Positions 1 to 64,000 of a stretch of 64,000 nt of DNA are shown here, piece after piece. The stretch covers positions 1,488,001 through 1,552,000 of the forward strand of contig JBLDXI010000009.1 in assembly GCA_047495785.1 (NCBI GenBank). The letters run 5' to 3'. Positions within the stretch are counted from its first letter, which is position 1. Each line of letters opens with the position of its first letter. The translations under genes were made by a program, and so were the position numbers. The notes beneath the pieces are model-generated. The model did not search any database and was not told where the DNA came from. It saw nothing but the letters and a program-made list of their open reading frames with translations. This DNA comes from Lepidodermella squamata (taxonomy: Eukaryota; Animalia; Gastrotricha).

Positions 1-534
1 TGTGTTTTGCATTCATCTTTATTGTTGTTTTACAGCTCCATATCTGCATCTGGCCGTTCTACTTTTTGTTGAATTTCTTCCCCTCAAGTAAAACTGTACA
101 CGTACCTAGTCATCAGTAATGGTGCGTAATACAAACACGCTGCCTGCTCAATGCGGAAACATTGCAATCTTATAGCGGAGTGACAAATCAGCCCGTGTCA
201 TATATGAAAGTTGTGAAATCGAGTTTTATATTGTTTTAGAAGATGTAAATATAGCCTTTTCTTGCTTGCCTTTTATATGAGAATTAATTTTTAGCTCTGA
301 TATTTGCTTGCCACCGGTGTTTCATCTGGTCAAAAAACTACTGAGCAATTTGTATCTGAAGTATATTGCCTCTGGTGCATTGTTGCATGTTTATTTCTAC
401 TTTTAATCTTTCAAACTGAAAAATTGCTCCATTTGAATTCCTGGTAAGCGATAAAACTACGTTTCAGATTCTTGGATCGATCGGATCTAATTTCTAGTTT
501 TACCCTCGATAGAATATTATTCTTTTGATAACGC

Positions 535-2233
535 ATGTCAAACGCTGGTGGTCAAATCGTTTTTCCTAATAATGTCGATGAATCGAAGCCTGCTAGTGAA
601 GATGGGGAATCTGAGGCTGAGCAGGTATCAGAGTCCAACGAGGCGATACCCCTGGTAACATCTCAAAAAAGGCGATATCCATCTGACGACGAAGCGCATC
701 ACAATACGTCTGGCAGTACCCATTCTAGTGGCTTCGGCCTTCCTCCGAACATGCCAATAGTGAGCTCAGCTTTCAAGCCCGCTGTTGCTCGTGCTACCGA
801 CGCCGTGAGTTTTTGATAATAGGGATCGAATATCCGCCACTTAGAGATGAAACGCTATTTTTCGACTGCAAACTTTGTTTGGGGTATTTTAGTTGACAGT
901 TTTTTGTATTCCCTACAGCCCATTGACACTGAGTTGTTGACTAACGAGGTCAGAATGATGTTGCGACAAAAGGGCATGCGCCAAACTGATCTCGCGCCGT
1001 TCATGGGCTGTCGACCAGGCAGCGTGGCCGGGGTTTTTGCGAAAGCTCATTTGCCTTGGTCTCAGTTGAATGACTTCAATCGAAACGCATTTACGGCGAT
1101 GGCTAGGTGGCTTGAAAATACTAAACTTGAGGTGGCTACACAAGCTGTTTACTCAGTTACCCAATCGTCAATTTCTCCATCGCCATCGCTGCATATACCT
1201 ATCGCTGTGCCTACCGAAACGGTGTCTACGTCGGGTCGCTCACCAGTTATCACCCCACCGGAGCCTCTGCTCCAACCATGGGCGGTTGCCAGCTACTCAA
1301 AGCATCCCGGTTATTTGTTGTTTCTAGAAAACTTGCATATTGCCCTTCCTAGTCGTGGGTTGGTCTTTCAAGGCGCGAACTTATCTCTCGCGCCTGGTAA
1401 AAGGTACGGTATTGTTGGGCCGAGTGAATGCGGCGCGTCAACGTTGATGAAATTCATCGCCGCCAAAGAAGATCTGAACATTCCAGCCGATTTCAGTATT
1501 GCCTATTGCGATCTTACCTCGACTAATGATGGCGGTGACGCTTGTGATGTGCCTGAAAATCAACGGGTAATTGACCATGTTCTACAACTTGAGAAGCGCT
1601 GGACGGCCTTAAAAGCAGAAGAATCGGTGATTGAACCTATGGTGCGTCGGGGTGATCGAGATGCATTTGCGAGACTACGCTTAATTTATGAACAACTTTG
1701 CTTCCTTGGTTCCGGGGTCGGTTTTATTTATCATGCATCGCTCATTTTAAGATCATTTTCATAGGCGGCCGAGGCAAAAGCTCGTCAACTGCTCACTGGA
1801 TTGGGCTTTTCGGTAGAGTCTCAAGAAGGGTTTATGAAAGATCTGAGCTTGCGTGGTCGAAAAGTCATCGGTTTGGCCCGTGCCTTGTTCGCCGAACCTG
1901 CGTTGTTGTTGATTGATAGACCGACGAATTTGTTAGACGTCGAATCTATCGCCTGGCTTGAAACGTATTTGAAAAGTGTGTCCTTTCTCATTAATTCTCG
2001 TTTTTCTATTCACCTTCTATTGATGCTGAAGATTGGCCCGGGTGTTTACTCATTGCTGCTCAAGATCGTTGTTTCATGGATGCCGTTTGTTCCGCAATAA
2101 TTTACGTCCACAGCCAAAAGCTTTTCTATTATCAAGGAAATTATTCTCGCTTTAAACAGGTAACGTTTTGAGCTGAAGGTCTTGACAGAATTTACGACTG
2201 CTTGTCTCTTTCCAGCAAATCTCTCAAAAATGA
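535..2233 (+). CDS. Chimeric protein: low-complexity N-terminus, divergent CUT domain, and a single degenerate ABC-F (ABCF1-like) nucleotide-binding domain; 5 exons
   Basis: Exons 535-804, 919-1716, 1765-1975, 2032-2159 and 2216-2233 join in frame via GT-AG introns. CUT-like IDT..L..Q..A..CRPGS..PWSQL..R..F..M..WLE. ABCF1-like GKRYGIVGP, AAEAKARQLLTGLGF, LARALFAEPALLLIDRPTNLLD, YYQGNYSRFK. AATAAA at 2291 and 2311. Confidence 0.75.
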
Positions 2234-2540
2234 CTCATTCCATGATAATCCTAGATGTCGGTATTATTTTGGGCGCCGGCGGACTTCGTGAATAAACCTA
2301 ATCTAAACGGAATAAAACCTATCAGGCAGTGATTTTCTTTATTTTTCACATTTTAAATATTTTTTCTCACATCCATACACCCACGCAATTAGGCAAAAAC
2401 AACATGAGCAGAGCAACCACTACACCACATATAGAACAGGAATGCTTCGGGGGCTGGGTTTTTTACGTCTTTCATTTTTTCGGCTAGTTATTTACAAAAC
2501 GCTTTATTTTTTACGCGTTAGACTTTTATTATTGATTGAG

Positions 2541-3636
2541 ATGTTTGTAAAACGGACGCTAGGTAACGTTCAACGCCGTTACCTCAGCAAGCGCGCGGCT
2601 TCCGTCCTTTCCGCGGATTTGCTGGGCAATTTCGAGGTGCAAAGCCAAAGCAAAGTTCACGCTCAACTGCGGCGATTCACCCCGTCTCATTTGCTGCCAG
2701 AACTTCACACGCCGAATATGTATGGCGGAGAAACGCTGGCTAACAGCTTATTAGCCGCGGCGAGAATCGTCGATCCAACCAAACGGCAACAACCATCTTC
2801 AATGACATTAGAGTTCTTGCGACCTGGAGCCTACGATAGCCCTATGGATTATTCTGTGACGAAAATGCACGAATCACATCGATTTATGCAGTCAAGTGTT
2901 TTTGTCAAGCAGAACGAACGAGCTTCGGCGCTCTCCAGTGTTTCCTTCCACTTCGAAGAACACGGCCCTGATAGTTTGTTGTTTGATCCGTCGTTTCCCG
3001 ATGACATACCGCCGCCATCTGTGATGCCGTTCACGGAATCTTGGGCTCAAGAACAGTGAGTGTTTACTTGATTTGATTAGAATTGAATTCGACATTTTCA
3101 CGCCTATTTTTATTGACACACTGTCCTAATATGTTTTCAGAGAATCACAACAATTCACACCTGCCTCGCACGTGCGTCTTTTTCTGGGCAAAATTCTCGG
3201 CCTTCAGGTGAAAGCTGTCGACCCTCATGCTTACCTTAGCTTGAATAAAAACCCGGTTACACGAAGTCGCTTCTGGGTTCGCGCCAACCCAGATGGAATT
3301 GAAGCATGCCTGCCATCACTCGGTAATTACTGGTCAGCCGCCTTGTTGGCTTACATGTCAGACTTCTGCCTTCTCGGCCCGGCCGTTACTGCCAGACCCG
3401 GTTTTAGAATTGGTAAAATGGTGTCGCTGAACCATGGCATGTGGTTTATGGCTCACCGATCAATGGCTCGCCCGACAGAGTGGGTCCTCATGGACTTGCG
3501 ACTGGTTCATTCAGGCAACAACGTATGCCTTTGTGAGTCGCTGATTTGGTCGGAGGAGAATCGACAACTTTTAGCGGTTTGCAAGCAACAAGGCTTGATC
3601 CGGCCGCAGAAGAAAACAACCAAACACGATTCTTAG
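2541..3636 (+). CDS. Acyl-CoA thioesterase II (TesB/ACOT8-like double hotdog), copy A; possible mitochondrial presequence
   Basis: YGGE..A..L.AA, FLRPG, LLAYMSDF, SLNHGMWF and QQGLIR motifs; intron 3056-3140; Arg/Ser-rich, acid-free N-terminus MFVKRTLGNVQRRYLSKRAAS. Confidence 0.8.
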
Positions 3637-3778
3637 TAGTATTTTCCTATTTATATCTTTATATAGAGATTTTCTGCTTAGATCGAACCGCTAACCGGTT
3701 AATATGAATTGTTATTGCAGAAATTGATAAAATTCTTCAAAAATTAACCGGCTGATTGTTTATACCTAGAGAGTTATA

Positions 3779-4846
3779 ATGAGTGAAAATGATGGGAAAA
3801 CGTCACTCATTGGCTTGAGGGCTCTCGGAAACTTCAAAGTTCAGTCAGACGAAGGAAATGTTGCTTTGCTATCGTAAGCTCAAAATTGTTTAATATTTTT
3901 GAAGTTTTATGTTTGAAATTTTCAGCCATGATCCGATTCAGTCGGATGGATTACCTCTGCCCTGGCAATATGGCGGTGATATAGCTGCTAATGTGATTCT
4001 GGCGGCAGCGACTCGGTTGCCAAAAGATTCGAAACTAAGCCCAATGTCGGTTCACATCGAGTACGTGAGCCCGGGTGATGTTACGAAAGTGCGTAATTAC
4101 CACGTTGAGCGTCTCCGCCAGTCTGACCGGTTCATGCACACCCTGGTGAAAATTCAACAGAAAGAGTGCGTCGCGATTGGCAATGTGACGTTCCACTCGA
4201 ATGAGCATACTGCGAATAGTCTTTCGTACATGCCTGAATTTCCCGCCGATTGCCCGCCGCCTCGTGATCTACAAGATCACTGGGAGTTATTGAAGAGCCT
4301 GCAAGATCACCACGATGAGGAGCATTTGAGTGAAGCGAATCGAATGGTTACGATTTCCCACGGGCTGGGTCTTACTGCGAGACCGGCTGTTCCTGAAAAG
4401 TATTTCCGCCTTGATCATGAATCTACGACTAGACTGACGTTTTGGCTGCAATACAGAGATAGCGGTAAGAATGCCGAATTTCGAAAACTCGTCTTTTTAA
4501 GGAGGATTTTTTATTAGAAATTGCGAAAATGTTTCCTGATATCGAATCAACGACTTGGTCAGCCGCCTTACTTGCCTATGCCTCAGATTTCCGCATAATG
4601 AGCCCAGCTATGCGACAGAGCCCAACTTATCAGTTGGGTCGTGTTGCTACGATGTCCCACTATTTGTGGTTCGCCCCCGATGCGAGTGTGCAGTTGAAAA
4701 GCCCGACCGAATGGTTCCTCTACGATGTTCGTGTTATCATGTCGGGGAATAATACTGTGCTGTGCGAAGGAAATCTCTGGAATGAGAACAAACAATTACT
4801 AGCCTGTGCGAAGCAGCAAGGACTTGCGCGCCCTAAGAACAAATAG
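3779..4846 (+). CDS. TesB/ACOT8-like thioesterase, copy B
   Basis: YGGDIAA, EYVSPG, LLAYASDF, TMSHYLWF, QQGLAR; introns 3874-3925 and 4465-4517. Confidence 0.8.
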
Positions 4847-5157
4847 CTGACGGGCAAAACGTTGAATTTATTTGTGCAAATTGTTTTAATCTATGTTAGA
4901 CCTACTGCCAACATTTATTGATCGACTCGGTGTCTTATAGAACTTTCAAATTATATCAAGATGTTTTGCGTTTATTTGTTCGAAAAAATAGACATTAATA
5001 TTTTAAATTTTTGTCTAGGCTCAGTTTTTATACATCAAAACTGGCTATTTTACGGATTTTCGCTCAATCGCGTTGTCTAGTCGTCGGGAATATCTCTAGA
5101 CGACTGTTGGCTACTGATAGCGGAAATCAGGAGAAGTTTCGATACGATGTTGGAAAA

Positions 5158-6216
5158 ATGGACTCATTGGTTGGAAATCGAATTTTAGGAAATTTCAAAG
5201 TCCATCACGAGAAGGAGCATTCCGCAATTTTGACTCAAGAAGTTACGCATGCCACACTGCCGTTACCCTTTCAATATGGAGGCGACATTGCCGCCAATAT
5301 TTTACTTGCCGCTGCGAGTCGTTTGCCTAATTCGACGAGCCAGCGTCCGATGTCTGTGAACATTGAATATATCAGCCCAGGAGACTATGCTGAGGAGCGC
5401 CATTACCGGGTGAAAAATTTGCGTCAATCCGGCCGGTTTATTCACTCGTCGGTGAAATTGAAGCAAAAAGATCGACTTGTTGCTATTGGAAATGTCCAAT
5501 TTCATGCACACGAACATCACGCTGGCTCTTTGCATTACGAGCCACCGTATCCTAAGGATTGCCCACTGCCTAATCAACTCCAGGATGACGATGCATTGCT
5601 GGACAAATTCGAGAATGAGTAATTTTTCCAGTTATTTCTTTCTTAAAGTTTCTCATTTCACTGCTTTCAAGTCCGAAAATTGACAGCAATTCGTTGAATT
5701 ACGCTCGGAAAACTGTTTTGATGCTTCGCGGTTTGGGCCAAATTGGTCGGCCATGCGATCCGGTTAATTACTTCCGCCTTAATAAGGAACCAAAAACGCG
5801 TCTGTCGTTCTGGATGCGATACCGCGAGTCCGGTTTGTGCCTCTTTGTGACGATTTTCATTTTTTATTGTCAATATTTTAGAAATTGAAAAGTTTTTCCC
5901 TGATATCCAGCACACGAATTGGTCTGCTGCCATGCTTGCTTTTCTGTCGGATTATCGCATCATGGGCGTTGCGCTGCGGCAAAACCCGTCATTCCGTGAC
6001 GGAAAAATGACGACACTGTCGCATTCGATGTGGTTTTCGCCCAATCATAATCACGAAATGAAGTCACCGGGCGACTGGGTTCTCTACGACACTGAATTAC
6101 TGATATCTGGCAACAACACCTGCTTGACCCAGGGCCATATGTGGAACGACAAGAAACAGTTGCTTTGTGTCACCAAACAGCTCGGGCTTGTTAGACCCAA
6201 ACAAGCCAAACTTTAA
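5158..6216 (+). CDS. TesB/ACOT8-like thioesterase, copy C, ending in PTS1-like AKL; may have an N-terminal extension starting at 4961
   Basis: YGGDIAA, EYISPG, LAFLSDY, TLSHSMWF, QLGLVRPKQAKL-stop; two short introns near 5620-5690 and 5833-5881. Confidence 0.8.
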
Positions 6217-6422
6217 ATAGCACTGACTGTTTTGTGTTAAATTATGCTCGTTCTATTATAATAGTTTATAGCACTTATTTAAACTTGTTTCATGGGCCGT
6301 TCCCGGAAATATTATGTTTGGTAAAAAAATAATAATTAAATGTAGCAAACACAAGGGCTGTTTTTTTTTATCATTTCTTACTACTTGCATAGCGCTTTAA
6401 TATTTGAGATTTATTTTATAAG

Positions 6423-7662
6423 ATGGCCAGCGTTGTTCGTCTTCCTAGCTTCATGTCTACCTGCAAATCTCTGATAAAGTGTAATCTCTTTGGTGGTTTC
6501 TCCACTATTCAAGCCAGCGACACTGCTGTCACCCTAGAGTCAGTCTCTCGCTGTGAATAGCCACTTCATAGTTTCTTATACTGCATTGTGTTCAGAGTAC
6601 CTCCCCTCAAAGACGACCAATTTTTTTCTCCGCGTCCCGTGGTCTATGGCGGCGCTATCACCACCAACATGCTTCTTGCAGCTAATAAGTTGGCTGGTCC
6701 TGACCATCTTGCCATGTCGATTAATGTCGATTATCTATCCAGCGGTAAAATTTGAAATCGTTTCGCATTATTCTTATTAATTCCTATCAGCTGTTTACGA
6801 TAAACCGCAACTTTTCACGGCTAATTTACTGCGTAAATCCGGCAGTTTTACGCATGTAGCTGTTGCGCTTGAACAAGACGAGAAGACAGTTGCTGTAGGA
6901 CGCGTAATATCTCTAAAATCGTTCATTTTTCGCCGTATTATATGTTCGAAATGAAGGTCACCTTCCACGCGTGGGAAGATAACGCTAAGCGCGTAAAGCA
7001 TATTTACGACTATCCGGACAATATTCCGTCAAGAGATAAGCTAGCCGATGACGTAACGCGTATGGTTCCTCTTATCGAGAGTCGAGCAACGGAAACTGAA
7101 AGAAAGTCAGTATTTTTGGCATCGAAAACTGTTGACACTTGGCATGATTCAGGTTTCTTTTCGCGTTTTGGACTAACTTACTGGTGTCTTGTGGCTTCGA
7201 ATGCCGCCCGATTGAGCAAGAGTGGCCGGAAACACCTACTGCCAAGTCTCAAAAGCTATCGTATTGGATTCGCTTTGTTGATAAAGGTTCATAATGAAGC
7301 CTTTTGATTGCTTTGAATAACTTCTGCTTATCCTAGAAATCGACGATCTGAAGCCTAAACTTGGCTACCATTTTTCTCCCGCTGTTCTCAGTTGGTTATC
7401 TGATCTATTTCTCATGAACTCAATGGTTCGTCAGGAGCCGCATTACGGCGCGCGGACCAACTTCGGATCTCTTGGTCACTTCGTCTGGTTTACCCATTGC
7501 CCAAGTAATATCGTTAAACCTAGCGAGGAGTGGTTTCTGTACGAAACCGAAGTAACCTTAACCGGAAATAACGTTGCGTTGTGCGAAGGTCGCATCTGGT
7601 CTGAAACTAAAAAGCTGCTTGCTCTTAGTAAGCAGCACTCGGTTGTGCGCCCTCGTCGCTGA
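6423..7662 (+). CDS. TesB/ACOT8-like thioesterase, copy D (more divergent, about 6 exons)
   Basis: VYGGAI, VDYLSS, LSWLSDL, SLGHFVWF, EWFLYETE, GNNVALCEGRIWSE; exon boundaries inferred by comparison with the paralogs. Confidence 0.7.
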
Positions 7663-7730
7663 TAGTTTTCGCTCAATCTTTTTTCTGCATGGAAATTCTT
7701 TTTTTTCTTCAAATTTTAGACTAATTAAAA

Positions 7731-8873
7731 ATGTCGAATCGCAAGCGTAGTGATAGGAAAGAATTTAGCGGGTCTTTGTTGCAGACCAAAATCTTGGGAA
7801 ATTTTTCGGAAAAGAAAAAATCAGATGACGGAAAATTAACGATACTCGAGTAAGTTTAGAAATCATCTAGCTCAATTTTAGGGCAAAAGGATAATTTTCC
7901 CTAATTAGAATCGGCGCGATAGACTGGATGCCGAATATGCGGAGAATGTTTGGCGGCAGTATTGCTGGTAATATGCTGCTAGCGGGCTCTCGATTGGCAA
8001 AATCTAGTCAACATCCTCTGACCCTCCAAGTCGACTACCTCGTTGCAGGTAAAACATTGTCTTTTTTTATCATCTGAAGTAAATATTTCTTGTTTTATAG
8101 GTGATTATTCGAAAATTCAGACTTACGAAGTTAGCTGTCTTAGGTCCACGGATCGATTTACCCATACCTCGATTTTGCTGCGGCAAAACAACGAAATAGT
8201 TGCTGCTGGAAAGGCGTCATTTCACGTGCAAGAAGACGTGACCGTCAACTCGGTCTATGTCCCGAAGTTCCCCCGAACTGTTCCGATGCCTCGTGAACTG
8301 ACGCATAACATCCAGATTTGGAATGGCCATATGGACAAATCTGCGAGTCAAGATCGAATGATGACAGATCGCATGTATGAATTCTGGTGCTTCGCCACTC
8401 GGGCTTACGGCTTTCAGTCTCGTCTTGCTTCAACTCGCTTCAACAAGAACGCGACTACAATTTGTCACTGGGTTCGATTTACGGATAACGGTAATATTCT
8501 TCCTCGAATTTCAGCGATCGAAATATATTTTTGCTGAATTTTAGAAATTTACGATTTGAAGGAAAAGTTCGGAGTTCATTGGCTAGCTGCTTTGCTGTCA
8601 TGGGCTGCTGATTTTCACGCGATGCTCACAATTATTTGTCAAATGCCTGATTACGGCGCTAATAGTTTGTCATGTTCGTTGTCGCATACGTTGTGGTTTT
8701 CTTACGATCTCGAGGAAAAGTTGCGCCGGCCGACCGAGCAGTGGTTCCTTCATGAAACCGTCATTTTGATGGCTGAGAATAATGTTGGCGTGTGTCTAGG
8801 TCGTCTCTGGAGTGAAGACAAAAAACTTCTGGCGGTTGTGCAGCATCACGGTCTAACTAGACCTAAATTATGA
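7731..8873 (+). CDS. TesB/ACOT8-like thioesterase, copy E, ending in PKL
   Basis: ILGNF, MFGGSIAG, VDYLVAG, LSWAADF, SLSHTLWF, GRLWSEDKKLLA; three short introns. Confidence 0.75.
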
Positions 8874-9029
8874 GTTAATTTAGTCATCTTTCAATTGATT
8901 TCTTATTCGATTTCGTTGTGTTTTTCGGGTCTCGTGCTTTCCATTATATTCAAGTCTGTGCCGGCTATTTTAATCGATCAATGTGTAACGAAATTCATCC
9001 GTTGTCCGATTTCTTAGTAATTTAATGCA

Positions 9030-12000
9030 ATGAAATTATTTAAACCTGGTTGGATTCATCTGGATGGAAGGCAGATTTTTTCTATCGATATCGAGCCGCG
9101 CGGCAAGTACCTGGCCATTGGTGGTCAGGGTGAAAAATGCGGCCAGATTGTCGTGTACAACTTTGAACAGTTCGCAAAATACATTCCAAATGCAAATCTA
9201 AGCGCCCTCGGCGATGAAGAGCTGCTGCCGAAGAAGCTTTTCGAGTTGAATAATCACTACGCTTGCGTGAATTGTGTTCGATGGTCACCCGATGGTCGTT
9301 ACTTGGCTAGTGGCAGTGACGATAGGCTTGTAATGATCTGGCAGCTGGGCTGTTCGGCCGCGTCTCAAAGCAACGGCTCCATGCGTCGTTATCCGGACCA
9401 TGCTCGCTGTATTGTCATGCTACGAGAACATACAGGAGGTAATTCGATTCTCCATTTTTTAATCTGATTTTTTAAATCCTATGTTTAGATGTTCTTGACT
9501 TGACTTGGAATCATGACAGTACCATGTTGGCATCTTGCAGCATTGATAACTCTATTATCGTTTGGGACGCAACGAAATTCGCCCAGCAACAAGCCGTTAA
9601 GCTTGCCTTGTTGAAAAAGCACTCCGGGCTGGTGAAAGGCGTCAGTTTTGACCCGGCTGGAGCTTACCTGGCTTCACAGGCCGATGACAAAAGCCTTATC
9701 GTTTGGAGGACATCCGACTGGTCGGTTGAAACCAAGATCACTGAACCTTTCAAAGAGGTAAGACCTTTCTCGTAAAACAATCAGATCCATTTTAAAATTC
9801 TGGTTTTAGTGCTCTGGAAGTACTCATGTTCTCAGGCTCAACTGGTCTCCTGATGGCCAGACGTTGGTTACAGCTCACGCCATGAATTCCGGCGGTCCTA
9901 CAGCTCAATTAGTTAACCGAGGACCACCATGGTCTACGAATATGGACCTTGCCGGTCATCGTAGCGCCGTTACTTGCACGCGTTTCTTACCCAGGCAACT
10001 AGTCAAACCTGCCGAACCGCCTCTTCAGCAAAATCAAAATGGTGCCAGTACCGATCATGAGAAACATTCCGAGCCCTATTGCGCTTTGGCGGTAGCGAGT
10101 CGGGATAGGTCGGTCAGCATTTGGCTGACCTATTTACGCCGACCTCGAATGGTGCTGTCTGATGTTTTTTCAGACTCGGTTCTTGATCTCGCGTGGTTTC
10201 AACACTGCCTCTTCGCCTGTTCAGTCGACGGGTCGGTTACGTGTTGCGTTTTCAGCGAAAATGAAATTGGTAAACTCGTGAGTGAAAGTCAAACCGTTGC
10301 GAAAATGAAGTCAATGTGCTCGGAGAAGGACCATAAAAGACCCGAAAAAGTTATCATTCACTCCGCCGCCTTGCTAGCCGAACGCAAGAAACAGGCGGAG
10401 AAGGACGTGAAACAGCAAAAACCAGCTGCTCCTAGCCAACCGGAACAAAAGCCGAGCGTTAATGGTGCGACTGTTGACCAATCGAAGGAAGCTAATAAGC
10501 CGAATACTGACGAACAGCAGAAGAAGATGAGTAGTCCTTCAGCCGCGCCGTGTTCTTTGCATCGACCTTCCATGCTAACCTCGAATTCGCAGTCGCCTTT
10601 CCCAACAGCTGCTGCTTTCCCAGTTGCGACGGTTTGCAGTTCGCCCCAGCCATCTCAACCGACCAAACAAACTGAGATGAAATTGGCGAATGGCAAGCGC
10701 CGCATCACTCCGATGGTCATACCTGTCGAACCTCTGTAAGCCTGGAGAACTAATTTTTTTAAGGAGGGATTTTCAAATTATTTTCTGTTTGTTTAGAAGC
10801 CCTAATGGATTCTCGTTATTTGACACCGCATCGACCGCATCTGATATTTTTGCTAAACCTCAACCGATTCAACCTCCGGCTGTAACCCCCAACGCTCAAA
10901 ACGCACCGGCGCCAATGGCAGTTGATCAAGTCAGTCGATTATCCATGTATTTCAGCCGTATTTAAAATTGTAAATTGTAGGCTAAACCATCCACTCCTGC
11001 ACCTACTGCACCCCAGTCTGAAGGTACGGCTGCGCAGGCTACTGCCTCCAAGGAAGCCAATTCTGGAGATGTGGTTAAAGTGACTGCGGCGAAATTTGTT
11101 GGAGCGAAGCCTGATGCGGAAGAGCTGAAACCGAAGCCCTCAACTGGAACAAAAAGACCGCTGGTTTCATCGCTTAAGAAAAAACCCGGCAGACCACCTC
11201 AGTCTATAAAACCTGGCAAGAGAGCTAACAGAATCGATGTAAGTTTTTTTGGGAAGAAACCATGTTTTATAGGCCTGTGTTACTATTTTAGAGTAGCAGC
11301 AGTGAAGAAGAAGTGACCTCTGGGGAGGAAGTTGAAGAACCACCTCAACGAGAAGCTCCGACCTCCGCAGCTCCAGTCGCGCACCAGGGCCAATTTGTTG
11401 TAACATCGATCATCCCATCAGCGAAATTGCCATCAAATGGCAAAAATTCGAAAACAGTACCGTTACTAGCGTCTTCCGTTGTCCAGGGTGAGGCGAAGAA
11501 CTTTGTCGTGAGTGTTGCACCCATGGAAGATCAGAGCGGCATGTGGGTCCTGGACGGCTCTATCGTGACCGCGAATGCTCCATCGACCTCAGCGCAAAAA
11601 CAGTGGATCCAGGTGATACCGTCGCAGTGCATTGCATTCTCAGCCTCGAGGTATGAGTTTAAAGGTTTTTTCGACAGTTTTTTCATTGCGGCTGTTTTTT
11701 TGACCTAGGAACATTGTCGCAGTTGCTGATAACTGCAGCCGAGTATCGATTTTCGCGCTAAAAACCGGCGCTCGCTTAGCTGGGCCTTACTCGTTGGCCT
11801 CAAATATTGCCTTTCTCGAGGTTAAAGAATGGCAATGCCTTGCTGTGCTAACATGTGGTGCCCTGCGCCTTTGGGACGTCAAGCCCCCGGCTTCGCCGGT
11901 GTGTCTCACGTCGGCCAGCTCGCTGCCGGTTTTGCGTGAGAACGAACGCTTTCGCAGATGTTTTATCTCGGAGTGCGGGGCACCAGCCATCGTAACATCT

Positions 12001-12633
12001 CTCAATCGATCTTGCTTGTATTCAAACTCGCAGCAGGCTTGGTTTGTGCCAGTTCTGCTTTTTACTCTCGCTAGTTCTACTTTTTTCATTCTAGGATTGA
12101 GCTATCAGAATCTCTCAGCCAAAGTCTGAAAAATGACACAGAAACATCGATTTCAAACGCGATTGCAGCCGCTAAAGTTGCAACAGCTAGTCTATCGTCA
12201 AAAGCGATGGCCAATGCTGACATTCATCGATCCGCCTTAAAAGACGCCTTAGCCCGGAATGTTGTTCTAGCAATGGAGACGCAAATTGTTGACGACTATC
12301 TAGCTGCTGTAATGGCTTATTTCCGGTTTTTGGTGCGAGAAGAAAGCGGCAGTGCATCAACGTTGAGCTTCGAGCCGGAAATTCGCGAATTATTCGGGTA
12401 TTTACTTTGCGCCAACGTGCCAACAGCGGCTGGGAAATTGTTCTTACCGGTTAGTGGTTTTAGCCCAAGTGTGACAAATCGATTATTTTTTTCGATGCAT
12501 TTAGGCTCAAGTGCGGTCAAACCTTTTGAGAGATCTTCTCGCTTGCCTCGCCGTGAATTTACGCTATCAACAGTTATTTGTAGAGATAGAATCGCAAATT
12601 GAGGCTCAATCGATTACCTCTATGGAGCTCTAG
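9030..12633 (+). CDS. HIRA: Histone H3.3 chaperone HIRA (multi-exon)
   Basis: MKLFKPGWIH start; WD40 repeats (CVNCVRWSPDGRYLASGSDD, HSGLVKGVSFDPAGAYLASQADDKSL, AHAMNSGGPTAQ); B-domain TEMKLANGKRRITPM; final exon 12505-12633 encodes LLRDLLACLAVNLRYQQLF. Confidence 0.95.
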
Positions 12634-12989
12634 TGAACAATAGACTCGTTTTCTACTTTTAAACCTTTTGACAAGCAAAAAAATATCGACGGCCAAAACT
12701 GGTGTTGTTATTGTAGTAGTTGCGGCTTAAAAAGCAAGTTTGTACTTCGCAATATAGAGTCTTTCGACATTCTTATTCTGGAAAATAGCACTACTCCACG
12801 TCTCTCTCTCTCTTGCTGTTGCCGTGGCAGCAGACAACAACTTTTCCATTTGTTTTTTTTTGCCCTTGGGAGGCGAATTTTTTGGCTTATTAAATATACG
12901 GTTTTTTACATTGAACAGTTATTCATCTGAATTGCGTGTCTTGCTTGTAGGTTTTTTTATTATTACTCGTAGTTTTAATAATTTTAATC

Positions 12990-14028
12990 ATGGCCGGCGA
13001 CATGAGCGATCTTGACCGTCAGATAGAACAGCTGCGCCGCTGTGAGCTCATCAAAGAGAGCGAGGTGAAGGCGCTGTGTGGCAAGGCGAAAGAAATTCTC
13101 GCCGAAGAATCCAACGTGCAGCGAGTCGACGCCCCTGTCACTGTATGCGGCGATATTCACGGCCAGTTCTACGACCTGAAAGAGCTTTTCCGTGTCGGCG
13201 GCGATGTCCCCTATACTAATTACCTCTTTCTCGGCGATTTCGTCGATCGAGGCTTCTACTCTGTTGAAACTTTTCTTCTCTTATTGGCCCTTAAGGTGGG
13301 TTTTTTTTATATTATTTTTTAATTTTTTTTTTTAATTTTTCTAAATTGTTACAGGTCCGCTATCCAGATCGTATTGTGCTCATCAGAGGCAATCACGAAT
13401 CCCGTCAAATCACCCAAGTATACGGCTTTTACGATGAATGTCTCAAAAAGTACGGCAGTGTTAGTGTATGGCGTTACTGCACAGAAGTATTTGATTTCCT
13501 AACCCTCTCGGCTGTTATCGATGGCAGAGTAAGGATAGAGCGAGATAAAATACCGCAAATCTACCTTAATTTTTTGTGTAGATTTTCTGTGTCCACGGCG
13601 GCCTTTCTCCCTCGATTCAGAATCTGGACCAAATTCGAAGCATCGACCGCAAGCAAGAAGTACCCCATGACGGCCCTATGTGCGACCTGCTGTGGTCTGA
13701 CCCGGATGACACACAAGGCTGGGGCGTGAGTCCCCGCGGCGCCGGTTACCTGTTCGGCGCCGACGTCGTGCAACAGTTCAACCAGACCAACAACATCGAC
13801 CTGATCTGCCGCGCGCATCAGCTTGTCATGGAAGGCTACAAGTGGCACTTCACCGACACGGTGCTAACGATCTGGTCGGCGCCAAACTACTGCTACCGGT
13901 GCGGCAATGTCGCCGCGATTCTTGAGCTGGACGAACACCTCAAGAAAGAGTTCACCATCTTCGAAGCGGCGCCGCAAGAAACGCGAGGCGCGCCGTTGAA
14001 GCGACCCCAGCCAGATTATTTCCTGTGA
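12990..14028 (+). CDS. PPP4C: Serine/threonine protein phosphatase 4 catalytic subunit
   Basis: [25 protein letters not shown]; [29 protein letters not shown]; C-terminal DYFL; introns 13296-13354 and 13529-13581. Confidence 0.95.
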
Positions 14029-14697
14029 TCTATTACCGTCGTCCGTCCGTCTGTCTCTCTCTTTCTCGCGAATCACATTCACTTCGTTTCGTTCGATTTG
14101 TTCGTTTCTCTTTGCGTATTTATGGCGAGAGGCCGTCAGTTGCTATCGGCGTTTTTACGACTTTTTTAAAGTGTGTGTAAATATATATAATAAATGAAGT
14201 CACATTCTATTCGGAAAAAGCACTAGTATTGCTTATATGATAGTCTGAGCGTCCACAAGAGGAAGCAACTTGATGTGTGATAAAAATAAAGCGAATATCC
14301 GGTAATAACTGAATAACGTGTTGAATCTTCTTGAACTGCTGATGAAAAATTTAAGGTGAACTGAACATGAAATATAAAGCTCATATTTGCCAAAATCAGC
14401 GGCGTTAAATCCAGAACAGTAAAACTTGCCTTTGTGCATGCTTATTCAGCAAAAATAAGTGATACGTGAAACGTTAAAATATTCTTCTTTGGAAATAAAT
14501 TGGATTCGTAACTACTTATATTGTTGTAAATATGCGCTTGAAATAGGCCTCGATGAATCTACTTTTGCCTTGTCCGTTATTGTTACATTCAACATACTAC
14601 TGATCATTTCTTTTCGGAAAAGTGGAGACATAAAAAGCCGGGAACTTTTCGCTATAATGCAATTTTTTGATTTTAGATGCTAACGTAAAATGAGGGT

Positions 14698-15864
14698 ATG
14701 AAACCTGCTTTCCCGCGTTGTCTCTTTGAAAATCAATTGGATGATCTATCGCTTCGCTGCAAGACATCTAGCGAATGGAATGAAGACGTCGATCATTCGG
14801 CGATCGAAGCATTTTCGTCCCCGGTCGAAAATGAGACCAACAGCGACGACGACGACGACCGTTATTCCCTTCTCGACTTTCCAGCCGAAGTTCTAGCTCA
14901 TATTCTATCTTTCGTTGATAAGGAAACACTCTTCTCGTCCTGTGCGGTTGTCTGCTCCAGGTAAATTTTCGATTTCTCGTTTTTTCTCAATTTTAGATTG
15001 GCAATTTTCAGGCTGTACCGTTTGATCAAATCAAAGGCGTTTTGGGCGTCTGAACTCGAGCGAAATTTCACAATGCCCGAGTTGTCTTGGATTGCGGCAA
15101 TATCTCCTGATAATTCGATTTTCATCGACTTCGGCCGGCTTGTCGTGTGCCAGCCGTTTCGGCGTAATCTCATCAAAAACTGCTGTGGCGAGTTGAAATC
15201 CGGCAAATTCTGGACAATAACGGCGCCGGGCGAGTTTCAACTCGCGGTCGAAATCAACAAAAGCTCAGCTGTTGCGCCTGGCATCGGCATGCGAATGACC
15301 ATGGCAGAACTCGCGGCTGTTCCACATCCAACTTGGCTCGATTTGCCCGCGAGCAATTGCTGCTTCGCGATATCGTTCGCCATGTTAGATATGGAACAGT
15401 TAGTAGACTTCACTAAAATTGGGTGCCAAAGTGAGGTAGGAAAAAATGTAATAAAACCATCCATTTTTCATCAGCCCCATTACATACTTTCAAATAAAAC
15501 TCAGCCTTAATATTTTCTGTAATTCTAGATTTTGGACATACTCAGGCCACCTATTGCTGTGGGTGAGTGGATGGCTAGTCGCGTTGAGGATGCGTTGATG
15601 TGCCGACTCGACCTGGCCCTGCTGGACGCGAACGGCTCAGAACTTGCCCATCACACGTGTGAAAATCGACTGGCCAACTCGGCGAATGGCAATTGGCGGC
15701 CTGTTTCTTACATTTTCACTGGCTACCCGACCGGTGTTCGCCGCCTGCTGTTTCGCCATTCTGCTACTGATCCGCACTATGCCTTTGACCAATTCGGCGC
15801 GAAATTCGCCGGTGCAACTGTCAAGATTTTGTTCCCATCGCACCTCTTAAGCAACAGCAGCTGA
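14698..15864 (+). CDS. F-box protein with FBA domain (FBXO2/6/44-like), copy 1
   Basis: F-box LLDFPAEVLAHILSFV..C..VC; FBA motifs PFRRNLIKN, LD..RPPIAVGEW, W..VSYIFTGYPTGVR; 3 exons. Confidence 0.85.
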
Positions 15865-16256
15865 CGATTCTTCAATCTTCCTCCTTATTCTCGCTCACTC
15901 ATTTAAATGTCAATTTTTTTGCGTTTATTCTATATTTGAATACACACTCGTTTAGCCTTCTTCTCCTTCATCTTCTGCTTCTTCTTTCGACGTGGTCGAT
16001 TTCACTTGTGTATGTATGTATGTATTTTTTACTTTTGACGCGCGCCTGTTCGATTTATGAAATTATATGCTGTCACCGTGCAACTTTGTTGATTCAGTGA
16101 CTTCTTGGTTTTCGTTCCGTTCGATGGACAGCAAAGCTTTACACAACCATCGGCTGTCTTTGAAGTGTTTAATTTTGTTTATTTCAATAAAAAATCAATT
16201 GCAATCATTAATAGCTGGCCTTTTTCGAATATTATGTCTCTTTTTTGTTCATTTAG

Positions 16257-17393
16257 ATGCCGAAACGAGCCGTGGAGGGTAAACGTCATAGAAAATCAGC
16301 GAAGAGGCCGCATATTGAATGGAAACATGGCGTGAAGACACGAGGAATGCTGAGCAAGGCCTCGAGTAACGTTACGATATTGAGTTTACCTCCCGAAATT
16401 ATTACGAGAATTTTCGAATTTATCGACGCTGCTTATTTGCTGCGTTCTTGTAGGCTCGTATGCCAAAGGTAATGTCCTAATTCGCTCGAAATTCCACCTT
16501 AATCGTGAATTTTTATCGTCAATTCAGATTCAATAGTCTTATTTTAGCTGGAGGATTTGCTGAAGAAATGCTTCGAAGAGATTACGGGAATGAAGGCTAT
16601 GAAAAATTAGCTGGAAGCGGCATCAACGCTGTTGAAATTCGTCGGTTTTTCAACGCGAATTTTTACGGTGGAATGTACCGCTGGGGCTCTTTTGCCAAGC
16701 CGCTCACCGCTCACATGTTGCGTGGGCATCAGTGCAACGAAGAGAGTATCACTCATTTTCATAATGCTGTCAGGTCAGTTTCAACTTCTCCTTTCATGGC
16801 GTGGATGGACAGCCCGCCTTGCTATTGCTTGTTCTCTCGGCGAATTCCAACAGCACGCGTCAGAATCTCGTCGGAAGTCTACGGCTGGTGTTCTATCGAT
16901 TTTATTGATTTCGGTGTTCCTGTTGAAGTATAGGATTTTGATTTTGATTTTTCGAATTTGCTAAATTTGTTAAAGGTATTCGACCTCGTAAGACCTCCAA
17001 TCGCTGTTGGAATGTGGGATCCCCACCCTGGTGCGAGATTCGGCGTCACTGCCGGTATGAGGGCTAGACTAGCCGACGAAAACGGCAGAACACTTGCTCG
17101 AGCTGAATGTTATCCTGTAATTTGAAGTATTTTTTTCTCGATTTTTCTTGAATTATTTTTTTCAGGGTACTGATTCGCAGGGTCGGCAGAGCGTTTTTCA
17201 GCAGCTTGTTTTTACCGGCTATCCAGCCGGCGTGCGAAAAATGATTTTCTACGGGCCGAATTCGTTTCTTTACGCGGCCAAGTTCAATGGCCAGCCGAAC
17301 TTTTGCGGTGCCACTGTTAAACTTCTCACGAGACCGGTTTACGAAAATGCGTGTTTGAAACACAGCGGCGGGTTTATTTCTCATTTGCCGTAA
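16257..17393 (+). CDS. F-box protein with divergent FBA domain, copy 2
   Basis: F-box ILSLPPEIITRIFEFI..CRLVC; FDLVRPPIAVG and VFTGYPAGVRK..GATVKL match copy 1; 4 exons. Confidence 0.75.
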
Positions 17394-17638
17394 CGTTTTC
17401 GATGAATACTCAATTTTACCTGTGCCAAATTTTTCTTCGATTTGATCAAAAAATACTTACTTGAATACTGTTGAATACTTACTTGATAACTATACCTCAT
17501 ATATTTACTGCCAATATTTTTTATGCGAAGTAAAACTTTTCGATATTTGCTTGATTTTAAAGTGTTGTTTCCGTACTTCAACGTTGTTTCGTTCGAAATG
17601 AGTTCAATCAGAAAGCTGAAAATATTACGCGGTCCAGG

Positions 17639-18029
17639 CAGAGGTGGAAACAGGTCGGAAAAACTTGACCCAACCCGACCGGCGACCCAACTGGCACCCA
17701 GGTCACCCACCGGCAACCCAAGCCGATAGAAAGCCGGTGTACCCACGCCGGTTTACCAAAATCCACCAAAATCACCAAAATTCTAAAAATCAATTAGCGC
17801 AGGCCACACATTGTTGATAAAAACTTTCTTTCTACGCCAGCCAAGAATAATTTGTCGCGTGAGTCTCAGTACCGCGTTCAATTCGCTAAATTTGTTGCTT
17901 TCATGACGAAAATTCCAATTTACCGGTCAACCGGCTGGAATTTAGTCGACCCATACCCAACCGGCGACCTGACCCAACCGGCAAACGGCAGACTTACCGG
18001 CCGGTCAACCCGACCTGTTTCCACCTCTG
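17639..18029. mobile_element. Non-autonomous hAT-type DNA transposon (MITE), 391 bp
   Basis: Perfect 20-bp terminal inverted repeats CAGAGGTGGAAACAGGTCGG (17639-17658) and CCGACCTGTTTCCACCTCTG (18010-18029); identical 8-bp flanks GGTCCAGG (17631-17638, 18030-18037); subterminal ACCGG/ACCC repeats; no transposase. Confidence 0.9.
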
Positions 18030-18414
18030 GGTCCAGGTCAAAATTTCGAGTTTTTGACTCGTTTTTAGCTTTAAAGGGCATCGCGAAGGACGCTTCCTCT
18101 AATGAGCGAGCGATATTAGCACGTTTCTTGTTTGGCTACGCTTTTTTATCGGAAAATTGAGAAATATTAAAACTGACTTCTCGCGCTAAAAATAGCCTAA
18201 AAAGTCATTTTATTTTAAGCTGACCCTGAACCCAGCTATTTTCAAACCTGAATGTTGGTCAGTGCAAATAACGACGCGCTTGGTCAAGCATCTGGAAACT
18301 AATTATTGTGGTTAATTAGGGTGCAGTTGAGGTGCTTGCACTGAATCTGGGGTGAGAAACAACAATACCTGGACCACCCAATGCTTGGCGTTTTATATTA
18401 TAAGCCCACACCTT

Positions 18415-18487
18415 GCGGTTCGATAGATGCACGCAATTAGCGAGTTCGAATTTTGGTTGTAGTGGTTCATGTTGGGCAATAAATAGC
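18415..18487 (+). promoter_or_regulatory. Conserved upstream element of secreted precursor 1
   Basis: GCGGTTCG-N7-CACGCA-NTTAN-CGAGTTCGAA followed by GGCAATAAATAGC; the same blocks occur at 19464-19528. Confidence 0.6.
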
Positions 18488-18548
18488 GCCAATATTTCGG
18501 TGATTTCATTATCATATTTCAAACGCTTTTGATCACACTCGAGGTACC

Positions 18549-19154
18549 ATGTCTAGCTTTGTTGCCATCTTGCTCGTGGCATCAGTTTTTTGCGCTACCG
18601 GCGGGCGATGTGACGACCCAGTTAACAAGTCGATAATAATCCCTCACCGTGCCCGTGATTTCCAGGTCAACAGTGAGGACTTGAAACGTGACGATTACAA
18701 TCCGCTTTCTGTGCTGTACCAGCTGTTCGGCCAGGGTAATATTGCAACCGAATTGGGATACAAGCGACGGTCCATCGATGATAGCGAGTCTAGCGAGTCT
18801 AGCGAGTCTAACGAGTCTAACGAGTCTGGCGAATCGAGACAGTCATGCTGCGCCACGGTTCGCTGCGCAGCTGGATACAAATGCGTCTGCAAGAAAAATG
18901 GCTTTGCTGGCTGCCGCCCGGTCAAAGCAACAACGACGAAAGCCCCCCGAAAATGTAGACACCACCCCGGCTGCGCCTACACTTCATGTCCCTTCGGCTA
19001 TCAGTGCTGCGCGAAGAAAGGCAAACCTGAATGCTTCCTGAACGTTGACACCAGTGTGCAATGCTTCCCGAGTACTACGCAATGCGGAGGGAAATGTCCT
19101 TTGGATGCTAGATGCTGCGCTGACAAGGATGGCAAGGATTTTTGTGTTATGTAA
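18549..19154 (+). CDS. Secreted precursor 1: signal peptide, KR-flanked 24-aa peptide, acidic spacer, three 6-Cys modules
   Basis: Intronless 201-aa ORF with hydrophobic N-terminus; KR-DDYNPLSVLYQLFGQGNIATELGY-KRR; 18 Cys in the C-terminal half; AATAAA downstream; paralog at 19585. Confidence 0.85.
   Translation: MSSFVAILLVASVFCATGGRCDDPVNKSIIIPHRARDFQVNSEDLKRDDYNPLSVLYQLFGQGNIATELGYKRRSIDDSESSESSESNESNESGESRQSCCATVRCAAGYKCVCKKNGFAGCRPVKATTTKAPRKCRHHPGCAYTSCPFGYQCCAKKGKPECFLNVDTSVQCFPSTTQCGGKCPLDARCCADKDGKDFCVM
18783..18836 (+). repeat. Coding 9-bp tandem repeat (SES/NES acidic spacer)
   Basis: AGCGAGTCT x3, AACGAGTCT x2, GGCGAATCG. Confidence 0.85.
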
Positions 19155-19463
19155 GCCATAGCCCACAGGTGAAAAATTGGAAGAAATGACACATGAAAAA
19201 AACCTGTTCTGATGAACTTATTTTTGTACTTGATTTAATTTGAATTACAAATATTACAATAACGCCTAATAATCTGATATGGGGATGATTCAAAATGCAT
19301 TAATAAATAAAAATTACATGACCAACAAAGGCATTTGTTTTTATTATGAACCTTACACCATGTGGGAAACTACGAATGCGCAATTATTTCTGCGGTTTTG
19401 ATCCCGATGAGGTATGATTATGCGGTAAGGGCACCCGTAGACTTTGAAATGCGCCTTGTTCTC

Positions 19464-19528
19464 GCGGTTCGCCAGTTCCACGCAGTTAACGAGTTCGAAC
19501 CAAAGTTCGAAATAAGGCAATAAATAGC
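19464..19528 (+). promoter_or_regulatory. Conserved upstream element of secreted precursor 2
   Basis: GCGGTTCG-N7-CACGCA-GTTAA-CGAGTTCGAA ... GGCAATAAATAGC, ending about 56 nt before the ATG. Confidence 0.6.
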
Positions 19529-19584
19529 TCGAAAATTTGCAGGCTGGATCATCTTCTCTACTTTTTTTAGCACTCAAATAACTG

Positions 19585-20097
19585 ATGTCCAACCTTGTTG
19601 TCATCTTGCTCGTTGCAGCTGCCATTTGCGCTGTTGATGTGAGATGTGAAGATTCGGACGAGGGAGTCGACAAACGGTTATTCAGCTATGCTTCAAGAAT
19701 AGGCGCTCAGGAACGTGCGGCTGACAAGGAGAGAGCTGTCAAACCACAGGCGTGGGGCTGGAAGCGTGAAGACTACAACCCACTGTCCGTACTTTACCAG
19801 TTGTTTGGCCAAGGCAACATCGCAACCGATTTGGGATATAAGCGAAGTTACATCGACAACAGTGATTTGAGCAAATCTAAAGTATGTGGCTGTGTGACAG
19901 TTCGCTGCGCCGCTGGCTACGAATGCCGTTGCAACAGAGCTGGCGTTGCTGGATGCCACCCGGTGAAGCCAACCACGACCACGGCTCCTAGCTCATGCAA
20001 ATACCACCCTGACTGCGCTTTCACCTTGTGCCCCTTCGGAAGTCAGTGCTGCGATAATAAGAGAGGCTCGGCCGGATGCTTCCCGTTTGATAACTAG
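19585..20097 (+). CDS. Secreted precursor 2: signal peptide, two KR-flanked peptides, two 6-Cys modules
   Basis: Intronless 170 aa; KR-LFSYASRIGAQERAADKERAVKPQAWGW-KR-EDYNPLSVLYQLFGQGNIATDLGY-KR; Cys modules paralogous to precursor 1. Confidence 0.85.
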   Translation: MSNLVVILLVAAAICAVDVRCEDSDEGVDKRLFSYASRIGAQERAADKERAVKPQAWGWKREDYNPLSVLYQLFGQGNIATDLGYKRSYIDNSDLSKSKVCGCVTVRCAAGYECRCNRAGVAGCHPVKPTTTTAPSSCKYHPDCAFTLCPFGSQCCDNKRGSAGCFPFDN

Positions 20098-20520
20098 GAT
20101 GGCTAACACGATTGGCCTCAAATGAGTCCTACACTACGAACTACGAAAATCTGACCCTAAAAAGGTCAACTTAAAAAATAGTGTGTGCCTATTATAAAAT
20201 ATTTTATTTGATTCACAAATTTCATCGGTAATTCATCTGATGGCTACTTATAAATAAAATGATTATAGCTAAGTAACTAATTTGTTATTTCCACATTGTT
20301 ACACGATGAGAAAATGTTGAAGATGACCACGTAAAAAATGGAATTGCTGCTAGTTTCCCAGCCGGTGACCTCACCGTTGACAATCGGCATCTATTTCACA
20401 TGTATTAAAGAGCCCACTTCATGACCGTTTTTGAGTTTTATCAATTGATTTGCTTAGTCGCTAGCTCGATTTAGCTTTTTTCCCGTCGACAGACCGTGGT
20501 AACAGCCAAAAACAGCAAAC

Positions 20521-20617
20521 GCGACAAAACAGCAAATTTTTCAACTTGCGACATGACAGCAGAAACACGATGTATCTTCTACACATTCGCTGTTCTGCGA
20601 AGTTGCTGTTTTGTCGC
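20521..20617. repeat. Inverted repeat / imperfect hairpin
   Basis: GCGACAAAACAGCAA (20521-20535) and its exact reverse complement TTGCTGTTTTGTCGC (20603-20617), with partial inner pairing (ACAGC/GCTGT, TGTA/TACA). Confidence 0.6.
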
Positions 20618-21056
20618 CGTACCTCCCGGCACCATTCAATCTGCCGAACACGCATATCCGCGCAACAGAGTTTCGAACATTCTCACATAAAGTGACAAGA
20701 TAATCCCGCTGCCTCTGCGCGATTATTTCGCCTGACTTGCCATTATTGAGGTGGAAACAAGATTACTGCCCACTAAATGCCGCCTGCCAAACTGTATTCC
20801 GAGCGTGGAACACATAAATTATTCATGAACTCAGATTTGACAAATAATGCGGTCGGAGTTGAGGACAATTGTGGTGGTTTCATGCCTTGGTGAAGTGCAA
20901 CAAGGCCCCGCAAAGATCCACGCATTTTCTGATCAAGTGCCTTCAATTCACGGGGTTATTGGGTTCGCACTACGCACTGGTAACGCCTCCGGTATAAATA
21001 CTGGATCTTGCCTCGTTGTTGCCGACAGAAGTTATCAGATTTTTATAGAGAACACG

Positions 21057-21503
21057 ATGATGTTGGACAGTGCCATGACTCCTGTGCTTGTTTGTCTTGT
21101 AGTCTCTGCCGCCGTAATGATAGAAGCCGGTAGCAGCAACTTACGCCGGGACGGTCCCGAGAGGTCTCGTGGCCATAATTTCGCGAAGCGCTTTATGGGC
21201 GCCCTCATTGGCGCGGCACACAATCGCTACAATGAAAACAGCCAGCTGCAGAACGACAGACCCAATGACAACCAATACGCTTACTCCGCGTGGAAGCGTC
21301 GTAGTGACAACGCAATCCCGCCTATCAACGATGACGCACCTGAGTGCGATTCCTCAGCTCAAGGCTGCGCGGTGGTTAGGTGCACCTCTGGCTTTCAATG
21401 CTGCGGTAACGGCGATGGTACGGTTAGTTGTTATCCTATCAAGGCTGAATCCAGCGAAGAAGATCGGCATGGAAAAGGGTGCGATGACAATGCGCAACGT
21501 TGA
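21057..21503 (+). CDS. Secreted precursor 3: signal peptide, RR/KR/KRR-flanked peptides, one 6-Cys module plus an extra Cys
   Basis: TATAAATA at 20993; signal MTPVLVCLVVSAAVMIEA; KR-FMGALIGAAH...YAYSAW-KRR; CAVVRCTSGFQCCGNGDGTVSCYP is homologous to the modules in precursors 1 and 2. Start could be 21057, 21060 or 21075. Confidence 0.8.
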   Translation: MMLDSAMTPVLVCLVVSAAVMIEAGSSNLRRDGPERSRGHNFAKRFMGALIGAAHNRYNENSQLQNDRPNDNQYAYSAWKRRSDNAIPPINDDAPECDSSAQGCAVVRCTSGFQCCGNGDGTVSCYPIKAESSEEDRHGKGCDDNAQR

Positions 21504-22017
21504 ATGTATTAATTCATTCGATTAAAGCAATAAGACCTTTTATATCAGCTGTCTCTGCGTGTCTGATGTTATATTATGTATCAATTCTTCGAATAAAGTT
21601 ATTTCTCGCAAACAGTCGCAGTCTTTTTTCCGTGATTGGTAACTCGGAGTTCAAACTTGAACGCATCACGCAAAAAATGAAGCATTTTGATGATTAATAA
21701 TGCTCATCTGAACTCAGCTCTGGCCCACTTGCCACTAGCAACTTTGATTTGAACCCTGCGAGCACACGCAAGGTGAGCTGGGGCGCATGTACTTGGAAAT
21801 AGGCGCGCACGTGATTGCACGGTTCACAGCGCGGATTCTTTCACGCGGAAAAAATTGCACCAGTCTTTTATTGCTAGGCACGCTTATTTTGGCAAGTGAC
21901 CACTGTCGACTTATTCTCAATGTAAAATCTTACTTTGAAATATCTTTGTGTTTGGCTATTGGTCGTACTACCATCAAACTTGATTTTTTTAATAGTGAAT
22001 TTTCTTTGTTAAGGAGG

Positions 22018-22491
22018 ATGTTTCTCAATTACCTATGCCTTGCTTCGTTCATAATTGCGATATGCGCCGTCGTGACGATAACCAGCAGCCAGTCCGAAGG
22101 CATCAAAAAGCAGCAACCTTACAAGCCTAAAGCGCTAATCGGCCTCTGCCCAGGTAGAGACGAGGATTCAATAGTTGTAGAATAATAGCTAATTATTCCT
22201 TTCTCAGAGTTTCCCGACGCGAAATGTGTCTATAACGATCTTGGCAAGTTCGACTGCTTCTTGGATGGCAAAAAAGTCGAATGTGGCGATCAGCAGTCAG
22301 CAACCCGCTTTCATCTGCGCTACTACAGCGAGGATCATTCCGATGAAGAACCAGATGAGGAGAGCAACGATAGTTATGAGTCGTCCTATTCCCATCCGGT
22401 CTACTGTCACGTGAAACCCCCACCCTTCTGCATTGTAACAAGAGGCTGCCGACGTTGCTGCGTTAAACTCGGAAAAACTCATTGCTTCTAA
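22018..22491 (+). CDS. Secreted Cys-rich protein 4 (2 exons): 4-Cys module, acidic Tyr-rich spacer, basic 6-Cys module
   Basis: Signal MFLNYLCLASFIIAICAVVTITSS; intron 22154-22207 restores frame to give CPEFPDAKCVYNDLGKFDCFLDGKKVEC and a terminal CHVKPPPFCIVTRGCRRCCVKLGKTHCF. Confidence 0.75.
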
Positions 22492-22835
22492 GATAAACAA
22501 GCCGTTTGCATGTCATTCTTATTGGCCGACAGCCAAATTCGCTTTTCTTAATAAACAATTTTCGTTTACTCCCGAGTCACATGAGTCATCATTTTTCACG
22601 CCTCAGTCTCGTCTCCATATGACAATTTATGAGGGCGAAGACGCTAATTTGCATAGTGAACCCGAACTCACCTGCGCAGTTGGCGATTCGCGCACCCCTC
22701 GCCCACATGAAAACAACAATTAAGATTCCATAGAAGATGCTAGAGATTGAATATATAATCCAGTGAGCAAAACGACTCCTCAATTCGGCCAAAGAAACGT
22801 TGCACTCTTTTTTGTGAACTTTTATGACTCTAGAT

Positions 22836-23256
22836 ATGCATAGGGTTATCAAGTATTCTGTTTGTTTTACCTTGTTGGCAGCTTTATTTTTCAATGATTT
22901 TGCAGTAGCTCTCAAATCGTTCGTCTATCAGCCTCATCGGATAAGAGATACACGCTGCAATCAAGCCCCGATTTGCAAAGGTAAGATTTACAGCTTCGTC
23001 ATTGTTTAGATACTTATTGCACCCCGTAGACCATCCTTGGGCCGTTTGTGTCATCACGAAATGGGGCGGACTTCAGTACGTTGCCAACAAGCGAATAGTC
23101 GAATGCAATGCCTCGGATAGAGAGCGATTCAGGACACATTACGAAGCTCGGTTAAAAGGCGATAACGCGCCACCAATCATGGAACAAACTGTTGTACGCG
23201 AATATCTGCAAGAACGACGTCATCATGGCGAAAGTCCATTCTGGCGGCGCCGTTAG
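22836..23256 (+). CDS. Secreted Cys-containing protein 5 (2 exons)
   Basis: Signal MHRVIKYSVCFTLLAALFFNDFAVA; intron 22981-23029 gives CNQAPICKDHPWAVCVITKWGGLQYVANKRIVEC, which aligns without gaps to the first module of protein 4. Confidence 0.7.
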
Positions 23257-23985
23257 GTACAGAAACTGGAACGAGGTCAAGTGTCCAATTTATCGAGACT
23301 CGTGTCCATAATATATGAATACCAGGTAGCATTGATAAGCAATGTGCGGAATGATCGACTAAATAAACATTTAAAATAAAAAAAATGGCGGCGCTTAGAT
23401 GCCTCTGAACATTTTATACCTATGACGTGCGTTTTTTCCATTCTCTCCCGGTCAAATAAATGTGAGGACCAAGGCTATCAAGTAATTTCGGTCAATTTCG
23501 ATAAATTCGACTCATATTAGATCAAAGTCAGAGTTATAAGTCATTCACTGTTATAGCTTTTACGTCATAAATACCACCGTGATTTCGCGAGAATTCGATT
23601 ATTTCAGAAAGTTGTTATAGCTGTGATTTTGAAACTTTATTGCTTCAAGCACCCTATTCATTTGATAACGTCTTCACTATGACGGCAGGTAAGAGGACAA
23701 AGCCATGAATGACCCTCCTACCGGGGGCGTACATCGTTCCCATTCAGCTAGTATTCTTTAAATCGCAGTACTGGTAATGATATTGCACAATTTGGTGCTG
23801 AAAAACTGGTGTAAGAAATTTTACGTAAGAACTCTTGAACGCTGCTGCATTCATTTCGCCTAGCAATTTGTTTGATGAAAGCATTTTTTATAGCGGAATA
23901 AATAATCCACTGGATCCTAGGCTGAGGCTATTACTTAATTCATTTCAAGATGGTTAAATGCCACCGACATCAATAGGACGGCTCA

Positions 23986-25227
23986 ATGGCATCATCTGGA
24001 CAGAACCCCAACAGTTTGCCTCAGAATAAGGGCGTCGTGATGATGGACTGGGGCAAATCTAACGTGGCAACGGCTAAAAAAATATCGGCCGGACTTGGGC
24101 CGTCGTTAGGGGATTTTAACAATTACCCGTATAAGCAGCCTCCTCGTAACAACACCGAGACTAATGCCAAACAAAAGTCACGGAAGAACTCGATATCTAG
24201 CACTATTGATCAAGACGCAATTGTCGCGTTTTCAGCGTCTGTCGAAGAAACGCTGAAAATCACGGCACCGCAGGTTGTGGTAACTGTCAGCAATAGCGTT
24301 TCATTCATGGCCCCTCGATCTTCGTTGACCAACACCACTACGACAGGAACGACAACCGGGACGACAGATGACGGTGTTGTGGGCAGGGTCAGCCAGCGAC
24401 CGGTGACTCCGTGGCGGCCTGATGACAACGTTTGCTCCGAGACAAATACCCCTCTCGCTTTCACGCCATCTGTGAACGAGCCCGATCCCTTTGCCGTACC
24501 AGTCAATACTGGCAATCAATCAGCAGTGCCAATCAACAACTATTGGGAAAAGACCGCGAACCCAACACAACAGTCTATGTTCAAAGCTCCGACAAAACTT
24601 CTAGGAAAAAGATCGAAACAAGAAGTCGTTAACAGCGGCCTCGCATCATCTACTGCTAATAAGTCTGCAAATCTGAAATTGCCATCTGCTACGTCACCTG
24701 CATCTAGCGTAAGCTCTAGACTAAGCGACCGGGCGCCAATTACTCGTAAGAACAGTAATAACAATAGCAATGAATACTTCAATATCGAAGTCAGACCGTT
24801 TTCGAAGGAGTTAAGGCTTTATCGTTTCTCGAACTTACCAAACCAAGCACCTCCTTCTCAAACCCCTCAGATGGCGAAAGCCTTTCTCGGCAGCAGTTCG
24901 TTTTCGGTGAGAAATCAAGAAGTCGCAAATGTCAACCGGCCGTCGTTTAATGCTAGCAGTTTTCAACACAACAATAACAGCTTCATGCGTGCCCCGTCGA
25001 CTGCAGAAGGTGCTTCGTATTTCTACCATCAACCAGCTTCGACGCCGCAAACAAGGCAGAGTACGGCAGGAGAGGTGAAGGAATCGAGTGAGCCTTTCAT
25101 CAAGAAACCCCTGTTACCTGCGATCTCTCTCAGTGGCGGCTTGAACTTCGCAAACATGGGAAACAGCAACAACAGCAGTAATGACGTGCGAGATTTGTAT
25201 CAGTCAAAATCCAGGCGAAAAATGTAG
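23986..25227 (+). CDS. Uncharacterised S/N/T/P-rich, probably disordered protein
   Basis: 413-codon uninterrupted ORF with low-complexity composition and AATAAA about 40 nt after the stop; no domain recognised. Confidence 0.6.
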   Translation: MASSGQNPNSLPQNKGVVMMDWGKSNVATAKKISAGLGPSLGDFNNYPYKQPPRNNTETNAKQKSRKNSISSTIDQDAIVAFSASVEETLKITAPQVVVTVSNSVSFMAPRSSLTNTTTTGTTTGTTDDGVVGRVSQRPVTPWRPDDNVCSETNTPLAFTPSVNEPDPFAVPVNTGNQSAVPINNYWEKTANPTQQSMFKAPTKLLGKRSKQEVVNSGLASSTANKSANLKLPSATSPASSVSSRLSDRAPITRKNSNNNSNEYFNIEVRPFSKELRLYRFSNLPNQAPPSQTPQMAKAFLGSSSFSVRNQEVANVNRPSFNASSFQHNNNSFMRAPSTAEGASYFYHQPASTPQTRQSTAGEVKESSEPFIKKPLLPAISLSGGLNFANMGNSNNSSNDVRDLYQSKSRRKM

Positions 25228-25466
25228 TGCTATAGGTTCACCTTTCTATTGTAAATTCGACTTCGAAATAAAACGCCATTTGCCTTTCTGGTATATCTGA
25301 AAGTCAATAATGAATAGTGTTATCTTTCCTGATATGACGTGAAATTCCTAGTTTTTTATCCAGGATAATCATCCGGTTCACGGTGAGAAACTGATAACGA
25401 CCGGTAGAAAAGCACCGAGATGGCGGGGTAATGCACCTGAAAAGGAAAGGCGTATACATTTACAAA

Positions 25467-27314
25467 ATGGACTCTTCATTAGAGAGCTCTCGCAGCTCTT
25501 CGTACTCCCGCGAATTCTCTTCGGAAGACGTCACTCCCGAATACGAGCTGATTGAAGCTGTGTCGAGCGGGGATTTTCGCGAGGTTAAGGCAATATTTCA
25601 AGCGTATGTTTCAATCAATGTGAATCACCTCGAATCTGAGTTCAAATCATGGAGCGCTCTTCACTGGGCCGCCTATCTCGGTCATCTGCAGATCGCGAAA
25701 TATTTAGTAGCAAGAGGAGCAGCTCTATCACTGCGGACAGGTAACGGTGGACAGTGGACACCGCTGATGTTGGCAAGCCGAGCTGGTCATCTTGGTATGG
25801 TAGCATTCCTCGTCCTTGCGTCTACCAATCCATTCGAATTCGTTAACGAGCAGGCTACAGGCTTCGAAAACTTGTTCACCCACAGGCAATATCGGGACTA
25901 TCATAAGTTTTGCTTTCGTTGGAGCTTTAAAGTTTGTGATTGTGAAGCTGCGAGGTCTTGGACAGCACTCCACGCCGCGAGTTTTGGTGGTCACGTCGAT
26001 ATCGCGCGCTTCCTTATAGAGAAAGGTGCTAACGTCGAGGCTGTAACCGAATTCGGAGAAACTGCCTTGATGCTGACGCCATTTCATGATGACCATGCTG
26101 TGACTGAGCTATTTTTGTCCCTCCCTTCGGTCGACATCCATCTATCGGACAACGAGGGTATCACGGCATTATTCAGAGTTGCGTTGAAGAGTCGCCTTAA
26201 ATCAGCGAGGAAGCTTCTGCAGAGAGGCGCGGATCCTAACAAGTTGGACAACAACGGTTTCGGTATTCTTCATCACATGGCTCACGAAAGTGAAGGCAAT
26301 TGGCTTCACGAATCAATGGTCAAGTTGTTACTGGACTTCAAGGCTGATATAGACTTGAGATCAGCCGGGAACAACAAAACGGCTTTGATGGTTGCAGCCG
26401 AGCGATGCTGTGAATCCTTCGCCAGAGTTCTTCTATCACGCGGGGCTTCGATTAATGCTCGTAGTTTGGATGGTTATACGCCGCTGATGTGCTTCATAGC
26501 ATCCTTCGAAAAATGGGCAAGTCGCAGCCAGGACGAAGAAGCTGACAAGGTACAGCTGCTGAGTTTCGCCAAGCTACTGATCGAGCAGAAGGATGCTGAC
26601 TTGAATCTAGTCAACTCCAACGGTCGAACTGCGTTAATGATGGCTGTCAGGAGGGGCTTCTTGCCATTAGTTCAAGTGCTTGTTGAAAGCGGCGCGGACG
26701 TCAACGCGGAAGCCATGCAAACAAACCAGACAACGCATACTCCGAAGAAAGCATTGGACATAGCTCTGAGAAATATTATCCGACCTGACGGTGACGATGA
26801 AGCTATGTCTGTAGAGCACGTCGAAATCGCTATTTGGCTGATAGAAAATACAAGTGCACTTGTTGGCGATATTGGAATTTTGAAGCGAGCGGGGTATTTT
26901 TGTTTTGGAAATAGGAACCAATATGCCCCAGCTCCATCGAAACTGCTTCGAAGCCTTTTCCTAGGCGGCCATTTGACGGGGTTAAGTTCCCAGTTGGCGC
27001 ATGTTGAGGCTGCATTTATATTCAAGGAATACTTCAACTCTTATGGACTCGCTAACGACCAGCTTTTCCCGATAGAAATGGCAGTGGCTTGCCGTGGAAC
27101 GTCACAGCGCTTTCGATTACCTGATGGCTCGAACCAAGAAAGTGAGTGGTTGAAAGTGAGGTTTCCTCTCAGCTTGAAGGACATGTGTCGAATTTCGATT
27201 CTGAAAGCCATACCTCAATCTGGGTTGAAACGCCGAAAAGATGCCGTGAAAAATGGCCTACAGAACATTATACCGAATAACCTTATTGACTACCTGTTGT
27301 TTGAGCATAGGTGA
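25467..27314 (+). CDS. Ankyrin-repeat and SOCS-box protein (ASB-like), intronless
   Basis: About 8-9 ankyrin repeats (SALHWAAYLGH, TPLMLASRAGH, TALHAASFGGH, TALMMAVRRG); C-terminal PLSLKDMCRISI...IPNNLIDYLLF SOCS box. An alternative start lies at 25431. Confidence 0.85.
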   Translation: MDSSLESSRSSSYSREFSSEDVTPEYELIEAVSSGDFREVKAIFQAYVSINVNHLESEFKSWSALHWAAYLGHLQIAKYLVARGAALSLRTGNGGQWTPLMLASRAGHLGMVAFLVLASTNPFEFVNEQATGFENLFTHRQYRDYHKFCFRWSFKVCDCEAARSWTALHAASFGGHVDIARFLIEKGANVEAVTEFGETALMLTPFHDDHAVTELFLSLPSVDIHLSDNEGITALFRVALKSRLKSARKLLQRGADPNKLDNNGFGILHHMAHESEGNWLHESMVKLLLDFKADIDLRSAGNNKTALMVAAERCCESFARVLLSRGASINARSLDGYTPLMCFIASFEKWASRSQDEEADKVQLLSFAKLLIEQKDADLNLVNSNGRTALMMAVRRGFLPLVQVLVESGADVNAEAMQTNQTTHTPKKALDIALRNIIRPDGDDEAMSVEHVEIAIWLIENTSALVGDIGILKRAGYFCFGNRNQYAPAPSKLLRSLFLGGHLTGLSSQLAHVEAAFIFKEYFNSYGLANDQLFPIEMAVACRGTSQRFRLPDGSNQESEWLKVRFPLSLKDMCRISILKAIPQSGLKRRKDAVKNGLQNIIPNNLIDYLLFEHR

Positions 27315-27910
27315 CATGGTTTTTATGCCCTTGAAGTATTAAAATGAAATAAAACGTTTTAGCTATCGAAATTTCTGAATCGAAGTCAAAAGATCTGGTT
27401 CGATGATTTTTTTAGCAGGATTTACTTACTGTTGCCATGTACAGGTAGTTTGAATAAATTATAGAGTAAACATGTCCTGTTCAAGTTGCACATGCTCTTA
27501 CATTCAGCTTTTTCCTTTCGCACTCAGACTATAGCTGAGATCACGCTTCAGGGCTGTGCACCCAAAACATGAAGCTGAGTCGCTATAGGATGAAAAAATT
27601 AGCGAATATTCTCGAATCCTTTATTCATCCATCTTCTGATGACAAAGAAAATTTGCTGATCGAAAATGACTCTTTCCTGCATGAAGTCAATAAGTAGCGC
27701 TTAAACAATTCAGAATGCATCACAGAACAGGAAATCTTTGTAGAATTTTCTGAATTGAAAAAAGAACTGCGACTATCGAGATGAGAGTTTCCAGAAAACT
27801 TTGATCGTCCCGAGCAGGTTCTTCGAGTTCGAATAACACTTTTGCAGGATGAGATGCAGCTGGCTCATTGACCCTTATTCCGTTGAAATCTCCGCTTTTT
27901 TAGGGTAGAT

Positions 27911-28914
27911 TCATCTTAATTGCTCACGATGATTAGCATCGCCTGCGTCATCTTCCTTCAATCCCGTCAGACGTTCGCTGAGTTCCCATAATTTGTGAGT
28001 CATCTCCTTATCTTGAGCTATGCCCCAAAGACTTCTGGGTCGATTTTCTTTGAAGTAACCGCCTGAATATTTTTCGATGCCAGGGGCTGTGGCGATGTAA
28101 CAACTCGTGGCTGCATCCATTTCAACATTTTTCTGGAATATATGACGAGAGCGAAAAGCCTGCTTCCTGAATTTGTCGATTGAATTTCGCCGGTAGCCAG
28201 TTACTTCTGTTTGATCGGCACATGGCCGAATGCTGAAAACTGACACTCCACTCTTTATATCGCCACCATTGAGACGAGCATGTAAACCAACAGTGAATAG
28301 GATATTGGCGAGTTTTGACTGGCAATATTGGGACCAAGATGTATATTTAGACGGCTGTAAAGCTTGAGGATCGTCTATGTGAAAGCCAGTGGGCCAGCAA
28401 AACTTGTAAGCATCTGCAGCCACCACTATTATCCGGCTGGGAGCCGATTTTTTGATCAAATCTAGCAAGAGGTTTGTAAGTAAAAAATGTCCTATTTCAG
28501 AAAAATTATAGAAAAAAGGAATTGAGGTAATTTATTCATACCTAGGTGATTAGTCGCGAATGTCAATTCATAACCATCAACGCTCTCTTCTCTGCGTGGA
28601 GGTCCGACTATTCCAGCATTATTAATTAGCACGTGTAATTCAGGTTCGGTGCTATTAATTAACGCAGCGAACTCTCGAACTGACTCGAGGCAGGCAAGGT
28701 CCAATTGTCGAACAACAACAGTGTCTTCGCTAAGATTATGAGTTTGCCTGATTTCGTCAGCTGTAACCTCGCCGGATTCGACATCCCTACACGCTAGAAT
28801 GACTCGCCTCGGCTCCATTCCAGCCAAAGCCATAGCCGTGGCCTTCCCAATGCCGCGGTTTGAACCAGTAATTAAGACGGTTTTACCTCTTATTGACCAC
28901 CGTGGCGAATCCAT
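27911..28914 (-). CDS. Retinol dehydrogenase 11-14-like short-chain dehydrogenase/reductase (2 exons)
   Basis: TGSNRGIG, ILACRD, LDLACLESVREFA, LINNAG, FATNHLG|HF, catalytic YCQSKLAN, LWELSERL; intron about 28493-28541. Confidence 0.9.
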
Positions 28915-29841
28915 AAATAAATACACCGTCAAACTGGAGTGGTTTTACTTTGACGAAAGTTTATTTGTATTCCTAATGCTGAGCTGCATAGCGGTGCAGT
29001 ATAACTATTATATTATAAGTAGCTGCACACGCTAGAACTGTTAGTAATTAATATATGCACGCCTTGATCGCAAAAAAAGAAAAGTACCGTCAATAGGACC
29101 TGCGTGAAATTTTTGTATTACATGACGTACATTTGGCATTAACTTCAGGCAGGTGGCTTGTGCGCTTAACTGCGCTTTTTTCAAACGTGGCGATGAAGAG
29201 AGCCCTTCATTTTATAGCAGCGATTATTAGACGTCATAATCACCGAGTAACGAACTCAGTAAATAAGATGACAGATATGACCCAGATCTTCAGATGGCAG
29301 CATCGTCTCTGGCTTTACTGTGAATTCATGATTGTTTCAGGTTATTTTTGGCCAAACCATGTGAAGTCGATGTATCATGCACTGAGGAACAACAAATTCA
29401 CCCAAAAAATTAGGCCAAACAACAAATCTTCTAATTTTTGATAAATTGTTAACATACATTTGATAACTCTTTGATTGGTACTGAGGTCTCCGTAACTTAA
29501 TTGAGACTCAAGAAGTTCTGGAACAAAGCCGAATAGACAATATCAGATATCACCGAATTGAGACAAAATGCAGGCCTTTTGAGAATGGAAAGAGAACTGG
29601 TACATATGAGTCAGGCTTAACATCGTGCAGTTGAATATCTTATCTCTAAAAAGGGGAGATAGGGCTTGAGTAATGAGTATTTCGATAGGAGTGGTTTGCG
29701 GGAGCCTGGTATCGCGATTCGTTGGAATGATAATGTTCTCATAATGACCCGGTGTTACTAAACGGAATAATAAAGCATACATACGTTTAAATAAACTGAA
29801 GCACCGCAGCTACAAACACCAACGATTTTTTTACCACTGAA

Positions 29842-32004
29842 ATGCATAGATTCTCGCTGCAGATCGCTGTAATTTCTACAGTTCTAGCGGTTATTTCAGT
29901 CACAAGCTTCAATCGATTTCTATCAAATTTAAATGGCAAAGACCAACAGGGAATTGGTGTTACCAAAATAGCTGTTAATTTGTTCCTGGTAGCGACGAGC
30001 GTCGCATCCTTGATATCTGCACTTCTAACAGCCTACCTATCCTTATTCCTGCCTATATCTCGATTGCATCAATCGACCTACGATGTCCTTCTTCACTTCG
30101 GCTGCGCCATTTACTTCCGTTTGGTTTCCCTCGCTTATTGGCGAAGGTTAGAGCACGCTACCAAGAATGTCAGGGAGGTTCAAGAGGCAACACTGCTACG
30201 CCTTTTATCCGAAAATTCCGATACTGAATATGGTAGGAAAATGAAGTTTGCCGAGATAAAGGACAGGGAAGATTACCGTCGGAAGCATCCATTTTGCACA
30301 TACGAGCCTTTCAGAGACTATGTTGAAAGAATGGAGCACAAAGGCGAATTCAACCTGAATACAGCGCGAGACATTGGTCAGTTCTATCTGAGTTCAGGCA
30401 CAACTGGGAAAGCCAAGACAATACCCGGAGTGGTTAACTCGTCTTATTCCAGACGCGAAGGACTTTTTATGTAATAGTTTATTCATTACAAAATGAAAAA
30501 ATCTATGAAATTATTTTGCAGATGGAACTATTTGCCATTGATGCTCCCATCGGAACCCTATCTTGCACCTCTCAAGTCAGCTGCATTCTACTTCACACCT
30601 CGATGGAGATTTTCTTCAACAGGAATAGCGATCGGACCTGCTTCAGTATTGCCTCCAGCACACCGCAGCTTTGCCGTTTCCCTCGCGCGATCTTCCCCTG
30701 AAGCGATTCACGTCTCGATATCAGAAACCGGTCAAACTTACTTGCATTGGCTCTTCGCTCTTTACGACCCTGAGCTGGTTAGGATTGATGCTGTATACGG
30801 TGGTTCACTAGTCTCTTGCCTAGAATTTCTCTCGAGCCACTGGTCTCAACTCAGCCAAGACATCAGAACTGGACGAATAAATGACAACTCGAAACTTGAA
30901 ATTCCGTCCGATATTCTCGAGAAAATTACGCCTCTATTATGGGCAGATCCTGAAAGGGCTGATGAAATCGATCGCCAATTCGCGAAAGGAGACAAAGGCG
31001 TCATAACTCGACTTTGGCCTCGAATTAAGATGTGTTACGCTATCGTAACAGGCGCTCACAGCATTTGCGTGGACCGCATTCGTCATTTTATGGGACCGGA
31101 CGTTAAAATCTACTCCTCGATGTACGTTTCAAGTGAGTGCGGTGCTGCAGCACTGAATTTGGCTCATCCTTACGTTGGTGGTCAGAAAAATGTGAAAAGC
31201 GATAAGGAGCTGTTCACAATGGTACCGAATGGCGGGGTATTCTTCGAATTCATTCCAGTGACCGGTGATGAACATGATCAGGTTCACCTTGACCAGCCGA
31301 CGAATAGCGTTTTTATGGATGAATTAAAGAAAGGATGTCGGTATGAAGTCGCGCTTTCGTCTGATACATGTGGTTTCTATCGCTATCGGATTGGAGACAT
31401 TATCGAAGTCGTGGATTTCCACAACCAAGCCCCTGTGGTTGAGTTCTGCGCTCGAGTTGGCAGCTTGCTAGATCTCCGCGGAGAGAAAACGGCTGAAGAT
31501 GCGGTGCTGAACGCGCTGAAAAACTGCGTTGGAGAAAAATGGCGGGGTAGTAAAAATCTGGCTAACTTCACTGCCACTGAATGCTTGTCGATTCGAAAAT
31601 TCCTCTCAGAGGCTAAAGACAAATCGAAATACGAAGCTTTGGTCAATGACGTTCCCGGCTCGATGTACTACGTCATTTTTGCCGAAGTAGAGGGTTTGAA
31701 CCGAAAACTTTCCCCCGAGGAGGTTTCAACTTTTGACGAGGAACTTCAAAAGACTGCCGCTCGATTTAGTTACTACCGGAGTTTGAATTCCATGGCCATG
31801 CCCAAGGTATAATTCTTTTTTTACCAATCCATTAGCGATTTTATCGTTTATTACGACTAGGTCTACATTTTAAAACCTGGCTCATTTGATGGGATGAAAC
31901 GGCGAGCTTTGGAAAAAGCTGGATCTGTTTCAAATCAATACAAAACGCCACGATATGTCAAAGCCGAAGATATAATTCAGTTCCTCCTTGATTCTGCTGT
32001 TTGA
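29842..32004 (+). CDS. GHDC: GH3-domain acyl-acid amido synthetase-like protein (GHDC-like), 3 exons
   Basis: Motifs SSGTTGKAK, YVSSE, YRYRIGD, GEKT; final exon 31861-32004 contains QYKTPR; hydrophobic N-terminal segments. Confidence 0.85.
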
Positions 32005-32459
32005 TCTAGATTCTGATCGATATTCTAGGACACTTGAAGTGTTGCTTGTAACCCTTACTAGGTATCCATGAGTACTTACGGCGTTATAAATGAAATTAGT
32101 AAGACCTGCTCTTTCAAATAAAGGAATGAAGTCCCACTGTTGCAAAGTTGATGATATGCAATGTATTTTGCCATTTTTCAAAATTAATTTACACTCAATT
32201 TTTCGCCCATCCCACTACACCACAAATTGAACGCAATACTTAACCAAGGCCCTTGTGTAATGAAACTGGAGTTTTAAAAGCTTTTCTTGCTTTTTGGTGC
32301 GAAGAAAATGGCACTCATCAATCATGGATCCATTGACACATTTGCGGCGCGCATTTAAAATCGATACGAGTTCGCATTCTTCGAGTCAAGTGTGCGAGTC
32401 AATCGACATAAAAATATATTGATGACCTCTCATAAACTTACAATACAACCGTTTTCGCC

Positions 32460-34471
32460 ATGAAAAAACTAATATGGTCATTATTACCTCTCATGCTTAT
32501 GAGTACCAAGTCGGGTAGCGTGTTACAACCTGAGAATGGAACCTCGGCGTTGACCAACGGGACTATCATGGAAACGACTGTCTCCCGAACAGACACTGTC
32601 ACACAATCGTCCCATAATTCCTTGGACTCTCCAATATCAGAATATGAACTGGAGGAGTTCCTCTTTCGGAATTATTCAAGCGCGTGTCGCCCGCGGAGAG
32701 ATGCTCGAAAACCCGTGGCGATCGAGCTCGGTATGAAGTTATACGCCTTGAACGAGATTGTTAGTCATTGAAGCGATTTTTCAATCATCTTAACGAGAAT
32801 TGTTTTGCAGATTGAGAGAACTCACGAGATTATTGTGACCGCATCCTTAACTGTTCAATGGTGGGACGAATTTCTTCAGTGGGAAAACACGTCTTATTCT
32901 CAGATTGAATTGATAGCGATGCCGAGCTCCAAGCTTTGGTAAATTCCTGATCAAAGTTTTACCCAGGGAGAAACTGTTTCGTTCTACAGGCTTCCGGATA
33001 TCGCGCTAACAAATTCGGGTGACATCTATGCCTTCATGCTGTCTCGAGGGATGATGGCAGTGGTGCATTCTAACGGGGAAGTCGAGTATTTCCCCGAGGC
33101 TACAGTTACAGCTTTTTGCCAGTTTGATCTAACCTACTTCCCTTTCGATCGTCAAATGTGCGATTTCAAGTCGGTTCGTTTCAAAAATAGTTCAGAGTTG
33201 CCTACATCGTGATTTTTTAGATTTGAAAGCTGGAGTTACATTATTTCCCAACAAACTTTCAGCCTGGTTGTTCCTCCTGTTAATACTCATCGATATGGCA
33301 ATAATGAACAATGGCATCTAGTGGACACATTCGGCCGGATCTACACAGCCTGCTACAATTACACTGTTACAAAATCCTACTGCTACCCGGGGGTAACTCA
33401 TGATTTCCTATCGATTCGTGGTTTGTAACAGCTATTTTTGTGATAGGCTTTATTTCGACTTCTCCTACATCGAAAATCCGATTACTACCTCATCATGATA
33501 ATTGTTCCCTCAATAATTTTCTCAGTCGTTGAGTTGGTCGCATTCTCACTGCCTTTAGCTGAGGTCTCCAAGCTCCAGATCACCTTCACCTGCCTATTAT
33601 CCTATGCAGTTTTTCAGGTTTCAGCCCTTTCCCCCGATTAAGTTGCCTTATCCTAGATGTTTTGTAGACCACTGTCCGAGGTGATATGCCTAGGACATCA
33701 GACCACGACCCGTAAGTTTTCGGCAAAAACCTCCTTACCCTTTGAATTCGATTCGATTCACAGTTTGCTGTCAATTTACTTTGATTTGCAAATGGGGTTC
33801 ATAGCATTTGCTTTGGCTGGTGAAGCATGTGTCTTCCTTTCCTTACAACAGGCCTTCCATACAAGGGTATGACTTCCATCATTCAGTTGTATCTCTACCT
33901 ATTTTCGATTCTGCTGTAGAAAGCTCCGAAGTGGCTGATCAAAATGATGTTTATTCCTGAGTGGTCTTACGCTGACCTTCCCAATGAATCTGTAACTGTT
34001 GCTGTCGAGACTGAATTGGTTGAAATGAACTCAAATGAAACGAAAGAGCCATTACTCCTCAAGCCACCAAACCTTGACCCCTCCATTTTTACGTCTACGC
34101 CAAATTTACCAGTCAGCACGCCGCAAATGAACAGCCACTCTCGGCGTGTGAATAGATACCAGTCTCGACTGGACATGGCCAAAGTTACGCGATACCCTTC
34201 CCTCGACGTAGTCAGTCAACAGATGGAGAACCGGCCAGACGGAGATCTCCCGCCGGCTTTTGACCGACGAAGAGATCGCCTAACCGCCTGTGAACGCCGA
34301 AAATGGGAGATGATTGCTCATCGTATTGAGCAGTTCGTCGCTGCCTTCTACACGGTCGCAGTGGTGGTAACTCCCTTGTTCATGTTTTACCTCGCCAGAG
34401 TCTTCGAATCAATTAAAGACATCGGTGACAATGAACACGCTGCCGAGATGCATGTTTCTTACAGTAATTAA
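32460..34471 (+). CDS. Divergent Cys-loop ligand-gated ion channel subunit 1 (nAChR-like, non-alpha)
   Basis: Signal peptide, WWDEFLQW, LWLPDI, Cys-loop CQFDLTYFPFDRQMC, FESWSY, M1-M4, PRTSD; multi-exon. Confidence 0.85.
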
Positions 34472-34497
34472 ATGCTACAACATAAATAAAGCGATAA

Positions 34498-36411
34498 TTA
34501 TTGCTTTCGCACGATCGATGGAACTATTAAGAACATAGCCAAAGGGGTGAAAAATATTAGCGCTACGTAAATCACAAGGACAAATCTGTCTAAAACGTCG
34601 GCTACAAATTCCCATCGATGTCTGCGATCGATTTCCGCGTCGCGATGTGTCATCTTTTCTTCGGCTTCTTGACGCTGAACCTCTTGTTGCACCTCCAAAT
34701 CAGTTGGATGCTCGGGGATGCCGAAGAGAGATACAAAACCTGGCTCGCCCTCCTTATGATTCGAGTACCTTTCCATCATTTTTTTGATCACAAGTTTCTC
34801 CTGTACGAATAGGAAAAAACATCAGCCATGAACTTCGTCAATGATTAAACTAACGTCAAGCTGGCCATTTTTCTTCAGAAAATCCACAGGCTTCTTGATA
34901 TTGAAAATCTTTCCAAAGAAACACGCAAGTTGGTAAGCCCAGTTCGGAACATATTGCTTGTGCCGTTTGTCGCAACTTTTCCGATAGCACACGAAAACAA
35001 GACCTTCAGCAAGCATTGATATGCATATGTAACCCATGGACAGGGCGATGTAGTAACAGAGCAGGGGAATCTTATCCGAAGTTCGCGGGATGTCTTCGAT
35101 GATCATGAGTTGGAAAACTCCATAAGCGAGGAGGCAAGTGAATGAAATGTGAACTTTCATGACTTCGTCGACGGGTAGCGTGAAAGTCCCGATTTGAGCA
35201 ATTGAAATGATAACGCTGGGCACAATTACGTTGATCAGGTAGTAACCGACCTAAAGAACCTTGCAATAGCTCCAAAATGAAACAAGTCAAAATACCTTGC
35301 GCTGAATACGAAGTTCGAATTCCGTCCGGCAAAATATGTTATTGGTCACGTATTGCACGTTGTAAATTCTCTGACTCGTGTTTGTGAGTTTCCACTGTTC
35401 ATTTTCTACATAGAAATCAGCCTCAATGTTTGGGGCGGAAATAAAGTTTGGAATGTTACCGATCCAATATCGAAGCTGAATCGAATCTCCGAAATGAAAC
35501 CTTTGGAAATCGATGGTGTAACGCCAGGCTTCCATTGTCAGCACGCAAATTTGCTCGTCAAAGGGAAAGTAGCGAAGATCGAAATCTGTAGCTGTATTTT
35601 GCAGCGAATTCAATATCTTTTTGTAAATCACCAACCGCAAAATGCTCTAAACGTCCCGCCAGGTCGATAACTTGCATAGCCATTGGAACTCATCCTTAAC
35701 ATTTCTTGATTGTGCATTAACAGCAGCTCGTAATGCTGCTCTGAATTGATCATAGCAACTTCAAAGAAAATTCGTCATTTAGCTAGTCATTTTTAAGGGA
35801 TCCTCATTCTCACGTTCCGGAATCCATACTTCGGTGTGAGGAACTACTACGCTAGCTAAACATGCGTGCGGGAAGGATGTATTCCTAAATTAGAAAGTAA
35901 TCACTGAGAAATCGAAATGGGGCGAATTGCTTACCAAACGTGAAATTCGTCATACCAATAGAATAGAATATATCCGGTCAGCTGTAAAATTTTCTCCTTT
36001 TCCAGCTGTTAAGTTCAAATGCATCTTTGATCCTAGTTTCCCCAATTACTAGCGAAACTTACCACTTCATTTATTGACGAGAGGACGAGCCTTACTTCGA
36101 TTTCAATGTGCTTCCGAGCTTGTAATATAGGGCGCTCCCAAGTTTTATGCTTTCCAAAAATGTCCCTTGCAATATCAGATTCCGATACTGATGAATAGCG
36201 CAATTGATGTAAAATTAAGTTTTTGGAGTTATTTATCGGTTTAACCTGTGACATTATCGCACAACTTCGAATTGGGAGGTATTGGGCGATCCAACTTCGT
36301 TGCATTACTCTTGACGTTGGCATAAGGATTCGGCGACCCGCCGGCTGCATCAGACGAAAGAGAAGCGCGTGCCAGACAAAGTAGGCTCAGCAAGCCATAA
36401 ACTCTATCCAT
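34498..36411 (-). CDS. Divergent Cys-loop channel subunit 2
   Basis: Signal MDRVYGLLSLLCLARASLS; WIPE; C|DFDLRYFPFDEQIC; MEAWRY; M2 KVHISFTCLLAYGVFQLMI; M4 WEFVADVLDRF. Confidence 0.88.
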
Positions 36412-37418
36412 TTATGTGCGCGATAGATCGAGATTTTCGAACAGCACTCGTTAGATTCTTTTGATCACAAAATATGTCGCTGGTATCATAAATTTTTAAG
36501 TGACACCAAACAAATACCGTGCTTACGGCTCTGATTACGCATACCGGGCGCAATTTATATGGTTCGTATTTTATAGACGGTTTTTCCTCATTCAGAGGAT
36601 AAGTCCTTGGCGACGAAGACGCGATTAACAAGAAAGCGCCAATGAATTGATTTATAAGCGATGAGCAGGCTCACTTATAGAACTAAATTGCGCGTGTTGT
36701 AAGCGTAACACACTTGTCTGGTATCATTAATTATTCAGCAGTGCTGCATACCGACATCGCAGAACCCATTTTTCGATAGGCGCAGACATTGAGTTTGTTC
36801 AATAAAAAAATCACGCGACAGGCGATGTAGAATTATGTTCAGAACTGCCCTAATAGATCCTCATCGTTTATTTTGATTTCATTAGAAACAACGGTATTCT
36901 GCAGGTTTAGCGCACCGGCTCCCTGTTGCCCGAAGAAACAGACAAATTAAATAGATAAGTATCTATAATTTGTTTACAACAACTTGAATAAAAGCACAAT
37001 AAAAAGTTATTGGAACTAAATTGCCTACTTTATTGTCCCTGGTGCAACGACGATGACCTGGTTGGATAATGATACTAAAAAAATAAGCCCCTGCTTCGGT
37101 TTAATATATAGGTATACATTAAAAATTGATATTCACAGAAAATGAAATGAAAAATCATTTTCATTCATATTCACAATAATCCGGAAATCGTAGAAATAAA
37201 TTTCATTATTTTCTGCGAACATTTTTATTTTGAACAAAATATTGTAATTCTGTCAGTGGACTTCTTATTCCAGCTTACTAATTCCAGTTATAGAGATTCC
37301 CTGAATGATAAATTGCAAGTAAGCCATAATTTATCAGTTGCTCTAAACAATGCAAAGCCACGAGATGAACTTTGAGCAAATAATTCTTCAACAATAATCC
37401 GACAATATATATCTTATT

Positions 37419-39415
37419 TCAGCGGTTCTGCCGAGTAAGCGCGGGCACAACTACAAACATAGCAATAGGGGTAGCTATTATGAGCATGACGTAAATGGTG
37501 AGGACGAATCGGTCGAAAACATCGGCTACAAATTCCCATCGATGTTGCCGGTCAATCTCAGCGTCATGATGCGTCAACTTTTCATTAGCCATCTTGCGCA
37601 GCCGTTCTTCCTTCCTCTCCAACTCAGTTGGCTCGTTCGAAAACTGCTCCAGAATTGAAATGAAGGGCCTCTCGTCCTTACGGTCGTATCGAGCCATTAT
37701 TCCGGCGTCAAGGTCTTGCTCCTATGCGGAAGTTTAGGAACCAAAAATACTGAAATCCAGATTATCTGGCGGAAATCTTACATTCACATCAAGTTCGCCA
37801 GCTTTGTTGAAATGTAACTTTGGTTTCTTTATACCGAAGAGTTTACTGAGTGCACACGCCACTTTGAACACCCAATCTGGGCAGTACTGCTTATGACGTT
37901 TGTCGCAGCTTTTCCGGATGCAAACAAAAACCAGCCCTTCGCCCAGCATTGCTAGGCAGATGTAAGCCATGGACAGGGCGATGTAGTAGCACAATATTGG
38001 AATCTTATCCGAAGTTCGTGGGATGTCTTCGATGATCATGAGTTGGAAAACTCCATAGGCGAGCAAGCAAGTGAAAGAAATGTGAATTTTCATCACTTCA
38101 TCGACTGGCAGCGTAAATGTGCCGATTTGAGCGATCGAGATAATAACGCTGGGTACAATGACATTTATCAAATAGTAACCGACCTAGTCATCGAATAATT
38201 TAGGTTCATCAATATTATAATATTATAGGTAGATGTTTACCTTCCGCTGCAAATGAATTTCGAATTCAACTCGGCAGAATATGTTATTTGTGACATATTG
38301 GACGTTGTAAATTCGTTGGGAAAGATTCATAAGTTTCCACTGCTCGTTTTCTGTTGGAAATAATTGTTTTTAAGTTGCTATCCTCCTCTCATTGATCCTT
38401 ACCGATCCAGTAACGTAACTGAATTGTATCACCGAAATGAAATAGTTGGTAATCGACGGTATATCGCCAAGATTCCATTGTCAAAATGCATTGCTGCTCA
38501 TCGAACGGAAAGTATCTCAAATCGAAATCTGAGTGTAAAAAAACAAAGGTTGACATCTTTTTTCGGACGTAGAATTTCTGTAGCCTACCACAGAATGCCC
38601 TGAAAGTTCCACCGGGTCGGTAACTAGCGTAACCATTTGCGTACATCCTAACCATTTCTTGATTATGCATCAACAGAAGTTCATAATGCTGCTCTGAATT
38701 GATCATTGCGACTGAAAGTGAATTAAGAAATCTAAAAATTTGCTAATGAAATGAGATTGATTTCATACCTTCGGGAATCCAAACTTCCGTGAAAGGAACT
38801 ACAACATGACCAAGGCAGGCATGAGGAAAAGTTGTGTTCCTATCAGAAACATGTTTTAGAAGCTGAGAATTCTATCGTACATCAACTTACCAAGCATGGA
38901 ATTCGTCGAACCAATAAAATAATAAATAGCCAGTCATCTTGAGAATTTTCTCCTTCTCAATCTATGATAATTGATTACGACCACTACATGAGGATCAAAC
39001 AACGCGACTTACAACATCGTTTATCGACGATAAAACCAGCCGAATTTCAATTGAAATCGGTTTTCGCGCCTGTAATAACGGCCTTTCCCAGTTCCTATGT
39101 TTTCCGAATATATCTCTGGAAATATCAGCTTCGGAAACTTTATGGCGGAAAGTTTTTTATTAGTGGAAAATTTAGTTGTAATTTTAGCAAACCTGTAACG
39201 TTCTGACAAAGTTTTGAGCTGGTTGAGATTGGAGCATCCAATTTGACAGCATTGCTCGGCTCGCCTTCATGCGGATTTCCATGGGATCCGTTATGAGGAA
39301 TCCTACCCCTCTCTTCCTCCTCATTTTTCTTCGTTTCCGTGCCAGCTTTTTCCGATGAAGCAATGGTCAGCCACAGTATGTAAATTAAAATGAATCTTAA
39401 CAGCAAGCTCTTCAT
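37419..39415 (-). CDS. Divergent Cys-loop channel subunit 3
   Basis: Close paralog of subunit 2 with a similar exon layout; DFDLRYFPFDEQQC; KIHISFTCLLAYGVFQLMI; WEFVADVFDRF. Confidence 0.88.
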
Positions 39416-40299
39416 TGATTAGTCGCTAATTGGACTAACTTAATGAAGCTCTTGTACCTTTTCACTATTAAATCAGAAAAGGGGCATCATCAAAATCGAG
39501 TACGTCAAAAATTCGTCGCTAGCAAAAAATTTGAAAATTATATAACAACGAAAAATCGTAACTATAAGAGCAGGCAAGTTTATTAATAATTAATTTCTGA
39601 CTTCCGACTCACGCTATTAGCATAATAGGAAGTAACTTTTCGAAGCAAAGTAAGCACAGGAAAATCTCGAAGGGGCAATAGAATGAACTATTTACGACTA
39701 GGAACGTTTTAGAATCAAAGAATATCGGGTGACGCAGTGTCTTGAGGGCACTTAATCCGAGGGCGTCTGCGAATCATGACAAAATAGCCCCTACTCGCGT
39801 ACGGCCGTCGATTGCATTTAGAAATGGACTACAAGTGGTCACATGCCAGTGTCCCGACGGGAAAATACCTGTAGAAAAGGCTGTCTCTGTAGAGATTTTC
39901 ACAGGTGCTCCTTTTATCGCTGTCTGAATTTATGGCATCGATCTATTATACGACAAATGGAATGAGGACTTGGGCAAACAAATACCCCGTAAACGCAAGG
40001 ATCTTGTGTATTCAATATTTTGAAGAGGAATTTGAAGAAATGAACTGATGCTAAATTTCGTCAAAGCATGTCATGCTAAGATTTGAGACAACACATCATC
40101 AACCAGTTTCAACCAGTTTCAATGCAGCCGCCTATTTTTACCATTGAAGAGGAGTCATTTGTCATTCCAGTGTTCAGGATGTGTTTAACTCATATTTTGA
40201 TGTGAATAAATGCAAAGTGCAGTTCAATTTTAGTTCGGTGACACGTGCAAAACAATCAAATATTTATCTTGTTTTATTGCTCGTCACAAAAAAAATCAA

Positions 40300-42196
40300 T
40301 CAGGTTTTTGATACTGCTACGGAATGAACAGGACTAGGTACAAAAATGAACATAACGACTGGCGTCAATATAATCAGAGAAAAATAGCCGAGTAAAACTA
40401 GTCTGTCAATGACTTCCGCAGAATATTCCCATTGGAATCGCCGCGCCTCCTCGGCATTATGCTGCGATATAGCTTCATCGAATTCAACGCTTAGCGAATG
40501 CTGGCGTTTCTCGAATTCGCTCATAACAGGGGTATCTTCGAAGAGTGACAAAAATTGAGCAGGTAGCCAAAACTCGGCTGACACCAACCCGGCGGACCGT
40601 TTCTTTTGATTGACTTGCCTTGTTGTTAGAATTTCTGGGATCACGCTATTCCAATGAATTTCAGCTGGTCGGGGCATGCGAAGGTAATCACCGACCAGGC
40701 AGCATAACCCGAATATAACACGGGGACATTTAGCTTTGTGACGAACTTCGCGGCCTTTTCGAAAGCAGACAAATACGAAACCTTCACAGAGCATCGCTAT
40801 GCAAATGTAGGCCATTGATAATGCGATGTAATAACTGAGAATAGGAATTCTGTCCGAAGTTCGAGGAATGTCTATACAAATTTCTTGATAAAATTATGAT
40901 TAAAATTTAAAATAAAATCAGACCTTGAATTATCATTAGCTGGAACACTCCGTAGGCCAATAGGCATGTGAATGATATGTGAATTTTCAGGACTTCATCG
41001 GCCGGCAAGGCGAAGGTCGCAAGTTCGGCGACCGAAATGATCACACTTGGCACAATTACGTTGATCATAAAATAGCCAACTTTTCGCCTGATTTGCAAGG
41101 AGAAAGTAACCTTAATTGGAATCTATTATTTATTTATATATTTCTGGGCCAAGGATTACCCGTGAAAACTCATTTTTATCGACAACGTAGCGAGCTACAG
41201 ATGAGGCTTGGGAGAATTCAGTCAGTTCCCACTGTTCGTTTTCTGTAAAGAATCATTTTTCAGGGAAAATCGAATTGCGCAAAATAGCGTACCTATCCAC
41301 CTGTCGAAGGTTAAATTTTTTGCTAGCGAAAATCGCTGATATTCGATAGTATATCGCCAACTTTCCATGATAAGATCGCAAGTCTATAAAAGCTCAAATT
41401 AACGAAAAGAAAATTGCAGAAAAATAGTTCAACTCAGTACCTGATGATCGAATGGGAAGTAAGTCATGTCGTAGTTGCAATATGCGTGGAAAGTACCACC
41501 TGGGCGATAGCTTGCTCGGCCGTCGCTAGCAACCCTCACCTTTTCTTTATCGTGCATTAACAAGAGCTCGTAATGCTGTTCTGAATTGATCAGGGCAAGT
41601 TCCGGAATCCAAACTTCCTCATGCGGCAAAACAACCGCTCCTAGACAAGCCTGGGGAAATGTCGAATTCCACACGTGAAATTCGTCTATCCATTCCTGCG
41701 AATATTTATTGAATTAATTTTCTATTCTTCCAACTTGGGAAAGAAACGAACGAAGGCTAAATATCCAGTCAGTTGAAGAATCTTGTCCTTGGCAATCTAA
41801 AAACCAAAACTTAATATTTATTATTTTATAGAATTTTGAAATATCTTACCACATCGTTTATCGCGGAGAGAACAAATTGAACCTCGATTTCTATAGCTTT
41901 CCTGCCGTTCAGCACTGGCCTTTCCCATCGGAGGTGTTTCCCGAAAATAGTCTGGCTTATAAGCGCTTCAGAAACCACAACGTCGTCACACAGATGAGAA
42001 TTCGGAGACACAGGTTCGGGAAGCCTCATAGAAACTGTATTGTAGGAATTTTCTGGACAAGGAAAATTCGACCATAAAGTTGTATTCAATCATCCATTAT
42101 ACCTGAATGGCATGAATTGTTGAAGGGCGCGGTGGTTCCGCTAGTTCTGCCTAGCGAAGATAATACAGCAATCAGAATGCGAGACGTGACTTGCAT
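40300..42196 (-). CDS. Divergent Cys-loop channel subunit 4
   Basis: VWIPELALINS, CNYDMTYFPFDHQ|TC, KIHISFTCLLAYGVFQLMI, WEYSAEVIDRL; start codon inferred. Confidence 0.85.
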
Positions 42197-42866
42197 TCTA
42201 TTAATTGTAGCAAATAAATTGTCGTAAATTTCACCCCAGAATATAGGACGGTTTTTATTGTGGATTTATTTACTTGTCCAATTGTCCTCACTGCCAAACG
42301 ATGACGCTACCATAAAACGGCCTGAATATGTCGCATTTACGGTTCATGATAGCTCCTCGGCGCATTGGTGTCGAAATTTTGAATATCGATTGGTGCATTA
42401 GTAGGGGCGACGATTTACCTTAGAATCTGCTGCAATCACGCCCGTATAGACAGCGAGCTATGAAAAACCTAGAGAGCATATTTTTATCGCTCTTAGCAAT
42501 TAATTTATGAGCTGACAAGAGCCCTCAAAAAGGAAGACCGTTTTCTCGGCGTTAGCGCTTCTTAAATTTATTATCGATGCCTCGTTGAGAATAAATTGCG
42601 ACAAATTATATACGAAGTTGTATAGCACGGCTATGTACAATTTACAAAACCTTTTCAAGATATAAGTGGAAAATTGAATCGCAATTTACATATTACCGTG
42701 TCACGCTACATTTACGTACGAAATGTATAGCCAAAAACAACGGAATTGGAAATAATAATTGTGCATATAATGGTGAATATAACTTCAAAAGGCATCTATA
42801 ATATATTAATGAGTTCATAAAGGCTAATAATCGCTATTATCATTTCAAAATGAGAACAGGACTAAT

Positions 42867-44405
42867 TCAGCAGTTGCTAGCAGCGCCGGCGTGATTCTTC
42901 ATCAACGATTTTTCACGCAGGTGGGCCAATTCTTCGTCAATGGCTTCGCGAAGGCGTTTGAATACCTGGCGAAGGAAAAATCAGATTTTATAATAAAATT
43001 CAAAAATCAAACAAATCGAATTACCAAATCCATTTGCTTTGCGTTGACTAAGGAGAAGCACGCCCGAACGTACTGCCTGTAGCCACCATCCGGAATCTGG
43101 TCTGGTTCAGCAAAGTCTGGCTGGAACGCCGTGCCATGAACGAACATTACCTTCTTCGCAGCCGCCCGCCGTAGCACCAGTGATTTAGTGTCGCGAATCG
43201 CCGGAATTTTCAACCAAACAAACAGGCCGCCGCAAGGTGCGTTGTACTCGACCAGGCCCGACAAATGCCGGTCAATAGCGGCGCACATCAGCTTCATCTG
43301 ATTCTTGTAGAAAGCCGCTACTTTTTTGGTGTGTTCCAAAAACCGATCTTGCCCCCATTGGTTGAGCAGTTGAGCAACTAAGGCTTGAGCCATCTGGCTT
43401 GGGTGCATTTGCGACGTTTGCATGTGCAAATTGAGCTGGTAAATGATCTCACTCGATGCAGTGACGAAACCTAGCCTCAATCCGGCTGACAGACTTTTCG
43501 AGAACGAGTCAACCCGAACCACGCGGCCTTCTGTATCGAGGCTGAGGTAGGACGGCATGTCTTTGAATACTTGATCGTCGAATCGGATGAAGTAGTACGG
43601 ATCGTCTTCGATGATGTAGAAATCAAACTCGCACGCAAGTTGATAGATCTGCCGCCGCCGTTCCGCTGTTGTAGTGATGCCAGCCGGGTTCGTGGCTGTG
43701 GGGCAGGTATACAAGAATTTCGGAGCCGGCCAGCCTTTCTTGAGCGCCGCCTCAATTTTCGATCGAATTATTGCCGGGTTGAGACCAGACTCGTCGACAG
43801 GACAGCAAATCGCCTTGCCATTATGCGGCCCGAGCGCTGCGAAGATCCCCGAGTAGGCAGGAACCTCGACCAAATACGGGTCGCTGTCATTCAGAAACAT
43901 CTCGAATGTCTTGGAAATGCCGTCCATTGCGCCGCTTACTGGCAGCACCGCCCATTCATCAGGATTGGCCAATATGTTTGAGCTGTTGCCGTGAAGCCGG
44001 ATTTGCAGGTGAGCAATCGCATCAACAAGGGGAGGGTAGCCGCAGCTTGGGCCGTATTGCAGCGCTTCATTCATGGTATCATTATCGAGCTTTAATTCAG
44101 ATCCATCCCTGAGAAAAATGGCATTAATTAACAGGAAAATATACATGCTATAGAAGTGCATACTTTAGTCTGAAAACTGCCGATTCCCATGGAAATAGAC
44201 TATGGTGAGGGTCGCCGTGGCCAACTTCGATGAAATCAGCTGGAGCAGTCTCTCGACCAGCCCATAACGCGTCGGCTGAAATAAAAATTTTAGCTGAAAT
44301 TTGTAAATATTGGCAACAGTTTTCCTTACTGATTTCTCTAATCGCGCTAGGTTGGCGCGCTTTCGACACGCGACTTAACCTCTCTTTGAAGGCTAGTTTC
44401 CGCAT
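42867..44405 (-). CDS. AADAT: Kynurenine/alpha-aminoadipate aminotransferase-like, paralog a
   Basis: PSAIRE, ALQYGPSCG, NPAG, IIEDDPYYF, PLP-lysine DSFSK, GLRLGF, YVRACFS; last exon 42867-42965. Confidence 0.9.
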
Positions 44406-45345
44406 TTTACAAAATTTCCACTCAAATAATTCTATAGGACAAATAAAAATAGTTATGACATACGTCTTAAATCAAATAGAATACTTAATGTCGGCTAATC
44501 TTGATAGCCGGCCAGCTGGTGGTATACATAAAAGCAGGCTGCGCGTGCGCGTGTTTCTAGTAAAAATGATGTAATATTGCAAAAATTGACGGTGGACTTT
44601 GGACCCGGCGCCGACTACTTACTGCACGATTTAACCTTCCACGAAAAAAGCGATCGTAACACGGGTCAAGCACACGTTTCCTGTCACAAGGTCACGTCAC
44701 CGGCACATGTTACGCATTTTCGAGGTAAAAAATCGAAATACTGCAGCGCTGAAAATACATGTTCACGTGAAACGTGAAAAAGTGTCCAACTGACCGCGCG
44801 GGTGTTGACTAGCAGACAGTTATACTTGAGCGTTTTGAAACGAGAGCTTTCATAATAACAATAGCAAACACATGTATGAGGAAGTTATACACACGAGCGT
44901 TCACCTACTGCCAAGTATGAGCACGTGAGCCGGGCAAACAGCAAATTAATGCCATCGTCGGTTATATTGATGCGCTATGCTGTTGAATAACAGAAGTGAG
45001 ATACGTATGTGTTTGTTTGCAAACATTATTGTTTGCGCACCGTCAAACCTGCCACCGTAACAGCCGACTGTGGGATGCCAGGCGTACTAGTACATACTGC
45101 GCGCGGACAAATAAAGTGCCCGCAAAACGATTTAATTTTGGACCGCGCGAAAAATCGCGCCCAGAAATTGAGCTAATTTCACATGTTTTGTTCGCGCGGC
45201 AACATGAATCAACACGGAAATAAATTGAATAAAATGCGGAATTTTTCTCATGCAAACCCCACGATTCCCCAATGAAATAAAGACGTCAACTTGAAAGAGG
45301 AACGGTTAAAGTGAGTCATAGTGATTTTTTGAAGGCTGCTCAAAA

Positions 45346-47603
45346 ATGCTATTTCTTCGCGCAAACTTTTTCCTGATGATTTTTCGCGCTAGCTATAGCG
45401 CTATCGGTGATTCGAGATTGCGAATCGCAATTTCAAACTTGATGCCAACTCCAGTCGAGTGGTCGATAGGTGACGGTAGCAGCTCTGTAGGTGACTGGCA
45501 AGATGGCTCAGCGCTGTTTATGCCTTCGTCAGCAATGCACCACGGCGCGACCGTAAGACTTTACGATCCTGGTAAATTGAAATATTGGAAGTTCAAAATT
45601 AAAAAAAAATCCATGGTTATTTAAATCTTAGTCACAGATTTGACATATCATCATTCAAGTGATCCTCGGTTGATAGAAGCTCTGGGGAAAATGTGGAACC
45701 CTAAAGTTCATGCTGATAAATGTGGCGCCAGCAGTCGATATCAGTACTTTCCCACAACACCCCCAGCTGACAGCTCTACGTCGGCTTACAAAACAAGTAA
45801 AAGCCCCATACCGCGCATATCATACGTCTGCGATCCGGAAAATATTCTTCTGCCGAGTCAGGCCCATGAAATCGATCGAATAATTCAAGCTGTTCCGATG
45901 ACAACAGGTAAAATCTTTCAAGTTAAATTTCATAAAAAGCCTGAATTATTTTCATCAAATAGGATGTCAATGTGACAGCCTTGCTCATTGCAACCAATAT
46001 AGCTCAGGATACACAGTTTTTGTCGCTGTCGTTCCTTTCAGCCTTGAAAAGCAGCCTGGCTTTGTTGTCAAGAACAAGCCCGTAGCGAAACAATCGAATA
46101 ACAAAACTGTAACAGCTTCAACAAAACCTCCTTCTTCCTCAACAACAACAGCCAGCAGTTTAGTGCAAAAAGCGATTGGATTCGGCGGCGCTCTCTTGAA
46201 AGGCCGATTTGCCCTTGGCATGGACAGTATACCCGAAATCGATGTTCAACCAACAAATTTGATAATCTCCAGGGACATGAGCGGCAATTACCACGACATA
46301 ATACCCCCAGATGCCGATATCTACGATCTTTTAGCTCTTTACCTAAGTATTTCGTGAAATTTACCCTAATTTAAGTTAGGCATATGACTGATTGTAGGGG
46401 CGTCTTGGGCAACGGGCGAATGCGATGAAGATATGGTCATTTGTTTCTTCCCCAAAGAGAAAAAGGTCGCAATTTCGCCAATAATAATTTATAAATACTT
46501 CAACTGATTTCATCAGGTTTCGCTGTCGGTAGGTGGCCGGCTTCATTCGAAACTCACAACTGATTGTCTGAACGAACTTTTCTCTGAAACTGTGTTTAAA
46601 ATGACGTCGAACATACAACCTGGGAAGCCCGTTTCTGATCTGGCCTTGGCTCCAATCTCCCCTGCTTTTGGCAACAAAACTGCGAAATCGGCTGATAACA
46701 GCAAATCGTCTACTACAGCTCCCGGTACCTCATCGAAAAAGCAAGCTGCAAATAATAGCCCGAAAGAGAGACTTCGAATAACCGGGTTGTTTCTGGAATT
46801 TGTTGAAAATCTCAAGTAAATTTTAATTATCATTTTAATTAAATTTATCTATGATTTCTTAGCGGATTGATTCAGTCGCGTCAGGACAACCCATGTGGTG
46901 TAATTGAGGGCCGAAACTGGTCAAATTACGAAATTCTTGGCGTTGCAGTCGTCGCCGGGTTAGGTCTTTCTATTTTTGTCATCATTCTCCTTCGCCTTTG
47001 CACGCTTTTCTGGCTGTTCGTCGATCGTCACTACGATGAACCATCGCCTTACATATCCAACATGTTGCGTAGAAGCGCCAAAGAGATCAAGCGAGTTACG
47101 AAAGCGACTGCGAAGCACGCGGGCAAAAATCAGGAGACTCATAAAAACGGTCTTATCCACCTACCGTCGATTTCCATCTTGGACACAGACGCTGGATTGC
47201 AGCAAGCAGCTGAAAATATCGAAATTCCCGAGGAGTCGGAAATGACTGGCGACAACGACGATGGGCAACTGGTTTTCAGGCCGAAAAACGCTGTTGTTTA
47301 CATCAGCGATGAAGAACATAGTACATAGTATGGATATTGTTCTGTTTAGTTCTGTTTAGCTAAATTTCGAAATTTTTCAGTGTCGAGGATAACATTTACG
47401 ACAATCTCCGCCCTAACGGACGCCCCATATTATCGGAAACGGTGCCAGATGACTGCACGCTGGTAGCCGGAGGGTACCCGTGCGATCGCGATAGTTTGGA
47501 TGAAACCCTCAAAACCGAGGACGTGGTTATCAACAAAATCTCAACAATGATGGTTCGATCGCCAAGCAATTTCAAAGCCAGCCAGCGCCCGACGGCTGTT
47601 TAA
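45346..47603 (+). CDS. MOLO-1-like TPM-domain single-pass membrane protein (multi-exon)
   Basis: NP...KCG...SYVCDPENIL..QAHEIDRII, CQC..C..GYTVFVAVV, WATGECDEDMVI; TM ILGVAVVAGLGLSIFVIILL; C-terminal PTAV class I PDZ ligand. Family recognised from recalled motifs only. Confidence 0.65.
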
Positions 47604-47724
47604 CAATTTAATTAAATAGCAAAATCGTAGTTTCTGTAGCTGATTTTATAATTTAACAAATATTACGCCAATCATAATCTTATTTTATTCTTGCAACAAA
47701 TCGATGAAAAAAAGAAACAAAAAA

Positions 47725-48976
47725 TCACAAATTGCTGGTTAGTTTATTAAAGGTAAAGCCTGGAATTTTCGGCCCAAGTTGCCCTGTAGCAAAACTGTCA
47801 AAATTGCATAGGAGACGAATATTAGGCTGGCCCTCTTTGATTTCCGCGCCAGTGGCCCAATAAACTCGATGTAAAACTTTGCTACTCCGGCAATTTTCTT
47901 CAAATGTTTCGTTGATTTCTAAAACATCCATTTCCAGTGCTTCCTTCAGATCGGTCGGATACATCGAATCACCGGGCATTATTGTGGCCAAGGGAGCGTC
48001 ACTGCCCGAAAATTGAGCTCGGATCGGCAGCCAGCGTTCCAACTTATCAGAAGCCATGTCTTGCGTAACAAATTTCTTGAGCTCAGCAAAATTCGGGTAT
48101 CTCAGTAACGTCGCAAGTTCGTGTAATTGAGGCGGTGGCAACGACAGTTTCCCATCTAAGAACTGGGCCAGGAGCTCAGGGACAGTTGACCACTAAGGTA
48201 ATACATAAATTTACGAAAAACCTTGAGAAAAAAATGAATAATTTACGCGAATATCTCCTAGTTCGTCGATATTATCGCGGGGTATCTGAGCGATTTGTTT
48301 CGCCTCGTCTTCGATGAAAGCCATGTAGAAAATCGTGTCGAAGCGATGCGTTCGCGGCTTATTACCACCTATCGCTTTCGGGGTCAACCAGCACCGCCAG
48401 TCGTAGAGCATACCGATAGCCGGAAGACGCCCCATTTCCATCAAACTATCCGGAAAAGTTGATGGCCGATGTAAGATATCGTTGATTGGCATTGATGGCT
48501 GTTTTAGGGATAACAACAACCCGGTCTCCTCCGCCAGCTCGCGAATAGCGCACAACCGAAATGCTATCCGTGGGTCTAATAGTGTCGAAGAAGGCTTCCG
48601 GCGCTCGTAAATCGGGAGGCGGACAAAAAGGCAACTTGATGGGACAGAAACGCATTGATTTGGCTGCTTCAGAATATCACTCCACCTTAAAATATATGAT
48701 TTTTTCGATTCCTATTAATTTTGGATTTTCATACTTATTAGCGTCGAAATCCTCTTTTTCAACAGCTCCTCCCGGAAATGCCAACGAGCCGGCGAAAAAT
48801 TTCATTTTCGGGTTTCTTATTCCAATTAGAATTTCGTAGTCAGTTTTTTCTTGAACTTGCTGCAAACGAGCCATCATGCCGGCGTTGATTTTAGGCTGGA
48901 TTGGCAAAGGGCGTCGTGCAGCATTTTTTGCCAACGGCCGAATTAGCAACAGAGTAGCAGCTTCTTTCCAGCTCAT
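47725..48976 (-). CDS. NUDT19: Acyl-CoA diphosphatase NUDT19-like Nudix hydrolase (3 exons)
   Basis: WKEAATLLL, AFPGG, CAIRELAEETGLLL, WLTP...RFDTIFY, LPPPQ.HEL, PGDSMY; C-terminal SNL is PTS1-like. Confidence 0.88.
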
Positions 48977-49219
48977 GCCAGTACAAAAATTCTAGCACAA
49001 GTTAAATCAACAAAATTTATTCAAATAATTTTGCACCGATATAACAGTGAGCTTAAATAAGCAGTTCGGGTATACTAGTAACCTCAACCGGGTTTGGGTG
49101 ACATTTTAAATAAAAATTTTCTTCCTCAACAAAATATAAGTTGCACATAATTAAGAGGCAGGATTCAAGTTTCATGGAATAAATCATGGTCAATGTTGGC
49201 CGAAATCTCATCAATTCTT

Positions 49220-50634
49220 TTATTTGCGATTAGCAGCAATTTCTTCGTCGATTGCTTCGCGCAGGCGACGGAAACCTTCGTCCATTTCGGCGGGGGTGGC
49301 CGATGAAAATGAAGCGCGGATGTACTGGCGATGAGCTTCACCCTTAATCTGGCCCGGCTCGGCGAAATCGGGATAGAACGCACTGCCAGGCACAAACATG
49401 ACCTTCTTCGCGGCAGCTCGCTCCATAATCAACGATTTCGTGTCTTTAATCGCCGGAATTCTCATCCATAGAAACATGCCACCGTCAGGCAGCGAGTACT
49501 CGGCAACGCCCTTCAAATGCTTCTCGGCCGCGGCAACCATCGCATCCATCTGGCCCTTGTAAAACGCCGCAACCTTTTTCGAATGCTCGATCACTTTGTC
49601 ATGCCCCCATTGCTCGAAAAGTTGAGCAATCAGCGCTTGAGCCATGTTGCTCGGGTGCATCTGCGTGGTCTGCATGTGCAGCATCAGGCGGTAGAGCAGT
49701 TCATTAGAGGCCGTAGCGAATCCGAGTCGAAGCCCAGCGCTGAGAAGTTTCGAAAACGAATCCATCCTAAGCACTCGGCCCTCCGTGTCAAGGCTCAAAT
49801 ACGACGGAATTTTCGTCGTCGTGTCAAATCGAACGAAATAGTACGGATCGTCTTCGATGATGTAAAAATCGAACTCGCAGGCCAACGCGTAAATTTGCTT
49901 CCGCCGCTCTGGCGTCGTTGAAGCACCCGTTGGGTTAGTAGCAGTTGCGCATGTATACAAAAATTTAGGCGCTGGCCAGCCATTTTTGCGGGCTTCTTCA
50001 ATTTTCGCGCGAATAACCTCCGGAACAAGACCGTGGCTGTCGACTTCGCAGCAAATAGCTTTGCAGTTATGCGGGCCCATCGACGCCAAAATTCCACTGT
50101 ATGCTGGGACTTCGACCAGGTAAGAATCGCCCTCGTTCAAAAACATATCGATAGACTTGGAAATTCCGTCCATCGAGCCTGATAACGGCAGGACGCCCCA
50201 TTTGCCCTCCTTCGACAAAATATTGTCAGGGGTCGAGTGCAACTTTTTCTGGAAAGCGGTTAGCTGTGATACTAGTAGCGGGTAACCGGTCGAGGGTCCG
50301 TATTGCAATACTTCATTCATAATTTCGGGTGTCATCTTTATTTCACTGCCATCCCTAAAGCACAGAATTATTTAGTTAGAAAGGCATTAAGATGAAGGAG
50401 TTTGCTTACTTGAGCTGAAATGTTGCGGATGCGAACGGGAAAAGGTTCGAGTTTGGCATGCCACCGGCAAAGCTCAAAATTGAGCCCTTGGGCTGTCCAG
50501 AAATGTACTGTACTGCAAATAGCCGGAAAATAGTTTACAACGTTGGGGAAAATAACCAACGACTTACTAATTTCACGGATAGCACTTGGCTTCCGAAGGG
50601 CGGAAATACGGCTGATCAGTTTGTCAAATGGCAT
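49220..50634 (-). CDS. AADAT: Kynurenine/alpha-aminoadipate aminotransferase, paralog b (more canonical)
   Basis: PSAIRE, SFAGGMPN..LFPF, LQYGPSTG, NPTG, IIEDDPYYF, DSFSK, GGMFLW, YIRASFS. Confidence 0.92.
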
Positions 50635-50691
50635 TTTGGAAGTAAAAATCTAAAATTATAAAATTTAATTCAGCTAAAGCTCTATTTTATT

Positions 50692-51357
50692 TTATAGGAA
50701 TTTCCATTTGGACATTTTCGATGATATAGTCGGGGACATTCTCAGCAGACATAACAAGTGAGCAAATGTAAATCCAAGCATACACCCGACCGCGCACGTG
50801 ATTGGCCACTGTTGCCACGGCCGGTCCCAGTCGAGTGGAATGAATGCGGAACCTCCGAGGCAACCCAGGAGTGGAAGGACGGAGCAAATCAGTAAATCCC
50901 ATTCAAACGGATTCATACGGGATCGCATTGCAAAAAGTACTTTTACCCAAACATTCCAGTCGCGTTGAGCAGCTGCGATGAACGGAAATACTGAACAAGT
51001 GGCTACGAGACAGGCTAGATGGAACGTTTCAGGGACCTTCGTTAAAAGAGGCGCTCCGAAGAGTACTAAAACGATATAGGTGCCAAGTAATGAAACTACA
51101 ATAGCGAGAGGAAGAGTTACAAGCGACCAAAGTTTATGCTTCGGAACTTTTGCGAAAACTATCAGGAAGAACCCGAAGCCATTTAAAAGACCAACAACGG
51201 TTGACAATAACTTCAAAGAAGTCAAGGTATTGCTAACTAGCGATATCGAACTTATTGGAGTAAACCAAAACGTGCCTAGCGATAAAAATAGGCCGATGAA
51301 AAAACAAGCTAAATGAAACTTGTGTAGGTGTCCTCGATTCGCGATTAGTTCGCCCAT
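50692..51357 (-). CDS. PIGF: GPI ethanolamine-phosphate transferase stabilising subunit PIG-F
   Basis: Multi-pass hydrophobic 221-aa ORF with VLFGAPL...ETF and FIPLDWDRPWQQWPITC signatures. Confidence 0.93.
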   Translation of the reverse strand: MGELIANRGHLHKFHLACFFIGLFLSLGTFWFTPISSISLVSNTLTSLKLLSTVVGLLNGFGFFLIVFAKVPKHKLWSLVTLPLAIVVSLLGTYIVLVLFGAPLLTKVPETFHLACLVATCSVFPFIAAAQRDWNVWVKVLFAMRSRMNPFEWDLLICSVLPLLGCLGGSAFIPLDWDRPWQQWPITCAVGCMLGFTFAHLLCLLRMSPTISSKMSKWKFL

Positions 51358-51377
51358 TTTATAGCGATTCTCTATGC

Positions 51378-51691
51378 TTAATCAGTCGAGAATTCAGCGT
51401 CAAAGCCACCGCTGCCGCCGTGCTGGTCCAACCGGTTGATGATGAGTGAGCTTGTGTCGATGAAACGCTCGACGCAGTTGGTGAGGCAAGTCTCGGTACG
51501 CGAGTCCAACTTTCCGGCCGGGCGGTCAACGCACTTGTCCCAACAGTGGTCGGTCAGATCCGAGACGATCGTTTGAAAGCGCTGGCGTTGAGTTTCCTGC
51601 TCAATGAATCGCTGAAAAGACACACGAATATCATAATCTGATTTGCATTTTCCAATAGGTATCCTACCTGCAGTTGAGGATCAGCAGACAT
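51378..51691 (-). CDS. TIMM8: Mitochondrial small Tim chaperone Tim8 (2 exons)
   Basis: MSADPQLQ|[13 protein letters not shown]; twin CX3C motifs CWDKC and CLTNC; VERFIDTS; intron 51612-51667. Confidence 0.93.
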
Positions 51692-51956
51692 CGAATCACA
51701 ATATTAACACTTTCTATTAGCAAAATTAGAGAAAATATTAAGATGGATTCGTCGAACATCGAAAGTAAGATTTCTCGTATCGTCCACTAATTTCGGTCTC
51801 GGAAAATAAACTAACTCTTCGTTCCTCAAACCAAATGAGCTATTGTGCTATGATTTTATTAAAAATGTAAATATTATCAAGATTAAACGAGAAAAATTGA
51901 GCAAAAACAAGAGGTAGCTTTTATATTTTCACCGAAATAAACATCGGGAGCCGTAA

Positions 51957-54900
51957 TCACTTTTTCGCAACGAGTTTTTGCAGCTTAGGCAATTCATCCT
52001 TCAGGAGATCGAGGGTTTGCTTTATATCGATCGTTTGGCCGGGTTCGATTCCGTACGTTTTCTTGAGACCCGCTCGATTCGAGGGTGTCACGCAATCGTA
52101 ATAAGGCTCTTTACGAAGGCATTTATCGATGTCAACTGACGAGAAGAAAGCGACGCAAGCTGGCAAGTCTTTAAAACCGAGTTTGTACGCGAACATTGCT
52201 CGGGTATACAAATTCGCAACGTGTAAGGCTAGTGCAGCTTTGTAGCGGTCCTCGCTTTTCACCAAATAACGAACTTCGTCGTGAATCGAAATCGAAAACC
52301 GACCTCGGACGCCGTAGCAATCGAAAAGCCAACGAGTGGCAACCAACATCAAGTGCAAATAATCGACGGCTGAGGATTGAACGACCCAATTTATGCGGCT
52401 TGTGATGAAATCGCCGTGAACATTAGCCGGTTCGAGGGCTCGGCTAATTCGACAGCCCAGAACAGGCGTCCTCGGCTCACTATTTCGAGCTATTTCTTCG
52501 AGTTTGTTGAACATAGCCGACTCAGAGCCACCGTGCCACAGTCGCTTTCGAACGTAAGCCTTCACCTGTTCATCCCAAACCGGCATGTAACGAATCACAC
52601 CCTTCGTCTGCGCGTACATCGTTTCGACTCGTTGTTTAGCCTCGGCTGGTGACAGTTTCGGGTTGAACTGTAGCAACAAACGCTCGGCAAATTGACGTCC
52701 GGCGCCGTAAATTCTGCCGTAATTGATGATTTTGGCTTGGTCTCTCGATATCAACAGCGTTGACGCCGTTTTCGAATGCATGTCTGTTCCATCGGTTTTG
52801 TTGCCCTGCAGTGTCATCCAGCCCAAAGCGGTGCAGCCGTGAATATGTCCGAAATACGCGTCTCCGATAACAGCAGCTATCCATAATTCTTGAGAGTCAA
52901 CATCCGCCCCGACGAAATTGTAGCCTTCCGGTGCGTGAACCATAGCTTTAAGCTCGGATCCTAATCGATCCGTCCTGGCGTTGCTAGCTGTCAGCCAAGT
53001 AGGCTCAACAGCTCGACGAGTGACTGTTCCGGCTGTCACAACTCTGGGTAGAATGAAACCACTTTTCTTTCCGCTAGGTTCATCATTGTTCGTCCAAACT
53101 ACCAATTGCTCGGATATTCGATCTCGATTGTTTTTCCTTAAAAAGCAATTATACATTACAAGCAAATTAAAAGCTTTGTTTTCCACTTACCAGTACGAGC
53201 AAACCTGACCCACCTCAACAATTTTGTTGCCATCCTCGCCGCAATTCGCTTTCAATGTGCCGTCTATGAATTTACCGAGAAAGGACTTGCTGAGAGGGTT
53301 TCCAACCCGATTATCAACGCCGTCCTTATGTGGGATTCGGTAGTACTTGAAACCTCTGATTTTAACATCGGGACAGTATACTCCTTCAGACGACCCTTTG
53401 TCGATTTCAAGCGGGATTATGGTTCTGGGTTTTGGCGGCTCATCATTCGATGAATCCACTGCTTTTGGCTCTTTTGGACCTTTGGCGTCCATAATCATTC
53501 GAGCGAGCTCGATTCTCTGAGTGCCCATTTCCTCAGCATCTTTTTTCTCCAAACCGTCCTCAACAGACGTCAATTTTACACCGCCGGCGGATCTCTTTAA
53601 AATTTTGGAAATTGTAAGCGCTGTATCAGTTGGAAAGTTCAAATAAGGCGAATCGTCAGGAATGAGTTGCCCCATCATCATTTCATCGGGAACTAGATAT
53701 CCCCAGCCGTGTTTTTCATCATAATGAACCAAATAGCTGTCCCAAGTAAGCCGCAACAGCTTGGGCACAAGTCTCATTTGCTGACTAATTAAAGTTGGAC
53801 CAAATTGCTCTATCGTAGGCGAATTTTGCTCAACCAGTTCAGTGTACCACTTCGGGTAACCAGGTAAATGCGGTCTCCGTTTCGGTAGCCGATCGACGGT
53901 TTCCATTAGCTCTTTCAATGTAGTTGGATTTTCCACAGCAGGCGTCTTCTTTGAGGTTTTGGCTTTGTTGAGCTTCAAGTCTTGGACAGTCCAATCCAAA
54001 TCCCAGAGCCAAGGGTCATTCCGGTATCGCTCACCGTTGAGAGCTGAAACTGCATCATTAGCCAGGCGTACGAATAATGCCTTAACTGAGGATTCCATGG
54101 CGTTGTAAATCAGGTCAGAATTTGCGATGTATTGAGACCAAGATTGATCAACAGGCAGAATTGTGCATCCCATTTCAAGCATTCCGGCTAAAGTTACAGG
54201 ATTAGGAAATCGTTCGCAAAACATCGGCCACAACCTGAAAATAGAATAAATTGAAAGCATGTACCAAATCGAACGCGACGAACTTTTTGTAAACATTGAA
54301 AGTTGCCACAACATCACGATAGCAGTAAGTCGCAAGCTGTTGAAAGTCATTCCTGACATCGCTAATAGTACCGGAGATGAAGACGTTCCGTTTCTCTTTT
54401 TCAATTGGGGCATCCTCTGGGCAATACAGCGCATGAACATCGCGAAGATTATTCAATGTACTTGAATCCATCCATTTGAAACGTTGCCCATTAAGCAAAT
54501 TCAAATCACCTTGTTCCTGTTGCCGCCGAGCAATAATTTCATCAGCTTTATTTCGATCCCGGAAAACCATCTCGCGAACTTCTTTACGAGTGCTGCCGGT
54601 TTTACGAGCATTGAATAAAACTCGTTGAAAACTAGTGAGTCCAGATACAGCCATGTGCAAAGACATGGTATCTAGGAACCTCAGTTTACCCTGATCCATT
54701 GAATACTGCTCGCGCACGAATGAGCGGTCGTAACTTACGTTGTGACCGATAGCCAACTGTGCAACAGAGGTGATGTCACCAAGAGGAATCAAATGATCGA
54801 CTCTTGGACAAGAAGCGGGTTTGGCATCTGTTGCTGCCGAAACAAGCCAGTCCGAGCACCAGAGATATACAGCTTCGGTTGTCATAGCGCAAGCAAGAAC

Positions 54901-55434
54901 AGGGAAGTTACTAATTGTCTCCACATCAAGAACCAGACCGCTTTCCAACGGATATGGAACTGGTTTTGCATCTTCGGATGCACGAAGTGGATAACGGACC
55001 CAGCCTGAAGTTAGCTGCCAGTTTTGTGGACTGGAAATTACTGAGCTTGAAGCGATCTTATTAAGTAGGTCAATGTAAGGGCTAGTTGAATCTAGAGCCA
55101 ACCTCCGGAAGTGCTCTTCGAGATTTGATTCCAGTAAGGGCGGTACAGCTGGCTGATTATTCTCAGACAGAACTGATTTAGCAACAGGAGCGCGACCCCA
55201 CAAATTATGATCCTTCAAGTGACCAGCCACTTTCTTCAAAATCTCCTTTTCAGGCTTAACTTCCGCATCACTTCTTTCACCAAACAGTGCGCTCCTCAAT
55301 GGCTCCGCAAGCATGCGTATGCCGACAGGATTGACTTCTTCCACCAAATTTCGCAGCTGGAAATGCCAGCAAGGATTGAGAAGAGACGGTTTCATGAGAA
55401 AATTGGCACATTTCCGGGTTAATTTGGATTGCAT
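51957..55434 (-). CDS. POLG: Mitochondrial DNA polymerase gamma catalytic subunit (3 exons)
   Basis: Exonuclease motifs [18 protein letters not shown]; polymerase motifs [35 protein letters not shown]; basic presequence-like N-terminus. Confidence 0.96.
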
Positions 55435-56629
55435 TGGAGTTAGAAGACTCAAAATGCCGCCAACCAAATGCGTTAACCGTTAACCTTATGCGTAAACACT
55501 ATCCATGTAACAAAGCTTTACAGCTATGTGAGAAGTAGTACAGTGGGCCGTAGGCCGTAGGCATGGAAAACTTTAGTCGCTACACTGCAGCGGTTTGCCG
55601 AGGGCCAAAAATCTTTAGGACAAGACTACCTACGACACGGGCACCACACCGGCGCGCCCAAATCCCGCGTTTGTTCATTTGAAAGTGCCACTATTTTTAG
55701 AATTAATACTAAATAATATTGTTAATTTAGCATTAATATTTTAATCCCAAGAGTTTTTGATGAGGTTAAGTAACAATTAGCATACAACTTTTCCGCATTG
55801 ATTTTATGAGAAAAATAGACATTTCTTTTTTCTCACGCCTCCCGACTCTCGACGACCACTCTTGCTTCTTGTCCTTAGCCAAAGGCAAAACAAGACGCAT
55901 TTCCATCCTCAGATTTTAGAGAAGTCATTATTGCGATGGATGGCGGAAATTTCTTTGACATCAATCTCGTTGCCCATCTTCGACTAACGGCGCCTTCTCG
56001 TTTCGGGCGCAACGAAGTCCATCTCGAATCAGGCGGTATTTTCTGTCTGCAGCCTTTACGCACTTACAAACCGCTTTTTGCTTGCTACTCTCTGCTATAC
56101 TTCAAGGGGGCCGTTCAATCGAAAGCAGCTCTGCAGCAGTAGAAACGCTCACGAGTTAGGATTGATTATGCTGCAAGCAGCAAGGGATTAGTTGCCAGCT
56201 CAATTTTTGTGTATTAAAATTTCTCAAGTGATAACTTCGCGATTTCTCAAAATCAGGAGTCCGCTTTGTTCGAACTATAGCTGGTCGCTTAAAATGGTTA
56301 TCTTAACGGAAATGAAGGCAATCTCATCGAGTTTTCCTGACAAAAAAGGAAATTGCTGACTTGTTGACCTTAGTTGGCCATTAAAGGACAGCAACAATAA
56401 CCTTGCCAACGCCATTTTTACGTTTGCTTTACAACTGCATACTGTTTGAATTTTTCTTTAGAATTTTACTGATTCTTCATTCATGAATTGCCATCAAAAA
56501 TAACAAATTATGCATCGAACGTGATTCACAGTGAAGGTCGAAATCAGACGGGCAATATCAACTAGGTATATACGAAAGTGTGCTGACGAGCGCGTTGGTT
56601 TGATTACGGATCGCTAAGACTTTCAGGAT

Positions 56630-57694
56630 TCAGATGACCGTATCAAGATATGATAGAGAATTGAGGATCTCAGCGCTCTGTTGGAATTTCAACATGAAAT
56701 GTCAATGGTTGATAGTGTACTGTATACTTACTGCCTTACAATACGCGACGAATTCGTCACATGTTACTTCGCCGTCGCCATTTCGATCCATTTTCTAAAG
56801 AGTGAAAAACGTCAAAATATTCCTTCGGACGAAATAACGTTCTCTTAACGTACAGTGAAGATATGATTACAATGGTCTTGAAAAGATTGGTCGGTGACAG
56901 AGGGTGATGTCCATTTACCGAGTATTTGATAAACACATCTGGTAATTGCCATCAAATCGTCCTTGGTGAGTTTCTGGAAAACAATGAATTTAGAGCTTTC
57001 AGAAAACTGCGGTGATCTTGGCGAAACCAACCCCATCTCGATTTGAATCATACAGATGGAATACCCAACACAGCTTTTCTTCGTCATCTCCTCGGAACAA
57101 AACACTCAATGTCCCAACGATCTCATCGAAAGTCACCAGGCCTATCTTTCGTCCGCTATCAAAGCTCAAAAACACCAACTCTGCATATCCGGCTGGATCT
57201 AAATGAAAATAGCAAATCGAGGTAAGTGGTGGTTAAATCCATATTAAAACCTCACCTCCTTGAGGAAAAAGAGTCTTGAAGATGGTTGTGAAAGTCTCCA
57301 TATCAACCATACCAGTCGGACAAAACTGCTTGATCCCTCGATATAGACGCTGAATCTCTTGGCGCGAAAATCGCGTCTCGCGAACCAATTGTTCCAAGCT
57401 ATGCGGTCGGTAACGGCGAGTTCCGAATGCCGATTCTGAAATTTTTACATAATGGCTGCCCTTTTTTACTGGTTCAGATAATTTTGATGGAACAATCATG
57501 TTACTCCTGGCTGAGAACATGTTTTCGGGTTATTGCAAATTACGCTCGGATAGAAAAGAATCGAAAAACGCAGGCTCAAAAAAATAAAGCATACCAGCAA
57601 ACGCAGCTTTGCGCTTGTTTTTCGACCCTGACGAGACCGCCGCCGATAGCCGCGACGTTAGCGGTCGTTTTATGGTACTTATCGAGCTTATCAT
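56630..57694 (-). CDS. KCNIP: Kv channel-interacting protein (KChIP/calsenilin, neuronal calcium sensor family), multi-exon; 5' end uncertain
   Basis: RYRPHSLEQL..TRFSRQEIQRLYRG.K..CPTG, FPQG|D, KLCWVFHLYDSNRDG, ILGKWTSP, KMDRNGDGEVTCDEF; final exon encodes SAEILNSLSYLDTVI. Confidence 0.88.
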
Positions 57695-60600
57695 CGAAAG
57701 CTTTCCGGTAGCTTTTACGACAAATTTCGCTCGGCTGAAAACAGCTCGCGGCTAATTCAATCGCCAATGTAGTCGCCACAAAAACGAAAAACTCAATTTG
57801 AACAAATTATATTAGGCTAAATTATCACCGAAATGCAATAAAAATGAATTTTTTAAAAGCGCGATAATGATAAATCTCATGAGTCAGAGGATAGAGTGCT
57901 AAAAGCCTGTGGCAATAAATATCGGTTAATGTCCCTAATAACGCATGCATCCTACTTGCTATTAATATATTCTAGAAAAAATGGACCTCTACTATAATGA
58001 CCGATGAATTTTCACAAACGTCTTGGGATAGCCAGCTCTCACCCCTCGGATCGTAGGTTTGTAAACAAGTAGGATACTGTTATAGCATACTTCCCGAGTA
58101 AACTATTTTTCACCGGCATTTACGCATCGGATAAGTTGATTACAGTGCCCTTGCCTTGAAGCTGTATGATCTTAGGATGATAGATGGCCACACCGTTCGA
58201 AAACATGAGCGGTGTTGTAATATTTATACTAAGAGCTCCAAGAAAGCTTGCGAAGGCATTACGAAAATAAAAATGTGAAAATAGCTTCTTAAAAAATCAC
58301 GCTATTCCGCTATTAGAAATACTACTCCTTATTGACCTGTGAGATCAGTTTCCTCTTTCGGCGAAAGAAAAGCCAATCGACTTCCGATTTTTCTCTATAA
58401 CCTTGCGGCAGGTTTTAAGGAACCCAAGCAAACCAAATATAAAGCCAAAATATGTATAATCGACAGGAAGCGGTATGATTGCAGAGGTGAAAAAGAAAAT
58501 GCATATTTATTCAGCCGCTCGGATCCCTCAATTTAGCAGTTATTTGTCTTGAAACTTTAATCTAGGCGAAAAAATGCGTTTTTTCGAAAATTCCCTCAAT
58601 ACATGTCAGCTGTAATTCAATCGTACCCCAGCTCGAATAGTGCTCTTTTCGCGATTCGTACGGGAAAAAATGTAACTAAATAGCATACCCTAGCTCTCAT
58701 CTCTGTGTAAACGCTATTGGTAAAATTTATTTGCGGCGACAAAAAAATAACCATCACTTGACATGCAAATAAGAGCGATAGCGCAAAACAGCCGTCATTA
58801 GACACGTTCCGCTATATAGATGGTGAATTCGTCATCCAGTTAGCATTAATTTCCCGATCAGACACAAGCATAGAAATTTGCTGCCGTTGTCATACATATT
58901 ATCAAACATGCGTATAGCTTGACCGCAATAATGGGGCCCATTATTATTCAAATAGCTATGCCTAGCTGAAAGCTGAGAATTGTCCACTTGAACTGGCATT
59001 GAAGCAGCTAGTGCTCAAGCTTACGATTTAAAAGTGGACAGGCCAATAATATCGGTACGTTCAAATATTTCGCGCTTATTTCATCGCAGCTAAATAATGA
59101 TTAACTCGGCACATGTTATCAACTGCTTCGCTAATAATTTATTCGATACTTGGACGATCAGGTAGTTTCCTCTGTTTGCTCCTTTTTATCTGCGCAGTGT
59201 GACGCAAAGCTAAGCCGACTTCGCGGTCATTACAGGTATCAAAAGGTATAATTCCAATTGCGCACAAACGTCTCGAGAGCAGTCTCGATTTCGATAGCAA
59301 GTAAACAGATGGCAAACATCTAAAATTGGTAGAAATAATACTAGTTCGGAAAAAATCAGACGGAAAGCCAGCCATTCTAAAAAGTGAGAGTGACCCGAAA
59401 ATTTATGTCCGGAAACTCTGGCGTAGTTCGCCAATGATATTTAAAGATCGCGTGCCGATTTGTTTAGGTGATGATAAAATAATTATTTCGATGTTTAGTG
59501 GGCAGCATACCTGCTCCATGGCCTGCCAGCTGTTCTTTGCCCTCTTTTCGCATCGAATAGATCTGTCAACACCAGGGGGTAAAAGAAAAAAAGTTGGATA
59601 TAATATGAGCATTTTCACGCGTTAACAATAGGTAAAAAGTGCAAAGAAAAGCACCTATATAGCCTAAAGCTGTTTTCAGTATCATAAGAAAAAAGTAGGA
59701 TGAAGTACCTGATTGAACAGCTCAATCGCTTGATTAAAAGCGGAGAAAGCCATTCTAGCTCAAGAGACGAAAAATTGGAATGGCGATCGAGCTCAGATCG
59801 ATTGTGATTCGCAATAAAGAAAGACCGCGTGTCCCTCGCTGTTTGTCGATCTTACAATTCAGCGTCCATCTCAGATGCCATCATTGAATATGAATAAAAT
59901 ACAATGCTAAATATATGAAAATAGTAATTATCGCAATCACTTTTCAAATACAACGCTGTTGTACCAATTATGTACATGAAGCAAACAGTTATCGGTGACA
60001 AGTTGGCGAACGATGAGGTTATTAATGAGCTTATTATGTAGCGGGAAAGTTGCTGATGCTTGATTTTACAACTATCGAGAATTATATATCAATGGTAATC
60101 AAAAAACTTGCTGATGATCTCGATATACAGGTTCCCAAGCATATTGGCTGAAGCAAAAAAAACACCCATTAGAGGCGCATGGATAACGTGAATAGTGTCG
60201 TGCAAAATGTCGCACCCGGCGTATATCTATCTATTGAGAGCTGATGAGCTATGATCATTCACTTACAAAAAAAACATGCTCTTGAAATATCCCATTAAAT
60301 GGAGTTTAGGAAGCGCAAACGGTTTTTGCTCTATACAAGGTCGGAATGTCGGCGATCGCTACTAAAAAATGCCCAACATTATATGTACGTATATGACCAA
60401 ATATAGGTGGAGAAATCTACTCTGGGTCACTTGAATGTATTTCATTGTAATTATGTCACGAACTTGAAACATTAGCTTGCAAATAGGAGGTTTTGGTAGG
60501 AAAAATATCGTCAAATTATTAGGTATTTATCTGTTAATTAAATCCAGTTCAATCATACTCTAAAATCTGGGATACTCCCGTATACTTATAACGTAAATAA

Positions 60601-61491
60601 AAGTAGGCATTGCACAACCCATCAGGCTCAATGAAAAAATTGGCGGCGATATTAAGCAGCTGTCAGGATAAGCATTCTTCCGTATCGATATATCAATAAA
60701 TATATTAACACAGCAAGGTGTTCGACTGGTATGAAAATTATTTCGTAACCGATGCCCCAAAGCGAAATGTTCTATAGCTGTTGTGATGCCTTTCAAATTC
60801 GCGAATACTATTATAGCGGCATTCTACGTACGAAGAAAAACTTCACAATGATCGTGATTAGCAAATAACTCAGACTTCTATACCTATATAGATGCGCCAA
60901 TATGTATCAGGTCAAGTATAGGTTAAATTTGTAGACAGAGCCTGCACCTAATTTAGTAGACTTATGCGTCGTGATTTTGAAAACCGAATAAAATTTATAA
61001 CTTCATATTGAGAAAAAGAAGCGCGTATCTATGAAATGAGGTGCAAAATGCATCGTGCCAATCAGAACGCGCTCTGCCACGCGCTCGCTCTGCATCATTT
61101 TTTTCGCTCGCCGCACAATGAAACAATCCCGCGTCCAGTGTTCTACTCTTTCGCTTCCCCTATGCGATTGAAAGAGAAGGACTGTGTATAAATCCACTTA
61201 ATGCATGCGAGACTTTTCCCGCGCGTGTATATTGAATATGACATCTTAAGGCGATTGCGGTGGCGACAAAATACATTTCGAGTTATCTATCTCTTTTTTA
61301 TTCATTTGAACAATCTCTGGAGCTTAAATCCAGCAGAGAATCGTCGTATGTGTCACTTGTTTCTTGTATAATTTATGACAAAAAATTGGGTTTGTATCAA
61401 ACAGCTATATATTCATGTCACATTAAAGAATGAAAAACGTTAATTTTATTTGTTTTTGTTTGCGAAAGACATCAATCGAAAATATTACAGG

Positions 61492-61511
61492 AATAATAAT
61501 AATAATAATAA
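61492..61511 (+). repeat. (AAT)n microsatellite
   Basis: (AAT)6AA. Confidence 0.8.
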
Positions 61512-61585
61512 CGAAATAAATAAAATAATGAGACCATGGAATGTAAAACCCCGAGATTAAAATGATGATAGCGGAATGCAATAAT

Positions 61586-62370
61586 TCAACATAAGTCCAA
61601 TCGCCCGCAGCTGCCAGTCAAGGGCAAATTTTCTTTATAGCGATCAACAAAAGGAGAAGAGGGCAAGCTAAACGCATTGCGGTCTGTCAGAAAGTCGGAA
61701 TCAATGGCAGCTGAGAATGAAACTGCACAAGGAACGGGCACGCACGAGTTTGCCCGTCGAAACACCATAAAAGCTGGAACCGATTGATCTGGAAACGCGG
61801 ACCAAGCGTTCACCGTAGACTCTCCCGGTTTCGTTAATTTTTGCTGAAACGGAGTGAATGAATCAGGTGACCCATTGCAGTGCGCTTTTGATATGTTCCG
61901 CTGCCTCGTTTTCCCATTAAGCACGATTTCGGGAGTAGGGATATGTATGCTGACATATAGCGGCGAGGAAATGCAAGAGCCGAATGAAGGTCTCTTTTCC
62001 AGAGAAACATAAGTTTTTCCTTCAGGTACTCGAAGCGCATCGAAACTGGTAACAGGAGCAGGAATACTAAGATGTTCGATTGTTGGTGCTCTAGAACTTT
62101 TCTCAGAGCTAAACATCCTACGAAACATTTCGTTTCGCCGACAGCTCCGATTGTTTGTAGGAGGAATCAGGGTTACGTATCTTCGGCGATGACTTCGAAA
62201 AAAAGAAGTCAAGAGTAGCGTAACTTTCACTTAATAACTTACCAAGCATATAACATTGCAAATACTGAGAAAATCAAAGTTATGAGGCCAAATGCTGTCA
62301 GGCCCATAACCACATTCTGGAGAAAGTCAGCCTTGGATCGGTAGAGCTCGATGCGTTCGTTGAGATCCAT
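61586..62370 (-). CDS. Uncharacterised single-pass membrane protein with an N-terminal TM helix and S/P-rich tail (2 exons)
   Basis: Exon 62370-62243 encodes MDLNERIELYRSKADFLQNVVMGLTAFGLITLIFSVFAMLYA; a 50-nt GTAAGT..GAAG intron (62242-62193) joins it in frame to CHRRRYV... of ORF 61586-62230. Confidence 0.65.
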
Positions 62371-63490
62371 GTATGTTACTAAACACAACTTTGCATTAGT
62401 ATCGAACTAAAAATAAAAATAACTACCCGCTAACTGCGCGTTCTCGGCCAAATGACGTTTCAAATCAACGTGATCACGATTGGTGCAGTTGATTGAATCG
62501 TCAACGCGGCCATGATCTCCAAAAGAGGCTGATACGAAGTAAAATAACAATGCTTTAACAAGAGTTGTATGCAATTTCAGCATCCTATTAGTTTAGGGAA
62601 AATATATAAAATATAAAATAGGATATCAACTAGTAGTGAAGTAAGTGACCTTTATTCAATTGTCACAACAGACTGTAGAATAGTTTGTTTGAAGTCCGGT
62701 TGCGTTAAATGCCTCTTTGTGCGCAGATAAAAACGTAAATGGGCTAGAGTTTAATTTAATTTTCACAAGTCTAAGAACGGGCTCGAGGAAAGAGATTAGG
62801 GGAAAAAGAGGGTTGTGCTAAAGGATTTCTTGTAACTATGGCGTTAGCTGTTCAAACCCACGAGAGGAGAAGAGTTCAGATGTCAGAGTTAGAGAATTTA
62901 GTAGATAATATATAATGAATAGAGTGGATAAATTGCTGCACCACATTCAATGCTGCTCAAACCTTTATTTTGGGTTCAGAAGGCTCGACGGGTGGGAAAG
63001 TTATCTGGATTCTTCGACAAAGAGCATAAAAATGACTTGAGCGCTTTAATATATTTAAATAGCTCGTCTTCCTGGGAATAATGGGCTGTTTTCCAACGGT
63101 CCGGAGTGAAGCATGGCCATTCTGCAGCCTAAAAATGATGTTTGGTACTCCTCTATTTGCAACTGCTTTTCAGATAGGCGCTGTCCCACCTAACAAGCTT
63201 TCCAAGCCGCCATCTTCGCAACAATAGCGAATTCGCTCTATTTCTTTACATCTGAATATTCAGTTAACTAAGCTATTAAAAGATATGTAACCGATATCAA
63301 GTCAATCATATGCTGGAAACAGTTTTTTAACACCGCCTTGGGTCCAAGATACCAAGGTATTGGACTTCGAAGAGATGATCTCGATCTCGAACTTCTATCA
63401 ATTTGAATTTCCCGTCAAAATAGATTGACATAAAATAACCTAAAACTATTATTATTAATTTTTACATATTATATTATTTGAATTGATAAA

Positions 63491-64000
63491 ATGTTATTTT
63501 TCATGAATCACCATCTTTCAGGCTTGGTTGGCGACGGGCCGAAGTTGCATCGACGGCGTGAAGCTTGCTTGGAACAAGCCTACCTGGGCCACTCTCAGGT
63601 CTTCCGATATTTTTATGTTATTTTGATTTATCAGACCCATCATTCCAAGCGCATCTCCAATCTTGATTTCTTTGGCGATCACTTTGTCCTAAGTTCTCCC
63701 AGTGAAGGAAAGATGCGAACTCCAGATTGGCCAACCTTAGGTCCGTTGGTTTTCTCCAGCGCCGCCGTATGTGCCAGCTGCATCGTTAGCATGGCTATAA
63801 CCCCTGTTTTATCTAAACGACCTTTGGAATCAATAGCTGTGCTTTGCCGTATATTTGTTTTGATTTTTCTTGGCTTCGTGGGCATCGCTGGGTTATGCGT
63901 TCCCGCTTGGTACTACTTGGAAATTGAGGGATCGTTTTCAGTCGATCCGAATCGTTGGCAGCAGGCGGATCATTTTGAGCTCGTTGAGTCCTCAAACTTC
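63491..64000 (+). CDS. Partial uncharacterised membrane protein running off the window end
   Basis: Stop-free frame 63491-64000, absent from the ORF track because it has no stop; hydrophobic stretches LVFSSAAVCASCIVSMAITPVL and IFVLIFLGFVGIAGLCVPAWYY; a possible upstream exon ends near 63356. Confidence 0.4.
   Translation, partial: MLFFMNHHLSGLVGDGPKLHRRREACLEQAYLGHSQVFRYFYVILIYQTHHSKRISNLDFFGDHFVLSSPSEGKMRTPDWPTLGPLVFSSAAVCASCIVSMAITPVLSKRPLESIAVLCRIFVLIFLGFVGIAGLCVPAWYYLEIEGSFSVDPNRWQQADHFELVESSNF

Follow-up and report, generated by a model that had tools for sequence, protein, structure and literature searches.

A spliced gene of Lepidodermella squamata encoding a CUT domain joined to a degenerate ABCF1-type nucleotide-binding domain

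Introduction

By textbook account, CUT domains occur together with homeodomains. For the nucleotide-binding domains (NBDs) of ABC-F proteins, the only role known to us is that of paired engines working at the ribosome, and in EttA-type structures of bacterial ABC-F proteins the arm contacts the L1 stalk. Loss of catalytic residues with retention of the fold is familiar from the degenerate sites of asymmetric ABC transporters, in which such a site is paired with an active site in the same machine. ABC-F proteins that act at DNA or in transcription offer precedents, as functional comparison only: mammalian ABCF1 is reported to be an OCT4/SOX2 coactivator and a DNA sensor whose coactivator function lies in its N-terminal low-complexity domain (PMC8555894), and E. 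coli Uup processes branched DNA via its C-terminal domain (PMC7145654, PMC7470958).

Here we describe a gene, termed gene C, in a 64,000-nucleotide stretch of the Lepidodermella squamata genome (contig JBLDXI010000009.1, positions 1,488,001 to 1,552,000 of the forward strand; hereafter the window). Its product shares the CUT fold, and a detectable sequence relation, with the CUX/Cut, ONECUT/HNF-6 and SATB proteins; unlike these CUT-class homeobox proteins it lacks a homeodomain, and its CUT domain is combined with an ABC NBD. Mammalian ABCF1 and Uup differ from it in being full two-NBD, ATPase-competent proteins with no CUT domain. Unlike the degenerate transporter sites, the NBD of gene C stands alone, has lost all of its motifs and is joined to a helix-turn-helix domain.

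Results

Gene C occupies positions 535-2233 of the plus strand of the window in five exons, with a CDS of 1425 nt (474 codons) and no internal stop. The intron evidence comes from spliced contigs of the public run X1, for which an L012 position minus 3100 gives the window position. The GT..AG joints 804/919, 1716/1765 and 2159/2216 are present in these contigs, and the 1975/2032 joint is carried by loose X1 contig ends in which the end of exon 3 is joined to the start of exon 4; run X2, which is DNA, is without the gene C joints that X1 shows. Gene C is transcribed, and it is spliced at all four introns. The gene model of the first-pass annotation, made from the DNA alone, thus stands in its five exons and four introns, while exon 1 ends at 804 and not at about 805. 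The features are as follows.

36-72, plus strand: last coding exon and stop codon of the preceding gene, gene B (X1 joints at L012 2348/2964 and about 3084/3136; CDS check)
535-804, plus strand: gene C exon 1, with the start codon (X1 joint 804/919; intron GT at 805-806)
919-1716, plus strand: gene C exon 2, with the CUT domain, a Ser/Pro-rich linker and the first half of the NBD (joints 804/919 and 1716/1765)
919-1143, plus strand: CUT domain, 75 residues modelled (Pfam, family profile, AF2 model, Foldseek, VIA-align)
1309-2159, plus strand: degenerate ABCF1-type NBD1 across exons 2-4, ending in GNYSRFKQ (ABC_tran on exons 2 and 3)
1417-1443, plus strand: Walker A remnant GPSECGAST, Lys to Ala at 1435-1437 (against the ABCF1 of the same genome)
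1513-1515, plus strand: Q-loop position, Gln to Leu (against the same ABCF1)
1765-1975, plus strand: gene C exon 3, with signature and Walker B remnants (joint 1716/1765; loose ends 1975/2032)
1843-1860, plus strand: signature remnant LSLRGR, which is FSGGWR in the ABCF1 of the same genome
1903-1920, plus strand: Walker B LLLIDR, catalytic Glu to Arg (against the same ABCF1)
2032-2159, plus strand: gene C exon 4, with the H-loop remnant and the NBD end (joint 2159/2216)
2055-2069, plus strand: H-loop remnant AAQDR, His to Gln at 2061-2063 (against the same ABCF1)
2216-2233, plus strand: gene C exon 5, five codons and the TGA stop

Exon 1 encodes a 90-residue N-terminal region that is acidic and Ser-rich and has no family match. 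Exon 2 is a single open frame carrying both the CUT domain and the first half of the NBD, as the first-pass annotation had proposed in placing a CUT-like and an ABCF1-like domain in one uninterrupted exon. Gene B starts outside the window at G000:C9:1485379 and its 3′ UTR extends to about window position 468; acyl-CoA thioesterase genes lie downstream of the gene C ORF end at 2233. All profile searches with gene C were run exon by exon, and the exon pieces were concatenated solely for local alignment and tree work.

The CUT assignment, which the first-pass annotation had made by eye, held up in both profile and structure comparisons. Pfam CUT (PF02376) matched residues 2-69 of exon 2 by hmmscan with 23.4 bits (E 6e-5), against a curated cut-off of 24.4 bits; in a genome-wide scan the same domain scored 26.5 bits, above the cut-off and borderline when taken alone, and three paralogous domains at this locus lay above the cut-off. 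Gene B scored 44.2 bits over two domains and its ortholog P0002, described below, 39.2 bits. Vertebrate CUX proteins matched the CUT part of gene C with a library-wide E of ~1e-5. When a family profile was run against PDB, the seven best matches were all CUT domains (E 2e-4 to 6e-3) and XRE proteins appeared from E 0.1. The profile was nearest to CUX-type repeats, with Cux-2 in PDB and, in the same genome, the CUX repeat (35 bits) above ONECUT (21.6 bits). The AF2 model of the domain had a pLDDT of 94.5, and Foldseek aligned it to CUX2 CUT domains with TM 0.72-0.75 and a best E of 6e-3. By VIA-align, the top ten PDB matches of the predicted model were all CUT domains (Z 7.2-9.7, rmsd 1.7-3.7, 67-74 residues), and the same list held POU/HNF1 at Z 5.7-6.7, XRE at ~4 and Mbf1 chains at ~4.2. 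As modelled, the domain has the CUT fold and is nearer to CUT than to the POU-specific or XRE helix-turn-helix.

The recognition helix departs from those of known CUT domains. It starts Arg-Pro-Gly in gene C where Ser/Thr-Gln-Gly is canonical, so that unlike in CUX, ONECUT and SATB the start of helix 3 reads Pro-Gly and not Gln-Gly; in addition, RPKPW has become KAHLPW. In SATB1, Gln402-Gly403 is the base-contacting pair at this position, described as 'perfectly conserved' in CUT domains, and the Q402A substitution lowers DNA binding about 50-fold (PMC1976457). The alignments showed that the base-reading Gln is replaced in all six CUT domains of the family, by Pro-Gly in gene C and by Glu-Ala, Leu-Pro, Ile-Arg and similar pairs in the remaining five. 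The residue equivalent to SATB1 Ser406 is Ala in gene C, and the helix 2 Gln that frames DNA binding (SATB1 Gln390) is retained. Because the base-reading Gln is replaced in all six family domains, DNA binding by the gene C CUT domain is uncertain. With that replacement, the Ala at the Ser406-equivalent position and the effect of SATB1 Q402A (PMC1976457) taken together, classical sequence-specific DNA reading appears unlikely.

The NBD of gene C is 41% identical to NBD1 of ABCF1 from the same genome over 234 columns. It resembles ABCF1 in keeping the helical 'arm' insert of ABC-F proteins, in stretches such as AAEAKAR that are identical to the neighbouring ABCF1, and in its tandem position behind that gene. 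The alignment with this ABCF1 also showed that the hydrophobic core and structural motifs are retained, and the D-loop LD is kept in exon 3. Gene C differs from ABCF1 at the Walker A Lys, the Q-loop Gln, the signature, the catalytic Glu and the H-loop His, each of which has been replaced; alteration of Walker A, signature, Walker B and H-loop had already been read from the DNA, and comparison with ABCF1 confirmed it and extended it to the Q-loop. This NBD is predicted to be unable to hydrolyse ATP, and ATP is probably bound poorly or not at all, since the Walker A Lys is lost. Gene C encodes one NBD: its ORF ends five codons past GNYSRFKQ, at the very start of the ABC-F linker, of which ABC_tran_Xtn leaves a 14-bit trace only. 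The tRNA-contacting linker (PtIM) and NBD2 of ABCF1 are absent, as is its Lys/Glu-rich N-terminal domain. No homeodomain match was obtained on any gene C exon by profile search, and the ORF stops after the GNYxxFK of NBD1, in agreement with the initial description of a protein with a single NBD and no homeodomain.

Gene C is one member of a family, standing in tandem behind ABCF1 and accompanied by paralogs and orthologs, a context that the first-pass annotation had overlooked. The order on the contig is an intact ABCF1, gene B (CUT, AT-hook, CUT, NBD) and gene C (CUT, NBD); the separate intact ABCF1 that the annotation had asked for is therefore present, directly upstream of gene B. Paralogs lie on other contigs, namely gene D (CUT and NBD) and gene E (NBD only, in two copies), the latter with no CUT exon within 4.5 kb upstream. 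Metagenome assemblies from two organisms contain P0001, a CUT domain with a dead NBD that is the ortholog of gene D, and P0002, the ortholog of gene B, with two CUT domains, two AT-hooks and an NBD. In conserved order, the P0002 contig carries ABCF1, then gene B, then a thioesterase. The CUT domains of gene B and those of P0002 have an AT-hook (KRKRGRP) between them, and P0001 has a KKKKKR cluster immediately N-terminal to its CUT domain; gene C has only a weak basic cluster (QKRRY) and no AT-hook.

In the tree, the six family NBDs (B, C, D, E, P0001 and P0002) form one clade with support 96/92, nested with support 82/92 in a group with NBD1 of the ABCF1 of the same genome, and with the topology (B,P0002),(E,(C,(D,P0001))). 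A phase-1 intron right after the YL[KQ] codon is found in six of six family NBDs and not in ABCF1. Derivation of the gene C NBD from ABCF1 NBD1 is thus supported at the sequence level, and the ABCF1 type that had been assigned to it stands on both the identity and the tree. Most of the columns that are invariant in the C/D/E clade fall in the arm insert. Catalytic decay is graded along the family: both NBDs of ABCF1 are intact, gene B has Walker A and Walker B and lacks signature and H-loop, gene E keeps the Walker A Lys alone, and in genes C and D the NBD is entirely dead. The gene C branch precedes the D/P0001 split (support 97/89); by this tree gene C predates the split from the organism that carries P0001 and has therefore been intact for a long time. 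The organism of contig L014 lacks the gene at the syntenic position, so it is not universally required. Neither word-index protein search nor the protein representatives nor the metagenome contig scan yielded an ortholog of gene C proper.

Differences between the assembly and the runs gave 6 synonymous and 1 non-synonymous change in gene C, and 16 synonymous and 2 non-synonymous changes in gene B (each among the 40/78 differences listed). Between genes C and D, pN was 0.30 and pS 0.89; the comparisons of C with D and E are given as pN/pS, synonymous sites being saturated and dN/dS not computable. The two copies of gene E differed by 30 synonymous and 0 non-synonymous changes. These data support purifying selection on gene C, which is not decaying, and the initial view of it as something other than a decaying chimera is borne out by the strain counts and by the pN of 0.30.

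The CUT-NBD architecture looks undescribed, and the family is known from one genome and two metagenomic organisms. A literature search for 'CUT domain' with ABCF1 or ABC-F found no paper, and among 1.84 billion representatives only two other proteins had a CUT domain with an NBD, in line with the first-pass statement that no such architecture was known. A word-index protein search with the gene C exon-2 ORF gave no match; with P0001 it returned P0001 itself and distant ABC-F proteins only, and with gene B the list was swamped by ABC-F proteins and held no family member. Metagenome contig scans with C/D/E-clade and B-type alignments gave no further members, and an ESM Atlas feature search gave generic ABC clusters only. 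An Rfam SL1 search of the genome came up blank and is uninformative on the taxon, and the clusters nearest to ABCF1, named for fish, fluke and rotifer, did not point to one phylum.

Discussion

Our data make it highly likely that gene C is expressed and functional and belongs to a small family restricted to its lineage, which arose when a tandem duplicate of ABCF1 NBD1 was combined with one or two CUT repeats of the CUX type. For the full explanation that we prefer, which combines this origin with a role as a non-catalytic nucleic-acid adaptor, we put the probability at roughly 0.55. In the proposed mechanism, the NBD would be retained as a folded, non-catalytic interaction module, on which the helical arm insert of ABC-F NBD1 is the best-conserved surface. 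The CUT domain may recruit the protein to a nucleic-acid target, most probably nuclear DNA or chromatin, and its specificity would be unlike that of CUT domains of the classical kind. On this view gene C would be an adaptor without enzymatic activity, whose NBD might mediate pairing with gene B or with a further member of the family. This mechanism, taken as a whole and read from sequence, is tentative and falls a little short of even odds; we infer the nucleic-acid binding, the nuclear role and the partners of gene C. The first-pass proposal of a selected pseudo-ATPase scaffold linked to DNA binding therefore holds for selection and for the lost motifs. DNA binding is less certain, the base-reading Gln being absent from all six family CUT domains, and the ribosome or RNA partners of that proposal are putative; gene C lacks the tRNA-contacting linker and the NBD2 with which ABC-F proteins act on the ribosome. 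The AT-hooks of gene B and P0002 and the KKKKKR of P0001 are pointers to a role in the nucleus or at DNA; counting against such a role, gene C has no AT-hook, and the conserved arm fits a ribosome-linked role equally well.

Two explanations would deny gene C a real fusion or a function of its own. The CUT match might be a chance or generic XRE- or POU-like helix-turn-helix likeness, so that there would be no CUT fusion: gene C alone falls just below the Pfam cut-off (23.4 against 24.4 bits), the best Foldseek E of 6e-3 is weak for so short a domain, and the hallmark Gln-Gly of helix 3 is lost. This is barely tenable when three domains at the locus pass the cut-off, gene B scores 44.2 and P0002 39.2 bits, the seven best PDB profile matches are all CUT and XRE enters only from E 0.1, the ten best structural matches are CUT (Z 7.2-9.7, as against 5.7-6.7 for POU/HNF1 and ~4 for XRE), and the family profile finds the CUX repeat of the same genome at 35 bits. 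The explanation was dropped, as CUT leads both the profile and the structure rankings. It could also be argued that gene C is a decaying chimeric pseudogene, or a transcribed relic of the tandem ABCF1 duplication, without a function of its own, given that all catalytic motifs are destroyed, that a related organism lacks the gene at the syntenic locus and that its own ortholog was found nowhere else. We regard this as very unlikely: the ORF is open over 474 codons in five exons with canonical splice sites in use, strains differ by 6 synonymous changes and 1 non-synonymous change (among the 40/78 differences listed), pN is 0.30 with synonymous sites saturated against D and E, the branching of gene C precedes the D/P0001 separation (97/89) and implies a long intact history, and the hydrophobic core and structural motifs are preserved. 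An intact CDS, spliced introns and a non-neutral substitution pattern largely refute the pseudogene reading.

A different role for a functional gene C would lie in translation. Here the NBD1 remnant would dock on the partners of ABCF1 (the ribosomal L1-stalk region, eIF2 or ABCF1 itself), the CUT-like helix-turn-helix would bind rRNA or mRNA and not DNA, and the protein would modulate ABCF1 or compete with it. Consistent with this, the NBD comes from ABCF1 NBD1 and the gene stands in tandem with ABCF1; conservation within the C/D/E clade is highest in the arm insert, which by analogy with the L1-stalk contact of the bacterial ABC-F arm might reach the same site. The loss of the DNA base-reading Gln fits as well, and helix-turn-helix domains can bind ribosomes, Mbf1 being among the weak structural matches (Z ~4.2). 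On the other side, gene C is without the two parts on which ABC-F proteins depend for E-site clamping, namely the tRNA-contacting linker and NBD2, the AT-hooks of gene B and its ortholog point to DNA, and the domain is structurally far nearer to CUT (Z 7-10) than to Mbf1 (Z 4). We consider a translation-linked role unlikely, and prefer that of a non-catalytic nucleic-acid adaptor.

Whichever role applies to gene C, the CUT domain has a new partner in an ABC ATPase domain, with no homeodomain present, and an ABC-F NBD can persist alone, with all catalytic residues lost, and yet be kept by selection for long. The natural series of stages from ABCF1 through B and E to C and D makes the birth of a pseudo-enzyme open to direct test. 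If the family proteins bind DNA or ribosomes, they would constitute a new type of regulator. A broader and rather unlikely possibility is that in an animal lineage the lone ABC NBD has been recast across the family as the non-catalytic module of nucleic-acid-binding CUT-NBD regulators. Their degenerate NBDs would let members pair with one another (an ATP-binding gene B with a nucleotide-blind C or D, for example), and they would act as a new class of chromatin or transcription factors or as ribosome-tethered ABCF1 antagonists. If true, this would be a first case of an ABC-F NBD co-opted as a pseudo-enzyme scaffold and fused to a DNA-binding domain of the homeobox class.

Gene Structure, Splicing and Transcription

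The gene under study (gene C, window 535-2233) lies in a 121 Mb eukaryotic assembly of 151 contigs, in a window (G000:C9:1488001-1552000) with short introns and a G+C content of about 44%. Reading and translating the exons from the sequence gave the following model.

Exons of gene C
535-804, forward strand: exon 1
919-1716, forward strand: exon 2
1765-1975, forward strand: exon 3
2032-2159, forward strand: exon 4
2216-2233, forward strand: exon 5

The resulting coding sequence has 1425 nt, or 474 codons, with one stop, the terminal one. Two public sequencing runs, X1 and X2, were compared over C9:1484901-1490500 (stretch L012; window position equals L012 position minus 3100). The results showed that spliced X1 contigs carry GT..AG joints at exactly 804/919, 1716/1765 and 2159/2216, and that loose X1 contig ends run from the last bases of exon 3 straight into exon 4 (1975/2032). 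X2 spans this stretch with no joint at all and is therefore genomic DNA; X1 was taken as RNA because of its splice joints, the tool label alone being a guess. Together, these data indicated that all four introns are used in vivo, bearing out the four junctions of the first-pass annotation. Protein searches, in which exons were queried one by one, also agreed that a CUT domain and the start of a nucleotide-binding domain (NBD) share one exon: exon 2 carries a Pfam CUT match and the start of an ABC_tran match that ends in exon 3.

A Small Gene Family Beside ABCF1

Gene C has three paralogs (genes B, D and E) and relatives in metagenome assemblies. With exon 2 as query, exhaustive phmmer searching across 1.84 billion representatives returned only two proteins of the same architecture, P0001 and P0002.

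ABCF1 locus and CUT-NBD family (G000, the assembly; C9, C11 and C29, its contigs; L numbers, extracted stretches)
L009 5743-6564 and 7016-9145, directly upstream: ABCF1, two NBDs, motifs intact
G000:C9:1485379-1488072 (L012 479-3172): gene B; CUT, AT-hook (KRKRGRP), CUT, NBD
Window 535-2233: gene C; CUT, NBD, all ATPase motifs lost
Window 2442-4517, next downstream of gene C: two tandem acyl-CoA thioesterase genes (4HBT_3 / 4HBT_3C / Acyl_CoA_thio)
C11, about 193-201 kb, minus strand: gene D; CUT (intron-split), NBD with GPSECGTS and LLLIDQPT, H-loop His kept
G000:C11:1882485-1883700 (L011 4485-5700), second copy in the G000:C29:2709020 region (L018): gene E; NBD only
Metagenomic ortholog of gene D: P0001, 545 aa; KKKKKR then a CUT-like domain, NBD with GPSGSGSS and LLIVDQPS, H-loop kept
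Metagenomic ortholog of gene B: P0002, 630 aa; two CUT domains (Pfam CUT 39.2 bits), two AT-hooks, NBD with Walker A and B intact

The genome thus has a separate intact ABCF1. No further family members came from word-index searches, from two scans of metagenomes or from the Atlas, and no CUT exon was seen within 4.5 kb upstream of gene E, which keeps the Walker A Lys and has LLLIDRPT and an H-loop Gln. In the gene B NBD the Walker A Lys and the Walker B Asp-Glu persist; the signature is lost, and so is the H-loop His (now TNC), an H-loop change also present in P0002. By its motifs, gene B may still bind ATP.

The last two exons and stop of gene B were taken from X1 spliced contigs, the last coding exon lying at window 36-72. 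Within it (window 36-48, L012 3136-3148) the X1 transcript appears six bases shorter than the assembly, through absence of a single unit in a short ATCTGC/ATCTGG tandem, which would be an in-frame indel polymorphism. The X1 contig over the gene B 3′ UTR ends at about window 468, just past TTTCAG and about 70 bases before the gene C start codon (535). Such an operon-like gap (window 461-535) prompts the question whether co-transcription or trans-splicing occurs here; a leader sequence was not seen. Upstream of ABCF1 lies a 752-aa single-exon ORF (L009 403-2661; G000:C9:1476403-1478661, minus strand) with a run of 23 Gln residues.

In a maximum-likelihood tree of 49 NBDs, with split genes entered as concatenated exon pieces, the six family NBDs formed one clade (support 96/92), nested in a group that also contained the ABCF1 NBD1 of this genome together with its closest relatives (82/92), in line with the ABCF1-like assignment made at first reading. 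Within the family, B paired with P0002 (100/100), and the remainder resolved as (E,(C,(D,P0001))) with 100/99, 97/89 and 100/99. Genes C and D had therefore already diverged when the lineage of D parted from the P0001 organism, which makes gene C, on this topology, an old gene and not a fresh duplicate. A phase-1 intron exactly one base past the YL[KQ] codon preceding the H-loop is common to all six genes, and the genome's ABCF1 is continuous at that site, which gives a second, independent sign of a single family origin. The metagenome contig of P0002 (L014) runs from the end of ABCF1 through the gene B ortholog to a thioesterase, and gene C does not occur among them. Since the same thioesterase neighbour follows, gene C looks to have been inserted into, or lost from, a conserved ABCF1-gene B-thioesterase arrangement.

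The N-Terminal Domain Is CUT by Fold and Descent

The Pfam CUT match on exon 2 (residues 2-69) scored 23.4 bits against a cut-off of 24.4. A genome-wide PF02376 scan found a clear ONECUT, a CUX gene with three repeats, and three weaker matches above cut-off, all at this locus (two in gene B, the third in gene C with 26.5 bits). A profile of six family CUT-like domains (one each from gene C and P0001, two each from gene B and P0002) was then compared with all PDB sequences; the top seven hits were CUT domains (Cux-2, HNF-6, ONECUT2; E 2e-4 to 6e-3) covering the full domain, and XRE-type repressors followed only at E > 0.1. AlphaFold2 returned a confident helical model for the alignment (pLDDT 94.5), for which Foldseek placed CUX2 CUT domains first (TM 0.72-0.75, rmsd 1.6-1.8 Å) and the first ten VIA-align matches were CUT domains (Z 9.7 to 7.2), ahead of POU-specific and HNF1 domains (Z 5.7-6.7) and XRE helix-turn-helix domains (about 4). 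Profile and predicted structure thus converge on the CUT assignment. Vertebrate CUX proteins matched the CUT part of exon 2 in the phmmer search (library-wide E about 1e-5), and the family domain looks CUX-derived, since its profile scored 35 bits on a CUX repeat of this genome and 21.6 on ONECUT. That repeat, the genome's best match, is the first listed of three in a CUX gene about 300 kb upstream on the same contig (G000:C9:1186364-1188494, L026).

According to the SATB1-DNA structure paper, the residues that open helix 3, Gln402 and Gly403, contact bases and are perfectly conserved among CUT domains, and Q402A and G403A are reported to lower DNA binding about 50-fold and about 10-fold (PMC1976457). 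Gene C reads Arg-Pro-Gly where CUT domains have Ser/Thr-Gln-Gly, and Ala in place of Ser406; the helix-2 Gln (SATB1 Gln390) is retained. None of the six aligned family domains keeps the base-reading Gln. CUT-class transcription factors combine a homeodomain with the Gln-Gly base contact, whereas gene C has neither, and judged from these residues classical base reading is doubtful.

The NBD Has Lost Every ATPase Motif

ATPase motifs of the genome's own ABCF1 and of gene C
Walker A: GPNGYGKTT in ABCF1, GPSECGAST in gene C
Q-loop: CEQE in ABCF1, CDLT in gene C
Signature: FSGGWR in ABCF1, LSLRGR in gene C
Walker B: LLLLDEPT in ABCF1, LLLIDRPT in gene C
H-loop: VSHD in ABCF1, AAQD in gene C

The comparison confirmed that every ATPase motif is altered and added the Q-loop to those recognized earlier. 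Gene C retains the LD of the D-loop, the hydrophobic core and the helical arm insert of ABC-F proteins, at 41% identity to ABCF1 NBD1 over 234 columns. The reading frame stops five codons past GNYSRFKQ, where the ABC-F linker would just begin, and the downstream genes are thioesterases, so that the NBD is indeed single. ABC-F proteins have two NBDs, a linker and active motifs, all of which gene C lacks. Because the Walker A Lys, the catalytic Glu, the signature and the H-loop His are gone, general ABC enzymology predicts that the gene C product is unable to hydrolyse ATP and that any ATP binding is probably weak.

Degeneration of the motifs raised the possibility of a decaying pseudogene, which the open frame, the used splice sites and the substitution pattern rule out for practical purposes. 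Both public runs diverge from the assembly by roughly 1-2%. Of the 78 differences, the 40 listed include 6 synonymous changes and 1 non-synonymous change in gene C, and 16 and 2 in gene B. Against D and E, gene C has a pN of 0.30-0.32 and a pS of 0.89, at which synonymous sites are saturated. These values indicate maintenance by selection, as first proposed. Between the two copies of gene E, 254 codons hold 30 synonymous differences and not one that is non-synonymous (dS about 0.19). Either the copies are haplotypes that have diverged, or homeologs, or they are duplicates subject to very strong constraint.

Proposed Role

The invariant columns of the C/D/E clade fall in the fold, especially the arm insert, a pattern that fits a protein-interaction surface. 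Nuclear DNA or chromatin as the target of the CUT end is suggested by the AT-hooks in gene B and P0002 and by the P0001 basic cluster; gene C itself has no AT-hook, no such basic cluster and no base-reading Gln. Our leading reading (probability about 0.4) is that gene C may encode a nuclear adaptor that lacks catalysis, binds nucleic acid in a non-classical way and possibly pairs with other family members through its NBD. The main rival, which we consider unlikely, is a translation-linked role through the partners of ABCF1, from whose NBD1 the gene C domain derives. ABC-F proteins offer functional precedents at DNA: mammalian ABCF1, by means of a low-complexity domain, is an OCT4/SOX2 coactivator (PMC8555894), and E. 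coli Uup acts in branched DNA processing (PMC7145654, PMC7470958). Both work through protein parts other than those of gene C, and are analogies, not relatives of the CUT-NBD architecture. The first-pass annotation knew of no such architecture, and we found no paper linking CUT domains with ABC-F proteins. Gene C appears to represent an undescribed architecture, assembled from known domains, that exists as a small conserved family.
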